A DNA stretch of 64,000 bases, taken from assembly GCA_000004985.1 (NCBI GenBank), contig GG738874.1. One strand, given 5' to 3'. How positions within the stretch are numbered: the stretch's first letter is position 1; each line of letters opens with the position of its first letter. The notes under the pieces were generated by a model. That model was not told where the DNA came from, did no database searches, and was given only the letters and a program-made list of their open reading frames with translations. Below, one piece after another: positions 1 through 64,000 of the stretch. Source of the DNA: Naegleria gruberi. Taxonomy: Eukaryota. The position numbers and the translations under genes are program-made.

Positions 1-162
1 TGTTTCACAACCCATCACCACCACCTGCATGAATGAGTGCACCACATTAAGCTTGTGTGAAAAATTTCAAATTGTTATTATCTTTTTTAACAGTGATGGT
101 AATAATACACTTTTTATCATGTGAGTAACACTAGAGTGGTGGCATTGAAAATGTACTATTAT

Positions 163-1143
163 CTAATCCTCTTCAATAGTAATTTTAGGAGTTGTTGATT
201 GATTATCCAGTTTCTCTAATTCTGCAACTACATTTCTAGCAATTTGTAAGAAGGAAGCAGCTCTGTCAGATTTTGGATCTGAAATGACAACAGGTCTACC
301 TGAATCGCTAGTCTCTCTAATTTGTGTATGTAATGGAATTTCACCAATGAAATTCAATCCCATATTTTCTGCTGTTAGCTTGGCACCATCGTGACCAAAG
401 ATGTGGTCCTTATGACCACAATTTGAACATTTGAAATAACTCATATTCTCCACAACTCCCAATATTGGTACATTCAATTTACGGAACATATTCACACCTC
501 TCTTAACATCAATGAGAGCAATATCTTGTGGAGTACTCACAATAACAGCACCCGATAAATGTACTCTCTGACAAATTGATAATTGAGCATCACCTGTTCC
601 TGGTGGTAAATCTACAACAAGAATATCCAATTCTCCCCAATCCACTTGATGTAATAATTGATCAACAGCAGTCATTACCATTGGTCCTCTCCAAATTGTT
701 GGAGCATCTTCCTGTACGAGAAATCCCATACTCATTGTCTTGACACCATAATTTGATTTTGGTATGAGTTTTCTGGTGGCTTCATTCACTTGTGGCTTAC
801 CAGATAGATTCATCATACGATGAATACTTGGTCCATAGATATCAGCATCCATGAGACCGACAGACTTTTGGCAAAAGGAGGAGAGAGCAAGAGCCAAATT
901 AGTTGCTACTGTACTCTTTCCAACACCTCCTTTACCACTCGATACAACAATAACATCTTTCACTCCTTCAAGCTTTGGACCGAGTGTCTTTTGGTTGTTA
1001 GTGCTAAATTGTCTAGTCATATGTGTTGTAATAGATGAAGAGGAGGAGGAGAATTGTGTACAAACTCGCTTCTTGAAGGACAACATCTTCTGACCAGTTG
1101 TTGTATGAGAGAAAAGTTTATTTCTTATTGTTGATGAAAACAT
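163..1143 (-). CDS. Mrp/NBP35-family P-loop ATPase, probably the mitochondrial Fe-S protein Ind1/NUBPL
   Basis: The ORF has a ParA/Mrp-type P-loop (KGGVGKST) and a C-terminal CxxC motif (CSNCGH) typical of NBP35/Mrp Fe-S scaffolds. The N-terminus is basic and Ser/Thr-rich, like a mitochondrial presequence. The start lies only about 50 bp from the divergent start of the next gene. Confidence 0.8.
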   Translation of the reverse strand: MFSSTIRNKLFSHTTTGQKMLSFKKRVCTQFSSSSSSITTHMTRQFSTNNQKTLGPKLEGVKDVIVVSSGKGGVGKSTVATNLALALSSFCQKSVGLMDADIYGPSIHRMMNLSGKPQVNEATRKLIPKSNYGVKTMSMGFLVQEDAPTIWRGPMVMTAVDQLLHQVDWGELDILVVDLPPGTGDAQLSICQRVHLSGAVIVSTPQDIALIDVKRGVNMFRKLNVPILGVVENMSYFKCSNCGHKDHIFGHDGAKLTAENMGLNFIGEIPLHTQIRETSDSGRPVVISDPKSDRAASFLQIARNVVAELEKLDNQSTTPKITIEED

Positions 1144-1195
1144 TTTATTTTGCTGATAATTATGAATTTTATTTTTAATTTTATATTTTAAAAAA

Positions 1196-2500
1196 ATGAG
1201 TGACTCTTCATCAGACTCGGACGATGATTTATTCTCTCACAAGAATGCAAAATCAGTACTTGATGTTTCATGGTCTGATATTTCAAAGAAGAAGGATCCA
1301 GTGCCAAAAGTAAAGGATAAAAAACCAAAGAAAAAGAAGAATTTACTTGATCTTGTTGAAGATGAGGAGGAAGAAAAACCAAAAGAAAAGGAAAAGAAGG
1401 AGGACGTGTTGGATGTTGATTTAATTTTGGCAAAGAATGAACTTTATAACAAGAAGGCTAGAAGAAATACTAGTAGTAGCTCCGAAGGTAAAAAAAAGAG
1501 AAAGCAGGACGATGAGGAATTTATCAAAAAACAACTGGCCGAACAACAAAAATTAGAAAAGGAAAGAAAAAGGAAAAAACAAAAACAAATGGAAATTATT
1601 CACAAGAATGATGAGGACGTTATTGATTTGGATAGTGAAGTTGTTGAGGAGTTACCACCAGTTTCTCTTCCTTCACCAGTGACATCACCACTTTTAATGA
1701 AAAAACCAATGATGAGCTTCCCATCAAAACCAACAGTAGTCAAACCAACAAAGGCTATTGATTTTAAAATTCAACTTATGGCTAGTGATGCTTTCCAAAA
1801 GTTAGAAGCTGCAGAATCTTTCACATTTGATGATCTGGAGGATGATAGTGTTCAAGAGGAATTATCAGAAGCAGAGAGAAAGAAAATTGAAGCTCAAGTT
1901 CAAAGAGAAATTGAACAACTTAACAAGAAGAAAGAGCTAGCTCCTATCACCACAGAGGATGTAGAGGAAGTTGAAGATGAAGACAAGGGAGAAAAGATCA
2001 CCATTTCAATCAGATGGAATGATAAGACAATATCTGTAAATATTCACGAGAGAGATAAATTCCAAAAACTCAAAAAGACAGTAGCAAAGAAGTTTGAAGT
2101 GCATCCTGATCAAATATCATTCAAGTTTGACGGAGCCACTCTAGATTTAAATTCCACACCAGAGGATCAAGCCATGGAAAGTGATGACATTATTGATTGC
2201 ATTGTGGATTTGAAAAAGAAAGTTTCAACAGTATCTCACACTCCTGCCACCGAAAAGGAGCCAAAAGAGAATAAGGGTGAAAAAATTGTATTGGAAGTTA
2301 GAGGAAATGGAAAGAGCATTTCAATTAATTTCTACAAGGGAGAAAAGTTTTCAAAACTTGCAAAAGGAGTAGCTAAACAATTTTCTGTAGCCCCTGAGAA
2401 GATTAAACTCATGTTTGATGGGTTGGCTTTGGATTTAAATGAAACTCCTGGCGATCAAGACATGGAAAATGAGGATATTATTGATTGCAAGTTTTTGTAA
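1196..2500 (+). CDS. Rad60/Esc2/NIP45-family protein with two C-terminal SUMO-like (Rad60-SLD) domains
   Basis: The N-terminal half is acidic and Lys-rich and looks disordered. It is followed by two tandem ubiquitin-fold modules, each about 70 aa. Both end in the same motif: FDGATLDLNSTPEDQAMESDDIIDC and FDGLALDLNETPGDQDMENEDIIDC. Confidence 0.7.
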   Translation: MSDSSSDSDDDLFSHKNAKSVLDVSWSDISKKKDPVPKVKDKKPKKKKNLLDLVEDEEEEKPKEKEKKEDVLDVDLILAKNELYNKKARRNTSSSSEGKKKRKQDDEEFIKKQLAEQQKLEKERKRKKQKQMEIIHKNDEDVIDLDSEVVEELPPVSLPSPVTSPLLMKKPMMSFPSKPTVVKPTKAIDFKIQLMASDAFQKLEAAESFTFDDLEDDSVQEELSEAERKKIEAQVQREIEQLNKKKELAPITTEDVEEVEDEDKGEKITISIRWNDKTISVNIHERDKFQKLKKTVAKKFEVHPDQISFKFDGATLDLNSTPEDQAMESDDIIDCIVDLKKKVSTVSHTPATEKEPKENKGEKIVLEVRGNGKSISINFYKGEKFSKLAKGVAKQFSVAPEKIKLMFDGLALDLNETPGDQDMENEDIIDCKFL

Positions 2501-2825
2501 ATATGCTTATAGCTATCTAGGATTTGAGACATCAGTTTTTTGTAGAGTTTCTTTTTTGACAATATGCTTTATAGGAAGATTCTTACATTCTCCTTTACCT
2601 TGGTAACGATTTGAGAGATTAAGAAGACCATTTGGGCAACTATTGACAAGATTTTCCAATAAATTATTGTCAATCTTTGCTCAATTAACCACAAGTCTTC
2701 CATTTACATTAATTGCATTATCCGTTCCTCTTACAAACTAAATTCTACAATTTTCCAAAAATGATCAGTTTATACTTTTTACAAAACGAAAAAAACGAAT
2801 CAGAACACTCCCTAAAAGCTTTCTC

Positions 2826-4991
2826 ATGTTCAACCAAGAGTTTTCATTTCCAGCAAAGAAAGTACCATCATCAACTCATGAATCTCCGAGTATTGACAAT
2901 GAGCAACAGCAACCATTCGAGAAACCTGTAAGGATGGAAAAACCACCCATTCAAAATGATATTGAAGATTATGGCCTTATTGGAAATTGCCACACAGCTT
3001 GCCTTGTTGGTATGAGAGGATCCATCGATTATTGTTGCTTTCCACAATTCGATTCTCCTCCAATCTTTTCCAAACTCATTAGTAATCAACCTGCAGAGAC
3101 TTGTGGATTCTTTTCCATTCATCCAATGCGTATTGAAGATACCACGAATAAGCAACATTACTTTCCCGATTCTAATGTATTGGTCACCAAGTTCTTGTTG
3201 AGTGAAGGTGTTGGTCAATTGGTTGATTTGATGCCTATTTGGTCTGATAGTGGTGTTCATCCACAACAAACCGAAACGATGAATGAATCATCAACAAACT
3301 GCTCAACAATTGAAACTTGTTGTCCTATTACAAAACTCTTCAATTTGTATCACGGCTTCCATAGACAATTAGTGAAAACCAATAGTTCACAGTATAGAAA
3401 TTGCATTATTAGAAGGTTGGAAATTGTGCATGGAAAGATTGAGTTTCAAATTGTTTGTAAACCAATATTCAAATATGGAGCAGAGAAACCTCATGTTGAG
3501 ATATGCTCAAACAAGAAGAGTGTCGTCTTTTCATGTTCTGACCAGGCCATTATTCTTGAATCTAATAGACCATGCTTCGAAAGCATAGATGAAAAGGGAG
3601 CAGTCATTGGTTTGATTGAAATGAGTGAAATTGATCCAGAGAAGAGTTGTGTATTCTGTCTGAGATATTTAGAACAGGGAGATATGAAGGGAAATCATGA
3701 TTGTCAGACCTTATTGGATGAAATGTGCATTAATGAAGATTTGATGCTTATCACCAATGATCTCACTATTAAGACCATTAATTATTGGCAAAAGTACATT
3801 TGTAATAGTAATTACCAAGGAATTTTCAGAGAGATGGTCAATAGATCACTTCTAGCTCTCAAACTTTTAATGTTCAACGAGACAGGAGCTATAATTTCAT
3901 CTCCAACAACATCACTTCCCAAGTCAATTGGTGGTAATAGAAATTATGATTATAGATTTTGCTGGATAAGAGATGCCACCTTCTCAGTTAATGCTTTCCT
4001 CAAGACTGGAATGATTGAAGATGCTGCAAAAATTGTTGGATTTATTGAAAAGACATTTGATTCTGAAAAATCAGATTCCAAACCACTTTCCAATATTTAC
4101 ACAATTATGGGAAAGAAATTGAGCGGTTCCATTCAAGAAATCTCCAAGTTTAGTGGTTTCAAGCAAAGTATGCCTGTACGTGTTGGAAACATGGCTTCCA
4201 ATGCAATAGAATTGGATATTTATGGTGAACTGTTGGATTCAATCTATAACTTTGACATTGTCAGACCAATTTCTTACAACTTTTGGATTAAGTTGAAAGA
4301 TGTAGTTGAATTTGTAATTGAAAATTGGAGAAATCCGGATCATTCCATTTGGGAAAAGAGCAATAATAAGTGTCACTTTGTATATTCCAAAGTCATGTCA
4401 TGGTGTTGTTTGGACAGAGCATTGAGATTGGCTGATAGAAGAAGTTTCCCTGCTCCAAATGATAGATGGCTCAAAATAAGAAATGAAATCTATGAGGATG
4501 TAATGAAGAATGGATACAATGAAAAGATGAACACCTTTGTACAATCCTATGGTTCTGAAGTTCTTGATGTTTCTCTCCTTATTATGCCAATTATTGATTT
4601 TCTTCCAATTTCAGATCCAAGAATGGTCAACACTATCAATGCAATCAATAAGAAACCAAAAGAAGGTGGATTAGTTACCTCATCCCTTGTCTACAGAACC
4701 AGTGATCATCACAAGAGTGAAAAGTCAGCCACAGAGGGCACTTATAATATGCTCACTTTTTGGCTATTGAGAGTTTTGGCCATGATGAGTGATTATGACA
4801 ATAACAAGCTCAGACAAGCCCAACTCATGTTCGAACAAATATCCACCTTTAGTAATCATGTCGATCTCTATAGTGAATTGACCTCCTTTAGTGGTCTCAT
4901 GTTGGGTAATTTTATCCATTCCAATACTCATAGCTCACTCATTGTAGCAGCTGTTGAATTGGCCAAAAGAATTGACAATACAAACCTCTAA
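2826..4991 (+). CDS. Glycoside hydrolase family 15 (glucoamylase/trehalase-like) protein
   Basis: An N-terminal YGLIGNCHTACLVGMRGSIDYCCFPQFDSP block matches the GH15 N-domain. The RNYDYRFCWIRDATFSVNAF block matches the GH15 catalytic-domain hallmark YxYxWIRDxxF. The 721-aa length fits bacterial-type GH15 enzymes rather than phosphorylase-kinase subunits. Confidence 0.65.
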   Translation: MFNQEFSFPAKKVPSSTHESPSIDNEQQQPFEKPVRMEKPPIQNDIEDYGLIGNCHTACLVGMRGSIDYCCFPQFDSPPIFSKLISNQPAETCGFFSIHPMRIEDTTNKQHYFPDSNVLVTKFLLSEGVGQLVDLMPIWSDSGVHPQQTETMNESSTNCSTIETCCPITKLFNLYHGFHRQLVKTNSSQYRNCIIRRLEIVHGKIEFQIVCKPIFKYGAEKPHVEICSNKKSVVFSCSDQAIILESNRPCFESIDEKGAVIGLIEMSEIDPEKSCVFCLRYLEQGDMKGNHDCQTLLDEMCINEDLMLITNDLTIKTINYWQKYICNSNYQGIFREMVNRSLLALKLLMFNETGAIISSPTTSLPKSIGGNRNYDYRFCWIRDATFSVNAFLKTGMIEDAAKIVGFIEKTFDSEKSDSKPLSNIYTIMGKKLSGSIQEISKFSGFKQSMPVRVGNMASNAIELDIYGELLDSIYNFDIVRPISYNFWIKLKDVVEFVIENWRNPDHSIWEKSNNKCHFVYSKVMSWCCLDRALRLADRRSFPAPNDRWLKIRNEIYEDVMKNGYNEKMNTFVQSYGSEVLDVSLLIMPIIDFLPISDPRMVNTINAINKKPKEGGLVTSSLVYRTSDHHKSEKSATEGTYNMLTFWLLRVLAMMSDYDNNKLRQAQLMFEQISTFSNHVDLYSELTSFSGLMLGNFIHSNTHSSLIVAAVELAKRIDNTNL

Positions 4992-5103
4992 CTACTCTCA
5001 AAAACGATTCCCAACTCTATTGAAAATTCAAGATCTCAACATCACCAGACCTTCAAAGTTAGTTTCTAAAAAGTTGTACAATAAAAAAATCCTTAGAAAA
5101 AAA

Positions 5104-6777
5104 ATGATTAATGGAAATATTACTCTCCGTCGTCATCAGAGACATTTATTGGAGGAGGGCGTTAATTTGGTCCCTGATCCTAACTTGATGACTGTTCCAC
5201 CTGGAGGAGCTGGAGGTGAAAGTTTTAGTGAGGCAATGCCAACAATTTTATTAACCCCACCAAAGAGAGAGCCAATGCCTTTGAGAACACCTAAATCGGT
5301 ATCACCTGCATTGTCTAATGCATCAACTTCATCATTGTTTTTATCGGTGAATGCAACACCTCAGGGAAATAATTTTGCCTTTCCATCACCAAAAGGATTT
5401 AATAATTTGGATACCCCTAATAATTTGTTTTTAAGAAAACCTTCATCAGCCATGCAATCAAAGTCTGTTTTTGAGGGTCTTCCAGGATTTGTAAGTATTC
5501 CTTATTAAATTATTAGTATTTATTTATTTGGAATACAACAGAAAAAATGTAATCAAGAACAGTTTGAACATCATGCTCCAAAGGATGAAAAACAACAAAA
5601 GAAGAATCCAACTAAATATTCTGTAAGTTTGTTGTTGGATCTTTGAGACTAATTTTTATGGAATTAGAAAGATATTGAGGAGAGGTCAATTAATGCAGCC
5701 AAATCGTATAGATTTTTTGAGGATTCAATTTTGAGAAAACCTTCTTTAACTATTGGGCAATACAAGAGAAATAGCGTCCTGTATGAAGCTGATTTGAAGG
5801 ATTACAAAAGATTGAATATGGTTGCTGCCATGTCTGCATTGGAAGAAACTCCAATTGAAAAATATAATCGCTTAAAACAGGAAATTGAGGATTTTATTGG
5901 AGAAATGGGAAGAATGTCAGTGGAAAATCCAAAAGTAAAACTTGTTGGAGAAAATGTAGCAGTGTACTCTGAAATATTGGAGCAATCAAAAGAATTGAGG
6001 CAAAAGTTGGAAGTTGCAAAGGATACCAATACTTGCTGCTTTTTAGAATTGAATAACAAGGAGGATGAGTCAACAAATCAAATTCTTAGCCAAATTCAAT
6101 CCGAACTGGATAAGGCATTGGAAAATCAGTTAAATACTCTTGTTTCTCCTCAACAACAAACTCCAAAACTTCAAAAACCAAAGAAGGAAACTATTTCTCA
6201 GGACTCTTCAAGAGTGTTAAGATTGGAAAGAAGATTGGCTCACTTGGAGAAATTAGTTGGAACTGAGGATGAAAGGAGAAATGTCCTGCTTAATGATAAA
6301 AACTCCTCTGCCACTACGAAAAAGTATGCAAGTCTTGAAACAGCCATCAACATTTTGGAAAAGAAGGTCAACACAATTGATCCTTTCTTTATGCAATCGT
6401 TAGAGTCTAGAATTAAGAATATTTTGAAGGATTTGGAAAATATCTCCACTCTTGAAGTTGTAAACTCTTCATCAATAAGCTTTAATGGAACAAAAATTGA
6501 AAATTTATATCAAAGGGTCAGAAAGTGGGATGAGTTAACAAAACAAGTTCCTATGATTGTTTCAAGACTGCAAACATTGAAAATTGTTCATGATGAAGCA
6601 ATATATTTTGCAGGAACTGTCTCAAAATTGAAACAACAACAAGAGGAACTTTCTAGATTGTTGGATGGGAATGAAAAATTACTCACTAACATTTCCACTA
6701 ATTTTGATGATAATTTAGTGACTATTAATAAGAATATTAAATTAATCCAAACCAGGATTGAGAATATCAAAAAGTAA
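5104..6777 (+). CDS. DCTN2: Dynactin subunit 2 (dynamitin), three exons: join(5104..5490,5542..5622,5668..6777)
   Basis: The C-terminal region (ENLYQRVRKWDE, LKQQQEELSRLLDGNEKLLTNISTNFDDNL) matches the dynamitin coiled-coil region. The track ORF at 5731 starts at TTG. The upstream ORF (4954..5508) is in the same frame once two short introns are removed. Intron 1 (5491-5541) and intron 2 (5623-5667) both have GTAAGT donors and AG acceptors. All exon lengths are multiples of 3. The ATG at 5104 is preceded by an A-run. Confidence 0.65.
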
Positions 6778-6778
6778 T

Positions 6779-7579
6779 CTATAACATGATTACTATCAAC
6801 ATTGAAATCAATGTCATGACTGTAACAGAAATATTAATTACTGCTACGCTCGAAACTTGTGTACAAGCACTAACAGGAGTGGCACTATAATTGATTACAT
6901 CTCCGCTTTGTCCAACCAATCCTGCACTATTCTTCACACAGAAATACTTGAATTTCTTATCCAAATCAGTATTCAAGAAAAAGACACCCTGGTAAAACCA
7001 GTTGAAAGGATTGTAACCTCTGTCTCTGTTCCAACATCTATAAAGATGAGAATTTCCAAACTACAAATTACTTACGAATCAGTATATTTCATACATTCCG
7101 AATAACAGACAGGCAAGGCAGTATTATTAGAAGGATAACAGGAAGGAAAGTTTCTCAAACAAGAAAACCTTTTCCAAGATGTGGTGCAAGACTCGTCATC
7201 TGGTAAAAATTTAGAATTTTTCTTATAATTAGATAACAATGAAGCATCAACACTTGAATAATTGCTTGGTAGACAGCTATTTGTGGTGATTAGTTGATTG
7301 ATAGTATAAATATTGATTAATACTCTATTGATGTGATTAAATTATTGTAACATACACATATTCAGAGTCTGGTAAATGTTTGTAACACATGCCGAGTCCG
7401 GATTTATATTCACTTGATGCTTTGACGTCAGAAACGAGAAGACATTGACCATTGCAAGTTGATGTCGTCACTTGAGAATGAACATTTATAATCATCAATA
7501 AAAGAATCACAAAAGCAGTGAGAAGTTTGGGCACTGAAGTTAGAGAATGCAGTATCATCCTTTTTTTTTGATTTTTCAT
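6779..7579 (-). CDS. Small secreted Cys-rich protein with a possible Frizzled-type CRD-like segment and a C-terminal hydrophobic (GPI/TM-like) tail; tentative model join(7579..7356,7324..7076,7037..6779)
   Basis: The N-terminus is a signal peptide (MILHSLTSVPKLLTAFVILLLMIINVHS). The middle exon carries the spacing WKRFSCLRNFPSCYPSNNTALPVCYSEC, reminiscent of the FLCS..P.C...PPC..C core of Fz CRDs. The C-terminus is hydrophobic (VTVMTLISMLIVIML). Two very short introns of 31 and 38 nt, with GTATGT and GTAAGT donors, restore one continuous frame. The total length is a multiple of 3. Confidence 0.4.
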
Positions 7580-7955
7580 GATGAGTGACGTTTAATTGGT
7601 GTGAAAATGGCTGCCAACGATCAACAATCCTAAACTTTCTAGATGACCTGTTGTAAGATGGGATGGAATTACATTCGATCAAACTTTTTTAACATGCTTT
7701 GTTTGAGGATAATCACTCCTAACAATGTATCCAAGGATTAAGGAAAATCCAAATCCTCTCCATTTTCCCCACACAAAAAACTCACAATATTTGAAGGCCA
7801 TTAAAAAACATTCCATCAAGTCCAACTGCACAATAAAAAATGGTCCACCTTTTTTCGGGTTGCAGCTCAACATACTGCTCATAAAGTGGGGTCAATAAGA
7901 GTGTGTTAGAACTAACTTCCAGTTTGAAAAAAGTAAAAACACAACACATAGCACG

Positions 7956-8942
7956 ATGCAGTCATCATCTTTAGCAAATTACCCATCTTCTTCATCACAA
8001 TATTATAATATTAAAACAACTTCAATGAAGGAAATTAAAGCAATGAAGGAAAAGCAAAGAGTTGAAGCAATTTTGGATGGAGAAGTAACAATCATTGACA
8101 TGTCTCCAAAAACTAATATTTTCCTCATCAAATGTAATTGGGAAGAATGTAATTCATCTTCAATTCAGAATCAGCAACCAACTTCATCAACCGATAATAA
8201 TAATAGAGACGCTCATGAAATTGAAATCTCTCACGAATCAACTCATTCCACTCCTCAAGAATCATCATCTTCCAAATATTCTCACATTAAGATTAATAAG
8301 AAGGCAAAATATATTCTGATTGATACTGGTACGAATGGACAAGAGGAAAAACTAATCAAGGTTTTAGATAAGGAACTAGGCATTACACCGAATGATCTCT
8401 CCCTGATAGTAATTACTCATGCTCACATGGATCATGCAGGTACTTGTTGGTATTTGAAAAAGCACTTCCCTCATGTGCCAATTGCTGTGCCCGATCTGGA
8501 ATATGAAATGCTCAGGAGGGGAGAACCAGCACCTAGCACACCAACTAATTTAGTAGCTAAAATTCTGTACATTCGGGGGAGTAGAAAGAAGATTTTACCT
8601 TTCGAGCCCGATTTGAGATTTAAGGGAGGAGAACATTTGGAAGAGTTTGGAGTGAAGGCTTCCATTGTTCATATGAAAGGTCATACGGAGGGCAATATTG
8701 CAGTCATGCTCGATAATAAGAAGGCTGCCATTATGAATGATGTCATGAAGGGAGGTTTCTTCTCTTATGGAAAGCCAGGTTATCATCTCTTCTATGATGA
8801 CAAGATGCAAATTTTGAAGAATATCAAATGGGCCTTTGATGAAGGATTTCAGACCTTCCTAGTAACTCATGGATATGCATTCACAAGGGAACCACTGATT
8901 ACTTGGCTAGAGAAGGAATTGAAACAAAATAAATTAATGTAA
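7956..8942 (+). CDS. Metallo-beta-lactamase-fold hydrolase
   Basis: The HxHxDH motif (ITHAHMDHAG) and downstream His/Asp ligands identify the fold. The N-terminal 100 aa are low-complexity and Ser/Asn-rich. The ORF starts at an ATG. Confidence 0.7.
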   Translation: MQSSSLANYPSSSSQYYNIKTTSMKEIKAMKEKQRVEAILDGEVTIIDMSPKTNIFLIKCNWEECNSSSIQNQQPTSSTDNNNRDAHEIEISHESTHSTPQESSSSKYSHIKINKKAKYILIDTGTNGQEEKLIKVLDKELGITPNDLSLIVITHAHMDHAGTCWYLKKHFPHVPIAVPDLEYEMLRRGEPAPSTPTNLVAKILYIRGSRKKILPFEPDLRFKGGEHLEEFGVKASIVHMKGHTEGNIAVMLDNKKAAIMNDVMKGGFFSYGKPGYHLFYDDKMQILKNIKWAFDEGFQTFLVTHGYAFTREPLITWLEKELKQNKLM

Positions 8943-9223
8943 ATTAAGGATTAACTGCAGCTGCTAGTATTATTATTAGGTTATCATAATACCCAAACCA
9001 TAGCGGTGATTATTGAATGTTGCATTCAGGAGATTGTTGAACGATTCGTGATAATTAATGCGATCTCTTCATAGTATGCTTATTGCAACTCCCGAGAAAA
9101 GGGCGTATTTTCTCCCAAAGTTAACTATTTACAATAATTTCATCCACCCTCTCTCATCACCAAATCGATTTAAAAAGGATGCATTAAATAGATCAACAAA
9201 TCAAAATCTACACACAAAAAAAC

Positions 9224-9973
9224 ATGTCCACTTCATCAAAGCTCGTCGTTATTACTGGTGCTTCCTCTGGTATTGGAGAAGCTGCAGCTGAACTTTTGCA
9301 TTCAAAGGGTTATAAATTGTTGCTCCTTGCTCGTCGTTTGGAACGTATGCAGGAATTTGTAAAGCAACATTCCATGACTGAACAAGATACTCTCATTGCC
9401 CAATGTGATGTTACTCAAGTTGATGATATTAAGAAGGCCATTGATCATGCTCAAGATCATTTCAAATTACCAGTCGATTGTTTAATTAATAATGCAGGTG
9501 TCATGTATTTGCAACAATTGGCCGATCAATCCTTACAAAGACAAGAAACCATGATCTCCACCAATGTAAATGGTATTTTGAATGGTATTAATGTTGTTCT
9601 CAAATCAATGCTCGAACGTCAAACTGGTACCATTATTAACATTAGTTCAATTGCTGGTAAGAAGAGTTTTGGAAATCACGTTGCTTATTGTGGTACTAAA
9701 TTTGCTGTTCACGGATTGACAGAAGCTTTGAGATCTGAAGTTTCTGGATCCAAGGTCAGGGTCATTGTCATAGCTCCCGGAGTCACCCAAACTGAGTTAT
9801 TGGGTCACAACGACAAGGATCAAGTAGATCCATACGAGGATTGGAAAAAGACCATGTCTTTGGGTGTCTTGAAATCTGAAGATGTTGCTGCCAGTATTTT
9901 GTTTGCCTATGAAGCTCCTCCTCATGTTTGTATCAGAGAAATTGCCTTGGCTCCAACTGAACAACGCGATTAA
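9224..9973 (+). CDS. Classical short-chain dehydrogenase/reductase (SDR)
   Basis: TGASSGIG is the Rossmann NAD(P)-binding motif, NNAG is present, and the catalytic YxxxK is present as YCGTK. The length is 249 aa. Confidence 0.85.
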   Translation: MSTSSKLVVITGASSGIGEAAAELLHSKGYKLLLLARRLERMQEFVKQHSMTEQDTLIAQCDVTQVDDIKKAIDHAQDHFKLPVDCLINNAGVMYLQQLADQSLQRQETMISTNVNGILNGINVVLKSMLERQTGTIINISSIAGKKSFGNHVAYCGTKFAVHGLTEALRSEVSGSKVRVIVIAPGVTQTELLGHNDKDQVDPYEDWKKTMSLGVLKSEDVAASILFAYEAPPHVCIREIALAPTEQRD

Positions 9974-10933
9974 GCTTTTATGTTCCTGCCTATTTTATAC
10001 TACCACCCAAATTCTTTCCTTCCCTCTTTTCAATTTTAAATGTTCTTGAAGCTTTGAACCTTAATAAAGAAGAACATCATGTAATCTAAGATCAAGTTCT
10101 CAGTCATTGACCAATTCCGCTCAATTAAATAAACAAGGATCCTACATTCCTGTTCAGAGTCGCTTAAGAATTTGGCGCCAATCGACAAAACCCAAATACA
10201 GAAGCGAGAAATGCCAATCTCGTCTTGTGAACGCTTTGATATGTAAATATTAATGCCAAGGCGCGTTGTGTTTCGCCTCAATGAAAAAAGATGAATCCAA
10301 CCCCATCCTCATCATCGATGACACCTCACAATATTCATCATACAGCCAATAACAGTGGTGGTGGAAGTAGTAGCACACCAATAACATCAATTGGTGGAGG
10401 AGGTAATAATAATGGTGTTTTTCCATTTCTGATGAGTAGTAATTCAAATTCAAGTTACAGCAACAGCAATACGAATAATAATTGTACAAAGAATGGCCAA
10501 CAACAACAGGGAGTAGTGGTGACGAATAGTGGACAATTTCACTCCCTATCCAGTATTAATTCAATTCATTTGACTCAAAATCTTCCTCAACAAACACCTC
10601 TTTCTCCCCGAATAACAAATAATAGTAATCATCGCGAACAATTGCAATTAACAGCTGCTCTTCATACCAGTACAGTATTTTCACCATCAAGTGTTACCGA
10701 GAAGACTCATGATGGTGACAATTCTTCGATATTTAATGGATCTGCCTCGAGCACAGTTCTCTCAAAATCAGCATTCAACACTGTTGTCAATAAGGTAAAA
10801 AATCATTTCATGAGTTTTACCTTATTCATGCAAGATAATGAAAAGAAACAGAGCAAAATGGATAGAATTATGATGTTTGGAATGTATATGTATATGATAT
10901 GGGTAGGAATATGGATTTCAACATTGAGTCCTT

Positions 10934-13900
10934 ATGATTATCATTATGGAGAGTGGGGATCATGGTTCTTTGCAGTTGTGTTATGTGGTTGTTTTCCTGT
11001 CGTGTCCAATGAGTTTTGCCATGTCCACCTTTATAGATTGCAAGTGGATCAATATGGAAGGGTTTTCTCAAACCTCCTCTACACGAATGATTCTGAATAG
11101 ATTCAATACATTTTTTCAGGAGGAGAGATATTGCTATACGAGTACCAATATTGTCTTTCTAGTGATATTTCTGGTCACACATTTTCTGTTATCACTAATT
11201 TGTGCCTTCTCCACAACTGTCCTCTCCAATTCCCACCCACTCTCAAAAACTGTTTTTGTTGCAGATGCTAGTTTTGTTCCTGCCTTAATGTTTATGAGTA
11301 ACTTGATGGAGATTTTATTTCACTTTATTATTCCATCTAATTATGCATTTGTGAGATCGATCATTCACATAATCATGGCCTTAATATTTATAATATTCCT
11401 CTTTAAAAACATTACATATATGAGGAGAACAGACAATTCGATAATATCAGGATTTGGATTTGCCAAGTTGGGAGCAAGTGTTGGAAAGCTGATATCATTC
11501 TTTGTTAATAGAGATAATGTCAATAATACTCAAAATTACAACACGTATGGAATTATCATGACATGTGTGACAATAGGATTGGTAATATTTGGGTTTATTA
11601 TAGGGTTCATTGTAATGGAAATTTACACCAGATATATTGTTTATACCATACGTAAGGTATTGGAGAATATTATTATGCTAGCTGATAGATCTCAGTACTA
11701 CGAGCAAAGTAATGATGATTTGGATATGCAAGATAATCAAGAGAGTCAAATCATTGTTTATGAGAAAATAATTGAGAGGGAAGCACCAATGTTATACCAC
11801 AAAATTGACTCTGAAAAGAGAATGAAATTTCTGGTATATTATTTGAACTTTTGTATGCATAGGAATGTCGATGAGTTGATGAATAGCTCTCACCCCTCCG
11901 CCCATAAGAAGGTTTCCAGAATTGAATCAATTGGAATGACAGATACACATGTCGCTTTATGCTTTATCAAGGGTCTTTTTGGAGGTTCTACTTCGATTGT
12001 TACAAATGTCGGCCTCATGTTAACTTGTAGCTCACTTGTTGCTTACTACTGGCCTTCTTCAGCAGAGTCAGTTAACACAACATTATTTGCAAATAGCTTG
12101 TTAAGAAAAGCTCTCAAAAAGCAGCCATCATTTATTCAAAGATTCTTGATAGGTATCAAGATTAAGGAAATTGAGGTGAACGCTGATGAGAAAACTCGAC
12201 TCATGTTTGAGGCGAAACATCTGGTGTCAAAGTTAGAAAGAAGACAACAAGAGTTGAAAGCTCTTCATAGAAATTTCTGGAAAGAACTAACCCATGAAGT
12301 GGTCAATTATGAAAAAATTGAATCAATCATATTAAGGGCAAGTGAATTATCAAGTAAATGCGAAACTCACTACGAAAACCTCAGGCTTACATACCGTCAT
12401 GATAAATCACTATTGAGATCACATGCCCAATTCCTTGAGACCTGTAGATTTGATCCAGATATTGCTCACGAAATGTACAACGAAGCAAGCCTTATGGAGG
12501 AAGAAGATTCTGCCAACCATGCAATGAAATCCAAAAGTAACTTGATGGCAACGGTCAATATTGCAGAAAGAAGGAAAATGTGGAGGGATCAAGCAAAAAA
12601 CAGACCTAACAATAGAGGAATGGCTAATGGAAATGTGAAAGTGGTTCCAGTGAATGGAAATAAGGATATGGTAAGAGGTGATTCCACAAGCTCCATCGAG
12701 GGAAAAGAGGGACAAGAAGAATATGGACACCACTTTGAAATGATAGACCCAAGAACATCGCTCAGTTATTCAGATCAGTTACCATTCGATGGTGTTGAAA
12801 ACTTTGGAAATGTGCGAAAGGAAACAATATTTAGAACTTCACTTTCTGTACCTCACAGACACACTTTTCAACTTGGTGGATTTATTGCTTTCTTTATCTT
12901 GTCTGTATGTCTTTTAATATCTTCATCCATTCTGAGTGGTCTGATATCCTATGAGGTTACGGATGATTTACAAATTGTAAAGACAGGATGCATTCCAACT
13001 TCCTCTATAGTTCAAATGATTACAAAATTGAGATCCCTCAAGTTTGCTAATAGTCTTTACTCTCAAAAATCTTGGCCCACTGAAATGACATCGCTTGGGT
13101 TTAAAAACTTGACCGATTTCAATACCAAGATGTGGACAGATTTTAAACAATATTATTCATATTTTATTGCTCTAAGAGATATGAGTATGAAAGATAGAGT
13201 CCTAACACCAACCATGTATGATGAGTTCCATGAAAGATACTACCCAATGCTGACACCTGAAATATCATCTGGAAGCGAAATTATATTATACAATTCTACC
13301 AAGGCAGTCAATATTTCAATTGCTGATATTACCAACTTGGTAATCAAGTACTCTGAAGACTTGATAAGAACTCGTGATTCAGATCATACGTTTACTAATT
13401 ATGGCTTTATGTTCTTTTATGATAACCATGATTACATTACCAAAGCTTTTAGCCAATTTTGCTCTGTTCTTATTGATGAATCCAAACATGAAGCTTCACA
13501 GGTAGATATCGCTTATATGGCCTTCCTTATTGTAGCCCTTGTGGTTTATCTTCTCTACGGAACTGGTTATATCATTTACACTCACATTTCCCTTAAATTT
13601 GTCAAGTCACAAATCAAACTCATTGAGCATGAAATTTCTAAAAACATAGCTGGTCGTTTATTCCATGATTTAGAAAAGAAAGTGAGTGATGACGTAACTG
13701 TTCGTCTTCCAAAATCCAAGTTATTGAGACCAAAGAATATCATTATCATGCTGAGTATTTCATTAATGATTTTAATGGCCGTATGTGCTGGATTGCTTTA
13801 CTTTGGAAATAGATACAATGCAGAAAAGATTGCTTCCTCTTTTATTTCATTTAGACATGCCACAAACAGTATGTTTTATGTCCAGAGAATAGCCTTTGCT

Positions 13901-15802
13901 GTCACTGAACAATTTACAAATAAGGTTTTGGGAGGTTCATTGCAATCAAGTGAAGAACTATATTTAATGAACCAAGATTTAGAGGAGAATGTTCAAAGTC
14001 TGAGAGAGAACTGGAATTTGTGTTTATACGGTGACTCAAAAGAAGTTTATACCTCCATAATGAATAGAGGAATTTTAGGCCTGTTTTCTGAAGTAGATAA
14101 TCTAATAATTGGAGAATCTAACTGTACATTCTCAGAATTCAGGTATTCATATAATGTTTCTTCAAAATGTTTCCTTAGTTTGAATTCTCTCCTCACCGAT
14201 TACATGTCTTTGTCTACTCAGTTCAACAGTGTGTTAAAAGTCAAAAATATCAATAGCAGTGACATGGACATTGTGGATCAGTATGCTCAAGCTACATTCC
14301 TCTCCAATATGATAACAATGGATGTAGTCGAGATTTCCTCTGTAATTTCAGAAAATTACTCTAACCCAGCTTTTGAAATATTGATCACTTTCTCTATTGT
14401 TGGATCTGTGTCCATTTTGCTATTCTCGTACTTGATACATTTGTATCTTACAAAATATTGGAATTCCATTCAAGAAATGAGATTATATTTCAATTATATC
14501 AGTGTGGAAACACTTGATTCAAATGAAGCATTGAGAAATTATTGTATCCACCATTTGGTTAATGACACCTTCTTGCTAAAGAGGAGAAATATGAACAATA
14601 CATCCCTTCAAGATTCCAAAGTGAGAAGCTTATTGAACGCTTCAGTAGATGGTGCAGTCATGTGTTCTGGGCAAACCTGTGATATTGATATTTTCAATCC
14701 TGCTGCTCAAAGAATGTTTGGTTACAATCAAACTGAAACTGTGGGAAGGCCACTTTTTGATTTGTTTGATTCGTTGAGTCAGCAATCTATTAGGAAAATG
14801 GTATCAGATATGCTTCAAGGGGCTTCTGAAGCTCAATCAAAAGGAGATGCTCTCGATGCTGAATGTGTAAGAAAGAATCAAACAACTTTCCCTGCAAGAG
14901 CCAATATTTTCCTAACCAAACATGATAACAAACCAATCATTACCATATTTATCAAGGATATAACATCAGAGAAGAAACATTTAGCCCTCATTGCTGAAGA
15001 AAAGAAGCACTCTGAAGAACTGTTATTGAACATTTTGCCTGATGCTGTGGCTTCTAAACTCAAATCTGGTGAAACATTTATTGCAGAAAAGTTTGCTGAT
15101 ATCACTTGCTTCTTTTCTGACATGGTAAACTTTACAAGAATTAGTTCTGACATGAATCCTTCTGAGCTAGTTTTGATGTTGAATTTTATTGTAAATGGTT
15201 TTGATGAATTGATAACCAAGTATAATTTAGAAAAGATCAAGACCATTGGTGATGCTTATTTTGCTGTTGGAGGTCTTCATGGTCTGAATGCACAATCAGA
15301 TCACCCCGAAAGAACTCTTAAATTTGCAATTGATACCTACCAAGTTGTCTCCAATTATAATTCCAAGAGTGGAAAACCAATGAGAGAACAAATTAACATT
15401 AGAATTGGAATGCACACTGGAAGTGTTGTGGCAGGAGTTATTGGAAAACTCAAGTTCGCTTACGATTTATGGGGAGATACTATCAACATGGCATCAAGAA
15501 TGGAATCGAATTCAGTGAATGGAAGGATTCAAATTAGTAGAACGACCTATGAAAGAGTGTATGATCTTGGTTTTTCATTTGAAGAGAGAACGATCAATGT
15601 TAAGGGAAAGGGAGAAACTTTAGCTTATTTGTTAGATTCCAAACATCATACCTCAGCTATTGTTAATCATGAGGTGATTGAAGACAGTGAGGAGATTGAA
15701 TCGGTTGTCTTACCTCCAAGGGACACTCTTGAAGTTATTCCACTGAGAGAATCAGCTTCCAATCACACAGACCTTGTAGATTTAGCTCCCTCCACTCCTT
15801 AA
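10934..15802 (+). CDS. Large multi-pass membrane class III nucleotidyl cyclase with a PAS sensor domain; predicted adenylyl cyclase; 5' end uncertain
   Basis: Multiple hydrophobic helices occupy the N-terminal half and the middle of the protein. A PAS-like segment (SVDGAVMCSGQTCDIDIFNPAAQRMFGYNQTETVGRPLF) precedes the catalytic domain. The CYCc domain carries FADITCFFSDMVNF, KIKTIGDAYFAVGG and GMHTGSVVAGVIGKLKFAYDLWGDTINMASRMES. The specificity residues are Lys (KIKTIGD) and Asp (YDLWGD), which predict ATP use. The upstream S/N-rich ORF 10291..11100 overlaps in another frame. It has a TM-like segment, a candidate GTAAAA donor near 10795 and candidate acceptors near 10853 and 11117. The true 5' exon structure is therefore unresolved. 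Confidence 0.75.
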   Translation: MIIIMESGDHGSLQLCYVVVFLSCPMSFAMSTFIDCKWINMEGFSQTSSTRMILNRFNTFFQEERYCYTSTNIVFLVIFLVTHFLLSLICAFSTTVLSNSHPLSKTVFVADASFVPALMFMSNLMEILFHFIIPSNYAFVRSIIHIIMALIFIIFLFKNITYMRRTDNSIISGFGFAKLGASVGKLISFFVNRDNVNNTQNYNTYGIIMTCVTIGLVIFGFIIGFIVMEIYTRYIVYTIRKVLENIIMLADRSQYYEQSNDDLDMQDNQESQIIVYEKIIEREAPMLYHKIDSEKRMKFLVYYLNFCMHRNVDELMNSSHPSAHKKVSRIESIGMTDTHVALCFIKGLFGGSTSIVTNVGLMLTCSSLVAYYWPSSAESVNTTLFANSLLRKALKKQPSFIQRFLIGIKIKEIEVNADEKTRLMFEAKHLVSKLERRQQELKALHRNFWKELTHEVVNYEKIESIILRASELSSKCETHYENLRLTYRHDKSLLRSHAQFLETCRFDPDIAHEMYNEASLMEEEDSANHAMKSKSNLMATVNIAERRKMWRDQAKNRPNNRGMANGNVKVVPVNGNKDMVRGDSTSSIEGKEGQEEYGHHFEMIDPRTSLSYSDQLPFDGVENFGNVRKETIFRTSLSVPHRHTFQLGGFIAFFILSVCLLISSSILSGLISYEVTDDLQIVKTGCIPTSSIVQMITKLRSLKFANSLYSQKSWPTEMTSLGFKNLTDFNTKMWTDFKQYYSYFIALRDMSMKDRVLTPTMYDEFHERYYPMLTPEISSGSEIILYNSTKAVNISIADITNLVIKYSEDLIRTRDSDHTFTNYGFMFFYDNHDYITKAFSQFCSVLIDESKHEASQVDIAYMAFLIVALVVYLLYGTGYIIYTHISLKFVKSQIKLIEHEISKNIAGRLFHDLEKKVSDDVTVRLPKSKLLRPKNIIIMLSISLMILMAVCAGLLYFGNRYNAEKIASSFISFRHATNSMFYVQRIAFAVTEQFTNKVLGGSLQSSEELYLMNQDLEENVQSLRENWNLCLYGDSKEVYTSIMNRGILGLFSEVDNLIIGESNCTFSEFRYSYNVSSKCFLSLNSLLTDYMSLSTQFNSVLKVKNINSSDMDIVDQYAQATFLSNMITMDVVEISSVISENYSNPAFEILITFSIVGSVSILLFSYLIHLYLTKYWNSIQEMRLYFNYISVETLDSNEALRNYCIHHLVNDTFLLKRRNMNNTSLQDSKVRSLLNASVDGAVMCSGQTCDIDIFNPAAQRMFGYNQTETVGRPLFDLFDSLSQQSIRKMVSDMLQGASEAQSKGDALDAECVRKNQTTFPARANIFLTKHDNKPIITIFIKDITSEKKHLALIAEEKKHSEELLLNILPDAVASKLKSGETFIAEKFADITCFFSDMVNFTRISSDMNPSELVLMLNFIVNGFDELITKYNLEKIKTIGDAYFAVGGLHGLNAQSDHPERTLKFAIDTYQVVSNYNSKSGKPMREQINIRIGMHTGSVVAGVIGKLKFAYDLWGDTINMASRMESNSVNGRIQISRTTYERVYDLGFSFEERTINVKGKGETLAYLLDSKHHTSAIVNHEVIEDSEEIESVVLPPRDTLEVIPLRESASNHTDLVDLAPSTP

Positions 15803-15882
15803 TGCTAACACTCGGAAGAGTTGGAATGCTTTATGAATTAGCATTTGCTTTTAAAAGTTTGATTTATTATCAGAGAGCGTGT

Positions 15883-16752
15883 TTAGAAAAGTGTAGCCAA
15901 AACAAAAAGTACCATAAAGCTTAACATTCCAATCATGTTACTTGATGGAGCCGCATTTCTTGCTGGCAAAATGGCAGAATCATAGACAGAGTATGAGCTC
16001 AAACTGACACCATCCATATCACCCTTTGTGGCAATTCCAGCATCAACCCATGATTTTCTGAGACATGAATAGTATTTGCTGTAGGCATATCTACATCTAG
16101 TAAATAATGAGCTGTCCTCATCAACATATTGATATGAATCAGTTCCAACCATATCAGAACTTGCTGAGACACCCAAATTATAGATACATGCATATACATC
16201 ATAAAAAGACCCGTAACACTTGGCAGCACATTTTCCACCACTTGTTGAGCTAATTGCCTTTCCACCACATGCACAATAACTTCCTGTAGGACAAGAAACT
16301 GTATCAGAGCATTTCAAACCAGACGCATCAGCACATTTACCCTCAGAGGAACAGTAAGCACTGTAACATTCTGTATCCTTCTTACAACTTCCACCCAATG
16401 AAGTTCCATAAAGTCTTTTACACTTATTATCAATACAATCAACCATACCTGAGCTAGTGTAGGCGCAATCACTTGCAACAATACAGAATTCACCATAGGT
16501 AGCAATTCTTTGACAGGTGGTTGAAGTATCACCATTAGAAACTTGACGACAAACCAATCCAGAAACACAAGGAACGAAATCAGAACTAATTGCAGATTTA
16601 ACACAAGGTTGACTATATTGAATTTGCTCAACACAAGTAGCAATAGTCAATGAAGTATATTTACAATACAATCCATTATCACACACAACCTTCTTTGAAG
16701 TATCAGACAATGCACAATTTTCTCCTTTTTTAGCAATAACTTTTTGAATACA
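15883..16752 (-). CDS. Cysteine-rich protein with a C-terminal GPI-anchor-like hydrophobic tail (paralogue of the adjacent gene)
   Basis: About 40 Cys are regularly spaced (C..G..C......C modules). The C-terminus reads SSNMIGMLSFMVLFVLATLF. An in-frame ATG at 16752 is immediately preceded by TAA. The track start at 16710 is TTG. No N-terminal signal peptide is found in this exon, so an unrecognised upstream exon or a link to the neighbouring gene is possible. Confidence 0.5.
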   Translation of the reverse strand, partial: CIQKVIAKKGENCALSDTSKKVVCDNGLYCKYTSLTIATCVEQIQYSQPCVKSAISSDFVPCVSGLVCRQVSNGDTSTTCQRIATYGEFCIVASDCAYTSSGMVDCIDNKCKRLYGTSLGGSCKKDTECYSAYCSSEGKCADASGLKCSDTVSCPTGSYCACGGKAISSTSGGKCAAKCYGSFYDVYACIYNLGVSASSDMVGTDSYQYVDEDSSLFTRCRYAYSKYYSCLRKSWVDAGIATKGDMDGVSLSSYSVYDSAILPARNAAPSSNMIGMLSFMVLFVLATLF

Positions 16753-16850
16753 TTTACTGGTACCTAAAATACCAGAGCAAACACCATCACTATAAAGAAG
16801 AAGAAATTACAACACCATTCTAACAACCACACAAAAACAAAGAATATAAC

Positions 16851-17330
16851 TTACTTATTACAATCATAGAAAGTCTTGGAATTTGAACCAGAATCTTCAA
16901 ATTGACAATTTTCACCAACTCGTCTCGATTTCTCATATCCATAATAAGTACACTTGCTATTGATACATTTTGGACCGTATAATTGTGCAACATTTGCTGA
17001 AGGAAGACTTTCTCCAAGACACTGACTATCACTCACACACGAATCTCCAACCATTCTAAACTTTGGAGTACATTTCTGATTATAACAATCCATGGAACCA
17101 AAGATACAATCCTTGCTAGTGATACAAGTAGTACTCGATCTCTTTTCCTTGTATAAAGTTGAGAATAAATTACACTTGTTATTGTAATTGACCCAGGCAA
17201 CTGGACATTGTCCACTAGTTGGAATGTAGGTTTCAGTTTCAACGTACAAGTTGCTGGTACATGATTCTTGCACGGAGAGTGATACTAGGCAGAGCAGAGC
17301 TGCTATTGTGAAAAGATGGAGTGTTGACAT
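16851..17330 (-). CDS. Secreted cysteine-rich protein (signal peptide plus Cys-rich modules)
   Basis: The ATG at 17330 is preceded by an A-run. The signal peptide is MSTLHLFTIAALLCLVSLSVQ. About 20 Cys are spaced like those in the downstream paralogue. The stop TAA overlaps a GTAAGT-like sequence. Confidence 0.55.
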   Translation of the reverse strand: MSTLHLFTIAALLCLVSLSVQESCTSNLYVETETYIPTSGQCPVAWVNYNNKCNLFSTLYKEKRSSTTCITSKDCIFGSMDCYNQKCTPKFRMVGDSCVSDSQCLGESLPSANVAQLYGPKCINSKCTYYGYEKSRRVGENCQFEDSGSNSKTFYDCNK

Positions 17331-17850
17331 TTTTTTTTTGTTAAATAAAAAGACTTGCTTGACATGATGACATTTTGAGTTCAATATATATCATAGAATA
17401 GTAAAATGGAGGGTGTTAGGGATATTTGAAGGTCATGAGACTTTTTTTGATTGTTTGTCGTTAGAAAAGGTAACCCAAGATTCGAATCGAATTTACAAAC
17501 TCTTTCTGTTACTCACTGTGAGAATTGAATTTACAGTTTTTGTTGAAGCAAATTTTCTTGACAATGAATACCAACTACGATTAAGTTGCAGATGAAGAAG
17601 GATGACCTTGTGGAATTTTATTTCAAAAAAAAATTAGCACAAATTAGGGAACTTGCTTGGAATATTTCTATAAAAATGGTGTAGAATTAAACTCCAAGAA
17701 TATGATTTTGAATCCATTCCTTATATTATTTCAAAACATTTCACATTGTGTGAAGTATTTTGGAACTTTTAAGAACTGTCATCCATCATCAGATGATAAA
17801 AAAATTAAAAATCAAATCAAAAAAATAACAATAATCTGTAAAACAACAAA

Positions 17851-19737
17851 ATGAATTTCGATACTGAATTTTCCCTTTTATTTGCAGAATTAATTCAAAA
17901 GATGCGTGAAATTGACTGTGATATCTACAAGGTTGATGACACCAGACAACCCAATGAAGGTAAAATTCCCATTCACCAAGTTGATTCCACACTCATGAAT
18001 ATTTCCTACAAGATGAGAGATGAAAACATTTCCAACTATCAGAAAATGACATTTGTAGCATCAATGGCCAATTCCAATGTTGAATTATTGTTTACTTTCT
18101 TTCAGGGAGGAAAACCAGGATCACATCCAGGATACATGTCATCGAATATGATGTGGAGTTTATTTAGAGATGTTTTGGTGGGGGCAAAGAAGAGTCCTTC
18201 GATTACTGATGGTGGAATTATGTTATTTGCAATGGTTAGTTCAATGTTGAGCTATTCAACTGATCGATTTATTTATCATTTTCCTGAGGTTTTGTTTGAT
18301 TTGATTTTGGCACCTCCTCGTGTGATAAAATCAGGAACCACAACTGAGTTTTCTAAATTTGCACTCAGTGATGATATTGCACGTATGTATGAAGTGGAAA
18401 ATGCAATTGGTTTGGGAAATTCCATTGCACAGAATATCATTTCCTGGTATCAAATTGCTTTGGAAAATAAGAAGGAGAAGGCAACAATATTCTCATGTGA
18501 TGTGGAAACTTTTGAAATGATTTTGAAATTGACAAGAGATCGTATTTTCATCTTTGTTGTGGAAAATTTAAAGAGATGTAAGAATGATAGAATGATGTCT
18601 GGAGTCTTTTTGGACTCGTTCAATGATTTGATGGGTACAATGAGATTGAATGAGAGAGAGGATTTCCTGTTGGGTATTAATGTTGAGAGAAGCTTTGAGG
18701 AGTCCAAAGGTTCGAGTTTCTCTGAGGAAGTTGAGGGAAGAATGTCCTTTTTGAAACACGTTTTCATGAGTGATCAGAATACAAGAGAAGAACATGTTAA
18801 TTTTATTATTGAAACATTTTCTAATCATCCATCGAAGAAGATTAGAGATACCATTACAACGGTATTGGGTCAACATTTGGTTAGAAAGATTAAGAAACGT
18901 ATTCAGGAGAAGAAATTGAGTGAATTGAAAGCAAGCTCACTCTCTCATCAAACAGAATCCAATCAAGAGGAATATTTGCTCTTAATTTGTGAATTTGGTG
19001 GCAGGAAGAGAAAATTCATCCTCGACAATGTTCACTCCGTTGTAGATGTGCAGGAATATTTAACAAAGGCCTACACTGAGAGAAAGAGAAACTCTGAGGC
19101 CATTTCTACAAAGGAAGACCAAGAAAAAATTGTTTCCAATTCATTGCAATTGTTCTTGCCAGCCAACCAGCTTAAAGTTGAAGAAGGAGCAACCCCTGTA
19201 GGAGATTGGGTTGACTTGGACGATTTTAACGTGTTGCAACTTTCATACAGAGATATCAACACAAAGAAAGTCCTCTCTGAAAAGATCAATCAATTGAAAT
19301 TTGTTAAGAAAGTCACCACTAAGGAGAGTACCACCAAGAACAGCTCACTGGAAGGAGGTTCCTTTGTTTCCAACTCTTTCGTTCCATCAACATTCGAAGA
19401 GGATGAAAGTGCTCTTGCCACTAAGGGAAGTGCTGGTTTCACACAAGCTCAACAATTCTCAGGAGAAAAGACCAATTCATTATTGCCATCATCCTCTGGA
19501 GCATCAAGTCTCAACTCTGGTAAGATATCTGCATTAGATAGTGCCTATTCAGCCGAAGTTAAACCACAAGGAACTAGTGAGATGAGTGGAGTAGAAATGA
19601 GTGGCATTGAAATTAGCAGTATTGATGGAATTTCAGTTTTGGAAGATTCACAACCTCCTCAATTCTCAACCATTGAGGGAATGTCCTATGTGGAAGGAGG
19701 TGCCAATTACTTCTCTTCGGATGATGAACAAGATTAA
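17851..19737 (+). CDS. Hypothetical protein with an acidic Ser-rich C-terminus
   Basis: This is a long ORF of 628 aa with coding-like composition. No domain could be recognised by eye. It is convergent with the NUDIX gene. Confidence 0.4.
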   Translation: MNFDTEFSLLFAELIQKMREIDCDIYKVDDTRQPNEGKIPIHQVDSTLMNISYKMRDENISNYQKMTFVASMANSNVELLFTFFQGGKPGSHPGYMSSNMMWSLFRDVLVGAKKSPSITDGGIMLFAMVSSMLSYSTDRFIYHFPEVLFDLILAPPRVIKSGTTTEFSKFALSDDIARMYEVENAIGLGNSIAQNIISWYQIALENKKEKATIFSCDVETFEMILKLTRDRIFIFVVENLKRCKNDRMMSGVFLDSFNDLMGTMRLNEREDFLLGINVERSFEESKGSSFSEEVEGRMSFLKHVFMSDQNTREEHVNFIIETFSNHPSKKIRDTITTVLGQHLVRKIKKRIQEKKLSELKASSLSHQTESNQEEYLLLICEFGGRKRKFILDNVHSVVDVQEYLTKAYTERKRNSEAISTKEDQEKIVSNSLQLFLPANQLKVEEGATPVGDWVDLDDFNVLQLSYRDINTKKVLSEKINQLKFVKKVTTKESTTKNSSLEGGSFVSNSFVPSTFEEDESALATKGSAGFTQAQQFSGEKTNSLLPSSSGASSLNSGKISALDSAYSAEVKPQGTSEMSGVEMSGIEISSIDGISVLEDSQPPQFSTIEGMSYVEGGANYFSSDDEQD

Positions 19738-20018
19738 CATTCAATAAAAGTAAGCTTTCCCTAATCAAGATTACAATATCTGAGTTTTGACCTTTTCATG
19801 ATATGAAGAGGTGTAAAGGGAATGAAATTTCCAAACAAGGATGACCGTAACTATTACACTGGGCATGCTCAATAGAAAAATCAATTCACGCATTTTTTAC
19901 AAAAAGATCTTTAAGGATTTAGGGCGTGCAGTAATTGCCAAGATTTAGAACTTTGTAAAAAAAACAATAGATCATTAATCTTTATAATTTACAAGATAGT
20001 CTGACTTTTTACAATAAC

Positions 20019-20795
20019 TTATGGAGCTCCTTCAAGAGTGAGCATTGAAAGAGGATACATTGGTTTTCCTTCATGAACATATTTAAACCATTGGAATGGT
20101 TCCATTCCTCTCAGTTTCTTTGTTCTCTTCTGGAGAAAATCATTTTCAAATTCCTCATATGAAAACCATTTAGCACATACACTTTCAAAATCAGGAATTG
20201 ATTTCAAAACTGGATCTTCTTCCAATGGTTCAGCATAGAAAATGACTCTTGATCTAGCACCTCCATCGTGATAAGGAGAATACTCAAATCTCAAAATATT
20301 TTTCAATTCGACATGAATTCCAGCTTCTTCCAAAGTTTCTCTCAGAGCTGCTTGTTGGAAAGTTTCACCAGGATCCACTCTACCAGCTGGTAACCACCAA
20401 CCCTGTGAACAGCCCTCCTCAACCAATAGGAATTTACCACTCACTGGATTTCTAATAATCACCAAAGCAAAAGAATAGGTTGGCTTTAAAGAATTCTGAT
20501 AATCGATTTCATCCTTCTTTCGTTGTTCTGGTGTAGCCTTAAAACCATGCTCATTGTAAATGTGAGTCGAGAATCCCCATTGCCTAGATCCCTTCAATGA
20601 GTCATCAAGATCCCTCTTGAGACAAATTGGACAAACCTGTTTGGTATTCTCTCTGCAGTGGACTTGCAAACAGTGAGTAATTAATTCATCTTCGGAAAAT
20701 GTCTGACCAGAATGAGTGCAAGATTCATAGGAACATTTGAATCTTTCTGGTTGTTGAGTGAGGCCTTTGGTTTTGTTCATGAGTGATGAAAACAT
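20019..20795 (-). CDS. NUDIX hydrolase with an N-terminal C2H2/zinc-finger-like region
   Basis: The Nudix box is GRVDPGETFQQAALRETLEEAGI (GX5EX7REUXEEXGU). The N-terminus has CSYESCTHSGQ...HCLQVHC and CPICLK Cys/His clusters. Confidence 0.75.
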   Translation of the reverse strand: MFSSLMNKTKGLTQQPERFKCSYESCTHSGQTFSEDELITHCLQVHCRENTKQVCPICLKRDLDDSLKGSRQWGFSTHIYNEHGFKATPEQRKKDEIDYQNSLKPTYSFALVIIRNPVSGKFLLVEEGCSQGWWLPAGRVDPGETFQQAALRETLEEAGIHVELKNILRFEYSPYHDGGARSRVIFYAEPLEEDPVLKSIPDFESVCAKWFSYEEFENDFLQKRTKKLRGMEPFQWFKYVHEGKPMYPLSMLTLEGAP

Positions 20796-21198
20796 TTTTT
20801 TAATTGATTTGTTTTTAATAATTGTCTTCTAGGGTTTGATAATAATAAACGAATTGATGTTGTTCCAAGTTCAATGTTTGAGGAACTTTAAGAAATTGAT
20901 GAAAAATATGAAATTTCAAAACCTGAAAAAACTGTTAAAATTCAGTTAAAATTAGAATCATTCTATCGCGATTATTATTAAGGTATGATTACAAAAGTAT
21001 CACGTGGAGAAGAAAATAATTTTCGATTGATCAAGTCATCATAATGACCATTCATGGAAAAGTTTCAAAAAATTGTCTAGATTGATACTTGATTATTTGC
21101 TTTTTAATTCTCTCTCTGATCATCATACAATTTTAATATTAATTGAAACTGACAAATTGTGTGATATATATCCAATATAAATTAAATTATAATACAAC

Positions 21199-22317
21199 AT
21201 GGAACGTGATGATGAAAAAATCCCTTCCGAAGTGTGGCAACATCTCATCTTTCCCTTCATTGATGGGTTTTCATTGATGAGAGGATGTTTTTATGTTTCA
21301 AAGAATTGGTCACTGATGGTTTCAGAGATGAGGAATTGCAGTTTAATTGTAGATAAGAAGAATGTGCATAATCGAATCTTGAAAAGAATTTGTAATCATT
21401 TGCCAATCATGCATGTTACCGCTTTGGATATGTCATACAATATTTTCGATAAGAATAGCATTGAAACTTTGAAGAATGGAAAGAATCTGAAATTGGAACA
21501 ATTGAATTCCTTGCATTTGGTGTATAATAATATAGGATTGGAAGTATTAACCCCATTGTTGGAATGCAATGTATTGAATAATTTAACTCGATTGAATTTG
21601 GACTCTAATATTGTACATGATGGCCTGAAATACTTGTTGGAGTGTAAAAATTTGAGAAATTTAGAATATCTAATTGTGAAGAACAATGCCATGACCAATA
21701 TTCGTAAAACACAAATAGAATCAAATAATAATTTTCCAAAATTGACCTACCTGGATATTTCCTCAAATACCATTGGAGCATATGGTACCAAACTTTTATC
21801 AGATTCTGGAATACTCAATAATTTACAAACACTCAATATTTCATACAATTTACTAAGAAATGGTGCCAAGTATTTGGGTAGAAATTCTACATTTATGGAG
21901 AACGTCACCCACTTGGACTTGAGTAATAACAATTTGAAAGTGGAAGGATTAACACAACTACTTAAATTTCTCAAATCTAGCAAACTGAAGATACTAAACC
22001 TCTCAAACAATAATATTGGAAATGATGGAATTTCAAAATTAATCGAGTGCACTCATTTAAAGAGTTTGGAAAAACTATCACTCATTGAAAATGATATTGG
22101 TGCTCAAGGAGTTAACCTACTTGCCAATACACCATTCGAAAATCTGACCTTCCTCAATCTGAATAGAAATCCAATCAGCCACAATTCAAGAAATCTCTTT
22201 CAACCAAACAATTTTCCCAAGCTCAAAGAAATCAAACTTTCCAAAGAAGTTGCGATAAAACAAGCTTCAAATTATGAATCCTATGCATTCATTTATTCAA
22301 GAAATAAATACCGATAG
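21199..22317 (+). CDS. Leucine-rich repeat protein (ribonuclease-inhibitor/NLR-type LRRs)
   Basis: About 10 repeats fit the LxxLxLxxNxIGxxGxxxL pattern, for example LKILNLSNNNIGNDGISKL and LEKLSLIENDIGAQGVNLL. Confidence 0.75.
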   Translation: MERDDEKIPSEVWQHLIFPFIDGFSLMRGCFYVSKNWSLMVSEMRNCSLIVDKKNVHNRILKRICNHLPIMHVTALDMSYNIFDKNSIETLKNGKNLKLEQLNSLHLVYNNIGLEVLTPLLECNVLNNLTRLNLDSNIVHDGLKYLLECKNLRNLEYLIVKNNAMTNIRKTQIESNNNFPKLTYLDISSNTIGAYGTKLLSDSGILNNLQTLNISYNLLRNGAKYLGRNSTFMENVTHLDLSNNNLKVEGLTQLLKFLKSSKLKILNLSNNNIGNDGISKLIECTHLKSLEKLSLIENDIGAQGVNLLANTPFENLTFLNLNRNPISHNSRNLFQPNNFPKLKEIKLSKEVAIKQASNYESYAFIYSRNKYR

Positions 22318-23043
22318 CATTTCTTCTATTTGAGTATTCTCTTGTTTTTTCCAAATCAAAACCTGAATTTATTGAGAATCACTTTTACCGCCAAAATTAT
22401 TAAAGAATCAAGTGAAAAGAAAAATTGCAACAACTCATCATCACCAGGTTGTGCTGTTTTTATAATGCTGCTATCCTGAAGATCTGTAGCGTTGACCATT
22501 ATGAATTTAAATTATGGAAAGCAATATCACATTCATCACAATGTAATCTATTCATTATCCGTCTTATAAAGGATAACAATCAAGCCAAGTTTGTGGTTTG
22601 AACAAAAACAACAAGATAACAATGATAACCAATAACATCAAGCCGATTAACATTTTCGATACGCAGTATTAATTTCATCAGCAAAAACCTTTTGTGGCAT
22701 ATTGACCACAATATCGGTCCAACAAACAGTTGTTTATCATTTAAAATTTACACTAAATATAATTGTTGATACAATCCGTGCTCTGTGCTCAGTACAGAGG
22801 AGCATATTGTATATTGTACAGCGTAATAACAATTAACCACATAACGCACTTAGTTATTGTGTCTACTACAACTCATCATCTTTTTCTCTGGTTCAACTTG
22901 CTTGCATTGAATTTGCCCATAACAAGAAAAAAAATTACTTGTCTCTAACGAAAAACCGGTTGTTAATCGACAATCATCATAATTGTATTTTCATCATCAA
23001 CCTAACGAAATTTTCGTTCATCAATTTAGACGAATATAATACA

Positions 23044-24765
23044 ATGTTTGATCCTAGCGATATGAGCAATATTCCTCTTGCTGGGACAGTTTATCCAACA
23101 GAAGAAGAATTTAAAAATCCAATAGAATATCTTGAATCTGTAAGACATTTAGGAGAAAAGTATGGTATTCTTAAAATTGTACCACCTGAAAAGTATAAAT
23201 TAGACCCTGCTGAAGACTTTGACGACCTTCAGGTAAAAGCCAATGCTTTTAAATTTATTTGCAAAATACAGAATATTAACCAACTTCAATTCAGAAATAA
23301 GAAACAAAAGTTAGAATTTGAAAATAATATTAAATCGGAGGTGGATGAATCATCATCTTTAGAAAATTCATTAAAGAGAAAAGCTGAAAATCTTTCAGAT
23401 TCGCCACAGAAAAGACTTAAAGATAACTCTGACAAATCCTTCAAACCAATAATTACATCTATGGGTGGTGATGATAGTTTTGGCTTTGAAAGAACCAAGA
23501 AGGAAATATCTCTTAAGAAATACAAGGAAATGGCTGATGAATTTTCAAGACGTCATCTCAAGTCTATACAGAAACAATTATCCCCTTCCTCACCTGAAGA
23601 GAAGAGACTCAAGACTTGTGAAAATGCAAAATCATCGACAAACTCTTCCAATCTTGATATGACTAGTCTTAGTGATGATGAAATTGAAAAAGAATATTGG
23701 AGAATTGTGAATAATCACGAAGAAACTGTAACTGTACAATATGGAAACGATTTACCTGTTTCTGATTATCAAACCTTTTTCCCAGCCAGTTGGAAACAAG
23801 GATGGGATGCAAATTTATTGCCTAAACTTCCTGATTCACTGCTATCTTTCCTTAATATTGATATTCCTGGTGTGAATACTCCAATGTTATATGTTGGTAT
23901 GCTTTTCAGTTCTTTCTGTTGGCATGTTGAAGATCATTTCATGTATGCCATGAATTTTATACATCACGGTGCTCCAAAACAATGGTATGGTATTCCAGCA
24001 TCAGGGGCAGATAAGTTTGAAGAGGTGTTTCGTAGAATGTTCCCTAATCTCATGGATGGGCAGCCTGCTATTTTACACATGCTTGTAACACAAATAAGCC
24101 CAGCCATTCTTGCACGCGAAGGTGTTCCTGTCTATAGAATTGTACATGAACCTGGTACTTTTATCATTACATTCCCTAGAGCTTACCATGCTGGCTTCAA
24201 TCAAGGTTTTAATATTGCCGAATCTGTAAACTTTACCTCAACATCATGGCTTCCTTATAACCGTTTGGCTCTTTCCAAATATTATGAATGCAAGAGAGCA
24301 ACCACTTTCCCTTACGAACATCTAATTCTCTCAGCTGTTACATCGATAATTTCTGGCAAGTCCAACCCTTCAACTTCTAAATACACATTTTCAACACGAG
24401 AATCACTCAAAGATGAGTTATCATACATTTCAAAGGATGAGAAGGAATTAAGAGAATGTTTAGCAGCACTCCTAACAGATAAAACGCCAAGACAAATGCC
24501 ACAAATATCAAATAGAAATATTGAAAAGTTAAGAACATGCTCCAAGAAGGATAATAACATCAGATGTTGTCAATGCAATTCTGATTGTTACATATCTGCT
24601 GCTGTTCTTAAAGGAAGAAAGAAGGAAGATAACTTTTGTTTAAGGTGCGCCATAGAAAAGGCAAAAGAAAGTGAAGACTTTGCTAAGAAATGTTACATGA
24701 TTGAAAGAATGACTTTGAAAGATTTAGAAATCTTGATAGAAAAGTTCGAAAAGGTGTTAGCTTGA
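23044..24765 (+). CDS. JmjN/JmjC-domain histone lysine demethylase (KDM4/KDM5-like) with a C-terminal Cys-rich zinc finger
   Basis: JmjN is TEEEFKNPIEYLESVRHLGEKYGILKIVPP. JmjC has the Fe ligands (HVEDH...H) in FCWHVEDHFMYAMNFIHHGAPKQWYGIP and ITFPRAYHAGFNQGFN. A C-terminal CCQCNSDC...CLRCAIEK cluster follows. The ATG at 23044 is in frame with the track ORF that starts upstream at 22939. Confidence 0.8.
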   Translation: MFDPSDMSNIPLAGTVYPTEEEFKNPIEYLESVRHLGEKYGILKIVPPEKYKLDPAEDFDDLQVKANAFKFICKIQNINQLQFRNKKQKLEFENNIKSEVDESSSLENSLKRKAENLSDSPQKRLKDNSDKSFKPIITSMGGDDSFGFERTKKEISLKKYKEMADEFSRRHLKSIQKQLSPSSPEEKRLKTCENAKSSTNSSNLDMTSLSDDEIEKEYWRIVNNHEETVTVQYGNDLPVSDYQTFFPASWKQGWDANLLPKLPDSLLSFLNIDIPGVNTPMLYVGMLFSSFCWHVEDHFMYAMNFIHHGAPKQWYGIPASGADKFEEVFRRMFPNLMDGQPAILHMLVTQISPAILAREGVPVYRIVHEPGTFIITFPRAYHAGFNQGFNIAESVNFTSTSWLPYNRLALSKYYECKRATTFPYEHLILSAVTSIISGKSNPSTSKYTFSTRESLKDELSYISKDEKELRECLAALLTDKTPRQMPQISNRNIEKLRTCSKKDNNIRCCQCNSDCYISAAVLKGRKKEDNFCLRCAIEKAKESEDFAKKCYMIERMTLKDLEILIEKFEKVLA

Positions 24766-24886
24766 AAATAAATAGCTGCCAGATTCGAAAAACCAGTTAA
24801 TATGGGTCTGTAGTAAACACAGGTTATTCTAATTTTTATCTAAATATAATTTAACATAATGAGTATATTTTCAATATGAATAAGAT

Positions 24887-24958
24887 TCCCGTGTAGTCCA
24901 ATGGCTAGGATACCTGGCTTTCACCCAGGAGGTCCGGGTTCAATTCCCGGCATGGGAG
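24887..24958 (+). tRNA. tRNA-Glu (anticodon UUC)
   Basis: A cloverleaf could be drawn by hand. The acceptor is TCCCGTG/CATGGGA with one G-U pair. The D-arm is GTCC...GGAT. The anticodon stem CCTGG/CCAGG carries the loop CTTTCAC (TTC). The T-arm is CCGGG-TTCAATT-CCCGG. Total length is 72 nt. Confidence 0.9.
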
Positions 24959-25043
24959 GATAATTTTGCATTCAATAATAATTTAAGTTAATAAATATTT
25001 CTAACTTTATTTACAGGTAATAGAGAAAAATTTGTTAACTATT

Positions 25044-26015
25044 TTACAAGGATGGTTTGACGACTGGCTTTGATGGCTTCTTACATGTCTTTCTCTTTAA
25101 GCAAATCTTCTTCTTAATTGACTTGCAACACTTCTTCTTTCCACCCACTAATTTAAATTTCTTACAAATCTTCTTTCCCTTTGAACGTTTCAAACACTTC
25201 TTATAGTACTTCTTCTTGATACATCTTGGTGGAATGACAATAAACTTGGCACAATACTTCTTCTTTTGATATTTGACACATTTAGACAATGTCTTTCTAT
25301 GCTTACAGAACTTGATGGTCTTATGCTTGGCACAGAAGAATTTTTTCTTAATGAGACAACACTTCTTAACTGATTTTCTTTCCTTACAGTATTTAACCTT
25401 CTTATACTTGGCACATTTCTTTGCCCATGAAACAATCTTACACTTTTTAACATATCTACATTTGGAGACCTTCTTATTGTAGGAATCAACAGTGTACTTG
25501 TCACAGACCTTCTTCTTTTCACACTTCTTGATTGGAACCTTCTTGAATTTCTTACAGACCTTCTTATATCCCTTCTTGAAACACTTGTTGATAATCTTGT
25601 GCTTGGCACAGAATTTCTTGAAACCCTTCTTGATGCAAATCTTCTTAGTTCCATAAGAATCACAAACTTTCCAATACTTCTTCTTGGCACATCCAACAAT
25701 CTTGTATGCATGCAAGACACACTTCTTTGTTGGCTTGCTATACTTGTCACATTTGGAATATTTCTTATGTTTGAGACATTTACCAGCACCGACAATGGCG
25801 TATTGATCACAGACCTTCTTTTGACCAACGAGTTTGTGTTTCAAACACTTCTTAATCCACTTGTGCTTTAAGCATTTTCTCTTACAATGCTTTGGCTTGT
25901 GATACTTGTCAACTACAACGACTGGAGGTTTTGTTTGATAGCTGTCAGTTGCTTGAACTGAGAGGATTGCAAGCAAGAGAAGAAGTGCAATTGAAAAGAA
26001 AAGATTTGCTTTCAT
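25044..26015 (-). CDS. Secreted, extremely lysine-rich and cysteine-rich repetitive protein
   Basis: A signal peptide (MKANLFFSIALLLLLAILSVQA) is followed by about 300 aa that are roughly one-third Lys, with a Cys about every 8-10 residues (KKC, CLKHK, CAKHK units). The alternative-frame ORFs listed on both strands are artefacts of the repetitive codons. Confidence 0.65.
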   Translation of the reverse strand: MKANLFFSIALLLLLAILSVQATDSYQTKPPVVVVDKYHKPKHCKRKCLKHKWIKKCLKHKLVGQKKVCDQYAIVGAGKCLKHKKYSKCDKYSKPTKKCVLHAYKIVGCAKKKYWKVCDSYGTKKICIKKGFKKFCAKHKIINKCFKKGYKKVCKKFKKVPIKKCEKKKVCDKYTVDSYNKKVSKCRYVKKCKIVSWAKKCAKYKKVKYCKERKSVKKCCLIKKKFFCAKHKTIKFCKHRKTLSKCVKYQKKKYCAKFIVIPPRCIKKKYYKKCLKRSKGKKICKKFKLVGGKKKCCKSIKKKICLKRKTCKKPSKPVVKPSL

Positions 26016-26458
26016 TTTTTGTTTTGTTGGACAGGATAGTTCAACAATGGTGCTAATTTAAACCATTTCGAATAGTTTTTCATTTGGAACAAACTCAAAA
26101 AGTTGGATGTAAGGTTCCAAATTTGGATAGAAAACTGATTCGATATACTACTATTCAAATATCAACTCATCTTTCCAAAACTATTCCTGGTTCTTGCATG
26201 ATTTACTTATAATCAATAGAAACCTCAAAGAACTGGTTCTTTCATGTTTTACAACCTTTCATTTTGTTAAGGTAAATTAGTAATTTGACTTGTGAAAGAT
26301 AGATGCATCTTGTCTTGGTACAGAACCACCGACAAGAATGACTCTTCCTGGATATGTTTGAAACAGAACAATTATTCACATCCCACACAATTTTATTAAG
26401 ACTTTTATTTGTGTTATTTTTAGATAATCACCAAAGTTCATCTAAAAAAAATACACAC

Positions 26459-26809
26459 ATGTTCGTCTCCATCAAACGAAAGAATACCCATTCACAAGAT
26501 CAAGCTGCACAACAATTTCAACTCGATGAAGGAGAACCCATTGTTTCCTTTGTCGAAGGTCCTGTTACTTTCACCTTGCAAGTAATTTTCCATCATCAAG
26601 ATGTGAATGCTAATCCTCTTCGGGATGCAACTGTCAGAATCACACAAAAAGGAAATACAAAGCAAAATACTGGACAAACTGAAATGTGTGAGGCTGTTGT
26701 TAATGTTTTGGATAGGAATGATCCGAATTTTTATGGAACAGTTTTAAAGGTGGGAAGTAGAACATTCTTGGCAAAGTGTTTCAGGTTGGATGAAGTAGAG
26801 GATTGGTAA
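26459..26809 (+). CDS. Hypothetical small protein
   Basis: This is a 116-aa ORF starting at the first ATG (26459), in frame with the track ORF at 26354. No recognisable domain was found. Confidence 0.3.
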   Translation: MFVSIKRKNTHSQDQAAQQFQLDEGEPIVSFVEGPVTFTLQVIFHHQDVNANPLRDATVRITQKGNTKQNTGQTEMCEAVVNVLDRNDPNFYGTVLKVGSRTFLAKCFRLDEVEDW

Positions 26810-26944
26810 GAAATTTAGTAGACTGTTTGGAATTTTGGAAATGAAGAGGAATTTAAAATTATCTGAATCTTATTGATTGGAATATTTATCATAATAACAA
26901 TTAACAAGACAGGATATTAGATTTGAAGATCTTAAACAACACAT

Positions 26945-29689
26945 TTAATGTTCCAGTGCAACAGACAACTTTTTGTCTCCCACCAAAACCAAATCTGTAC
27001 TAGGGGCCCCCTTTCTAATCTCGTCAAAATTGTTAAAATCAATCATTCCCAAAGCACCACATTTTTGTTGTTCCTTAAAAATCAATCGTTGTTCCCTTAA
27101 AATCTTTTGAGTATTATCCAATGCTCCAAATCGAATTGGCTTTGGAAGTGGTGCTCTCGCATCAACAACTGGTAAGGCATTATGAGGGATTCGTTTTGCA
27201 GGAAGAATAACCTTTACATTCTTATCTTTACCACTTGTCAGCATGACTGTTTTGTTTGTTTCATGTGAGTAAAACATTGTTGGAACATTTGCAGTCTTGA
27301 TTGAGGGATTGTCAGGGGCAACTAGCTCAGCATCAGAGGGTTTGTAAGATGACACATATGGAATTGCCTTCTTTGATTTTGAAAAATCATAATATCTCTT
27401 GGTGTCTCTGGATTTTGGTAACTTGATGTGATTGTCCATTTCCGTGGCAACACTTGAAAGTGTCTCTTCCTGAACATCTTTGTAAGGTATTGGAGAGCTT
27501 TCCAAATTCATCAACTCTGTATCATCGAAACTTATATCTGCTACAATTTCCTTCTTCTTCTCAGGTGATCTGAAAATCGATCTAGTAGGAGAAACAATTC
27601 TGTTGGATAAATATGACTTTCTTGAATAGGGCACAAGATTAATGGTTGGTGTGTATTTCAGATCAAATCTGTTGGATGAGGGCGAATCCTTATCTCCAAA
27701 GGTAACAAACAAGAATTGGCGAGGTTGATCATGATATTGCAAGTGCTCAGCCATATCTTGCTTTGGTTGAAATTTGGGTTTTTTCAGAAATTCGTATTTT
27801 GCTTCCCTTTCGGAATACATTTGATTATTTTCTGAGGGTTGATGAGCATGGGGAGCATCAGTCAGATGGTGTGAAACAATGAATAATCTTTCATTCTCTG
27901 AAAATGAAACAATAAAATCAAAAACAGGAAATGAAAGGTCCTGGCAATCATGTATAGTTATTCTCAAATGCTGATTGAGAACTGATTTAACAGTGCTTTC
28001 GTTTAGCCATGGTAAACATTCTACGCACGCAAAAATACAATCGTCAGAATGGTATTCTGGAACAATATAGCCTAGCTCATTAACCTACAAAATAGTTTCA
28101 ATACAAGTAATTAAGTAAATATACATACTGGTTGATTATATAATGTTACAAATAAATTAGAATTGAAAGTATCAATGTGGATATAGTGAGGGGAACGGAG
28201 TTGGGAAATACTAATGTTAAACCTAGATTTCAATAATTTATATTCTGATGTGGAATAATTTACAAGCCTCATCTGAAAAAGATTAATTAAACTATGTGAA
28301 ATGGTAAAAATACTTACTCTAAATACATAGAATAGTGGGTGGTGTGGATCGAGTTGAGAAATGTTAGTGTTTTTCAGAAAACCCAATTCACTTCTTTTCC
28401 TTTTTAGCATATCTTCATCAGGAGTTATGGATAGAGGAGGAAACTCTCTACTATTAGTATTCAGTCTATTATTCATGGATGATAAACTCTGAAATACGGA
28501 GGGTATTTGAGAGAGTGACATATCATGTGTTTGAGAATGGCCATTGTGACCATATCGTCTCATGTTTTCCTTATGTTTTTTGGAGACCTCCTTCTCGATT
28601 TGTTCTCTCGTTTTGATATCTATATTTACAACTTGATCAAATAAGCTTGGTTGTTTTGAGCACATGTCGGGCTTCTCAATAATTTTTGGCTCTGTCTTTC
28701 TTTTCGTAAGTTTGCTTCTTGGAGTCCCTGTTGCACTGCCAGGATCTTGAACAGGTGTCTTTGGAGAGGCAACTTCTGATCTATCAGTACTTGGAGGGTC
28801 AGAGGAGAGAGCTGCCAACTCTTCGTTTTTTTTCTCCCTCACATAGGCAAGATATTCTCCCAATGATAAATCATAGGGAAGATCAATTACTGACTCTGAC
28901 ATTTCTAGAACTGGAATTGTACGAGTCGATTTTTCTGGTGTCTTTTTTACACCTCTCAGAGCTGCAACAGGGGAAGGCAATAACAGACCAGCTCCAGATG
29001 TAATTTTAGGTTTGTACAACTTAGCCTTTCCAAACATTCTGAATCTGTAACCAACAGCAATTTGTTGCTCCTCCTCTTTCCTCAAATCCTTCTTTTGTTT
29101 TTCAGCCCTGACAAGATTTTTCTCAATCAGGACGAATCTAGTGTTACAATCATCCAAATGACTCAAATCTTTCCAAAATCTATGAATTGAAAATTATTTC
29201 AATTAAAATTAATTACCATTTTAAAGACACAACCTACCTGTGTCTCACCCTTAAGGGTATTGAGGATTTTGTCACCTCTCCTTGATTTTCACTATCCAAA
29301 TGCTCCTTAATAGCTTTAAGAGTAGTAGAAACTCCATCAACTTCATACTTTTTAGAAATGGATTGATGCTTCTCCTCTACTCCTCTCCACTGCCTGTCAA
29401 CTTCCCTAAAATTAATAGGCAACGAATGGTCATCATTTTTCAAATATTTTTTACTATTCTTTACAAATAATTCCAAACTTTCATCAGCACTCGCCTTAAC
29501 ATTCACTTGCTTATTTGTAGCACTCGCAGATCCTCTTCTTTTCTTTTTTTGTGATGACAAAATTGACCTCCTCTCCAATTCACTCCTCCTATTTTCACCT
29601 ATTGAATCCTCATCCAACTCACTCACATTTCCAATTATCCTCACTGTTGAAGTGGGAGAAGTAACCGTGGTCGGACTGATGGATTGCAT
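26945..29689 (-). CDS. Multi-exon hypothetical protein (at least 4 exons joining track ORFs 29234..29689, 28111..29166 and 26945..27967)
   Basis: On the minus strand the three ORFs are linked by short introns. The first has a GTAGGT donor right after ...RVRHR and an acceptor before FWKDLSHLDD. The second has a GTAAGT donor after PLFYVFR, then a short exon, then GTATGT to TTTTGTAG before VNELGYIVPEYH. Frames are continuous. No known domain was recognised. The protein is Lys/Ser-rich and partly disordered. Confidence 0.45.
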
Positions 29690-29794
29690 CCTTTTCTCTG
29701 CTACGGTACAATGAGTAGGAATATATTCGTTGTTCTTTCTAGTTGTTGTTGCTTATTTTTTTTAAAGTATTTTAAATTGTACCGTGCAGAGATG

Positions 29795-30035
29795 GCGGTT
29801 TTTTCAAGCATGATATCTTTGTTTTCTGTAGACAATAACATTGATAAAAACCGTTGACAGCAAGGTTTGAAAATTGGGACAATTGTGTTTCATGAGGTAT
29901 CGTAAATATTATTTGGAATGGTTGCACAAATTCACTCTTCTAAAGTTCCTTTGTATGGATTTCGGGATGTAATGTATTTCTTGCTGCAAACATTTTCCAA
30001 GTAGAAATAAACCATTTCTGATCCTCTCAATAACC
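29795..30035. repeat. Direct repeat, left copy, flanking the kinase-fragment locus
   Basis: Shares the blocks ttttcaagcat..gatatctttgttttctgtagaca.aacattg and ttccagtagaaat.aacca.ttctgatc.tct.aataac with 31287..31447, in the same orientation. The left copy carries an extra segment of about 85 nt. Confidence 0.7.
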
Positions 30036-30037
30036 AC

Positions 30038-30717
30038 ATGCTTCATATGCTACAAAGGGATAGTCTCGGCAATGAGAAGGAAGCATTTGCCTTGCTCACA
30101 TCACCTAAGAGCGAAGGAGGTCTAGGAATTGAAAGGGAACGATTAAATAGATTTGAGGGAAATTGGCAACTTATCCTATTCAACATTATTGAAAATTTAG
30201 AAATTGGTGGGGTAAGACTTAGCAAAGATTTTGATGGGAACAAAAGAAGAAAATGAGAGAGAGGTTAGTCCACCTACAGGAATTGTGAAAATCAAGTTAT
30301 GCTCGCTTGGCCTTGAGGGTGAAGATAACATGAATCGTTTCTCTGATGGAATTTATCATTGTTTGATAATGCCACATTACCCAAGAAGTTTGGCTCTTTT
30401 GGAAAAACTATTAACTCCAGAAATAATACTGAACGAGGGGAAGAACATTTATGGAGCCTCTTAAATTTATCCACAAAAAAGGAATGGTTCATATGGATGT
30501 AAAACCTGCTAATATATTTGTTAGTACTGAAGATGACTGGTTTTTAGGAGATTTTGGTTCTTGTGTCAAGATTGGAGAAGCAATGGTTGGTTATGATTTT
30601 TTCATGTTGGCTGTGAGCAAGATCAAAATCAGATTTTGCAAGATGAATTGCTGTTTGAAATTGTTTATTCAAAAGTTGTTAAACAAAGCCAATTTGGAAA
30701 AAATAGAAGAATTATAA
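30038..30717 (+). pseudogene. Fragmented Wee1/Myt1-like protein kinase remnant preceded by a conserved small ORF
   Basis: Three short ORFs lie in different frames. ORF 30038..30256 is a paralogue of ORF 56976..57173 (EGG[LI]GIE..LN...E......L..I[IV].NLEIG) and is followed by GTAAGA. ORF 30451..30717 encodes the catalytic loop VHMDVKPANIFV...FLGDFG, which is diagnostic of Wee1/Myt1-type kinases. Stops and frame changes break it, and no complete kinase domain can be assembled. Confidence 0.5.
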
Positions 30718-31286
30718 AACCAATAATTGGATTAGTTCAGTTTCCGATAATTCTACTTTCCCTACATGCTGGGCAGTAAAACTTAGTAGAGTACTAATAC
30801 TTTGAATGTATGACATGAGTCTACGCTTGTACTCCTCATGAAATTACTCAGTTAATATTTGAAATAAGCACTCTGATGCTCATATGGTTGTATGACATAC
30901 ATCTATCTGTAACAAGTACTTCTGGCAAGAAGACAACTTATTAATAAGGCTCCACAATTGGTCACTGTATAAAATCATCCAAATCTATGGATATGATGAT
31001 AATTCTAAATGAATATATTTTTAAAAATACATAAATGTACATCTTCTAATGAATCATTAATGCAAATCCAATAGTAAATAAATAATTCAATAAATTATTA
31101 ATATTAATAGCATTAATAATAAATAAATATTATTCGGAACGATATTTCCTAAAATTTTCATCCTCAAACAACTTCAACTTAAATTTCCGATTATTAATAG
31201 GCCAATAATTCACCAATTTAATCCAACTACAATTCAAATACTTTTGTTGTGATGATATTGCGACAGAATAGTATTTTTTTAAGTGT

Positions 31287-31447
31287 TGTTATCTTTTCAA
31301 GCATTTTGATATCTTTGTTTTCTGTAGACACAAACATTGCAATATCATTTGGAATGTCTTTGGATTTCAGAACAGATTTATATTCCTTGATGGTAACATG
31401 TATTTCCAGTAGAAATGAACCAGTTCTGATCTCCTCTTAACAATCTT
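31287..31447. repeat. Direct repeat, right copy
   Basis: See the feature at 29795..30035. It ends about 340 bp upstream of the capping-protein gene. Confidence 0.7.
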
Positions 31448-31789
31448 GCAGCCATAATGGTGTTGACCAATCACTTTTTTTCATGGACGTTAATCAATCA
31501 CTTCTTTTTCCAAATTTTCCAATGACAGGCAATCATTTAATGACAAGTGCTTGCTTTTACAACTTGTTATTTTTTCATCAGCTTTGAAAGCTCTCGCAGT
31601 ATGTTGTTGTTCCTTTCCACATCACACAAAAATCAATTTTCACAAACAAAAAATATCAGTCTCGCATAACGGACGTGTCTTTGTTAGCGGATCAGATTTA
31701 AATTTTAAATAATATATCCATTATTTACATCATCATCAACAACAACAAGGAGTTTACTCACATTATAACAAAATATATTTTCTGTAAAA

Positions 31790-32635
31790 ATGTCCCAATT
31801 ATCTACTGATGAAACTCTTCGTATTGTTAGACATTTCCTCTTGAGTTCTCCACCTGGACAATTCGAGGATGTTCTCTTTGATATCAGAGATCTTGTTTCC
31901 AATGATCAACTCTTGAACACTGGTGCTTTTGATATCTTCCGTACTTACAATGTTGAACAATTAATTCCTGTTGAAGTACCAGAAAAAAGCTACAAGGTTA
32001 TTCTCTCTAAATACAATGAAATTTCACCAGATACATATCTTGATCCTGTTTCTGATCAAGTTCTCACTGTTGACCATGTTAAAGGTGTTGTTACTCAAGC
32101 CTCTCCAGCTAACAGTGATGTTGATAATTCATTGAAACAAAAGAAGGACAAACTCGTCAAGGCTATTCAAAAGTACGTTGAAGACCACTACCTCTCTGGT
32201 ATTTCAAGCGTATTCCCATCCCAAAGACAAGATCAAAAGGGTGAACTTATTATTTGTATTACTGCCAGCAAATTCAATGAAAAGAATTATTGGAGTGGTA
32301 GATGGAGGTCAGTCTATCGTGTCAGCTTTGTTGAAGACAAGGTTAAGCTTTCTGGTTCTATGAAGGTCAATTGTCACTATTATGAAAATGGTAACGTTCA
32401 ATTGAACACTTCAAAGGAACACGGAGAAACTGTTGATGGAGGTGATTCATTCGCTGATAATATTGTCAAGATGTTGATCAAGGCTGAAGGTAACTTCCAA
32501 ACTCAAATTGATAGCTCTTGTGCTAACTTGAACGAAACTTTCAAGAGTTTGAGACGTCCATTGCCAATGACCAAGACTTTGTTCGATTTTGCTTCTACTC
32601 AACACAAGTTGGCCAGAGAATTCGGTGGTAATTAA
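31790..32635 (+). CDS. F-actin capping protein alpha subunit
   Basis: Clear similarity to CapZ-alpha throughout the length. Matching segments include NYWSGRWRSVY, HYYENGNVQLNT and the C-terminal FKSLRRPLPMTKTLFDF. The length is 281 aa. Confidence 0.9.
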   Translation: MSQLSTDETLRIVRHFLLSSPPGQFEDVLFDIRDLVSNDQLLNTGAFDIFRTYNVEQLIPVEVPEKSYKVILSKYNEISPDTYLDPVSDQVLTVDHVKGVVTQASPANSDVDNSLKQKKDKLVKAIQKYVEDHYLSGISSVFPSQRQDQKGELIICITASKFNEKNYWSGRWRSVYRVSFVEDKVKLSGSMKVNCHYYENGNVQLNTSKEHGETVDGGDSFADNIVKMLIKAEGNFQTQIDSSCANLNETFKSLRRPLPMTKTLFDFASTQHKLAREFGGN

Positions 32636-32911
32636 TTTAATGATGTAATATTTTAGTGTGTTAAATTCTACACGGATTTGACAACAATTGTGAATTATAT
32701 TTGTATTTAATAATAAAGAAAATAATTTATTTAATTTTCTAATTTATTTCACACAACAAAAGAGTTGAATTCAACAACTGTTGTTAGTGTAAGGTGTTGA
32801 CTGAGCAAAGAGTTGGGTTGACTTGGTTCGGCTCATCATTTATAAATGTCAATAATCTAAATATGTAGATTTAATACTTTGTTGATAAATATCAAAAAAA
32901 CCTCAAAACAC

Positions 32912-33238
32912 ATGGATTCAGGATTTGTACCAACAGCTTCTCTCGATCAATTGGCAACCAATTTTCATCTCAAAGTTGGAGAAGAGGCAACGATTATTGA
33001 ACACATTTGCCCAGACGACTTTAATTTGAAAGAGCCAAAGATTTATTGTGATCATGATGATGAACAACATTTGTATGTTGATCAGCACCTTCAATTATCA
33101 GTCATCAATGAAGAAGAACACTGTAAGGAGAGGCAATTGTTCAAAAGAAAGTACAAACTCAAAGCACTGAAAAAGGGAACTTGCTTTATTAAATTTCCCA
33201 AAGATAAAAAGACAATCAAGTTTACAATTACTGAATAA
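32912..33238 (+). CDS. Hypothetical small protein
   Basis: This is a 108-aa ORF starting at the ATG at 32912 (MDSGFVPT...). No known motif was found. Confidence 0.3.
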   Translation: MDSGFVPTASLDQLATNFHLKVGEEATIIEHICPDDFNLKEPKIYCDHDDEQHLYVDQHLQLSVINEEEHCKERQLFKRKYKLKALKKGTCFIKFPKDKKTIKFTITE

Positions 33239-33309
33239 ACATGAGAAGAATTGATTCTGAGTGTGCATCAACTCCATATGTGAAGGAATGAATAATACTA
33301 ATTGTCAAT

Positions 33310-34068
33310 TTACTGTACAACATTTGGATTGTGGATATATTCCACAACTTGATCATCATTGGAATGATGGTGTTGAGTGGATTGGGAAGGAAGCACTCTA
33401 TTGTCCTTAATCTCAATTTGAGAAGAGGAATTCGGATGACTTTTCAATGGATCTTCCGCAAGAGCAATAGTAGATGGGTCAGCCGGTTTATCTGTTGAAA
33501 TAGAAATGCTGGATTCATCCTGTTGAACATGTTGTTGTTGATTCCCAACTCCTCTCATTCGTCTTGTAATGAATAACATCTTCCTCCTGAGAGCAACTGA
33601 GTAGGCTCTATATCTGTGAACAAACATTATCAATGAAATCATGAATAATGTCAAGGAAATGACCAGAAGCCAAAGTGGCCACCCATAAAGATTTGTGAAA
33701 TTTCCATGCTCAATTGACTGATTTTCCTCTCCACCACTTGTTCTAAAATTTAGCACAAATATAAAAACAACATATAAAGACAATGAGGCAACTAATAAGA
33801 AAAAGAACAAGGATAGAAAAAACGAAGCAATAATCAGAAAGTTTTTCTGTTTCCTTTCAACAGCGATTGGATCAACTAAACGACCAGCCACTGTTGTTGA
33901 GGTGGTTTGATTTTGAACTGGATCGTTATTAATGTAAACAACCACAACTTCCTGTTGTTGTGGTGGAGTAAGTTGAGGAGTATAGGCAGATGTTTGTTGT
34001 TGTGTAGGTTGAGCATTCATATTAACTGGTTGCATCATATTGTTGGTTGAAGTTTTTGTTTTTTGCAT
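33310..34068 (-). CDS. Hypothetical membrane protein with a Gln/Thr-rich N-terminus
   Basis: Two strongly hydrophobic helices are present (FLIIASFFLSLFFFLLVASLSLYVVFIFVL and LWLLVISLTLFMISLIMFV). Confidence 0.4.
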   Translation of the reverse strand: MQKTKTSTNNMMQPVNMNAQPTQQQTSAYTPQLTPPQQQEVVVVYINNDPVQNQTTSTTVAGRLVDPIAVERKQKNFLIIASFFLSLFFFLLVASLSLYVVFIFVLNFRTSGGEENQSIEHGNFTNLYGWPLWLLVISLTLFMISLIMFVHRYRAYSVALRRKMLFITRRMRGVGNQQQHVQQDESSISISTDKPADPSTIALAEDPLKSHPNSSSQIEIKDNRVLPSQSTQHHHSNDDQVVEYIHNPNVVQ

Positions 34069-34376
34069 TGGATCACTCTCAGCAATAATTGATGATAGAA
34101 AAAGAGTCAGAATTTGAGAATGGAAATTTTCAATTTTAGGAACTATTCAACATTTGAATGGGTGATAGTTGAACTCTAATCGTGTAACTTGGCTATTAGG
34201 AGGAAAAGTACAAAGTTATGTAAATGGTTGCTTCAAATTTTCAGATTATCGTCCCAATTTGGTAAAATCTCTCTTTATTACCTTTACAAAATCTTTAAAA
34301 TACCACAATATTAATCATGAGAATTAAATAATTAAATATTAAGGGAAAAATGGATTGTTGGAAAACTTGAAAAAAA

Positions 34377-35468
34377 ATGCTCAACACCATCACTAGGAGA
34401 CATTTCTCCCTCCAAAAAACAATCATCACAGGAGGATTCTCAAATTTTCATCACCATCACCAACAACAACAATTGCGAAATTATTCTCACTATAATCCCA
34501 TTCCGGACATTACCTACAAATCAGTAGAACCAGAGCAAGATGTTGCGGGATCTTCTTCAGGTAATCATCATCATCATAAATATATTGATAGTAAGAAGGT
34601 TCCTCTGATTGTGTTGCATGGTTTATTTGGGTCCTATTTGAATTTTTCTACATTTGCTAGACAATATAGTCAGAAGCATCATACCAAGGTTTATTTACTC
34701 AACTTGAGAAATCACTCGGAAAAGCAAAATCACTCAGCAGTGATGAATTTTGCAGTGATGGCTTCTGATTTGGCACATTTTGTGAATAAGCATCATATTG
34801 AGGAGTTTGATTTGTTTGGATTTAGTTTGGGAGGAAAGACATCAATGGCAGCTTGTTTGGGGAATGATTTTAAGAATCATGTTGCTAATAGAGTTAGAAA
34901 ATTGGTAGTGGGTGATATCAGCCCACTTCCTTTGCGTGATAGTGAGTGGGATATTCCAACTGTTATGAATGGATTAGTTTTACTGGATAAACAATTGGAT
35001 AGCATGACTACAAGATCGCAAGCTGATGAATTTTTAAAGAACCACGTACCTAGTCCAGAAGTTAGAAGTTTCCTCTTGAGTAATTTGAAAAAGAAGGATT
35101 CATCGAGTAGTAGAAGTGGAATTTATGATTGGAAATTTAATTTGAGTGCATTAGCTTCTAATTTACATGAAATTGCTGATTTCCCATACAAGACTGACAG
35201 CGTAATTCAAGAACTAAAGCAACTAGGAAGAGAAAATATCACTCAATTGCCTTGGACACCTTTTGAAAAGCCAACCCTTTTCATGAAGGGAGAATTGAGT
35301 CCACTCATTAATTCCAAGAGTGAGAGAACACTCAACACAATGAAAACTTTCTTCCCGAATTATGAACTATTCCAATTCGATGGATGCACTCACTGGATAC
35401 ATGCTGAAAGATATCCTCTCTTCTTTTCCAAGATGGAAGAATTTTTGAATGCTTCAAACAAAGAGTAA
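34377..35468 (+). CDS. Alpha/beta-hydrolase, ABHD11-like
   Basis: VPLIVLHGLFGS forms the oxyanion region. The GFSLGG nucleophile elbow is the GxSxG motif. A C-terminal His region (CTHWIHAE) is present. The N-terminus is His/Gln-rich and could be a presequence. Confidence 0.75.
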   Translation: MLNTITRRHFSLQKTIITGGFSNFHHHHQQQQLRNYSHYNPIPDITYKSVEPEQDVAGSSSGNHHHHKYIDSKKVPLIVLHGLFGSYLNFSTFARQYSQKHHTKVYLLNLRNHSEKQNHSAVMNFAVMASDLAHFVNKHHIEEFDLFGFSLGGKTSMAACLGNDFKNHVANRVRKLVVGDISPLPLRDSEWDIPTVMNGLVLLDKQLDSMTTRSQADEFLKNHVPSPEVRSFLLSNLKKKDSSSSRSGIYDWKFNLSALASNLHEIADFPYKTDSVIQELKQLGRENITQLPWTPFEKPTLFMKGELSPLINSKSERTLNTMKTFFPNYELFQFDGCTHWIHAERYPLFFSKMEEFLNASNKE

Positions 35469-35577
35469 AGGGATTTTGAATTTAAATACAGATTTTGTAA
35501 CCTACAAAGGAGACTTTGCAAGGTGTTTGCTAAGGGAATTAAGGTACATTGGTACAATTAACAGTAGTTGAATGCAA

Positions 35578-35650
35578 GCTGGCGTAGCTCAGTCGGTAGA
35601 GCGTTGGTCTAATAAGCCATTGGTCGCCGGTTCGATCCCGTCCGTCAGCA
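35578..35650 (+). tRNA. tRNA-Ile (anticodon AAU)
   Basis: The acceptor GCTGGCG/CGTCAGC pairs with one G-U. The D-arm is the classic GCTCAGTCGGTAGAGC. The anticodon loop CTAATAA gives AAT. The T-loop is TTCGATC. One mismatch sits at the 27-43 position of the anticodon stem and one C-T mismatch in the T-stem, so the gene could be slightly degenerate. Confidence 0.7.
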
Positions 35651-35811
35651 ACAGTTTTATTAAACTAAGTCAACCCTTTTGCCTTGCACTATGTTGATGT
35701 AAACGGATATTCTTGCGAATATGGGCACTGGAGATGTTTTGCATATTTGGTGTTTAGAATATGAAGACGGTTCAATCTTTGTAAACAACTCTGTTGCTTG
35801 ACAGTAAAAAA

Positions 35812-38800
35812 ATGCAACAACTCGAAGAGGAAGTAGACAATCAATTCCTCTTGATTCAAGGTCTTTCACACGAAGTTTGGTTTGAACACATTCTTCCCTT
35901 CCTTTCCTCCTCTTCACTTCTCTCCAGTAGACTAATCAACCGAAACTTTTCCTCCCTAATCCTCTCCTACATTATCAAATTCAAGAGTGAATTCAAAATC
36001 CAAGTTGGTTATCCGAATGTTTTGTTAGCAAAAATCGTTCAATCCCTCCTCACAAAATTACAAAATTTAAAAACCATCACCTATGAAGATTACAATCTCT
36101 TGGAGGATTTTTGTTTGACTGATCAGGGACTTTCCGAATTACATCCTCTACAATATGTGGAAAATGTTGATTTTGCAAGTTTGGGTGTCAGATCAAGTGA
36201 TGGATTGTTTATTAAAGAGTGGATCGATAGAGAGAGTCCAATATTGCAGTCACTCAGGAGATTATCTGTGAATTATGTGATAGATGATGTATGTGTGCTG
36301 TTAGATAATTTTGAAAATTTGAAATCGCTCAGGATTGTATCAGGTTGTGTGAAAATTAAATTACCTAGCCAATTAGAAGAGTTGGAAATAGTTGGGGGAA
36401 TTGAAATAGACACCTTACATCAAATAGTTCAACAATGTCCAAATTTGAAAAGATTATGTGTTAATTTATTCTCAGAATTTATTACAGAACTTAGGGATGA
36501 TTTGAAGCCACTGAAAAATTTGACTTGTCTAAGAATTGATGTTGATGATGTTGTGGTTTACAGATATGATGCAAACTTTTTTGAATCATTGAAAAGTTTT
36601 GAAAATTTGACAGAATTGCAAGTTCCGTGGCCTATTTCAGATACGAATTCAATTCCGTACAAGAATTTGAACCATTTAGGTCAACTATCACAACTAACAT
36701 CTCTCAAATTCAAAACTGTGCTTCGTTATAGAGATATTTTCCCAAAATCAATTGGAAAGGTTGTGGAAACAATTAGCTCTCTTCATTCTTTAACTAGTCT
36801 TTTTCTAGATTTTTCAGCTATTGATGTAAAAGTTAATTTTAGTCACGAATTTTTCGACAATATTCCAAAATTGCATAATCTTGAAGAGTTTACTTATGCT
36901 GATGAAGGTGGTTTTTCTGACATTTTTAATCATTTTTGTGTTACTACTTTGAAACATTTGAGTTTCAAGTCGGTTGGCCTAACTATCCAAACCGATCAAT
37001 ATTATCCTAATCTTGAATGTATTCAAATGGTAACCAATGAAATCGAAGAGGATGATTTAAATCATTTCAAAATGATTCAACAAGTTAATCTTTCAAAGGT
37101 TAAAATATTGAAAATTGGTTCAGTCAACTTGGAAACTTTGGAATTAATATCACAAATGACAAACCTGGAGGAATTATCAATAGTGAAAATGAGAAACATT
37201 TCTTCTTTCAAAACTGTTAAGCTTCCAAAATTATTGAGATACTTGGTATTAGAGGAATGCCACTATTTAACAGGAAACGAAGAAGATTTCTTTGAAAGCT
37301 TTATTGAATCATGTCCATTGCTGGAAAAAGTCGAATTTTGTACAGTTCCTTTATTGCAAGACTCGTTTGTTAAAAAGATTTGTGCTTGGATTGAAAATGG
37401 TGCTGACCATAAGAAGCTCTTCTTCTGGAAATGTGCCAGTTTGACAAATGACATGATTTACTCATTCAAAGATATCACCAAATGCAAATTTGTAATCTTT
37501 CAAGAATGCCCCCAAATTCACTATACAAGAGAAATTTCTGAGATTTTGACAAACCATGAATTTATTCAAATATTTGGAGGATTCAACAGTAATTCCCTTG
37601 ACACCACAAATACTTCCAACTATGTAATCAATGATCTGAATGTTATTAATTCACTCGAAACATTCGAAACAGTTATTAGAAACTCACTTGATTTGAAACA
37701 GCATCAAAAAGCATTCTTTCAAATGCTTACCAATATGTTTGAAGGGTGCATCTCAGAAAATACTAAAGATGAGAAACCATTATATAGGGAACTGCAGAAA
37801 TCAGAGTTTGAAACTCAATGGTTTTTCTACTATTCATTTGTGATGTGTGCAGCTTTTGCTGATAGAACAATTGATCATTGCTTTAGGAAAGCTATGGAAT
37901 TGGTTTTTACAGAATCGAACGAGAAGTTAATTAATACTCAAGAAAAGAAGAAGCTACTAATTGATTTATTAGAAGATTTGGAAGATCAACTTGAAGAGGA
38001 TACATTGAAATTTGTTATTGAGAAACTATTGGAAAATAGATATTTCGATAAGACACTGAGTGTAGGAATTGAAAGTCATGAATGGCATGAAAAATTGGTT
38101 GATTCAATGAGTGAGGAGGATATATTCCAATTGCCATATTTACACAATCTTCTCAATTTAAATACTGATCTCCTTGGAAGGATTGTTAAAAAGAGTCAAT
38201 TATTCAAAAATTGTGCATCATTCATCCAGAAATTACAAGATACTTCTATTGGACCAATTTCTGACCCCGAGAGTTTAGATATTAGAGATAGAGTTCCTGA
38301 AAGATTTAAAAACGCCTTCCTCACTGAAGTTATGGTTCCAATGGGGAAGACTGAATGGGATGAAGAACAATCAGGGGAGTCCCTTCCGTTTGAGGCATTT
38401 GGTTACAGATGGGTTCTTAAACTGTCAGAAGAAGGTGGTTGGTTGTCAATTTATTTGAGTCTTGCATCACCTATTCCAATTTCTAATGGATCTGAAACAT
38501 CTGAATATGAAACACTCACTGGAAATGATGGAAGTTCAATTGAAATTTCATTCATGTTATTGAACTTTGATAACAACCCACATACGTACTTTAGTGGAAG
38601 AAATATCTTGAGTCAATCTGAAAGGGACTACTATCTCTCTATTAGATCAAATTTGGTTCAGAAGTTTTCAGAGGATAGTTACAAATTTCTCATTGGTATG
38701 AATGCCATTTCTATTAAGGAGAAAATACCTTGCCCGTTCCTATCTTCCAAATATTCAATTCACAGGATTTCATTCCATGTTCCACTCGAATTGAAAAATT

Positions 38801-39162
38801 ATTATTACAATGAAATTAAGGTATACTCTGATCCCATAACTACATTAGGAACTAAATGGACTGTAAAATTGGAAAAGAAATTAGATAGTGGAATTTTTGG
38901 ATTATACTTAATGTTGTCATCTTTCGATTTGTATGATGAAAAATCTGCTCTCAGCAAGTGTCGTGTTTTCTTTCATTTTGCCAATAAGAATCTTCATCCT
39001 GACTCGACTCACTCTTATAGAAAAACATTCTCTGATACTAGTTCATCGGTTGGAGGACAAATTGTCAAACATCGAGAGTTATTCAAACCAATGATTATCA
39101 ATGGAGAAAGATTTGAAACATATGACATTTCACTCATTATGGAAATCAAGTCAATTTTTTAA
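35812..39162 (+). CDS. F-box/LRR protein with two C-terminal MATH (TRAF-like) domains
   Basis: The N-terminal F-box-like motif is LSHEVWFEHILPFLSSSSLLSSRLINRNF. A long LRR-like region follows. The C-terminus has two MATH-like modules (GYRWVLKLSEEGGWLSIYLSL... and GTKWTVKLEKKLDSGIFGLYLML...). The ATG at 35812 is in frame with a TTG-initiated track ORF. Confidence 0.65.
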   Translation: MQQLEEEVDNQFLLIQGLSHEVWFEHILPFLSSSSLLSSRLINRNFSSLILSYIIKFKSEFKIQVGYPNVLLAKIVQSLLTKLQNLKTITYEDYNLLEDFCLTDQGLSELHPLQYVENVDFASLGVRSSDGLFIKEWIDRESPILQSLRRLSVNYVIDDVCVLLDNFENLKSLRIVSGCVKIKLPSQLEELEIVGGIEIDTLHQIVQQCPNLKRLCVNLFSEFITELRDDLKPLKNLTCLRIDVDDVVVYRYDANFFESLKSFENLTELQVPWPISDTNSIPYKNLNHLGQLSQLTSLKFKTVLRYRDIFPKSIGKVVETISSLHSLTSLFLDFSAIDVKVNFSHEFFDNIPKLHNLEEFTYADEGGFSDIFNHFCVTTLKHLSFKSVGLTIQTDQYYPNLECIQMVTNEIEEDDLNHFKMIQQVNLSKVKILKIGSVNLETLELISQMTNLEELSIVKMRNISSFKTVKLPKLLRYLVLEECHYLTGNEEDFFESFIESCPLLEKVEFCTVPLLQDSFVKKICAWIENGADHKKLFFWKCASLTNDMIYSFKDITKCKFVIFQECPQIHYTREISEILTNHEFIQIFGGFNSNSLDTTNTSNYVINDLNVINSLETFETVIRNSLDLKQHQKAFFQMLTNMFEGCISENTKDEKPLYRELQKSEFETQWFFYYSFVMCAAFADRTIDHCFRKAMELVFTESNEKLINTQEKKKLLIDLLEDLEDQLEEDTLKFVIEKLLENRYFDKTLSVGIESHEWHEKLVDSMSEEDIFQLPYLHNLLNLNTDLLGRIVKKSQLFKNCASFIQKLQDTSIGPISDPESLDIRDRVPERFKNAFLTEVMVPMGKTEWDEEQSGESLPFEAFGYRWVLKLSEEGGWLSIYLSLASPIPISNGSETSEYETLTGNDGSSIEISFMLLNFDNNPHTYFSGRNILSQSERDYYLSIRSNLVQKFSEDSYKFLIGMNAISIKEKIPCPFLSSKYSIHRISFHVPLELKNYYYNEIKVYSDPITTLGTKWTVKLEKKLDSGIFGLYLMLSSFDLYDEKSALSKCRVFFHFANKNLHPDSTHSYRKTFSDTSSSVGGQIVKHRELFKPMIINGERFETYDISLIMEIKSIF

Positions 39163-39348
39163 ATAGAAAATTCAACATTACAATATTATTCCAATTACAA
39201 CGGTCTTTTAATAGAAACTTTTGGCCAATTCAAATTACCTATGATCAAAAATTGAGAAATGGAATAATTGATAGAAATAATTCAAATTAATCGTAAATAA
39301 TTGTATTGTAACCTCACAGCAAATCAATCTTAGAAAAAAAGCATAAAA

Positions 39349-40491
39349 ATGTCCAAAGTATATTTCTGGGGTGCGATTGGAGTGAAAGGTGTTCAATCGG
39401 ATGAACCAGCACTATTGGCCGGAGGAAAGAAGAGTTCAGTGACCTCATTGAAACCATTATTGGCTGCTGCTGAGATTGTTCAGGTGAGTGCTGGTGGAAG
39501 TTTTTGTGCCATGTTGGATTTGGAGGGAAATGTTTATTCGTTCGGGAAGGGTGCTGATCATCGATTGGGATTGGGTGATGAGAGGGATCATTTTGAGAGT
39601 CCTGCCAAGATTCCTCAACTCAAGGCTTCAATTGTTAGTGCTGGTTATAGTCATGGAATGGCTCTATTGAAGGATTGTAAGAATAAGGTAGTTTTGTGGG
39701 GTAAATTATCACCTCAACTGACTTTTATGAAACCAACAGAGAAGGTTGTTGAATTGCAAGACGATGATGATCAGATTGTTTCTCTCCGATCAGGAAATGG
39801 ATACTCTGCAGTGATTACAAAGAAGGGACATGTTTTCATGATTGGAAGAAATTCTTTTTACAAGTGTGGATTTGCTGAGAATGCTGATTTGGACTCGTTT
39901 AAACAATTGGTTATCAATGACAATGGAAATAAGTATGATACATTTAAAGATATTGATTTGGGTTATGATAGTACATTGGCAATTACTGCTACTGGAGAGG
40001 TCTTTGGTTTTGGCAGTAATAATTGTTATCAATTGGGAATTGGAAAGGTCATTAAGGTTGGAGGACACGTGCCAACTCGCTTGACCTTCTCCTCTCCGAT
40101 TAATCCAGTTCAGGTTGCTTGTTCTAGAGGTTCTGGACATCATTGTCATGGTGTTGTGTTGGATGCTGATGGAGTACTTCACTCTTTTGGATCTGGATAC
40201 AAATACAAATTAGGGACTACCACAACAGATGATCAACCAGTTCCAGTCAAGGTTGACTTTGATATTAAGGTAAAGCAAGTTATTCCAGGTGGAATTCACA
40301 ACTTCTCTCTTACTGTTGATAATGAGCTAGTCAGCTTTGGTTGTGGATCTGATGGAAGATTAGGACACGAGGAATCAAAGAACTATCGATACTTGTACAA
40401 GGAAACTGAACCAAGAAAAATCGAAGGTCTGGGAAATAAGGTAGTGCAGGCTGATTCAGATTATTATTTTGGCATTGCCATTGTAAAATAA
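39349..40491 (+). CDS. RCC1-repeat (regulator of chromosome condensation-like beta-propeller) protein
   Basis: Seven repeats carry the RCC1 signature, for example FGKGADHRLGLGDE, SAGYSHGMALLKD, FGSNNCYQLGIG and FGCGSDGRLGHEE. Confidence 0.8.
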   Translation: MSKVYFWGAIGVKGVQSDEPALLAGGKKSSVTSLKPLLAAAEIVQVSAGGSFCAMLDLEGNVYSFGKGADHRLGLGDERDHFESPAKIPQLKASIVSAGYSHGMALLKDCKNKVVLWGKLSPQLTFMKPTEKVVELQDDDDQIVSLRSGNGYSAVITKKGHVFMIGRNSFYKCGFAENADLDSFKQLVINDNGNKYDTFKDIDLGYDSTLAITATGEVFGFGSNNCYQLGIGKVIKVGGHVPTRLTFSSPINPVQVACSRGSGHHCHGVVLDADGVLHSFGSGYKYKLGTTTTDDQPVPVKVDFDIKVKQVIPGGIHNFSLTVDNELVSFGCGSDGRLGHEESKNYRYLYKETEPRKIEGLGNKVVQADSDYYFGIAIVK

Positions 40492-40546
40492 ATTTGTATT
40501 TTATTGTTCAAAGAGAATGAATTAATAATGAAAGATAATAAATAAT

Positions 40547-41422
40547 TTATTTGATTTTTCTGAAAACTGCCAAATGCTTGTTCAGTTTTTGTTCACTAGT
40601 TCTTTGACCATCTTCACTAGAGTTCATAATGAATGGAATGATTGGATCCTTATCCAATTCTTCTTGAGAGACACGTTCAAAGTATCCTTGTGGAACAATT
40701 TCGTCTTCAAAACTAGAGGCCATCCATTCACCTAATTCTTGAACATCTGTAATTGTATAAATCAAACCTCCTTTTTCTAACAAGTATGAATATTCAGGAA
40801 TGAGACATGGACTGACAATTCTTCTTCTGTGGTTCTTTTTCTTAAAGTGTGGATCTGGGAACATGAAGAAAATCTTTTTCAATTGACCTTTTTTAAAGTA
40901 ATTTGGAAGGAATTTCATAGCATTGGATCTCATTGCCCAAACGTTATGGAAATCATGTCCAGATTCCAACTTTGGTGTATCTTGTTGTGTTTCTTTGAGT
41001 GCTTTTCCTTCACGGAGAGATAAAATTCTTTGTTGTGTAAATTCTGCAACCTTCTTTCTAATTTCAACTCCGAGAATGTAGGTTTGTGGAAGAACTGGAG
41101 CAATTGATGTAATTAATCCACCATATGCACAACCCACATCAAGAATTTCCACTTTTTCTGTTTCAATATTCATCATTGGATACATTTCCTGCCAATTTAC
41201 ATCACTAGGCTTCTTAGGATAATCAAAAAAGTCATCACTCAATGGATTACAGTGGGCTCGGACTCTAACAGGGAATCTAGTCCATTGATTATTTTCTTTA
41301 CCGGCAGTCTTTTTCTTTTCCTTGTAAGTTTGTGTTCCAGGGAAGTTAGCATCACCTGTTGTTTGTTGTTCTTCAACTTCCTCTTGTGGCACGATGGCTT
41401 CACCTTCGTTGGTTCGTTTCAT
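40547..41422 (-). CDS. tRNA (guanine-N7)-methyltransferase (Trm8/METTL1/TrmB)
   Basis: RAHCNPLSD and VEILDVGCAYGGLITSIAPVLPQTYILGVEIRKKV align with the METTL1 SAM-binding core. The length is 291 aa. The gene is convergent with the RCC1 gene, with only about 55 bp between stop codons. Confidence 0.85.
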   Translation of the reverse strand: MKRTNEGEAIVPQEEVEEQQTTGDANFPGTQTYKEKKKTAGKENNQWTRFPVRVRAHCNPLSDDFFDYPKKPSDVNWQEMYPMMNIETEKVEILDVGCAYGGLITSIAPVLPQTYILGVEIRKKVAEFTQQRILSLREGKALKETQQDTPKLESGHDFHNVWAMRSNAMKFLPNYFKKGQLKKIFFMFPDPHFKKKNHRRRIVSPCLIPEYSYLLEKGGLIYTITDVQELGEWMASSFEDEIVPQGYFERVSQEELDKDPIIPFIMNSSEDGQRTSEQKLNKHLAVFRKIK

Positions 41423-41672
41423 TTTTTTCTTGTTGTTTTTTTTTGAATTTATTTTCTTTTTCTATTAAAATTTGTTTCGTGTGGTTTGTCTTCCAACTGG
41501 TAATTGCATTCACAAGACATTGAGTTTCAACTTTCATGTAAAGTTCTTGTTGTTGTATCATTTTATAAGTTAAATTGGTTCATTGTATGCGAGAGTCCTT
41601 GGATGGCCTTTGCTCAGAGAGGGAATATCTTGACGCTTTAAAATATTTCCCACCAAAAAACTACAAAAAAAA

Positions 41673-44600
41673 ATGCAAAAGCAAGAGCCTTCGCCAACGA
41701 CGGCTCCAACAAACAACCACACCGGAAAGACTTATTCCAGCTCGATCGATGATTATCATGTTTTGGAATTAATTGGTGAAGGATCATTTGGAAAAGTCTT
41801 TAAGGGAAGAAGAAAATATACAAGTCAAATTGTCGCTATGAAATTTATCCCAAAGAAGGGAAAAAACGAGAAGGAGTTATACAACCTCAGACAAGAAATT
41901 AACATTTTAAAGAAGCTTAACCATGAAAATATAATTTTATTATTGGATTCGTTTGAAACTAAAGAGGAATTTTGCGTAGTGATGGAATTTGCTCAAGGAG
42001 AGTTATTTGAAATTCTTGAGGATGATGAACGTCTTCCGGAAGATGTTGTTGGCAAGATTGCTAAACAACTCGTAAGAGCTTTACACTATCTTCACTCTAA
42101 CAGAATTATCCACAGAGGTATGTAATAATATAATTGAAGATTATATCTTATCCCATCATCTCTGTACAACAATAGATATGAAACCACAAAATATTTTGAT
42201 AGGATCAGATGGTGCCATTAAATTGTGTGATTTTGGTTTTGCCAGAGTCATGTCTTGCAATACCATGGTTCTTACTTCTATCAAGGGTACACCTTTGTAT
42301 ATGGCTCCAGAATTGGTCCAAGAACAACCATACAACCACACAGCCGATCTGTGGTCACTTGGTGTTATTCTGTACGAGTTGGTTGTTGGTAAACCTCCAT
42401 TCTTTACTAACAACTTCTTTTCTCTTATTCAATTCATTGTGAAGGATCCTGTAAAATATCCACCTTATATCAGTCCTCCAATGAAGAGTTTCCTTAGAGG
42501 ATTATTGAATAAGGCACCAAAACAAAGATTGGACTGGCCAAAATTGCTTGAACATCCATTCGTTAGGGAAACAAAAGAAGAAAAGGAACAAAGAGAAAAA
42601 CTGTTATTGGATAATATTGGTAGAAAGAGACTTGAAATGTTCGAGAAAATTGTTGCCCTTAATCAAAAGCAAGATTCAAATACAAAGAAACCAAAGCAAC
42701 CATCCAAGACTCCTAGCCAAACAAGAGTGAAGAAAAAGGTTGAACCAAAGAGAGATAGTAAGTTTTTAAGATTTTTTTGGAATACTAATACTATTGATCA
42801 ACAGTACCTTTGTCTGAGATTGAAACAGCAATTGCAAAGGATGAAAATGGACCAAAGTCAGTAATGAAGAATGTGGAATATTTGGATAAATTGGCTAATC
42901 TTATTAAGGTTACTCAAACAGCTTACAAAACAAAATCAACAAAGACTGTCCAAACATCTCTTAAAATATTATCAAAAGCATTGGAAAAGTGTGAGGAAGA
43001 GGATTCTGATAACTTGGTGGATGCTGGAATTGTCAGTAGCTTATTGGTATTTTTGAAGGAATTTGCAGGAGCTAAATTTGACACCAAACCTATAGTACTC
43101 GATGCGTTAGTATCCTTACATTTTGCTCTTCCTTACGGAATTGAAGTTCTTAATTCCACTATAACTGACTACTTTTCAGTCATACCAAGTCTGATCGATT
43201 ACAGATATGACACCACACTTGCCGTTCAAATATATACAATGAAATGCTTGAAGGAATTGGGTCTGAAAGTAAGCTCGTCCCCACTTCAAACACAACCAGC
43301 TTTTGATTCTCTAAAAGATCCACTCATTTATGAATCATTGGCCTCATGTTTAGATTACAAAGTTATCAAGACTGAGAAGAAGTTTGTTACACATCTTTCC
43401 ACCACAAGTGCAAAGGCATTGGCTGAGTTAATGCACCCAACTGATGGAGATGTTTTCCAATTCCCTTGTGTCTTCCAATCAGAAAGTTCCTCATCTACAG
43501 AAAATATTGACTGCAACCAAGATATCAACATAAGAACAGCTATTGCTAAGGCTCTAGCCAAGCAAAATATAGTGAGCAGTCTGAGTGATCTTGTAAATTC
43601 ACCTGATTACAACAGTAGAATTGGAATTTTGAAGGTACTATTCCAGTCTTGTAGATTTTTGCCAGAGTTTGCTAGACAAGTAGCTCTCGATTCTCCTCTT
43701 GTTTCTTCAATAATGTCCTTAGTCAAGGATTCAACAGATATGAAGGTAATTTACGAAACTGAGCTCTCTTGTCTCTTGCTGGCAACTATCTTCAAAGAAA
43801 CACCAAAAATAATTCCTCAATTTGGTCGAGATATTGACACAGTCATTAATACCAGTGTATCTATCATCAATACTGCTCTAGATGAAAGATATAAATGCTT
43901 TGCAATTCTCCTTTTGGCCAGACTTTCTTCCAATCCAGACTCTAAGAAGAGAGTTATTAGCGAATTAATGACGCCTGTGGGAATGTCGAAATTGAACGAT
44001 GTTCTGACTAAGGATGTAAGTTAATATTTTTTTTATATTTTTCTTATTTTATTTCAGTTCTCAGTTTATCAATGGCACGAAATTAAAAGAGTGGAAGGTT
44101 CTGGATTTGGTTTCCCTGATATTGGTTTACTGGATGGTGTTGTGTACTTGTTTAATCAAGTGTCTGACATTTGGGCTTCATCATTCAATAATTTGCTTTC
44201 CAAGACTGGTGTTTGGAGATCTCTGACTGAAAGATTGAAATCAAGCGATATTGAAATGTCTCCAGATGCTGCCTTGGCAAGTATTAAATTAATGTATGAT
44301 ATTGCCTCGGCTAATCCTGACACCATTCCAACCCTTGTGGGTGATATGAGTATTGTTAGAACTGTTATTCAATGTTTGAAAAAGAATATTGTGACTGCAT
44401 TTTCACACTGGCCTGCTTCAAGAAGTGGTGGTTCATCCTTTGTAAACATCTTTATCAACTCCTCAGTGAGCCTTCTTCACTTGTTATATAATCAAGCCAC
44501 TCTTCAAGAAAAGGAAAATGAAAAATTGTTAGCTGAACTAATTAAGGTAACACACAAGGAAGAATTAGTCAAGTATTGTATTGGAAATTTGGAATTTACT

Positions 44601-45428
44601 ACAATGGAAAACTTTGGCTCATCCCTTAACTTCCTAGCTAGTATGGTTATTACATCACCTTTTTTCACCAAACAATTCATCAAGTTTGGTGGTCTTCAAC
44701 CAGAGTTTTTACAACAAATACTTAACACTTCGAATCCATCAACAGTTCTTATGGATGGACTTTCCATTCTCAGTCAAATTGCTAGAACCAGCAAGGATTA
44801 TTACAAGCAAATTCATCAAGCCAATATCTACACAAACATCAAAGATCTTCTTAAGCATAAGGAGAATGATGTCAGAGCGAAGGTTTGCAATTTGATAGGT
44901 AATATGTGCCGTCACTCTGCGTTCTTCTATGAAGCTTTGAATCAATATGGACTTATTCCAGATCTGATTCAAAGATGCAGAGATAATGATGCAAACACAA
45001 GAAAGTTTGCCTGCTTTGCTATTGGTAATGCTTGTTTCCACAATAATAACTTGTACAAAACCCTCACTCCTTCCATTCCTCCACTAATTGATTTACTGTC
45101 TGAGAATTCAGATGAAAAAACAAGAGCAAACGCTGCTGGTGCTCTGGGTAATCTGGTAAGAAATTCAAACGAGCTTGTAAAAGACTTGTTGAAGAATGGA
45201 GCCATAGAAGCCCTTGTTAAAACATTAAGCGATGATAATTCGAGTGCCAAGAAGATTGCTCTATTTTCTCTTGGCAACTTTTGTCAATATGAAGAGTGTT
45301 GTATTGTATTGAAACAGCTTAACTTTGAAAAGACCATTACAGAAATCATGGCTAAGAGCCAAGAAGATACTGGTGTTCAAAAATATTGTGCCAGAATCCA
45401 AACTAATCTCTCCAAAATAACTATTTAA
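41673..45428 (+). CDS. STK36: Fused/STK36-family Ser/Thr kinase with a C-terminal ARM/HEAT region; join(41673..42117,42176..42757,42805..44015,44058..45428)
   Basis: The kinase domain aligns almost residue for residue with Fused/STK36. The matching stretch runs [22 protein letters not shown]...[10 protein letters not shown]...[10 protein letters not shown]...[14 protein letters not shown]. The C-terminal ARM-like repeats ([34 protein letters not shown]) match the STK36 tail. Three introns of 58, 47 and 42 nt have GTATGT or GTAAGT donors and AG acceptors, and phases agree. The total is 3609 nt (1202 aa). Confidence 0.85.
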
Positions 45429-45512
45429 CGTGTTAATAAATAATCTTTACTCTTAGATATCTTTTACATTATTATACAAATAATAATTTTACATAGCTCT
45501 GTAACAACAAAA

Positions 45513-46837
45513 TTATTCTTCAATCTTGGCAACACGTGCAGTACCACGTCCAGCTCTCTTTGGCTTGGAGAATTTCAAAGAAGAGTCAGACTTTGGAGGG
45601 TGAATATACTTGACGAGGAATTCGTGAGTCAAATCTTCAACATCTGAAATTTCCAAACTAGCTTCAAGCTTCAAAACACCAGATGAGGTAGCAGTTTGAA
45701 CTACGTGACCCTTACTGGCACTGGCTAACATTCTTTGTTTGACCTTGGATTTAGTTGGGCAACTATAGATGAAAACAGTCTTTCCTGAATTTCCTTGATT
45801 TTCTTCATGTTCATATTGGAAGTGGAAGAAAATGTAACGTGGTTCAGAATCAGAAATATTTTCCTTCAATTCTTCAACACTAATAGCATTGTTTCCAGTA
45901 CGTTCGTTTGAAAGAACAATAATTTCCTTTTCAGTGTCAATCTTCAAAACAACCATCAATGATGTACCCTTTTCTAAATTAGAAAGAGCTCTCTTGGCAG
46001 ATTCTTCAAATGGGAAAGAAACACCACGTGAAGCTCCACCGCTACTACCGCTATCAGAAGATGATGATGATGTAGGTTGAGTGGTTGGAGACTTTGACTC
46101 GGCATCCTTTTCAATTTGGTCAAAAGCTTCCTTTTCTTCCATCAATTTTTGTCTTTCTTGTTCAGTGTATAATTCAATGTCATGAATGTGACGTTGTGAT
46201 TTGTGAACAAAGGAAAAGTTTTGATATTTCAAATCATCAACACAAACTGTGTGATAATCTCCAGCCCAAATATTAGCACCATAAAGTGAGTTGGAAAAAC
46301 CAATTTGTGCCTTTAATCCAGCCATAGATGAAGAGTACAACATCTTTTCACGAACCTTTGCTCTCTCTGGAACATACCAAATCAACAACCATTCATAATT
46401 TTGATTTTGATCTGAAACTGTTGTATCTAAACGGAAGAAGAAGTAACAAGGAGCCAAAGGTTTCTTTGCAACACTTTCAGACATGGCATTATAATCAGAG
46501 GAAATATCAGAGAGTGGATGGGTTTCAACAAGATCCATGATTGGAGGTTCATGATCCAAGAGAATACGTACTTTAATCCATCTGATTTTATCCTGTTCGG
46601 TAAAGGCAACACTTGATGAAGATGATGAAAGAACAGAATCAGAGGCTGATTTAGCACGTAAGAAGGCAGATAAAGCTTCGTTTGTAAGTTCAATTCCTAT
46701 TATTATAAATAATTATTCATTCAACAAAGATGATTAAATCATCACATTTTCATCATCAAATGACGGCAAGAGTTTAGAGTTTCAAAAGAAAGATTTTTTA
46801 AAAACTGAAAAAATTTCCACCTACCTGTCTTGGCCAT
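45513..46837 (-). CDS. Twinfilin (two ADF-H domains); join(46837..46825,46696..45513)
   Basis: Two ADF-homology domains are present (WLLIWYVPERAKVREKMLYSSSMAGLKAQIG and YIFFHFQYEHEENQGNSGKTVFIYSCPTKSKVKQRMLASASKG). The track ORF starts at TTG. A 13-nt first exon (ATG GCC AAG ACA G) is followed by a GTAGGT donor, a 128-nt intron and the acceptor aataatag. The joined N-terminus reads MAKTGIELTNEALSAF, resembling twinfilin MSHQTGIQASEDVKEIF. Confidence 0.75.
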
Positions 46838-46907
46838 TTTTTTGTTAGAAAAAATCACATTTCGCTCAGCCGAACGTTGTGAAATCGTCATCAACTTGAC
46901 TTTCAAT

Positions 46908-47330
46908 TTATTGTTGGACAGGTTGTTGGGTAAAGCTTTCAACAGAGCTCATAACATTAAGGCGATTAGAGTTTAAGTTTTCTTTAGCTAGTGGACTTTC
47001 GTGATGTTTCTCCTTCAATAAATAGGGTTGAGAAAGTCCTTTTCCTTTCACTTCAACCATTCTCTCTTCAAACTCAAATAAATCATAAACTCTGTAGGTA
47101 GATCTGGAAATTTGAATTCTTCCTGGATGACTTGCTTGAATGTAAACCACTCACACAGAAATAAGCATCTCCAATGGTCTTTATCTTGTCAACCAAGTGA
47201 ATTTCAGTCAACTTGTTAAATCCTTGAACAATTAAATTCAATATTTGAATTCAAAATTTGGACCAGTTCACTTGGTAATGTTGAACTCCGAGCTGTAAAT
47301 CCAACCATATCACTGAAAATACATTGTTTT
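46908..47330 (-). pseudogene. Decayed fragment of a class III adenylyl cyclase catalytic domain
   Basis: On the minus strand three frames successively match the C-terminal CYCc domain of the cyclase at 15.1-15.6 kb. The matches are DMVGFTARSSTLPSELVQILN (then stop), KIKTIGDAYFCVSGLHS, and GRIQISRSTYRVYDLFEFEERMVEVKGKGLSQPYLL. Compare DMVNFTRISSDMNPSELVLMLN, KIKTIGDAYFAVGGLHG and GRIQISRTTYERVYDLGFSFEERTINVKGKGETLAYLL. The fragment carries frameshifts and a deletion of about 100 codons. Confidence 0.75.
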
Positions 47331-47358
47331 TTAACCTTTCCTGTTTCATCCTTAAAAA

Positions 47359-47889
47359 TCACCTCCTCACAACTGCTCCACTTCTACATTGATATAATTT
47401 CAAAGATTGTACTATTTTTCCAAAATGTGAAAGAAATCTCTTTCTGATTTTTGCATCATGTTCCATTATTGCATAATTATCACCACCAGATGAAATATCA
47501 TAAATTCTCCTCTTCAAATAAGGTCCAATAATTTCGAATAATACAACCAAACTCTTTCTTGGATAGAAAATCATCAAGGTTTGATTCGGAGTGTGCACAA
47601 CCTTTGTAATTGGATCCACAAATTCCTTTCCTCTATTAAAGTACTTCCGCCTGTGACTTGCAATGTTTGACCTCTTGGTATTGAAATATCGGGATTGATT
47701 ATTGTCATCAATTTGTAAACTGGCAATATAATTGAACATGAGTTTTTGTTGAATAGTTTGATGACCACAACATGTTGCTATCAGACAAGGATCCTCTTTG
47801 AAAAGAGATGAGAAGTATGTCCACGGTAGATATTCAAAAATATGACCAATAATTTCCGAAGGGAGCACCTGATTCATTGTTGTGACCAT
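47359..47889 (-). CDS. F-box protein
   Basis: The N-terminal LPSEIIGHIFEYLPWTYFSSL fits the F-box consensus (LP.EIL..IF..L). The length is 176 aa. Confidence 0.55.
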   Translation of the reverse strand: MVTTMNQVLPSEIIGHIFEYLPWTYFSSLFKEDPCLIATCCGHQTIQQKLMFNYIASLQIDDNNQSRYFNTKRSNIASHRRKYFNRGKEFVDPITKVVHTPNQTLMIFYPRKSLVVLFEIIGPYLKRRIYDISSGGDNYAIMEHDAKIRKRFLSHFGKIVQSLKLYQCRSGAVVRR

Positions 47890-48261
47890 TTTTTTTTGAT
47901 GCCTTTACAATATCTTTGGACTTGATCAAATTATTTGGAAATAATAATCCTTTTCATCAACCCTTTCCCAAGATAAAAAAATATGCCAAACGCATCAGTC
48001 TTGATTTTTGTAATTTGGGATACGGATATTGAAATATTTTACGTAAATGTTTAAGTATTTTGTATATTCTAGCTTGATTTGGAACTAAGAAACAGCAATA
48101 AGGTGATTGTCAACCATGGGATGATCCAAATTGTTCAACAGAAGCAATTTGAAGAACCCATTTAGAATTAAGCCTAATGAAACGATAGCCTATAATACTC
48201 ATAAAGGTACTCCTGATTCTAATATAAAAATTAATTTATTATTTTTACTTTTCATGACAAC

Positions 48262-48333
48262 GGCCGTATAGCTCAGTGGTAGAGCTTCTCTCTCGTAAGG
48301 AGAAGGTCGTGGGTTCAAACCCCATTGCGGCCA
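48262..48333 (+). tRNA. tRNA-Thr (anticodon CGU)
   Basis: The acceptor GGCCGTA/TGCGGCC pairs. The D-arm is GCTCAGTGGTAGAGC. The anticodon loop CTCGTAA gives CGT. The T-arm is GTGGG-TTCAAAC-CCCAT. Total length is 72 nt. Confidence 0.85.
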
Positions 48334-48341
48334 AATTTGAA

Positions 48342-48512
48342 TTTTAATCTTTTGCTATTCCTCGCTTTGTTTTTTGATATTTTTACTTTATTTTTTCAAA
48401 TTCTCACATTTACAAGTTTATCTACATGTGGTTCAATTTTCCAATCTTTAATTCAAGAAATGATTGAGAATGAGCTGTTCTAAAGTGGGTACATGATTTT
48501 TCGCTTGAATTT
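48342..48512. repeat. Direct repeat copy 1 (tRNA-proximal) of the element flanking the HNH gene
   Basis: The blocks ttttaatcttttgctatt and aattttccaatctttaattcaagaaatgattgagaa..agctgttctaa.....gtacatgatttttcgcttgaattt recur at 50383..50495 in the same orientation. Copy 1 carries a 75-nt internal segment that copy 2 lacks. Confidence 0.8.
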
Positions 48513-48923
48513 CAGGTTAAAAATGAGAAACTACCACAATGCATACATTACAAAAAATGCACAAAACATCAACTGCACATCACACAATTGTGAATGTGTC
48601 GTCTTTGCAGAGTGGTTCTTCAGCCACTATTAGAGGATCTGCAACAACATCATCACCCAACACAATAACAATGTTGCAAACTACGAGTTGACATCTTCAA
48701 TAATATCATTTTTTATGATTGGAAATATCACTAATATCCTGGAAATGAAGTAATTTTATTGTTCAACCAGGTTAATTGGAAAACTAGTAGTACGTGGACA
48801 AGTCACTCGAGTTGCGTAGCCTTAATTTTTTCAAATCCAACAAATCAAAAAAATGGCAGTACCAGAGGGAAAACTCTACCACAATTTTACAACTACTTTG
48901 TCCCAAATCATCATCACAATTTA

Positions 48924-49847
48924 TTATTTTTCCATAGACAATACTCTTTGAAAACTCAACAAGTTCACCATTCTCTCCTTCATTCCTAAATCAATAACTT
49001 CCGATCTTGCATGCTTTTCCATGTGCTCAAAATAATGGCACCCATCGCAAAGCAATTCAAATTCCTTCAATTTTTCTACTTGTTCCTCTTCGGTCATTCC
49101 AAGAATTAACTTGTACTCATTAACATTATTGGCTATTTCCCTCTCTTCCTCATCGATATCTTCTGTTGCTTGAGCTCTCTTCTTCACACCATCCCTATTC
49201 TTGTGATGCACATGGAATATCTTTCCCAATTCTGAATTAGATTCAAAAGACAAGCCACATTCCTGACATTTTCCTCCCATCAGAGTGATCATCTTTTCAT
49301 GACAATATTGCCAATTAGAACCACCTTCAACATTCCTTGCATGTTCCAAACCATGACAAGGTCTGCACAATACTTCCAACTTTTCATTCTTCTTGAACCA
49401 ATCAGCTCCAAGCTTTCTGAATTCGGGAATGAATTTTGTTGTACTCTTAAATGTCTTTGTAAAGTCATCATCTTTATACATGACATGATGAAGAGTGAAT
49501 GCATTAACCTCATGTAAATGTTCCATTTCAATACGACATCTATTGCACTTGATTGACAAATCATCCCTCTCCAACACTTCTCTTAAAAAAGTATGAATGG
49601 CAGCTTGCTTTTTTCTGGAAATGTAAACAGCACATCTGGGACATGTTTCATCATCCTTCAATTTAACAGAACCAAAACAAAAATGGCAGTTGACACCTTC
49701 AGCTCTAATCTTGTTAATCCTGTCACTCATTTGAAGTATAGTCTTTTTGGAACATTCCTTGCACTTGTCCCTATTTGTCTTCGAAACAAGTTGGCCGCAT
49801 CCACACAACCCTTGGTCTCTACGAGTGCATTTTCGTGCTCTTTCCAA
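48924..49847 (-). CDS. Zinc-ribbon protein with two tandem HNH (His-Me finger) nuclease motifs
   Basis: An N-terminal CxC...CxxC ribbon (GLCGCGQLVSKTNRDKCKEC) is present. Two modules follow with the CxxC...HH...N...LCxxCH architecture. The first reads CNRC...TLHHVMYKD...KNEKLEVLCRPCHGLEH. The second reads CQEC...FHVHHKNRD...LLCDGCHYFEH. The ATG at 49847 opens a 307-aa ORF that could be expressed on its own. Confidence 0.6.
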   Translation of the reverse strand: MERARKCTRRDQGLCGCGQLVSKTNRDKCKECSKKTILQMSDRINKIRAEGVNCHFCFGSVKLKDDETCPRCAVYISRKKQAAIHTFLREVLERDDLSIKCNRCRIEMEHLHEVNAFTLHHVMYKDDDFTKTFKSTTKFIPEFRKLGADWFKKNEKLEVLCRPCHGLEHARNVEGGSNWQYCHEKMITLMGGKCQECGLSFESNSELGKIFHVHHKNRDGVKKRAQATEDIDEEEREIANNVNEYKLILGMTEEEQVEKLKEFELLCDGCHYFEHMEKHARSEVIDLGMKERMVNLLSFQRVLSMEK

Positions 49848-50372
49848 CTCGTTAGCTCTCTCACGTTGCTCATTGGATTGAGCAATGTGATTACTTAACT
49901 TCTTAACAAAATCTCTAAAGCCATTAGAGTATTGAAAAGTTCCATCATGAATAGCATTTTTGAATTTCTACCAAGTTTCTATTCTCTTTTCATTATTCTT
50001 GAATTTATCTGGGAAATGATCATACAATTCTTGGACATATGCAAGATAAGCCCTTGCCAATTTCGAACCATATTCATGAGAAATATTGGATGAAGGTCTT
50101 GGAGGACACTTGTTGAGTTTAACATTATCCAATATGGGAAGGAATTCTTCCAAGATTGAATTGTTGGGTTGATTTCTCTTCTTGGTTGGTGGAGTTGATT
50201 CAATGGTAGAATCCCTTCTCTTCTTACTATCATTACTTGATGAAGGCTTGTTGGAATTATTTGAAGATTGACCAGAGTTGCTAATAATAATACATGATGA
50301 TTGACTAGTTGATGATGATGAAGCCTTTCTGGTAGACTTTGGTTGAATTGATAACGTGGTTGATGATAACAC
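49848..50372 (-). pseudogene. In-frame 5' extension of the HNH gene, interrupted by a TAG and lacking any ATG
   Basis: The 134-codon ORF 49968..50372 (Ser/Asn-rich, ...KFKNNEKRIETW) ends in TAG at 49968-49970. It continues in the same frame through KFKNAIHDGTFQYSNGFRDFVKKLSNHIAQSNEQRERANELERARK into the HNH ORF, since 49967 minus 49847 equals 120. The extension begins right after a TAA and its first sense codon is GTG. It contains no Met codon. Confidence 0.55.
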
Positions 50373-50382
50373 TTGATTTCCT

Positions 50383-50495
50383 TTTTAATCTTTTGCTATT
50401 TTCTCCACCATTTCGCTAATTTTCCAATCTTTAATTCAAGAAATGATTGAGAACTAGCTGTTCTAATCTTGGTACATGATTTTTCGCTTGAATTT
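50383..50495. repeat. Direct repeat copy 2, immediately 5' of the HNH gene extension
   Basis: See the feature at 48342..48512. Confidence 0.8.
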
Positions 50496-50873
50496 TTGCC
50501 TTGAAAAACATCAGATTTTCATAATGTTGTAAATTTACCAATGCCTTGAAAAACATGTTTTCAGTCGTAATTGAGTAAACAATCAGGAGTTTGGCTAATT
50601 TTAAAAATGCATGTTGTTATTGTATTGTTATCACCATCAAGTTCTTTCACAATCTCCATTTTTGAGTGACAACACATTCATTTTGATAAGGATGTACGAT
50701 TTGTTCACATTTCACACAAACAAACCTTCTATTTATGACCAATTTGAAGAAGAAACTCTTTTCAACAAAAATTTTCACGTTAATGAATCTGATTATCAAT
50801 ACATTCATTGTATTTTTGAATTTCACTTGATTGAAATTTTTCAAGGCTTTGAAATTTCAATGGATAGTACGTT

Positions 50874-51165
50874 TCATAGTTCAGTAAAGATGAACAGCAC
50901 ATGTGTCGGCTGTACTGTCAAGGCTTGGGATGAGAGTATACTAATATCTGGAATCATCTTCTTCATCTTGTCACTCATTGGGATTGTATTCTTTTTGGAA
51001 CATTCTTTGCACTTGTCCCTATTTGTCTTCGAAACAGGTTGGCCGCATCCACACAACCCTTGTTCTCTACGAGTGCATTTTCTTGCTCTTTCCAATTCAT
51101 TAGCCCTCTCACGTTGCTCATTGGATTGAGCAATGTGATTACTCAAGTTCTTCACAAATTGATTT
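50874..51165 (-). pseudogene. Truncated second copy of the HNH gene 5' region
   Basis: About 190 nt (50960..51152) are roughly 90% identical to 49721..49910. They encode ...KNLSNHIAQSNEQRERANELERARKCTRREQGLCGCGQPVSKTNRDKCKECSKK, then diverge and terminate. Confidence 0.75.
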
Positions 51166-51325
51166 TAATAAACTAGTTCCCAATTTTATTCCAAACGTTT
51201 TTCTTGTCCATTAAGTTTCTTACTTCACTCTTTTTCAATCAATATGGAATTATTTACAAAATTCTTCAAAAGAGCAAACAAATCAGTCACCTTTCTTTAA
51301 ATACCTTTCAAAAACATTAAAAAAA

Positions 51326-52617
51326 ATGGAAGTAATCAAATGTGTCGTTCTCGGTGATGGTGCTGTTGGCAAGTCCAATCTCCTCATTTCCTACACTTGT
51401 GAAGGTATCTTTCCAGAAGATTACGTTCCCACCGTAATGGACAATTATTGCAAGACCGTACAAGTCTTCCTCCCAGAAGAAAAACCGCACACTCACCACC
51501 ATCACAACGATACATCGAGCGTGAACAGTTTGAACTCGTCGTCATCGGTTGGCGCCAACCATCAACAACAACAACAACATACAACCAACAATAATATTAA
51601 TAATACTAATAATAATAATAATAGTAATAATAATAGTGGTGGTAGTAGTAGTAATGAACAGAGTAATTCACCAGCTTTGAATCAGTCAGCCTCATCCACT
51701 TCGGAAAAAAAGTTGACCATTGTATCATCACATGCTTTGAATAATTCAAACATTTCAACTGGAGGAGGAGAAGAAAATCAAGTTTTAGAAACAGAGGAAG
51801 ATCATACCTTGCTAACACCAACTTATATTTCTCTACAATTGTGTGATACATCGGGTCAAGAAGGTTTGTTTTTATTGAATTTCATTGAACTTATTCCAAT
51901 ATTTTTTATTGTTTAAACCTTTCGAATAATTTCATTCACTTTCGAATAATAGAATATGATCGATTACGTTCTGATCTATCTGATTATGCTTCTGCTGATG
52001 TATTTTTGTTTTGTTTTTCATTGGATAATCCTCAGTCATTGGAAAATCTTCATTCCAAGTGGTATGATGAAGTGGTCAATTATTTCCAAACTCACAAACA
52101 CCAAGGAGGAGGTGTCTTATCACTTTTTGGAGCTATATATTCATACTTTGGTTTTGGAGGTGTGACTTCTAGTACCAACACTGATGAAACCAGCAAGGAA
52201 GGTCACAACATTACAGACAACTTGCCACCAATCATTTTGGTTGGTACCAAATTGGATAAATTAAAAACAACAACTGTGGAAATAACCGAATCAGCAACAG
52301 GTCAAATATTGGAAAAACCAATTTCTACCGATACAAGAAGGAGAAATAATTCCATCTATCACATGTTTGGAAATGTGACCAAGATAAATGAAGCTCCACA
52401 ATTATTGAAAATTAGAGAACAAGCTCTCCAAGTCAAGAAGGATATGAAGGCAGTTGCCTATGTGGAGGTTAGTTCAAAAACAATGGAAAATATCAATGAA
52501 ATGTTCGAGGATATTGTCGTTCCAGTTGTTTTGAAGAGAAGAAAAGAAATGGAAAAGAAGAGAAAGGGTACTATATCACCAGGTTCTACAACTGCATCTT
52601 CATCATCCAATCAGTAG
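51326..52617 (+). CDS. Atypical Rho-family small GTPase with large low-complexity insertions and no CAAX box; join(51326..51863,51953..52617)
   Basis: Exon 1 carries [38 protein letters not shown] poly-His/poly-Asn insertion of about 110 aa follows before [17 protein letters not shown] donor, an 89-nt intron and a TAG acceptor give ...[45 protein letters not shown] second insertion precedes [10 protein letters not shown]. The C-terminus ends ...SSSSNQ with no prenylation motif. The total is 1203 nt (400 aa). Confidence 0.7.
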
Positions 52618-52771
52618 TTATTTTTCCCATCTAGAAATCCTATATACTTGAACCTGTAAAGATCTTGTACTCTCTAATTGAAAGGGTTGGAGAAGAAACA
52701 TTCTCTTCAGAGAGAAGATAACATTGTAAATAGTAAAATAATATTAATAATTTCAAATTTTAATTAAAAAA

Positions 52772-54079
52772 ATGCAAAAACAACTGTTAGGAAGAATTCC
52801 ATGCCATGGAGTTTCCCAATCACTTCGGAGGTTGAATAATAACCATTATCATCTTTGCAAAGGACCATTTAATTACATATCAACTAGACAAGTCAATAAT
52901 TATTCTACAGTGCTGGGAATAAAATCATTGGAAAAATTTCAATTTGCTCAAGATTTGGATATTTACTTTTCATTCGAGTATGCCAAACAGAGTACACAGA
53001 TAAAGGAACAAAGTTCAGGAATTCATTTTGTTTTTGATGGAAAAGAGAGTCAAAATTTAATGAATATTTTGAATTTGGGAATGAAAATTCTATCTTCATC
53101 AAATGCACAAGAAAAAGTACAACTCACTCAACTTGTGGAATTTCTTCCAACCCTCAGTAATAAACTAACGAGTAGTAGCACTAATACTCACCAAAATATG
53201 GATAAATTTATAAAAGAGGAAGAATTTAAAACTAAAATTAAGGAAATGCAAAATGAATATTTCAAATCCTATTCTGGTACAGATTACATTCCTGGAAGAC
53301 CAGAATTACCAATCCTTCTCGACGATATGAAACGAATTCCAACAACTTACAAACAAGCTGGTGTTAGCTTACCAGTGTTTTTACTTCATAATATGGCACA
53401 CATTGAATTGAATGCCATTGATCTATGCTGGAATACCATAGTGATGGCTCTGCTGCATCCTATTCGATATAAATCTGAATGGGATATTACAGATAACACT
53501 TGTTTGGATTTGTTTGATTTTATTAATGATTTTATTAAGGTTGCCAAAGATGAGGCCAGACACTTTTCTGACCTCTCTCAAAGATTGGTGGAATTATCGA
53601 GTTATTATGGAGCTGTCACAAGTCATAAGGCAATTTGGAGTATGGCAAGGGATACTCAATATTCTCTTCTAGAAAGAGTTGTGATTGGAAATATGGTTCT
53701 CGAAGGAAGAGGTTTAGATTCTGGGGAAAGACTAATTTCTAAAATGATTGGTTGTGGCGATATGAAATCCTGTGCCATTGTAAAGACAATTTGTCACGAA
53801 GAGGAGGATCATGTTAGAATTGGAGTCAAGTGGTTTGATAAGATGGCTCGAATTACACATGCCCTGATGACCTCACAACAAGAAGAAGACAATCTTTCCA
53901 AGTTATCATTTGACGATTTTCAAACTGAATTATTCCAACAAATAGTTCTAACTAATTATGGACCACTTCCTTCTCCTTTTAATCATGATTCGAGAAAGGC
54001 TGCCAATATGAAAGAATGTTGGTATGAAGATATTGCCAGGCCTAAAATTACCAAAACTACTAAAACTACTAAACATTAA
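52772..54079 (+). CDS. Ferritin-like di-iron carboxylate protein (DUF455-like)
   Basis: Helix-bundle E..H ligand motifs include LLHNMAHIELNAIDLCW, DEARHF, VLEGRGLDSGERL and HEEEDHVRIG. The motifs and their spacing resemble the bacterial DUF455 ferritin-like family. The N-terminus is basic and may be a targeting sequence. Confidence 0.5.
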   Translation: MQKQLLGRIPCHGVSQSLRRLNNNHYHLCKGPFNYISTRQVNNYSTVLGIKSLEKFQFAQDLDIYFSFEYAKQSTQIKEQSSGIHFVFDGKESQNLMNILNLGMKILSSSNAQEKVQLTQLVEFLPTLSNKLTSSSTNTHQNMDKFIKEEEFKTKIKEMQNEYFKSYSGTDYIPGRPELPILLDDMKRIPTTYKQAGVSLPVFLLHNMAHIELNAIDLCWNTIVMALLHPIRYKSEWDITDNTCLDLFDFINDFIKVAKDEARHFSDLSQRLVELSSYYGAVTSHKAIWSMARDTQYSLLERVVIGNMVLEGRGLDSGERLISKMIGCGDMKSCAIVKTICHEEEDHVRIGVKWFDKMARITHALMTSQQEEDNLSKLSFDDFQTELFQQIVLTNYGPLPSPFNHDSRKAANMKECWYEDIARPKITKTTKTTKH

Positions 54080-54166
54080 ATCCATCCAATTTAAATCCTA
54101 ATTCCAAACTTGATCTAATATTAACCATCAAATTAAAATAAATTAATTTATTTGGTAAGTATTAAA

Positions 54167-54499
54167 TTATTGTTGAAATTGCTCTGGGTGTCTTTCTTTA
54201 AAATCTTCCAAAACTTTCAAAAAATCTACAAATCCCATTCTAATAATCTTTTCCGATTCTTGTTCCAATTCTTCAATTTCCTCGATGGTTTGATCAATTC
54301 TTGTTTTTTGAATCAAATCCTTGTTATTTTCTCCAATCTTGTGCATATAATGTTGAATTTCCTCTTCCGAAGGTTTTAAATTTACAAGATTTAATAATTC
54401 ACCAATTTTTCTAACATCCACTGAACCATCGGCATGTTCATCAAAATTTGAAAAGGCCTGGATGAAAGAACCCATTTGTTCCTCATTGAATCTTGGCAT
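54167..54499 (-). CDS. Small EF-hand-like (degenerate) protein
   Basis: The 110-aa ORF has FSNFDEHADGSVDVRKIGELL, which resembles an EF-hand loop but has Lys at position 12. An acidic helical C-terminus follows (FVDFLKVLEDF). Confidence 0.35.
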   Translation of the reverse strand: MPRFNEEQMGSFIQAFSNFDEHADGSVDVRKIGELLNLVNLKPSEEEIQHYMHKIGENNKDLIQKTRIDQTIEEIEELEQESEKIIRMGFVDFLKVLEDFKERHPEQFQQ

Positions 54500-54635
54500 T
54501 TTTTTAGATGGAAAAAGAAAGCAAGAACGAATCTTTCACTTGATCATTCATCATCCCGCCAAAATTAAATTTACAGTTGTTTCTGTTTTTCAATGTTTAA
54601 AAAATTCAATTTTAAAAAAAACAACAACATCAGAG

Positions 54636-55301
54636 AATGGCCTCAAAGAAAGGAACCTTTGGAAGTGATGGAAAAAGTTGGGCTGATAAGTATGACGCTG
54701 TCTCCCTCAATTCGATTTATAGAGAAACATTCCGTAAGGAATTACAACATCACAAATTAAAGGAGGACTATTCGACACATCCTAGTAAATGTATGTGTTG
54801 TATTAATTTAATTTAATAATAACCAGAGATGAACAATATTTACTTACAAATATAATAGTCGGAGTTGTTACAGATAAACCAAATAAGCGAGGAAAGAAAT
54901 TCTTAGATAAAGATCAAGCTCTATTGGAGAGTATCTTTAATAGTCTTACACCAGAGCAAATTGAAAAGTTTGAACAAACAGTTGGAGAACCAGTTGACAA
55001 TCTGATCGACACTAAAATCACACCAGAGAAGGAGGAAGAAATGATGAGAACCCAAAGAGAGGATCAAAACTTTTTAGAGACAAGGAAAAACCTCTCTAAA
55101 ATACCTACCGATAGATTCCCAAAGCCACAAACCAGTTCTCAACAAGTAGGGTGGTTCCACAATCAAGATACAGCCATTAGAAGTACCACCAGTTTCAAAC
55201 CAAAGAAGAGTTGTGAAGAAACACTTTTTGCTAATCAACTTGTTCAATTCAAAGCCAATATTAGAGAAACATCCAAAGGAAGTGCTCCACCAAAGAAGTA
55301 A
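54636..55301 (+). CDS. Hypothetical two-exon protein; join(54636..54789,54859..55301)
   Basis: Exon 1 is MASKKGTFGSDGKSWADKYDAVSLNSIYRETFRKELQHHKLKEDYSTHPSK. A GTATGT donor and a 69-nt intron lead to the acceptor ataatag. Exon 2 is in frame with the TTG-initiated track ORF at 54924. The joined product is about 198 aa with no recognised domain. Confidence 0.45.
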
Positions 55302-55568
55302 TGTAAATAAATTGTAAATAACAAGATTAATATTTTGTAATAATTGGAAATCAGTCCAACTCGTGGAATTAAATTGAAAATTAAAATTGAAAATTGAACC
55401 TTCGAAAAAAAGAAAATGATGAAATTATCAAAGGTGAACCTTGTAATCAATAATAGGTTTCCCATTTTGAATAGTATTAAAATAACAGATAAGAAACTTG
55501 ATTTTCTTTCTCTACATCAAAAAAATAAAATCACAACACTAGCTAGTCTAATTGCATCATCATCAAAC

Positions 55569-56321
55569 ATGTCCTACAGTCAATCCAGCAATAATTCTTC
55601 CAATAGAGGAAGAGGAGGTGGTAGAGGTGGATATAACAACAAGGGAGGAGGCTTTTCAAATAATACACCAAGACCAACCCACTTCTTTGCAGTGAGAATT
55701 AACTCTCCACAAACTATCAAGGATTTAGTCGAGTGGCAACAATCAGTCCTCTCCGAACATGACTCACACTCGGAAGATTATGATTTGAGAGATTATTTAA
55801 TAGAGAAGGAAAGAATGCACTTTACCTTGTTTGTTTTGACATTGGATACTCAAGATGATTTGAAGGATTGTATTACAGTATTCCAAAAATGTCAAGATGA
55901 ATTGAAGAATATTGTAAAGAATAATTTGGAGGGTGGAAAATTCTCATTCAAATTGTCAGGAGTTCACACATTTGAGGATAAGGCATTTAAGAAGGGAAGA
56001 GTTGTCTTTACTGGACCAGAATTCAGTCATGAAAATGGAAGACAAACATTCCTTGATGTTTCTCAATATATCAATGATAAATTGAAGGAAAATGGATTAA
56101 CAGTTGATAAAATCAATAATGAAATTCACTGTACCTTAGCCAAGACAAGTAAGGTCAAGAAGAATAATACTCCAAAATCATTCCCTGAATATGTATACAG
56201 ACACCAAAAAGATACAGTCTTTGGTGATAATGAAATGATAACAGAAGTGTTACTCTGTAGAATGAAAGGACCTGGCTCAAGTGATGGATTCTATCATATT
56301 GAAGAAACTGTTCAAATCTAA
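55569..56321 (+). CDS. 2H phosphoesterase superfamily protein (LigT/AKAP7-CPDase/ASCC1-like) with an N-terminal RGG-rich tract
   Basis: Two H-x-T/S-x motifs sit in the expected context (RMHFTLFVL and EIHCTLAKT). The N-terminus reads SNRGRGGGRGGYNNKGGG. The ATG at 55569 is in frame with the track ORF at 55416. Confidence 0.6.
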   Translation: MSYSQSSNNSSNRGRGGGRGGYNNKGGGFSNNTPRPTHFFAVRINSPQTIKDLVEWQQSVLSEHDSHSEDYDLRDYLIEKERMHFTLFVLTLDTQDDLKDCITVFQKCQDELKNIVKNNLEGGKFSFKLSGVHTFEDKAFKKGRVVFTGPEFSHENGRQTFLDVSQYINDKLKENGLTVDKINNEIHCTLAKTSKVKKNNTPKSFPEYVYRHQKDTVFGDNEMITEVLLCRMKGPGSSDGFYHIEETVQI

Positions 56322-56975
56322 ATAAATTGTAAACTTGTGGTCAACCTTTTGTTAAAGAATATGTTCTGAATTTTATCTTAATCTAGATTGAATATTTGAA
56401 ATAACGCTGTGAGGGTGGGTGAGTATTTCCAGTGTTGTGTTAAAAAAGTGCTCAAAAAGGAAGTTTAGGTTGAGACCAAAAAAGAGTTGTATTGTGACAC
56501 AATGAGATCGTGAAGCTTTGAGAGAAGGCTCTCAATTCCATTCACTGGTATTTAAGAAAAAAAGAACAAGCACACTCGATGGCTGTCATGTTTGAGTGTC
56601 CAATTAATTGTTGGAGTTTTTATTGGGTTCATCATGTTATCTTGTCCATGATAAAAACTCTTGGATTTGGACACCTAGACATGACAACCATCTAAATAAA
56701 TTAGAATTATAAAAAGGAACTATTATTTTACAGTCTTTTGAAAGTCCAAGGATTCGGAATCGTTGTTGTGATAGAGTTGTACCTCCAGAATTGAGTAATT
56801 AAAGATGAGAATGTACACGTCTTGCTCTCACTCAACAAACCTTAATTTTTGAGTCTGTTCTGCTCGAATTTAAGATTAGTTTTGCGTCCGCAGGGCAGGT
56901 GTTTGAGGTAAAAAAAAATCTTTTATTACGACAATAACGAATCTATTCAGATTCTCATAGTTGAGGTAAAAAAAA

Positions 56976-57173
56976 ATGAATAGAGACGATTACTATGATC
57001 TCAGTAAAGAGGAACTTTTATCCTTACTTTCATCTCCCTTCAAAGAAGGAGGGATTGGGATTGAACATGAACAGCTAAACCAACTTTTTGAGTTTTGTGG
57101 TGGCTCTTTTTTAAATGTCATTGTGAAGAATTTAGAAATTGGGGATTGCCTGGTATATTTTCGTAAAAGATGA
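56976..57173 (+). other. Conserved small ORF upstream of a kinase gene (paralogue of 30038..30256)
   Basis: The 65-codon ORF MNRDDYYDLSKEELLSLLSSPFKEGGIGIEHEQLNQLFEFCGGSFLNVIVKNLEIGD lies 170 bp upstream of the receptor-kinase ATG. At the peptide level it resembles LLTSPKSEGGLGIERERLNRFEGNWQLILFNIIENLEIGG at 30038..30256, which also lies upstream of kinase fragments. DNA identity is only about 70%. Confidence 0.4.
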
Positions 57174-57341
57174 TTTGATTCCAAAGTATTGGATCCAATA
57201 CAACAATCACATTTTCAACAGATGAGAAATTTCCGTAGGAGTTTGATATTCATATTTATTGTAAAGGTTCTATTAGAAATGGATTGTTATCTGTTACATT
57301 CGCAAAATTTCCATATTGATAAGAAAGGACTAGTTAAAAAA

Positions 57342-60300
57342 ATGAAAGGTTCCATTGTCTGTATTGTTTGTGTTGTGTTGTTGGTGTTGACGATTCAATA
57401 TGAGAACAGCTTTGCATCTCTGACATCAAAACAACAACAATTAACACTCTTTCTAGATTCGAATAGTAATTTTATAAATTCTAATTGCTTGGAATCAACA
57501 TTTCCTTGCTCTAATTTTACACAAATTATTCAAGCCACTAGGAATTTATTAAACGAAACTAACAAGCTCGATAATTTGGAAGTTTTGGTTAGAATTCGGG
57601 GGGAAATTACTACTTGTGATCATGTCATTAATTTTTCACAATTTACAACAAATTTCAAGTTGAGTTTAGTCTCATGGGATGTGAACAACCAATTCTCTAT
57701 ACCACCACGTCGGTGTGTTTTCATTGATGAAGATTCTAGTTCTATTAATGAACTCTATTTGGAAAATGGACACATAGAGATGGATTTAACAAATCGAGAA
57801 TTTGATATAGTTTCGATTGTAAACTCTACAGGTGAAATGTATTTCAATACGAAAGAATTTTCATGTGATAGTTCAACGATTAACATAATCCTCAAAAATA
57901 GTGAAAACATTCGAATTAAGAATTCGAATATCGATATTAATTGTAAAGCAGGTACTCAATTTAATGATTTTAATGTGGAAAATTCAATTCTGATTATGAG
58001 TGACTCAGAAATTTCTAATTTTAACACATTCTCTATTAGAAATTCTATTTGGAAGTTGGAAAAAGTTAGTATCATCTATACTATCCGATTGAATCTTGGA
58101 GCATACGTTTCAATAACTGATTGTGAAATTATTGGAAGCAATGCCATGTTTGAAAATATTGACGTATTGGAAATGACAAGAATCAAGTCAAGAGAACTCG
58201 ATCATTTAACAGATGAGGATAGTAGTGTCACTATCTTTACACTATTCAATATTCGCAATATTAAGGTTTCAACCAGTAATTTCACAGAAAACAAATTTGC
58301 AGGCAGCGTTTTTGATATACAAGGATGTTATCAAGTGGAATTCACTAATTGTAATTTTTACAATAATTTACAAAAAGAATTCATTAGGGTGAGAGCAGTT
58401 CAAGATACAGATCTTTCAATTAGTGATTCAAAGTTTTTTGATAATAGGGTTGCAAATGCTCTAATTAATCAGGAACCATATCAGTTATTATTATTTTACA
58501 TCACTAATTGTGAATTTATGAGAAATTATGGTGGTTCAACCGGTTCAGTATTGAATCTCTATAGAAGTGATGTATATATTGAAACGTCAAGCTTTTCACA
58601 TAATATGGCAATTAAGGGAGGAGCCATCTATGGATTGAACACTAAAACTCTAGAACTTAAAAACTCAAATTTTACAAATAATGAAGCAGATTATGGAGGT
58701 GCTATTTTTTTAGTTTACTCTCAACTCTACAAAGGAAATGCACTACATCTGATTAACAGTTTATGTGATGGAAATGTTGCAAATATTGCAGGTGGTTGTT
58801 TGTTCAGCAATGATAACTATTCAATGAAGTTAATTAAAGGAGTGAATAGAGCAGGATTTTATGGTAATACTTTGGCCTCTGGTTTGGTCGGATTGATTGT
58901 AGAATTGGAAGATAAGAATGGAAAGTATCAAACTGTTACGAATCAAACAATTAATGTGTTTCCTGGTGAATACATGAACTTTAGAATCATTTTATATGAC
59001 ATGTATTACCAGAAAACTTCAAAATTGAGAGATGGTGACTTGTTGATATCATTAGAAGAATCTCAATCATTCGTTATGCAAAGTCAAAATTTTGCAAATG
59101 GAAACGAAAGCATTCTATTGAGTAATACTCAAATTTTACTCAAGAATTCCAAACATTTTTTTAATTCCTCAACATTTTTAAGACTCAACATTCTCGGTAT
59201 GGAAAGAATAATTCATTTGAACATTGTAGAATGTCCATTAGGATATTCAATGTCAAGAAATTCTGGAACTTTTAAATGTGAAATAATTCCACTTGAAATT
59301 ATAATTCCATCAGCCATACTTGGAACAATATCCTTGATTATTATTTCGATTAGTTTGATTATTGGATCAGTTTACATTATTAGAAAATTGAAGAAATTGA
59401 GGAAACAAGAAAGAGCAGAAATGGAAATTCAGAAAAAGTTTACAGATAATAATTTCATATTTAACAATTCAAATTCTGATGTGTTATCTGAATTACATGT
59501 TCCATTGATAGAATCTTCAAAAAGCAATCAATCATCTTACCAATACACAATACCAATTTCGGATATTAACATAATTTCAAAAATAGGAGAAGGAACAAAT
59601 GGAATAGTTTATAAAGGAAAATGGCAAAGGACTGATGTAGCCATAAAACAACTGAAGACTTCAGAAGAGGATAGTGAGGAATTTGAAAGAGAAGCCATTT
59701 TAATGAGCTCATTGAGACATCCTTCAATTGTCAGTTGTTTTGGAGTCTCTCTGACACTCAATAGCAAGTATATGGTGGTAAGTTTTCTGATTTTTCGATT
59801 AAAGTTTAAAACGAATTTATAATAGGTTGAATATTTGGAAAATGGAAGTTTAGATAAAGCTCTTTATAATTCTAGAATTGGAAGAGAAAAATTACTATTC
59901 GAAACCAAGTTGAATATTCTATTCGATGTTGCCAAAGGAATGGTCTATCTTCACTCCATCAATCCTAACAAGATTATTCACAGGTGAGTTGATTGGAAAC
60001 AATTTTTATGATTAATTTCCATTTAGAGATTTAAAACCAGGAAATATTTTGCTTACCAAAAATATGAATGCAAAGGTTGGAGATTTTGGATTGAGTAAAA
60101 TAGTCTCGAATAACACTGCAACCATGACTACAAACGTTGGAACTTTGTTGTATATTGTAAGTTTAGTTTCATTATTTGAAATTTTCTAATAAGAAAAAGG
60201 CCCCTGTAAGTTAATACTATTTTGAAATTTTAAATTTAGGAATGATATTTTATGATAGGAATTATTATCAAGTTATCACAAAGGTCAAACAACAAAATTA

Positions 60301-60910
60301 GATGTTTATTCGTTTGGGGTAATCATGTGGGAAATTTTATTCGAAATAATACCATTTTCAAACGAACTTTCAGATGTGAACACTCCATTTGCAATGTGTC
60401 CACTCTTTCTTTTGATAATTATCATTGGAATACTAAATAGAATCATGACAAGACAGAGAAATGTCAAAATTGATGAAATGATTGGAGTAAATATTGAATC
60501 GGGACAGATGGTTGTGTTTGGGGTGATGGTTGGCTCGTAATTAAGGGCTCCTAATTGAAATAATAGAGGATGACATGGTGAAGTAATGTTCAACTGAGAT
60601 GTGTTGAGAAGTGACATTTTTTTTTGAATCATTTTAGTTATCTCTGTAAAATTAATGGGATCTATCCTTAAGAGATATCTCAATTGACCTCAATGTAATA
60701 GTATAAATGGATTGCCCAAATGAATTCATACAAGAAAATTTTACCAATAAGGAAATTCAAAGATTTGGAACTGAACTAATTTCAAATTGTTTGAGGGAGT
60801 ATATAGAATTGATGAAATTATGTTGGCACACCAATCCTAATGAAAGACCTGAATTTATACAAATTTCTGCAAGTTTAGAATCCATAATTGATTTGTTAAC
60901 AGGGAATTAA
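57342..60910 (+). CDS. Receptor-type Ser/Thr (TKL-like) protein kinase with a Pmp-like parallel beta-helix ectodomain. Partial model: join(57342..59777,59826..59983,60027..60156,60200..60205,60259..60375?,60752?..60910)
   Basis: The signal peptide is MKGSIVCIVCVVLLVLTIQ. The ectodomain is about 640 aa with FxxN and GGAI motifs (FTNNEADYGGAIF, FSHNMAIKGGAIYG). The TM helix is AILGTISLIIISISLIIGSVYII. The kinase core spans exons 1-3 and the microexon. Those exons read GEGTNGIVYKGKW...VAIKQLK / VEYLENGSL...IIHR / DLKPGNILL...VGDFGLSK...GTLLYI / AP / ELLSS...DVYSFGVIMWEI. The final exon carries the subdomain XI motif LMKLCWHTNPNERPEF. Introns have GTAAGT or GTGAGT donors. The last intron is only a tentative placement: donor GTGAAC, acceptor aataag, about 375 nt. 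Confidence 0.6.
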
Positions 60911-61385
60911 ACGTTATCTAAATGATTAATTATTACAACTAGAAACATCTTGTAATAGTTAACTATTATCTTATTTATTATTTACACCAATAAAATCATC
61001 AAACAGATCAACACAAGAAGAGTATTAATGAAACTATTGTTAACACAGTTACAACTTCAATTCTCTCCACAACATCATTTGAATTTGTTAATTTTTGAAA
61101 TCTAGCAGGTAATCTAATAGAGACATAATAATTTATAAATTCCAAAGCAGCATTTCTATCCAAGGAATTGATGTTTATTGATATCAAAAAGCTACGATAA
61201 TCGCAGAAATCAAGTATGAACCATCGCAAGTATTTATTCAAGACTTGATTGGGGAAGCAAATTTAAAATTGTATTCTAGTGATATCTATCAATGCTGAAT
61301 TTATGCATTTCCTAATCCTCTTTTCCGCCTTAATTCAAATATATCATTAAGTTCATCCAAGATATGAGATTTCTTAGGAAAAAAA

Positions 61386-63845
61386 ATGAAAGAACTCGAC
61401 TTTTCAAAGAGTATTTTCATCATCACGATATTATTATTATTAATTCTTCATCATTTTGAATACTATTCTAATCAAGGAGGGTTCGTGTTGGGGGCTGGTG
61501 TTGTTCGTACCCTTGTTGGTAGTATGAGAGGATTGGATAAAGTATTAGCCACTCAAACTTCTCTTAATCTTCCCTCGAGTATCACTCATGAAGATGCGAA
61601 CGGTGAATACTATATTTCAGAGTCTTACATGGGGGTGATATGGAGAGTATTCAATAATGGGACAATGGTAAGATTTGCAGGAACAGGTTTTCAAGGATAT
61701 AATGGAGATGGAAAATTGGCTTTAGAGACAGATTTGAATTATCCAGGAAGTTTAATGATGTATGATGGAGAGCTATACTTTTCCGATCTTTCCAATTATT
61801 TAGTTAGGAAGGTTGATAGGAATGGCTATGTGAGAACAGTGGCTGGTTCAATTAAATCATATGGATATGCTGACAATGTCCTTGCAAATGAAACAAATAT
61901 TTATCCCACTGGGATTTATGTTACAAAATTGGGAGAAGTTTTAATTGCTGATTCTTCCATTCACAGAATTCGAAAGGTGCTAAATAATGGAACGATAATA
62001 ACGATTGCAGGAAATGGAAAACAAGGTTATAACGGAGAAGGTTTATCTGGTTTAGATTCTGCACTTAAGGAACCATATTCTGTAGACATGGACTCTGATG
62101 GAAACATCTATTTTGCAGATAAGGGTAATTCTATAATTCGAAAAATATTAGCATCCAATGGAGCAGTGATAACAGTTGCTGGAAACGGAACTAAGGGATA
62201 TTTTGCAAATACTATTGATGCCTTGTCTTCTCAACTTGATACTCCAGTCATGGTGACTGTAGGTAAGAATGGAGAATTTTACATTGTGACTGGTAATTTA
62301 ATAAGAAAGGTTTCTAGTGATGGATTAATTTCTACTGTTGTAGGAACTGGGGCTACAGGTCCTTTTGAAGATAATATTCTAGCCGTCAATGCCACCTTGG
62401 GTATTCCTTCGGATGTGAAGATTAGCAGAAATTCAGAGTTGTTGATAGTGGATACTTTCAATTATAGAATTAGAAAAGTTCTTTTGAATGGAACGATTCA
62501 AACAATTGCAGGAAATGGATTCGACCGATTCAATGGAGACGGATTACAAGCAAAGGACACATTACTAAATAGCCCATCCTCTTTAATTGTAAACCCAGAT
62601 CAAAGCTTGTACATTGTTGAGAGAGATAATCAGAGAATTAGAAAAGTTGATCCAAACGGAATTGTGTCAACTTTTATTGGTACTGGAAAGAGAGGCTTTA
62701 ATGGTGATAGGTTGGCTTTGGACGTGCAATTGTACAATCCTACATCTATCTCTATTGATTCGAATGGAACAATTTGGTTCTCAGAGGCCAATAGCCATCG
62801 AATTCGTAAATTATTAAGCAATGGAACAGTGATAACAGTGGTTGGGTCCACCACTGGAAGTACAGCTGATGGTCCTGCATTGCAAACAAAACTCACAATT
62901 CCAAACGGCATCGGTTTTGACTTGGATGGATCTCTATTAATTGCTGACAGATATAATCACAGAATTAGAAAGTTATTAAGTAATGGGACTTTAATTACTA
63001 TTGCAGGAACAGGTGTTTCTGGAAAGGGAGGTGATGATATTCTAGCCACTAATTCCTCCTTGAATCAACCTTCTGGAGTTTGTACCATGCCAAATGGTGA
63101 CATTCTAATTGCTGATAGAGCCAATCATCAAATTCGTCGTCTGTTTGTTAATGGCACTATCAAAACAATTGCAGGAACAGGCAGTAGTGGGTATAATGGA
63201 GACGGTTTACCAGCAACAAGCTCCACACTTAATTATCCTCAAACGGTTACAATGTTTCATAATGAAATTTATATGGTTGATACTTCTAATAGTCGAATTA
63301 GAAAGATACTCAATAATGGGACAATGATTACTATTGTTGGCAATGGAATAAGAGGTGACAGTTTGGATGGATTAGATCCACTTGAATCTAAATTGAAATC
63401 ACCCTATCATGTCACCTTTGATTCTAGAGGAAGAATGTACATTTCTGATTACTCGAATCATAAAATTAAGGTTGTCGATTTCAATTCAAGCCCAGAAACC
63501 AATACAACTTTCAATAATAGAACATTACCAAGCACTGATAGTAATACTACATCTGCAATCAGTAATTCAACCTTAAACAATAATTCGACAAATTTATATA
63601 ATAGTACAGTGATTGGAAATAATAGTCTACCAAATAATGGATCTCTCATTCCATCGACTAGTAATAGTACAATAGTAACACCAACATCGAATCATTCTTT
63701 CACAAGCATACCAATTAGAAACAGTACTTTTGTTTCACAATCTCAAAAAAGTTGCATTCCAACAAAGTGGTTGGTTCTTCTTCTGTTCGTAGCATTCTTA
63801 TTGACAACAAATCCACAAGATTATGACAATAAAAATGTTGAATAA
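61386..63845 (+). CDS. Type I membrane protein with about 14 NHL repeats (beta-propeller ectodomain)
   Basis: The signal-anchor-like N-terminus is IFIITILLLLILHHF. A unit of about 55 aa is iterated ([IV]AGNG..GYNGDGL.A..A.LN.P.GV......L[IY]IAD..N.RIRK). A Ser/Thr/Asn-rich stalk and a TM helix (WLVLLLFVAFLLT) follow. Confidence 0.75.
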   Translation: MKELDFSKSIFIITILLLLILHHFEYYSNQGGFVLGAGVVRTLVGSMRGLDKVLATQTSLNLPSSITHEDANGEYYISESYMGVIWRVFNNGTMVRFAGTGFQGYNGDGKLALETDLNYPGSLMMYDGELYFSDLSNYLVRKVDRNGYVRTVAGSIKSYGYADNVLANETNIYPTGIYVTKLGEVLIADSSIHRIRKVLNNGTIITIAGNGKQGYNGEGLSGLDSALKEPYSVDMDSDGNIYFADKGNSIIRKILASNGAVITVAGNGTKGYFANTIDALSSQLDTPVMVTVGKNGEFYIVTGNLIRKVSSDGLISTVVGTGATGPFEDNILAVNATLGIPSDVKISRNSELLIVDTFNYRIRKVLLNGTIQTIAGNGFDRFNGDGLQAKDTLLNSPSSLIVNPDQSLYIVERDNQRIRKVDPNGIVSTFIGTGKRGFNGDRLALDVQLYNPTSISIDSNGTIWFSEANSHRIRKLLSNGTVITVVGSTTGSTADGPALQTKLTIPNGIGFDLDGSLLIADRYNHRIRKLLSNGTLITIAGTGVSGKGGDDILATNSSLNQPSGVCTMPNGDILIADRANHQIRRLFVNGTIKTIAGTGSSGYNGDGLPATSSTLNYPQTVTMFHNEIYMVDTSNSRIRKILNNGTMITIVGNGIRGDSLDGLDPLESKLKSPYHVTFDSRGRMYISDYSNHKIKVVDFNSSPETNTTFNNRTLPSTDSNTTSAISNSTLNNNSTNLYNSTVIGNNSLPNNGSLIPSTSNSTIVTPTSNHSFTSIPIRNSTFVSQSQKSCIPTKWLVLLLFVAFLLTTNPQDYDNKNVE

Positions 63846-64000
63846 AATCAAATATTGACAATTGACGGATCCAATGGTGTATCACTTGCGATTGAAGGCA
63901 TGATAGATGTTGGAGTGCTCACCTGTTGATCGATTTGGATCGATTCATTCCATTCCTTGTAAGAAGAAGTCAACTTTAATCTGCCAAAGGTATCATTCAC

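What the first reader, a model, noticed from the sequence alone, without database searches (positions are those of the whole stretch)
49848..50372. Single in-frame TAG separating two ORFs of the same frame, with an ATG-less N-terminal segment
The 134-codon minus-strand ORF ending at 49968 runs directly into the HNH ORF in the same frame. The distance from 49967 to the ATG at 49847 is exactly 40 codons of sense sequence (KFKNAIHDGTFQYSNGFRDFVKKLSNHIAQSNEQRERANELERARK).

The second, truncated copy at 50874-51165 preserves this linker as NLSNHIAQSNEQRERANELERARK. The region was therefore coding in the ancestor.

Possible explanations are a recent nonsense mutation (pseudogene), programmed readthrough, or a sequencing error.
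Basis: seen in the sequence. Interest (0 to 1): 0.55.

Follow-up and report, generated by a model that had tools for sequence, protein, structure and literature searches.

The report
Premature stop hidden by annotated intron
The in-frame TAG is most likely a real premature stop codon in a decaying copy of a Naegleria-specific double-HNH nuclease-like gene, and the reference annotation hides it inside an implausible 69-base intron, so the finding is an ordinary pseudogene or gene-model problem.

Summary
The window is Naegleria gruberi NEG-M nuclear DNA. The in-frame TAG (49970-49968, minus strand) is real and separates 138 stop-free codons from a 347-codon ORF. There is no ATG at 49847. That codon is TTG, and the first in-frame ATG is at 49730.

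The locus is already annotated as NAEGRDRAFT_68753 (XP_002676134.1). Splicing 50808-50726, 50280-50037 and 49967-48924 reproduces that protein exactly. The model removes the TAG with an in-frame 69-nt "intron" (50036-49968, GTCCAA...GGTAG).

That intron is almost certainly spurious:
- Its 23 codons align in frame with two homologues that read straight through. BLASTP gives E=2e-11, and the stop aligns with a Lys.
- All eight confident introns in the window start GTNNGT.
- 65 other GT..AG intervals would also remove the stop in frame.

The copy also lacks its 5' end. Its frame opens at a duplication junction (50375/50376) beside a second, fragmentary copy (51158-50956).

Homologues elsewhere are also damaged: one is frameshifted and two are truncated.

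Verdict: nonsense mutation in a 5'-truncated, decaying family member. Sequencing error, a real intron and readthrough remain minor alternatives.

Side lead: the family lay within 1.3 kb of a tRNA gene at all four Naegleria or Naegleria-like loci examined.

The parts
49968..49970 (-). In-frame TAG, the premature stop
   Evidence: It aligns with a Lys in homologue P0007. TAG is used as a terminator elsewhere in the window and never occurs inside the long ORFs.
49971..50384 (-). Upstream stop-free segment of 138 codons with no ATG. 50372-50157 is Ser/Asn-rich low complexity. 50156 onwards is the start of a conserved N-terminal domain.
   Evidence: The stretch 'VKLNKCPPRP...ARAYLAYVQELYDHFPDKF' matches the L002 conceptual translation at E=4e-6. 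The frame opens inside the f' repeat at the unit junction 50375/50376.
49848..50060 (-). Conserved N-terminal domain segment that spans the TAG
   Evidence: BLASTP against P0007 residues 11-79: 36% identity over 72 aa, E=2e-11, colinear and in frame on both sides of the stop. Coordinates.
49968..50036 (-). The 69-nt in-frame 'intron 2' of RefSeq/JGI model NAEGRDRAFT_68753 (GTCCAA...GGTAG). Judged spurious.
   Evidence: Splicing it out reproduces P0011 exactly. It encodes VQELYDHFPDKFKNNEKRIETW*, homologous to LRLLYNAFPEVF--TPTIVENLK in P0007. Its donor is unlike the 8/8 GTNNGT donors of confident introns in the window. It is one of 65 frame-preserving GT..AG intervals that remove the stop.
48924..49967 (-). 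Downstream ORF of 347 codons plus TAA. It holds the rest of the N-terminal domain, two CxxC...CxxC zinc ribbons (49805-49752 and 49688-49632) and two HNH-like domains.
   Evidence: The last 200 residues are about 95% identical to three N. gruberi paralogue models.
49341..49547 (-). HNH-like domain 1 (CNRC...LHH...LCRPCHGLEH)
49023..49268 (-). HNH-like domain 2 (CQEC...HVHHKNRDG...NEY...LCDGCHYFEH)
   Evidence: PHROG HNH families match weakly: phrog_3106 here at E 0.4, and phrog_589 at E 0.03 on residues 189-236 between the two domains. The N. fowleri homologue is named 'HNH domain-containing protein' by UniRef.
50726..50808 (-). Exon 1 of the RefSeq model (MNVLIIRFINVKIFVEKSFFFKLVINR), which supplies the ATG. 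Unsupported.
   Evidence: It has no counterpart in L002 by tblastx. It is a hydrophobic, AT-rich-type translation and lies in the degraded second unit.
50281..50725 (-). 'Intron 1' of the RefSeq model (GTTTGT...TTATTATTAG, 445 nt)
   Evidence: It is longer than the window's confident introns (42-177 nt). It contains the f'/A' repeat and 30 codons of the in-frame Ser-rich segment.
50956..51158 (-). Fragmentary second copy (B') of the gene's linker and first zinc ribbon
   Evidence: 91% identity over 203 nt to 49708-49910. There are 7 synonymous and 11 non-synonymous differences, pN/pS 0.36. An upstream TAA bounds it and similarity is lost downstream.
48335..48512 (+). Non-coding module f (48335-48359) plus A (48409-48512), starting directly after the tRNA-Thr 3' end
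   Evidence: It is repeated at 50376-50400 and 50392-50495 at 86-94% identity. It recurs directly after tRNA-Leu in L002. Rfam finds no RNA family and the alignment shows no covariation.
50376..50495 (+). Second copy of the f/A module (f', A'). Its left edge at 50375/50376 is the junction where the gene's frame opens.
48262..48333 (+). tRNA-Thr(CGT), tail-to-tail with the gene and 590 bp from its stop codon
   Evidence: ARAGORN. Rfam tRNA, 69.8 bits.

Best explanation
The TAG is a genuine premature stop codon that arose by point mutation. The aligned residue in homologues is Lys, so one or two substitutions would suffice. It lies inside the conserved N-terminal domain of a Naegleria-lineage gene.

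The encoded protein has this layout:
- a Ser/Asn-rich low-complexity region;
- a helical N-terminal domain;
- two zinc ribbons;
- two tandem HNH (beta-beta-alpha-metal) nuclease-like domains.

This copy is also 5'-truncated. Its reading frame opens exactly at the junction between two tandem units next to a tRNA-Thr gene, so it has no start codon of its own.

The locus is therefore a recently disabled family member. At most it could still express an N-terminally truncated HNH protein from an internal AUG (49730 or 49526).

The reference gene model NAEGRDRAFT_68753 makes the locus look intact in two ways. It borrows an ATG from an unsupported upstream exon, and it declares the 69 nt ending in the TAG to be an intron. 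Both look like automated gene-modelling artefacts.

Shown directly: the TAG, the frame continuity, the homology across the stop, the identity with the RefSeq model, the atypical splice donor, the truncation junction, and damage in other family members.

Inferred: that the TAG is a mutation and not a base-calling error, and that the locus is non-functional.
For: Identity of the locus:
- P0011 (XP_002676134.1, N. gruberi) is reproduced exactly from window exons 50808-50726, 50280-50037 and 49967-48924.

The 'intron' is coding sequence:
- BLASTP of the N-terminal segment alone against P0007 gives E=2e-11 over 72 aa. The alignment runs in frame through the 23 'intron' codons and the stop, and X aligns with K.
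- The L002 conceptual translation matches 'ARAYLAYVQELYDHFPDKF' at E=4e-6.
- Neither homologue has an interruption at that point.

Splice signals:
- Eight confident introns in the window have donors GTAAGT x4, GTATGT x2, GTTTGT and GTAGGT. They are 42-177 nt long with A+T 0.72-0.88.
- The candidate has donor GTCCAA, A+T 0.70 and a purine-rich 3' end.
- 65 GT..AG intervals of 30-400 nt remove the stop while keeping the frame. The existence of one such interval therefore carries no weight.

TAG is an ordinary stop in this genome:
- Two long ORFs end in TAG.
- Frames of up to 1624 codons contain no TAG.

Missing 5' end:
- There is no in-frame ATG before codon 215.
- The frame opens at 50384, inside repeat f' (50376-50400), which elsewhere directly follows a tRNA 3' end.

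Decay elsewhere in the family:
- The L002 homologue has a frameshift about 10 codons downstream of the equivalent position, plus an in-frame TAA further upstream.
- The N. lovaniensis copy lacks the second HNH domain.
- The N. fowleri copy retains only the second HNH domain.
- Three N. gruberi paralogue models start at an internal Met.
- A 203-bp fragment copy lies 1 kb away in the window.
Against: - No reads or transcripts could be inspected, so a base-calling error or a heterozygous sense allele is not excluded.
- The 347 codons after the TAG are fully open.
- The paralogues differ from this copy mostly by conservative replacements (K/R, E/D, I/V).
- pN/pS between the two in-window copies is 0.36.
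- Those three points show that the family was under selection until recently, so the downstream part may still be functional.
- The homologues that span the stop are distant (36-37% identity), and P0007 comes from an unidentified metagenomic organism.
- DNA of the close N. gruberi paralogues could not be retrieved, so the ancestral codon is not known.
- L002 also lacks an obvious ATG for its low-complexity N-terminus. The true 5' structure of the family is therefore not established.
Confidence: 0.72

Rival explanations
1. The RefSeq/JGI model is right. The 69 nt at 50036-49968 are a genuine in-frame spliceosomal intron, and the mature mRNA encodes an uninterrupted 456-aa protein.
For: - GT...AG boundaries are present.
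- The length is a multiple of 3.
- Removing the interval yields an open frame identical to XP_002676134.1.
- The length falls within the range of real introns in the window, 42-177 nt.
Against: - The interval encodes residues conserved in frame with two homologues (LY.FP..F motif).
- The donor GTCCAA lacks the +5 G and +6 T seen in 8 of 8 confident local introns.
- Its composition resembles the surrounding coding sequence: A+T 0.70, purine-rich.
- 64 other intervals would do the same job.
- No homologue has an intron at this position.
Confidence: 0.07
2. The TAG is a sequencing or assembly error, or one haplotype of a heterozygous site. The organism then has an uninterrupted frame at this position.
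For: - It is a single-base feature in an otherwise open 482-codon frame.
- The downstream ORF is intact, and the substitution pattern shows recent constraint.
- No reads are available to check.
Against: - The copy carries an independent defect: no start codon, because it is truncated at the unit junction.
- Disruptions are the rule in this family at other loci and in other species.
- From general knowledge, a substitution error in finished Sanger-based assembly is uncommon. This was not tested here.
Confidence: 0.1
3. Programmed stop-codon readthrough, or decoding of TAG as an amino acid, produces the full-length protein from this locus.
For: - The frame is continuous on both sides of the stop.
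- The 118 nt after the stop fold somewhat better than shuffled sequences (z = -2.44; 3 of 200 shuffles fold as well).
Against: - Homologues have a sense codon (Lys) at the aligned position, not a conserved stop.
- TAG terminates other genes and is absent from all long ORFs in the window.
- The context UAG-A is, from general knowledge of eukaryotic termination, not a leaky one. No CARYYA-type or CUAG motif follows the stop.
- There is no start codon to initiate the upstream part.
Confidence: 0.03
4. Functional truncation. The TAG and the missing 5' end do not matter, because the expressed product is a shorter double-HNH protein. It would start at an internal AUG (49730, or MEHLHEV at 49526), as annotated for the three 200-aa paralogues. 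The upstream ORF is then a leader remnant.
For: - Three paralogue models (NAEGRDRAFT_64726, 76872 and 76940) start at exactly this internal Met. They differ by only 2-12 mostly conservative residues, and all catalytic and zinc ligands are retained.
- The 347-codon frame is intact.
Against: - A product starting at MEHLHEV would lack the CNRC zinc-ligand pair of HNH domain 1, which lies just upstream of that Met.
- The 200-aa models are themselves automated predictions, and their upstream DNA could not be examined.
- No expression data are available.
Confidence: 0.08

Closest known systems
HNH / His-Me finger nuclease superfamily (Pfam PF01844 HNH; e.g. Cas9 HNH domain, Cap5, ZRANB3, McrA, phage GVE2 HNH)
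   Same: - Both C-terminal domains carry the CxxC ... HH ... N ... CxxCH ... H pattern, and these columns are invariant across homologues.
- PF01844 matches 4 of 7 homologues below threshold.
   Different: - The window protein does not reach any Pfam, NCBIfam or PDB sequence threshold.
- Two HNH units are arranged in tandem, each with a 25-35 residue insertion between the HH and the CxxCH.
- The gene is in a eukaryotic nuclear genome.
- Nuclease activity is untested.
Unitary or duplicated pseudogenes whose stop codons are masked by spurious introns in automated eukaryotic gene models
   Same: - A short in-frame GT..AG interval ending at the stop codon is annotated as an intron.
- The ATG is borrowed from a distant, unsupported exon.
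- Homologues show that the 'intron' is coding.
   Different: Nothing material. This is the category that the finding itself falls into.
Free-standing homing endonuclease genes and their gain, degeneration and loss cycle (phage and organelle HNH HEGs; Naegleria rDNA group I intron His-Cys box endonucleases)
   Same: - A small nuclease-like gene family.
- Lineage-restricted and patchy distribution.
- Several near-identical copies in one genome.
- Most examined copies are truncated, frameshifted or stopped.
   Different: - The genes are not inside an intron or intein.
- No evidence of homing or of a recognition site.
- The location is chromosomal, next to tRNA genes.
- Similarity to the Naegleria rDNA His-Cys box enzymes was not tested.
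tRNA-gene-targeted mobile elements of compact eukaryotic genomes (Dictyostelium TRE5/TRE3 and DGLT-A, yeast Ty3)
   Same: - Copies lie within 23 bp to 1.3 kb of a tRNA gene at 4 of 4 Naegleria-type loci.
- Two tandem units abut one tRNA, with the more degraded unit further away.
- A shared non-coding module begins at the tRNA 3' end.
   Different: - No reverse transcriptase, integrase or transposase.
- No target-site duplications or terminal repeats were found.
- Distance and orientation relative to the tRNA vary between loci.
- Two more distant homologues have no tRNA on their contigs.

Membership tests
Spliceosomal intron (the 69-nt interval 50036-49968 annotated in XP_002676134.1) | GT...AG boundaries | tested here: met
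   GTCCAA...GGTAG. However, 65 frame-preserving GT..AG intervals span the stop, so this is uninformative.
Spliceosomal intron (the 69-nt interval 50036-49968 annotated in XP_002676134.1) | Donor matching the organism's 5' splice-site consensus | tested here: not met
   All 8 confident introns in the window have GTNNGT donors: GTAAGT, GTATGT, GTTTGT or GTAGGT. The candidate has A at both +5 and +6.
Spliceosomal intron (the 69-nt interval 50036-49968 annotated in XP_002676134.1) | The interval is non-coding, with no in-frame protein conservation | tested here: not met
   It aligns in frame with P0007 (E=2e-11 for the segment) and with L002.
Spliceosomal intron (the 69-nt interval 50036-49968 annotated in XP_002676134.1) | Spliced transcripts exist | not testable with these tools
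   No N. gruberi transcript or read data are accessible.
Pseudogene (disabled copy of a protein-coding gene) | A premature stop or frameshift relative to intact homologues | tested here: met
   The TAG aligns with Lys inside a conserved domain.
Pseudogene (disabled copy of a protein-coding gene) | Loss of the start codon or 5' end | tested here: met
   There is no in-frame ATG before codon 215, and the frame opens at the unit junction 50375/50376. Caveat: the family's true 5' end is not established.
Pseudogene (disabled copy of a protein-coding gene) | Relaxed selective constraint | tested here: inconclusive
   pN/pS is 0.36 over only 67 codons against the fragment copy. Differences from the paralogues are conservative. 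DNA of the close paralogues is unavailable.
Pseudogene (disabled copy of a protein-coding gene) | No full-length product is expressed | not testable with these tools
   Requires RNA-seq or proteomics.
Programmed stop-codon readthrough | The stop codon is conserved at the same position in homologues, with coding constraint downstream | tested here: not met
   P0007 and L002 have Lys at the aligned position. Close paralogues are untestable.
Programmed stop-codon readthrough | A leaky stop context or a stimulatory downstream element | tested here: inconclusive
   The context is UAG-AAA-UUC, which matches no known readthrough motif (general knowledge). The downstream fold has z = -2.44.
HNH endonuclease (Pfam PF01844, His-Me finger) | Sequence match above the curated threshold | tested here: not met
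   The window protein has no Pfam hit at E<=1. 4 of 7 homologues match PF01844 only below threshold, best E 0.0037. PHROG HNH families match at E 0.03-0.4.
HNH endonuclease (Pfam PF01844, His-Me finger) | Catalytic and zinc motif: CxxC, HH, N, CxxCH, H | tested here: met
   The motif is present twice, and its columns are invariant in the alignments.
HNH endonuclease (Pfam PF01844, His-Me finger) | Beta-beta-alpha-metal fold | tested here: inconclusive
HNH endonuclease (Pfam PF01844, His-Me finger) | Nuclease activity | not testable with these tools
   Requires a biochemical assay.
tRNA-gene-targeted mobile element | Non-random proximity to tRNA genes | tested here: met
   A tRNA lies within 1.3 kb at 4 of 4 Naegleria-type loci: Thr-CGT, Leu-CAG twice, and Leu-TAA. 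The sample is small, and two of the loci may be orthologous.
tRNA-gene-targeted mobile element | Defined termini, target-site duplication, and fixed distance and orientation | tested here: not met
   No terminal or target-site repeats were found. The arrangement is tail-to-tail at two loci, head-to-head at one and tandem at one. Distances range from 23 bp to about 1.3 kb.
tRNA-gene-targeted mobile element | Encodes a transposition enzyme (RT, integrase or transposase) | tested here: not met
   Only the HNH-like protein is present. Pfam, PHROG and NCBIfam give no other domain.

The most novel reading that the evidence does not exclude
The gene belongs to a previously undescribed selfish element of heterolobosean nuclear genomes. 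The element would be a double-HNH nuclease gene that travels with a short conserved non-coding module (f/A) and inserts or duplicates at the 3' side of tRNA genes. It would leave tandem arrays in which older units decay. The TAG-bearing copy would be one stage of that cycle. This would be a eukaryotic nuclear tRNA-associated element that depends on an HNH nuclease, not on a reverse transcriptase or integrase.
Probability: 0.2. Interest if true: 0.6.

Novelty: new member of a known kind. Interest (0 to 1): 0.25.

Why it matters
For the finding itself, the significance is small. It shows that a RefSeq protein of the model amoeboflagellate N. gruberi (XP_002676134.1) is probably a gene-modelling artefact built over a disabled, 5'-truncated gene copy. 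It is also a clear example of how in-frame 'introns' hide pseudogenes in automated protist annotations.

The wider lead is of moderate interest and remains unproven. It concerns an uncharacterised, lineage-restricted double-HNH family. Its copies are mostly damaged and lie next to tRNA genes in three Naegleria species and in one further, unidentified Naegleria-like organism. If this family were shown to be mobile, it would add a new kind of tRNA-associated element in eukaryotes.

Tried and rejected
- **Word-indexed protein search.** The full 482-aa query found nothing, probably because low-complexity words swamped the candidate list. The exhaustive HMMER search then found 10 relatives.
- **Exact look-ups of window genes.** Three neighbouring window genes and the N. 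gruberi paralogues P0001, P0011, P0012 and P0013 were not on record in the DNA collection. The paralogue DNA, and therefore the codon at the TAG position in close copies, could not be examined.
- **Collection scans.** One viral-contig scan and two metagenome-contig scans found no relatives.
- **Sequence searches.** Pfam, NCBIfam and PDB sequence searches of the window protein gave no significant hit.
- **Rfam and RNAalifold on the f/A module.** No RNA family, no covariation.
- **Synteny between the N. lovaniensis locus and the window.** The neighbouring cyclase gene gave no support.
- **Initial guess of a dictyostelid origin.** Rejected once the exact match to N. gruberi proteins appeared.
- **Alternative introns.** GTAGAA at the stop itself, and GTATGA...TTTAG (111 nt), were rejected. 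They either create a new stop or remove conserved residues, and neither has the consensus donor.
- **Literature.** Searches found no paper on this family, on HNH genes near Naegleria tRNA genes, or on the accession SRR21279712.
Full report
**1. What the window is**

The window is A+T-rich (about 35% G+C). It has long ORFs interrupted by short GT-AG introns and carries three tRNA genes.

An exhaustive HMMER search with the 347-codon ORF found ten relatives. Cluster look-up showed that four of them are Naegleria gruberi proteins. One of these, P0011, is the 456-aa protein EFC43390.1 / XP_002676134.1 (NAEGRDRAFT_68753).

Joining window segments 50808-50726, 50280-50037 and 49967-48924 on the minus strand reproduces P0011 exactly. 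The window is therefore N. gruberi NEG-M reference sequence, and the finding lies in an already annotated gene model.

**2. Checking the observation**

Confirmed:
- On the minus strand, one frame is open from 50384 to 49971.
- It is interrupted by a single TAG at 49970-49968.
- It is open again from 49967 to 48927, a stretch of 347 codons followed by TAA.
- The 40-codon 'linker' count is correct.

Not confirmed:
- The 'ATG at 49847' is wrong. The codon there is TTG (Leu).
- The neighbouring ATG at 49830-49828 is out of frame.
- The first in-frame ATG in the whole 482-codon frame is codon 215, at 49730.

The truncated second copy is real. 51158-50956 is 91% identical to 49910-49708 over 203 nt without gaps.

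**3. The two ORFs were one gene**

- Homologue P0007 is a 177-aa metagenomic protein. It aligns colinearly with the end of the upstream ORF, the stop, the linker and the first zinc ribbon.
- BLASTP restricted to the part N-terminal of the zinc ribbons gives 36% identity over 72 residues, E=2e-11. The stop (X) aligns with a Lys: IETWXKFKNAIHD against VENLKYFENILKK.
- The conceptual translation of a second homologous locus, L002, matches 'VKLNKCPPRP...ARAYLAYVQELYDHFPDKF' at E=4e-6. L002 is a Logan contig from run SRR21279712 and encodes P0002.
- The 18 differences between the two in-window copies are 7 synonymous and 11 non-synonymous, giving pN/pS 0.36. This fits a period of coding constraint after duplication.

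**4. The annotated intron**

The reference model removes the TAG with a 69-nt in-frame 'intron'. Its sequence is GTCCAAGAATTG...ACTTGGTAG at 50036-49968, and it translates to VQELYDHFPDKFKNNEKRIETW*. Four observations argue that it is not an intron.

- **It is conserved coding sequence.** The 23 codons align in frame with LRLLYNAFPEVF--TPTIVENLK of P0007 and IRLLYNAFPKPFTKKLIRNLK of L002. They share the LY.FP..F pattern.
- **The donor is atypical.** Eight introns in the window can be placed with confidence, because a long open frame ends at the donor and resumes after the acceptor. Their donors are GTAAGT x4, GTATGT x2, GTTTGT and GTAGGT. Their lengths are 42-177 nt and their A+T content is 0.72-0.88. 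The candidate's donor is GTCCAA, its A+T content is 0.70, and its 3' end is purine-rich like the surrounding coding sequence.
- **Such an interval is expected by chance.** Sixty-five GT..AG intervals of 30-400 nt span the TAG, keep the frame and leave no stop. A gene predictor will always find one.
- **The model's start is unsupported.** Exon 1 (MNVLIIRFINVKIFVEKSFFFKLVINR, 50808-50726) has no counterpart in L002. It reaches exon 2 through a 445-nt 'intron' that contains a conserved repeat and 30 in-frame codons of the Ser-rich segment.

**5. Why there is no ATG**

Besides the 203-bp repeat, there is a second direct repeat made of two parts:
- f: 48335-48359 is similar to 50376-50400.
- A: 48409-48512 is similar to 50392-50495.

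These parts are 86-94% identical. Copy f starts one base after the 3' end of tRNA-Thr(CGT), which lies at 48262-48333.

On the plus strand the layout is:

[tRNA][f][A][411 bp][gene, minus strand][f'][A'][460 bp][gene fragment, minus strand]

This is two tandem units. Their junction, at 50375/50376, falls where the tRNA would end.

The gene's reading frame opens at 50384, inside f'. This copy therefore lacks whatever 5' end the ancestral gene had. In L002 the same frame continues about 110 Ser/Thr/Lys-rich codons further upstream. The ATG-less N-terminus is most simply a 5' truncation at the unit junction.

**6. The family and its condition**

The protein's architecture is:
- a low-complexity region;
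- a helical N-terminal domain;
- two CxxC...CxxC zinc ribbons;
- two units with the pattern CxxC...HH...N...CxxCH...H.

No curated model reaches significance for the window protein. Three weak lines of evidence agree on an HNH assignment:
- the motif itself;
- PF01844 matching 4 of 7 homologues below threshold, best E 0.0037, together with PHROG HNH families at E 0.03-0.4;

Most copies examined are damaged:
- L002 has a frameshift about ten codons after the position equivalent to the TAG, and an in-frame TAA upstream.
- The N. lovaniensis gene, P0008, ends after the first HNH unit.
- The N. fowleri gene, P0005, retains only the second HNH unit.
- A low-coverage metagenomic copy, L005, is split over at least four frames.
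- The three other N. gruberi models are 200-aa products that start at an internal Met.

Only the metagenomic P0004 (430 aa) looks intact.

The four N. gruberi C-terminal regions are all open. They differ by 2-12 mostly conservative residues. Decay is therefore recent, or the C-terminal half retains a function.

**7. Alternatives**

- **Reassigned TAG.** Excluded. TAG terminates at least two long ORFs in the window and is absent from frames of up to 1624 codons.
- **Readthrough.** Disfavoured. The stop is not conserved in the homologues, the context is UAG-A, and there is no start codon upstream. The 118 nt downstream fold modestly better than shuffles (z -2.44), which I regard as insufficient.
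- **Sequencing error or heterozygous allele.** Cannot be tested without reads. The independent loss of the 5' end, and the prevalence of disruptions in the family, make an otherwise intact gene unlikely.
- **An expressed truncated product from 49730 or 49526.** This remains possible and is compatible with the main explanation.

**8. Side observations**

The family lies next to a tRNA gene at all four Naegleria-type loci:

| Locus | tRNA | Position relative to the gene |
|---|---|---|
| Window | Thr-CGT | 590 bp, tail-to-tail |
| N. lovaniensis (L001) | Leu-CAG | about 420 bp upstream of the annotated start |
| L002 | Leu-CAG | 0.8-1.3 kb upstream |
| N. fowleri (L003) | Leu-TAA | 23 bp, tail-to-tail |

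The two more distant metagenomic loci have no tRNA on their contigs.

The f/A module recurs directly after the tRNA-Leu of L002, with 83-97% identity over 29-60 nt. It is absent from the other two tRNA genes of the window.

Orientation and distance vary between loci, and no terminal repeats or target duplications were found. A tRNA-associated mobile HNH element is therefore only a hypothesis, to which I give about 0.2 probability.

**9. Verdict**

The feature is real, but its explanation is ordinary. It is a premature stop in a 5'-truncated, decaying member of an uncharacterised HNH-like family, and an implausible intron in the reference annotation conceals it.

Interest is low for the finding as stated. 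The family's association with tRNA genes is a modest lead worth a genome-wide test.

Noticed in passing
window 48262-48333; L001 5497-5577; L002 2541-2621; L003 5515-5599: All four Naegleria or Naegleria-like loci of this HNH-like family lie within 23 bp to about 1.3 kb of a tRNA gene (Thr-CGT, Leu-CAG, Leu-CAG, Leu-TAA). Relative orientations vary. Two more distant metagenomic loci (L004, L005) have no tRNA on their contigs.
   Followed up: partly
window 48335-48512 and 50376-50495; L002 2622-2762: A conserved non-coding module (f plus A, core TGATTGAGAAnnAGCTGTTCTAA) begins right at the 3' end of tRNA-Thr in the window. It is repeated 2 kb away without a tRNA, and it recurs right after tRNA-Leu in L002 at 83-97% identity, although the adjacent proteins are only 38% identical. 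There is no Rfam match and no covariation. It is absent from the window's other two tRNA genes. Its function is unknown.
   Followed up: partly
window 46983-47323 (minus strand): Fragments of an adenylate/guanylate cyclase catalytic domain, in three pieces. They are 60-65% identical to the C-terminus of the intact 1622-aa cyclase ORF at 10934-15802. This is a second pseudogene fragment in the same tRNA-proximal region.
   Followed up: partly
L002 3400-3960: The homologue on this Logan contig (SRR21279712) has its N-terminal domain in a different frame from the zinc-ribbon and HNH part. The frameshift is at ...KVIRNN|LPFKYKKLF, about 10 codons after the position of the window's TAG. There is also an in-frame TAA further upstream. 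The gene caller therefore started the protein at an internal Met.
   Followed up: yes
L001 5404-5511: Three tandem 36-nt repeats lie immediately 3' of the N. lovaniensis tRNA-Leu(CAG). Each repeat includes a copy of the last dozen bases or so of the tRNA. This could mean repeated rearrangement at the tRNA 3' end.
   Followed up: no
L001 6001-6972; L003 5001-5492; L005 6193-7426: Other family members are partial. N. lovaniensis P0008 stops after the first HNH unit. N. fowleri P0005 keeps only the second. The L005 copy is split over at least four frames, but that contig has only 1.6x coverage, so errors are possible.
   Followed up: partly
window 49850-49967 (minus strand): The 118 nt following the TAG fold somewhat better than shuffled controls (MFE -26.9 kcal/mol, z = -2.44, 3 of 200 shuffles as good). 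This is probably incidental.
   Followed up: no
window 50372-50157 (query artefact): Including the Ser/Asn-rich low-complexity segment in the query made the word-indexed protein search return nothing. An exact match (P0011) and paralogues about 95% identical were nevertheless in the collection.
   Followed up: yes

Follow-up and report, generated by a model that had tools for sequence, protein, structure and literature searches.

A short conserved ORF family 5' of kinase genes in Naegleria: candidate upstream ORFs

The DNA analysed here (the window) is a stretch of 64,000 nucleotides from contig GG738874.1 of Naegleria gruberi NEG-M. The window is 34% G+C, TAA ends 28 of its 34 long ORFs, and its genes are closely packed, some of them with short introns that begin with GTAAGT or GTGAGT. 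Same-strand intergenic gaps of 190–330 nt are normal. Three tRNA genes are found in intergenic gaps (24887–24958, 35578–35650 and 48262–48333 (+); Rfam RF00005, 60–70 bits). There are two pairs of direct repeats, one of 203 nt (49708–49910 and 50956–51158, 91% identical) and one of 78 nt (48435–48512 and 50418–50495, 94% identical), with the copies of each pair ca. 1.2–2 kb apart. Two long ORFs in the same frame, 42798–44024 and 44025–45428 (+), are parted by a single TAA, and a match to a kinase catalytic loop is found at 42172–42426; they could belong to a single intron-containing gene or to two genes that abut.

Two short ORFs in the window, p1 and p2, encode related peptides, and each lies 5' of kinase sequence on the same strand. 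The features at the two loci are as follows.

56903–56919 and 56961–56977 (+): perfect 17-nt direct repeat, TTGAGGTAAAAAAAAAT, copies 58 nt apart
56976..57173 (+): p1, an intact ORF of 65 codons followed by TGA
57003..57143 (+): core of p1 that is homologous to p2
57174..57341 (+): spacer between the p1 stop and the receptor-kinase ATG, 168 nt, open in the p1 frame
57342..60910 (+): receptor-type kinase gene with a signal-peptide-like start, MKGSIVCIVCVVLLVLT
29811..30028 (+): three blocks of direct repeats in collinear order, just 5' of p2
30038..30256 (+): p2, an intact ORF of 72 codons followed by TGA
30071..30208 (+): homologous core of p2
30219..30618 (+): remnant of an atypical protein kinase, a pseudogene
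56993–57184 and 30043–30243 (−): antisense ORFs over p1 and p2, 63 and 66 aa, mutual score 73
p1-derived peptide for proteomics matching: EGGIGIEHEQLNQLFEFCGGSFLNVIVK

The start codon of p1 lies in an A-rich context (aaaaaaaaATG), and the copy of the 17-nt repeat at 56961–56977 supplies the A and the T of this ATG. The annotated-type genes on either side of p1 are 1020 nt apart; 655 nt of this gap lie 5' of p1 and 168 nt lie 3' of it. The gene that follows encodes a receptor kinase with a large extracellular part, one transmembrane segment and a TKL-like kinase domain, which is split by at least three short GTAAGT/GTGAGT introns; an ATG in the same frame is found upstream of the gene start, at 57222. 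A first-pass annotation of the window had placed p1 170 bp 5' of this signal-peptide receptor kinase, and the measured distance to the ATG at 57342, 168 nt, agrees with it. AATAAA is the hexamer most enriched within 160 nt after stop codons (14 of 28 genes vs. a background of 12%), which suggests that it is a canonical-type poly(A) signal in N. gruberi. The 168-nt spacer contains no AATAAA.

The relationship between the p1 and p2 peptides is far beyond chance. In tblastn searches of the 64-kb window, p1 matches p2 with E = 1.4e-7, and there is no further match to either. Their local BLOSUM62 score is 95, against 24.0±4.5 for shuffled sequences (none of 5000 shuffles reached 95), and the second-best score among 559 six-frame segments of the window is 40. 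These values bear out the first-pass annotation, which had listed both ORFs as encoding related peptides. Its estimate of ca. 70% nucleotide identity was too high – the measured identity is 59% when the sequences are aligned by codon (81/138) and 62% in a free DNA alignment (81/130). At the amino acid level 23 of 47 positions are identical (residues 10–56 of p1 and 12–57 of p2). The flanks of p1 and p2, 300 nt on each side, are similar only at the level of shuffled sequence, so the homology is confined to the ORF. Neither ORF contains a disabling lesion.

No annotated protein contains p1 or p2, according to a word-indexed search of 5.8 billion proteins. The proteins searched include the N. gruberi proteome – of ten long ORFs of the window that were looked up by exact sequence, seven are annotated proteins (EFC43296 to EFC43310). 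A profile search of 1.84 billion representative sequences returned one spurious repeat protein (P0001) and no true homologue. There was no match to p1, p2 or the third copy described below (p3) in Pfam at E up to 10, no match to the peptide among PDB sequences, no homologue of it in JGI metagenome contigs or viral contigs, and no Rfam family at the p1 and p2 loci. As far as the databases show, the peptide family is restricted to Naegleria. AlphaFold, run on the alignment of the two sequences, predicts a helix (residues 11–19), a loop and a long helix (residues 31–52) with a pLDDT of 63; the loop is the conserved SP.KEGG.GIE. A Foldseek search of the PDB with this model gave nothing informative (best E = 3.8). 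A SAM domain was considered for p and rejected, there being no Pfam, PDB-sequence or meaningful Foldseek match.

The sequence that follows p2 is the remnant of a kinase of the type of FDP41_007337 from Naegleria fowleri, represented among the database proteins by P0002. It was delimited by tblastn with P0002, P0003 and P0004, by tblastx with contigs L001 and L018 and by translation in three frames. A kinase catalytic loop and a DFG are encoded in the ORFs 3' of p2 (Pfam Pkinase). The interval 30219..30458 reads LAKILMGTKEENEREVSPPTGIVKIKL and matches residues 135–218 of P0002, in frame +1 relative to p2. The p-type similarity in p2 stops at NLEIGG (30211), the equivalent of residues 1–134 of P0002 is missing between 30211 and 30219 (a deletion of ca. 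134 N-terminal codons), and the tail of the p2 ORF crosses this junction into kinase-derived sequence in another frame. Further on, a one-base insertion near 30456–30460 shifts the frame between GKNIYGA and LKFIH, 19 codons are deleted after the DFG near 30588, and similarity to the kinase is gone beyond ca. 30624. The kinase after p2 is a pseudogene. The p2 copy, still attached to it, is therefore a remnant, and it is uninformative on present regulation.

The end of p2 had been described in the first-pass annotation as a GTAAGA splice donor. This GTAAGA, at 30212, sits at the deletion junction, 7 nt before LAKILM, which is homologous to kinase coding sequence in the other frame. The 58-nt interval 30212..30269 was rejected as an intron because it contains LAKILM. 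The repeat blocks of 29811–30028 return at 31307–31436, 3' of the kinase remnant, so the unit of p2 and pseudokinase is bracketed by a duplicated segment. The bracketing blocks are 33, 16 and 34 nt long and 82–94% identical, and they may be the mark of a tandem segmental duplication. The minus strands of 29811–30028 and 31307–31436 both contain related short peptide stretches.

When a conceptual protein of p2 plus the kinase was used as the query, three rare relatives were found (P0002, P0003 and P0004), and no N. gruberi protein was among the database matches. A profile built from these three added P0005 alone, and the four rare clusters P0002–P0005 are the true relatives of the p2-linked kinase. 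Compared with solved kinases, the family profile scores GCN2, DMPK, MRCK, MAP3K2, NEK1, Myt1 and PAK alike, with matches limited to the catalytic-loop/DFG region. The fragments 3' of p2 had been called Wee1/Myt1-like; they are indeed kinase fragments, but with seven kinases scoring alike the Wee1/Myt1 specificity does not stand. Searches for viral relatives of the p peptide or of the kinase family found none, and a viral origin of the kinase is unsupported. The receptor kinase after p1 is unrelated to the P0002 family except as a kinase: tblastn with P0002–P0004 gave weak generic kinase matches only (59959–60153), and there is no P0002-type sequence 3' of p1. The contig that encodes P0003 (L003, 27% GC) has a small ORF just upstream of its kinase (147–332, +), which encodes a Cys-rich peptide of 61 aa unrelated to p.

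P0002 comes from a metagenome contig, L001, whose proteins share clusters of at least 90% identity with N. fowleri proteins; the cluster of P0002 contains FDP41_007337 and FDP41_001242. A tblastn search of L001 with p1 gave one match (E = 1e-4), just 5' of the kinase gene. This locus was compared in L018, L019 (N. fowleri reference genome), L020 (a third source) and L001. Over 501 nt the sequences of L018, L019 and L020 are the same, and L001 differs from them at 3 positions (99.4% identical). The third copy is placed as follows.

L018 5648..5866: p3, an open frame of 72 codons with the conserved core, MMIMREACVSKSPPSTYKILPISTNNRLLRFFSRAGSTTEMLHPFSGFCSGSFLNMVVNYIEMEEYRMLMSK

The score of p3 against p1 is 61 (z = 9.4, 0 of 5000 shuffles), while its score against p2 alone is non-significant. 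p3 ends in TAATAA, and the first ATG of the kinase ORF (MFMDNMSTV...) follows 5 nt later. The kinase ORF is in the −1 frame relative to p3 and is open back to 5821; the NCBI model of FDP41_007337 starts 135 nt beyond its first ATG. The ATG that aligns with that of p1, in the same A-run context, is at L018 5638; since its frame is not that of the core, the p3 core would have to start at the ATGs at 5648–5657, 10–19 nt downstream. This out-of-frame ATG is a caveat that weakens the claim that p3 is intact. A frameshift in the middle of p3 was considered and rejected: the core is one open 72-codon frame, and the p1-like ATG alone is out of frame.

FDP41_007337 and the fragments after p2 are members of one rare kinase family, and the identity of FDP41_007337 to the remnant is 59–70%. 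Since p2 and p3 both lie 5' of the same kinase family, the link between p and kinase is ancestral, and the kinase association put forward in the first-pass annotation now extends to a third copy, directly 5' of a kinase in a second species. The N. fowleri locus, FDP41_007336–007337 (with its duplicate FDP41_001243–001242), has the order histidine kinase, p3 ORF, atypical kinase, and p3 is the sole other p copy that was found. This locus differs from the p2 locus in that its kinase ORF, though of full length, has no catalytic HxD, and p3 differs in having 12 extra codons and an out-of-frame p1-like ATG. Its neighbours show synteny with neither locus in the window. No p-like ORF was found adjoining 14 distant metagenome relatives of the kinase, P0003 or P0005.

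Several other features of the N. fowleri locus were observed. FDP41_007337 (L018 6001–6897, also in L019 and L001) lacks the eight residues KKGMVHMD, which include the catalytic HxD and are still there in the N. gruberi pseudogene, P0003 and P0005; judged from its sequence, FDP41_007337 may be a pseudokinase or a decaying gene. The block of histidine kinase, p3, kinase and UbiA occurs on two N. fowleri contigs, identical over the 501 nt compared, and retroelement ORFs (RVT_1, RNase_H) lie 5' of it at L018 1–2069 and L019 1–1520.

The p peptide has evolved under purifying selection. Between p1 and p2, the method of Nei and Gojobori (NG86) gives pN = 0.34 and pS = 0.69, the latter near saturation, for an omega of ca. 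0.23, and synonymous sites have changed more often than nonsynonymous sites (Fisher p = 0.0012). In the 28-codon core shared by p1 and p3, pS is 0.76 (saturated) and pN is 0.36. The first-pass annotation had argued for selection on the peptide and had named dN/dS between the copies as a check; both comparisons support it. Of the six reading frames, the sense frame alone is free of stops in p1, p2 and p3. The antisense −1 frame is uninterrupted across p1 and p2 and closed by stops across p3; the antisense ORFs were therefore rejected, and they are probably a by-product of shared wobble positions. Codon usage is equivocal as evidence for coding: p2 scores 0.255 bit/codon, inside the range of coding sequence (0.31±0.12), and p1 scores 0.107 bit/codon, inside the intergenic range (0.08±0.12).

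In a three-way alignment p1 has the shortest branch (0.22, vs. 0.34 for p2 and 0.47 for p3), and in the core only the lengths are 0.12, 0.36 and 0.47, respectively. With p3 as the outgroup, p1 has 2 unique changes and p2 has 9 (chi-square p = 0.035, binomial p = 0.065). The contrast is based on small numbers and fits relaxed constraint on the pseudogene-borne p2 with continued, or very recent, constraint on p1. All three ORFs end 9–15 codons beyond the NLEIG/NYIEM motif. A common stop position in three ORFs makes one ancestral stop likelier than three independent truncations, and this shared boundary is the chief reason for regarding p as a self-contained ORF in front of the kinase ORF.

The explanation favoured here, at somewhat less than even probability, is that p is a self-contained upstream ORF that is co-transcribed with the kinase ORF. 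Under this explanation p1 and p2 would belong to a Naegleria-restricted family of self-contained ORFs of ca. 65–72 codons, whose ancestral position would be directly 5' of an atypical kinase ORF of the FDP41_007337 type, on the same strand. The p ORF would be transcribed within the leader of the kinase mRNA and translated from its A-rich ATG. Ribosomes would terminate 168 nt before the receptor-kinase ATG in N. gruberi (48 nt before the in-frame ATG) and 5 nt before the first kinase-ORF ATG in N. fowleri; they would then have to re-initiate, or to scan past p, and p would in this way limit translation of the kinase. Because the peptide is conserved, the p product, nascent or released, would matter. 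Co-transcription, translation and a regulatory effect of p are inferred.

Two further observations count for a co-transcribed upstream ORF: the lack of an AATAAA between p1 and the receptor kinase, and the absence of p1 from the annotated proteins although the proteome was searched. The spacing itself is neutral – with gaps of 190–330 nt normal in the window, a distance of 168 nt cannot separate an upstream ORF from a separate gene. A search of the literature on upstream ORFs in Naegleria found none.

Conserved-peptide upstream ORFs (CPuORFs) are known from plants, for example, and the arginine attenuator peptides of fungi are of this kind. Like p, CPuORFs are short ORFs on the same strand as a main ORF and just 5' of it, the peptide itself is conserved, they go unannotated, and they precede regulatory genes, kinases included. 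p starts with an ATG 5' of the main ORF, on the same strand, and ends before the main ORF starts, and its amino acid sequence is under purifying selection. As for the main ORFs across species, p2 and p3 precede the same kinase family, and p1 precedes an unrelated receptor kinase. This last point, that p1 is followed by a main ORF without homology to the main ORFs of p2 and p3, weighs against an upstream ORF and sets p apart from CPuORFs. So do its length, 65–72 codons being long for an upstream ORF, and its conservation, which runs through the middle of the peptide and is not focused on the last codons at the C-terminus. Two of the three main ORFs are degenerate, those linked to p2 and p3, and the ancestral unit of p and kinase may simply be dying. 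The off-frame p1-like ATG in N. fowleri and the intergenic-looking codon usage of p1 also weigh against this explanation.

A possible alternative, given less weight than an upstream ORF, is that p1 is a non-functional and fairly recent 5' leftover of a duplicated unit of p plus kinase, with the receptor kinase a coincidental neighbour. The low dN/dS would then record past selection and not present function; since dS between the copies is saturated, omega averages a long history, which counts for a relic. The sister p2 unit is visibly decaying, having lost segments and acquired a frameshift, and in N. fowleri the catalytic loop of the kinase is gone. The codon usage of p1 falls among the intergenic values, there is no P0002-type sequence 3' of it, and no intact member of the kinase family is annotated in N. 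gruberi. The arrangement resembles an unprocessed pseudogene or partial duplicate in the deletions and the frameshift of copy 2 with its kinase and in the duplicated segment that flanks them, but it differs in that the p ORFs are free of disabling lesions and p1 has changed the least of the copies. Also against a relic, 65 codons have been kept open in sequence of 34% GC (the chance of this, estimated from base composition, is <1%), p1 is the slowest-evolving of the three copies, and its homology with p2 stops exactly at the ORF borders. A coincidental kinase neighbour is made less likely by the scarcity of kinases, 2 of ca. 35 genes in the window. Genome-wide, kinases are a few percent of N. 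gruberi genes.

It is less likely again that p is a micro-protein gene in its own right, with a separate promoter and 3' end, that encodes a small helical protein of ca. 65 aa, possibly derived from the neighbouring kinase family or interacting with it. In favour of this, the ORF is intact and under purifying selection, p1 lies in an unusually long gap (1020 nt) with near-normal spacing downstream (168 nt), and a helix, loop and long helix (11–19 and 31–52) are predicted at modest confidence (pLDDT 63). However, in N. fowleri only 5 nt separate the p3 stop from the kinase-ORF ATG (135 nt to the annotated start), which leaves little room for separate transcription signals, no AATAAA follows p1, the codon usage is weak, and there is no match to a fold or family. 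MicroProteins are small proteins that stem from a single module of a larger regulator. p is like them in being small, helical (by prediction), stand-alone and genetically tied to a multi-domain signalling family, and unlike them in having no detectable similarity to any domain of the kinase family; the p product is also putative.

It is rather improbable that p is a portable cassette, copied from the upstream ORF or N-terminal piece of the kinase family to an unrelated receptor kinase and kept there by selection. As such it would act as a translational gate or as a micro-protein on kinase signalling. If true, this would be a case of regulatory-ORF shuffling between genes in a free-living excavate.

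A role of p as a first coding exon, or as a detached N-terminal domain, spliced or formerly fused in frame to the kinase, is very unlikely and is not supported by the comparison with N. fowleri. P0005, a distant and apparently intact relative, does have ca. 75 extra N-terminal residues where p lies, but profile–profile comparison (hhalign) of p with P0005 and with the kinase family gave no match (E = 0.5–0.6); the extra segment of P0005 has weak similarity to SAM_PNT (E = 0.002 when the segment is searched by itself). The kinase-frame sequence YRDGGISYANEQIISMF, just 5' of the N. fowleri kinase ATG, weakly resembles residues 22–38 of p1 (19 of 3000 shuffles), but apart from this one marginal match Smith–Waterman scores of p against the kinase sequences are at the level of shuffles. 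Three registers in which p might be a diverged kinase N-lobe or N-terminal piece were drawn up by eye and rejected, none being statistically supported. There is a GT 3' of the conserved core not only in p1 (GTATAT) and p2 (GTAAGA) but also in one N. fowleri strain, where L001 reads GGTATAT; at this position the N. fowleri reference reads GGAATAT, with no GT. A 69-nt GT..AG interval, 57153..57221, would link p1 in frame to the ATG at 57222; against this, the spacer is open in the p1 frame and so contains many in-frame GT..AG pairs, none of them with the GTAAGT/GTGAGT donor of the neighbouring genes. The N. fowleri locus offers no canonical intron of suitable length that would connect p3 in frame with the kinase and still preserve the N-terminal segment that is conserved with P0005. 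The frame offset from p to kinase is −1 in N. fowleri and +1 in copy 2, and a fusion of p1 ahead of a signal peptide would make little topological sense. The shared leader exon that the first-pass annotation had suggested, spliced onto kinase genes, thus lacks support, the N. fowleri locus having neither a workable in-frame intron nor a GT in the reference.

In order of probability, then, an upstream ORF is followed by a recent relic, an independent micro-protein gene and, last, a leader exon or N-terminal domain. Should p1 be a relic, ordinary gene decay accounts for the locus, and what is gained is that a kinase pseudogene and a small, rare kinase family are now correctly described. Should p1 be translated, a model heterolobosean would have a lineage-specific coding element that annotation has missed and that has a relative in the pathogen N. 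fowleri. A conserved-peptide ORF before kinase genes would be rare outside plants, fungi and animals, and this one would show that such an element can outlive the gene that it first served.

Follow-up and report, generated by a model that had tools for sequence, protein, structure and literature searches.

Gene layout and ectodomain

The window analyzed in this study, a stretch of 64,000 nt, harbors the gene NAEGRDRAFT_68759 (EFC43316.1, UniProt D2VIQ5) of Naegleria gruberi NEG-M at positions 57342 to 60910, with its ATG at 57342 and a TAA ending at 60910. The gene and all its features described below lie on the plus strand. Six ORFs of the window match N. gruberi proteins in the range EFC43296 to EFC43310 exactly. 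The gene is already catalogued, without any study; a search of the literature yielded nothing relevant on the gene itself, on Pmp-kinases of this genus, or on Naegleria microexons.

The encoded protein consists of a signal peptide, an ectodomain of ~650 amino acids, one transmembrane (TM) helix, and a TKL-like kinase of the putative Ser/Thr(/Tyr) type. A hydropathy scan revealed only two hydrophobic segments, at aa 1 to 24 (signal peptide) and aa 648 to 683 (TM). The single TM helix was assigned to aa 653 to 680 (59298 to 59381) and is followed by RKLKKLRK, so that a type I topology fits both the hydropathy and the basic stop-transfer sequence. A preliminary description of the locus had proposed a beta-helix ectodomain fused to a TM helix and a TKL-like kinase, and this architecture was supported by Pfam and TIGR scores, by an AF2 model and Foldseek, and by paralogs with the same layout. 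Judged by this predicted architecture, NAEGRDRAFT_68759 belongs to a family of type I receptor kinases in Naegleria. The combination of a Pmp-type beta-helix with a receptor kinase was described in no paper found in our literature search.

The Pmp-type repeats form a cluster at aa 314 to 488 (58281 to 58805), supported by motif positions and spacing, TIGR01376, Pfam Chlam_PMP, and homolog matches. FxxN occurs six times, at aa 314, 339, 365, 392, 418, and 444, with a spacing of 25 to 27 aa, and the GG motifs are GGST (397), GGAI (426), GGAI (452), and GGCL (484). The motifs quoted in the preliminary description were all recovered, namely, FYNN at aa 339, FMRNYGG at aa 392, FSHNMAIKGGAIYG at aa 418, and FTNNEADYGGAIF at aa 444. 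FxxN followed by GG was observed twice, versus 0.08 expected from shuffles (P = 0.004). The profile scores were mixed: NCBIfam TIGR01376 (POMP_repeat) matched aa 417 to 437 with 15.7 bits (E = 0.0095), a marginal pass of its cutoff of 15, whereas Pfam PF02415 (Chlam_PMP) reached 12.9 bits (E = 0.15), which is below its gathering cutoff of 20.6. Two paralogs lie above the Pfam cutoff, P0236 with 21.4 and an open reading frame (ORF) of locus L003 with 22.2. Support for a Pmp-type beta-helix in the NEG-M copy is thus genuine, yet marginal. Pmp-type (GGAI/FxxN) rungs would make up part of a predicted right-handed beta-helix.

An exhaustive search for ectodomain homologs yielded 1,864 matches, concentrated on aa 300 to 510. 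Nearly all of 115 ectodomain homologs bear PF02415 and/or PF13229, the latter being precomputed on most of them. Among proteins matching the repeats, the best are beta-helix proteins from metagenomes, methanogenic archaea, or bacteria and not chlamydial ones, and a Pfam scan (E ≤ 1) detected neither an autotransporter beta-barrel nor a PMP middle domain in the protein. The word "chlamydial" in the earlier label is therefore imprecise.

The AF2 model contains a confidently modelled beta-helix core at aa ~200 to 500 (57939 to 58841). At aa ~200 to 490, the mean pLDDT of 10-residue blocks is ~57 to 96, mostly above 70, with regular short strands arranged in three-strand rungs; outside this region the model is poor. 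Foldseek matches of the model in the PDB are weak (best E = 9e-4; TM ≤ 0.51 on the target), and nearly all of them are right-handed parallel beta-helices. Close to the membrane, a Cys-Pro-x-Gly-[YF]...Cys motif (ECPLGYSMSRNSGTFKC, 59229 to 59279) is conserved in L003, P0236, and P0124 of Naegleria lovaniensis.

Kinase domain and exon-intron structure

Exon 1 (57342 to 59777) is an ORF that ends at a GTAAGT donor at 59778 and encodes the signal peptide, ectodomain, TM helix, juxtamembrane region, and kinase N-lobe up to KYMV. It is followed by intron 1 (59778 to 59825; 48 nt, GTAAGT...TAG), whose position is shared with paralog L005, exon 2 (59826 to 59983), intron 2 (59984 to 60026; 43 nt, GTGAGT...TAG), exon 3 (60027 to 60156; DLKPGN...GTLLYI), and intron 3 (60157 to 60199; 43 nt). 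Downstream of intron 3 we found a 6-nt microexon, GCCCCT (60200 to 60205), preceded by AG and followed by GTAAGT; its two codons specify Ala-Pro in the APE motif. The Joint Genome Institute (JGI) model places the acceptor at a different AG, 60192-60193, which results in KKAP. In paralog L005, GCACCT occupies the same setting, and a 5-nt microexon is present in addition. The exon list of the preliminary description lacked nothing essential, except that it had not set the Ala-Pro codons apart as a separate microexon. Intron 4 (60206 to 60258; 53 nt), located downstream of the microexon, is common to L004. The nine verified introns of the family are all 40 to 53 nt long and have GTRAGT donors.

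The intact part of the kinase, from GxGxxG through alphaF to NTPFA, is encoded by exons 1 to 5 (59568 to 60395) and matches PF07714 and PF00069. The kinase assignment held up in the profile search (PF07714, E = 1e-54), and all catalytic motifs are found: GEGTNG, VAIK, EFEREA, HRDLKPGN, DFG, and IAPE. The score of PF07714 exceeds that of PF00069, and outside the Heterolobosea the best named matches are the plant kinases CTR1, HT1, ILK, and RLK-Pelle. By these scores and matches, the domain may belong to the TKL group.

The last exon and its 323-nt segment

We compared the gene with a syntenic sister allele (contigs L001 and L006) from metagenome ERR1078381, which is 97 to 99% identical to it; L006 and L007 are two independent assemblies of this run. 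Exon 1 shares 99% identity with L001, with 12 synonymous and 5 nonsynonymous differences and a dN/dS of ~0.11, a ratio that shows the signature of purifying selection. Since L001 has an indel in an A-run just before the ATG, the frame upstream of it is noncoding. Positions 59862 to 60395 of the window align with L006 1 to 534 at 99.3% identity (blastn), and all four differences are intronic, at 60010 (intron 2), 60195 (intron 3), and 60223 and 60232 (intron 4); exon 2 is 100% identical to L006. The last exon of the sister gene (P0380, on L006 and L007) is uninterrupted, and the same NHL-repeat gene lies downstream. A related-locus search in JGI metagenomes found no relatives of P0380.

In the NEG-M copy, the ancestral last exon is represented by two conserved parts. 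Its 5' part (60259 to 60395; ELLSS...DVYSFGVIMWEI...SDVNTPFA) matches L006 and L007 with 100% identity. Its 3' part (60719 to 60910; NEFIQENFTNKEIQRFG...LMKLCWHTNPNERPEF...TGN and the stop) aligns with L006 from position 602 onward, with a single difference in 192 nt (I to L), and its product corresponds in alignments to alphaH-alphaI of every family member. Between them, a blastn comparison of the window with L006 and L007, and an alignment, placed a segment of 323 nt (60396 to 60718) where the sister allele has 67 coding nt (ILLKVITGYRPSLSLIGDNFENI). The comparison shows that the ancestral single last exon of the NEG-M copy was hit by a substitution of 323 nt for 67 nt. The lost 67 nt encode the alphaG G-x-R-P block, which is invariant in eight of eight relatives; paralog L005 and the sister allele both have an uninterrupted last exon with this block, in contrast to the NEG-M copy. 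Since all other exons are intact and identical or nearly so to those of the wild allele, and since purifying selection acted on exon 1, the lesion appears to be recent.

The 323-nt segment has stops in all three forward frames; on its minus strand there is an open frame of 96 codons that includes a TM-like stretch. Read-through from the 5' part terminates at 60538-60540, where the JGI model ends; the EFC43316.1 product has 1,005 aa and ends in VNIESGQMVVFGVMVGS. The in-frame TAA reported earlier ahead of the last ORF (60707 to 60910) is indeed present at 60704-60706 and blocks the downstream frame. A complete C-lobe (alphaF to alphaI) is present in one frame in the sister allele; in NEG-M no continuous frame encodes it, and no GT-AG pair restores the G-x-R-P block. 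Several in-frame GT-AG pairs span the segment, but none of the candidate donors matches GTRAGT. Because generic Pfam kinase scores are similar for all 3' variants and do not separate the models, we built a family-specific C-lobe hidden Markov model (HMM). With this profile the sister allele scored 102.1 bits, any GT-AG rescue 76.6 to 79.1 bits, and the read-through product 38.4 bits.

The preliminary description had completed the C-lobe by a 376-nt intron from a GTGAAC donor at 60376 to an AAG acceptor ending at 60751. Both sites exist, the frame is kept, and the product scores 190.4 bits with the Pfam kinase model. However, homologous coding sequence runs 20 nt beyond this donor, to 60395, and restarts 33 nt before the acceptor, at 60719. 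These two stretches, 60376 to 60395 (VNTPFA) and 60719 to 60751 (NEFIQENFTNK), are 100% conserved in the sister allele, which reads through both in one last exon, so that both are coding. The intron would also remove ~40 residues, the entire alphaG block among them (76.6 versus 102.1 bits with the family HMM), and its donor differs from the GTRAGT of every verified intron. We therefore regard a functional C-lobe produced by this splicing as very improbable; a continuous last exon in a syntenic allele that is 97 to 99% identical leaves the proposed intron unsupported.

A different possibility is that the 323-nt segment, together with a little of its flanks, is removed as a new intron by cryptic GT-AG sites, the best-looking pair being GTAAAT at 60487 and an AG whose last base is 60751 (phase 0, 265 nt). 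A full-length kinase would then be made, with 31 new residues (MCPLFLLIIIIGILNRIMTRQRNVKIDEMIG) instead of 34 ancestral ones. This splicing keeps the frame and almost the length, leaves the Pfam kinase score unchanged (188.1 versus 188.3 bits), and joins exons that are otherwise all intact. Nevertheless, we consider it unlikely: the donor has no G at +5, a base invariant among the nine verified introns of the family, the new intron would have five times the length of any of these, 33 nt of perfectly conserved ancestral coding sequence (60719 to 60751) would be discarded, and the product lacks the G-x-R-P block invariant in eight of eight relatives and scores 23 bits lower with the family profile. 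A relative in N. lovaniensis, inspected for a C-lobe intron, needs two 1-nt frameshifts instead.

Alternatively, the segment could be an assembly artefact or belong to one of two alleles, with the true NEG-M genome also containing the intact 67-nt version. The intact form occurs in both L006 and L007, and exact look-ups of NEG-M-specific ORFs gave nothing, as would fit this explanation. On the other hand, an internal patch of 323 nt with collinear flanks on both sides is unlike the usual signature of a chimeric clone or a polishing error. Moreover, indels and unalignable stretches also separate the window from L006 and L007 in the adjacent intergenic region, and the structural divergence between the two genomes is therefore real. 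We give an artefact or a second allele a low probability.

Several possible sources of the segment were rejected. DNA and peptide shuffling tests revealed no significant similarity to the 67 nt it replaced: the read-through peptide (LIIIIGILNRIMTRQ..., MIGVNIES) was dismissed as a G-x-R-P homolog since 55% of shuffles score equally, and resemblances in other frames (KINGIYP, YKW) were not significant either. Gene conversion from a diverged paralog was dropped on the basis of these shuffles; within the window there is no paralog that could have served as donor, the only other kinase being a remote one at 41733 to 42402. No second copy of the segment was detected in the window or any compared locus, excluding a tandem duplication or repeat element, and a noncoding RNA was rejected as Rfam gave no match. 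A foreign or viral origin was rejected because exact 24- to 26-mers of the segment are absent from JGI metagenomes, GTDB genomes, and IMG/VR. A U12-type intron was discarded as well: a branch-like word, TCCTTAAG, occurs at ~60668, but there is no /RTATCCTT donor.

We thus favor, as the probable explanation overall, a receptor kinase of the architecture described above whose 3' end carries a lesion that leaves NEG-M with a truncated kinase. Read-through to 60538-60540, as in the JGI model, would most likely yield a receptor with a truncated, inactive kinase and make the NEG-M allele a decoy receptor or a pseudogene of very recent origin. Of the earlier suggestions on the 3' end, the fallback that the gene may be partly degenerate is the best supported, given the substitution that removed 67 coding nt.

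Relatives and possible function

Paralogs L005 (P0236) and L003 and a locus of N. lovaniensis have the same architecture as the window gene, as does the sister allele, and the microexon is shared by L005 and the sister allele. Like chlamydial Pmps (PF02415/TIGR01376), the window protein alternates FxxN and GGA[ILV] with a period of ~25 aa and is predicted to display a right-handed parallel beta-helix at the cell surface. In contrast to them, it lacks the autotransporter barrel and PMP middle domain, has only ~4 to 6 recognisable rungs, and combines a eukaryotic signal peptide and a single TM helix with a cytoplasmic kinase. Pmp-like surface proteins of Trichomonas vaginalis are eukaryotic, membrane-anchored proteins with Pmp-type repeats; their cytoplasmic tails are short, and they are not known to carry a kinase domain.

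A predicted type I topology and a TKL-like kinase are shared with single-pass TM kinases of protists and plants, such as the Entamoeba TMKs, amoebozoan and oomycete TMK clades, plant RLK/Pelle, and CTR1-like TKL kinases, in which a lineage-specific ectodomain is likewise recombined onto a conserved kinase. The Naegleria ectodomain differs in being a predicted Pmp-type beta-helix and not of the LRR, CXXC-rich, malectin, or GPCR type, and the Naegleria family differs further by an insert of 30 to 40 aa between the G-x-R-P block and alphaH. A survey of single-pass TM kinases in protists and plants makes no mention of Naegleria, Pmp, or beta-helix ectodomains (PMC10463195).

In intact members, the beta-helix may bind a ligand outside the cell, with a glycan or a cell-surface polymer as the most plausible candidate by analogy with other beta-helix proteins, and ligand-driven clustering would then activate the cytoplasmic kinase; fold and topology are the basis for this inferred mode. 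A Naegleria-wide family of receptor kinases with a Pmp-type beta-helix sensor would give a free-living amoeba a receptor of a new type and, if its intact members bind glycans, provide candidate prey or environment sensors of a bacterivorous amoeboflagellate. The genus also includes the pathogen Naegleria fowleri. A bolder reading goes further: the 323-nt patch would be a spliceosomal intron at birth, arisen when DNA repair inserted it into the last exon of a selected gene and spliced at cryptic GTAAAT...AG sites into a working kinase with a rewritten alphaG, and Naegleria would sense prey or environmental glycans by a family of prokaryote-derived Pmp beta-helix receptor kinases, encoded by genes with microexons of 5 and 6 nt. 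As a whole, we consider this combination quite improbable.

The axenic laboratory strain NEG-M thus carries a disrupted allele that is intact in a wild relative, which is relevant wherever NEG-M serves as the wild-type reference. Annotation of the family is systematically wrong, with partial or split models, a 6-nt microexon that is missed or miscalled, and a read-through tail on the reference model; censuses of the Naegleria kinome and receptors are therefore probably too low.

Gene structure and identity

A single gene on the plus strand spans positions 57342 to 60910 of the window. Exon 1 (57342 to 59777) is followed by intron 1 (59778 to 59825, 48 nt, donor GTAAGT), exon 2 (59826 to 59983), intron 2 (59984 to 60026, 43 nt, donor GTGAGT), exon 3 (60027 to 60156), intron 3 (60157 to 60199, 43 nt), a 6-nt microexon, GCCCCT (60200 to 60205), for Ala-Pro of the kinase APE motif, intron 4 (60206 to 60258, 53 nt), and a last exon beginning at 60259; this structure was established up to 60395. 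The start codon is secure because an A-run indel lies directly upstream of the ATG in a 99% identical contig. The locus is already in databases, since the gene corresponds to EFC43316.1 (XP_002676060.1, NAEGRDRAFT_68759, UniProt D2VIQ5), annotated as a "predicted protein" of 1005 aa. Six ORFs of the window match N. gruberi NEG-M proteins EFC43296 to EFC43310, located on a scaffold of 401,612 bp, exactly, and the NHL-repeat gene downstream is EFC43317.1. A literature search found no paper mentioning NAEGRDRAFT_68759.

The APE microexon recurs as GCACCT (3320 to 3325) in the paralogous metagenome locus L005, with a 5-nt microexon, ATATT (3275 to 3279), just upstream. In JGI model EFC43316.1 the window's microexon is instead called at 12 nt, adding KK to the APE motif, and the sole nearby difference in the sister allele of a close relative (60195) falls within the extra 6 nt. 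A second kinase gene in the window (41733 to 42402) is only a remote relative (28 to 40% identity to the NAEGRDRAFT_68759 kinase in tblastn).

A receptor-kinase family with a predicted beta-helix ectodomain

The strongly hydrophobic stretches of the protein are only aa 1 to 24 (signal peptide) and aa 648 to 683 (transmembrane helix, then RKLKKLRK), which argues for a type I topology. The repeat motifs reported from initial inspection are real: six FxxN motifs are spaced 25 to 27 aa apart at aa 314 to 444, and two GGAI motifs are accompanied by two degenerate GG motifs. Profile support of the NEG-M copy for a Pmp repeat is marginal; TIGR01376 barely exceeded its cut-off (15.7 versus 15 bits), but Pfam Chlam_PMP stayed below it (12.9 versus 20.6 bits), a threshold passed by two paralogs sharing the overall architecture. 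Judged by its homologs, the relationship of the ectodomain to Pmp/beta-helix proteins is nevertheless solid. PF02415 and/or PF13229 was found on nearly all of 115 word-indexed ectodomain homologs, and an exhaustive search gave 1864 matches clustered on aa ~300 to 510. Overall, the AlphaFold2 model has a poor pLDDT of 61; at aa ~200 to 490, where mean pLDDT of 10-residue blocks is ~57 to 96 and mostly >70, it shows regular three-strand rungs. Right-handed beta-helices make up nearly all of its PDB neighbors (among them AlgG, phage tailspikes, polygalacturonases, pertactin, and Hbp), at weak scores. The proposed Pmp-type beta-helix joined to a transmembrane helix and a kinase is supported, with marginal support in the NEG-M copy itself. 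The label "chlamydial" is a misnomer, as the named relatives belong to methanogens or bacteria and a domain profile scan found no autotransporter barrel.

Architecture and family were also evident from related loci. P0236, the L005 protein from the metagenome that yielded the sister allele, shows 33% identity across the whole ectodomain, and L005 splices into a complete 1048-aa receptor kinase via its consecutive 5- and 6-nt microexons. L003 carries Pmp rungs, transmembrane helix, and kinase; its first 45 nt are an adapter-like artefact, translating as PPRSTLFPYTTLFRS, ahead of the real ectodomain sequence. L002 and L004 are additional members, the latter sharing the intron directly after the Ala-Pro codons. 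The N. lovaniensis locus L008 (PYSW02000036.1) has the same layout divided among several gene models; positions 3775 to 6900 are annotated as separate hypothetical proteins, the beta-helix part followed by C9374_008807. Two 1-nt frame shifts, one within a T-run, are needed to read the C-lobe of this locus; they reflect assembly errors or else a further copy in decay. The best named kinase matches are from N. lovaniensis, N. fowleri, N. gruberi (annotated "partial"), and Acrasis kona, followed by plant TKL kinases. A survey of protist transmembrane kinases mentions neither Naegleria nor Pmp ectodomains. Intact members may act as type I receptor kinases clustered by ligand, and their beta-helix might bind a glycan-like one.

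Replacement of 67 coding nucleotides by a 323-nt patch

Using the two orphan 3' ORFs of the window as queries, we retrieved P0380, a 109-aa protein on L006 and L007 of metagenome run ERR1078381. L006 is syntenic with the window (97 to 99% identity; NHL gene next downstream in both), and L001 is 99% identical over exon 1; together the two contigs represent this gene as carried by a close wild relative. The NHL-repeat neighbor (61386 to 63845) is 97.4% identical there (819 versus 825 aa); in the intergenic region, 60911 to 61041 aligns with gaps of 31 nt in total, and 61042 to 61067 (26 nt) is unalignable with L006 894 to 1019 (126 nt).

The last exon of the sister allele is uninterrupted (...SDVNTPFA-ILLKVITGYRPSLSLIGDNFENI-NEFIQENFTNKEIQRFG...LMKLCW...RPEF...TGN*). 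In blastn, L006 1 to 534 is 99.3% identical to window 59862 to 60395 and alignment resumes at L006 602 and window 60719; the intervening segments, 67 nt (535 to 601) versus 323 nt (60396 to 60718), are not significantly similar in DNA or in protein. The alignment shows this substitution in the NEG-M reference copy. Each of the three forward frames of the patch contains stops. The TAA previously noted ahead of the final ORF is present at 60704 to 60706 in the downstream frame, and the next AG does not occur before 60733; therefore, no canonical acceptor brings NEFIQ... into the mRNA. The JGI model runs through to TAA 60538 to 60540, ending ...GVMVGS, a kinase without alphaG-alphaI.

Splicing, decay, and origin of the patch

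With a C-lobe HMM built on eight relatives, leaving out the sister allele, the latter scored 102.1 bits and read-through 38.4 bits. A neo-intron removing the patch via cryptic sites is rather unlikely: its best pair, GTAAAT 60487 to AG 60751, scored 79.1 bits, and GT 60396 to AG 60762 gave 76.8 bits. The intron of the preliminary description (GTGAAC 60376 to AAG 60751) is highly improbable, as it reached 76.6 bits and would discard 20 nt plus 33 nt of coding sequence that are 100% conserved in the relative. The loss of ~23 bits is the G-x-R-P-x-I block, invariant in 8/8 relatives; a generic Pfam kinase model did not tell the 3' variants apart. All nine verified family introns are 40 to 53 nt long with GTRAGT donors, which none of the rescue donors fits, and no canonical route restores the conserved block. 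As a U12-type candidate, TCCTTAAG (~60668 to 60675) resembles a branch site; it has no U12 donor upstream and was rejected.

Exon 1 differs from L001 by 12 synonymous and 5 nonsynonymous changes (ratio ~0.11). Only four differences from L006, all in introns and none in exons, occur in 59862 to 60395, and one site differs in the 192 nt 3' of the patch. The low ratio and this near-identity on either side show that the gene was evolving under purifying selection up to a very recent time, and its sole lesion is the patch. An assembly or heterozygosity issue behind the patch is decidedly unlikely. With 323 nt containing stops in place of 67 coding nucleotides, the earlier fallback of a partly degenerate gene is supported, and the NEG-M allele probably encodes a truncated, catalytically dead receptor or is a young pseudogene. 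NEG-M has long been kept as an axenic laboratory strain; loss of an environmental receptor, speculatively, would be unsurprising. The observation as a whole was confirmed, and the gene is an uncharacterised variant among protist receptor kinases; its genome is known, its lesion is strain-specific, and its microexon is conserved.

No second copy of the patch was found in the window or any compared locus, nor were terminal repeats or an Rfam family; its exact 24- to 26-mers are absent from JGI metagenomes, GTDB genomes, and IMG/VR. At 33%, the GC content of the patch is above that of the flanks (27 to 28%). The minus strand (60396 to 60683) is open for 96 codons, and its peptide, for which no homolog was found, resembles an N-glycosylated ectodomain (four NxS/T sites) with a TM-like stretch and then KRK. 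This frame may represent a captured fragment of a gene, or may have arisen by chance in AT-rich DNA.
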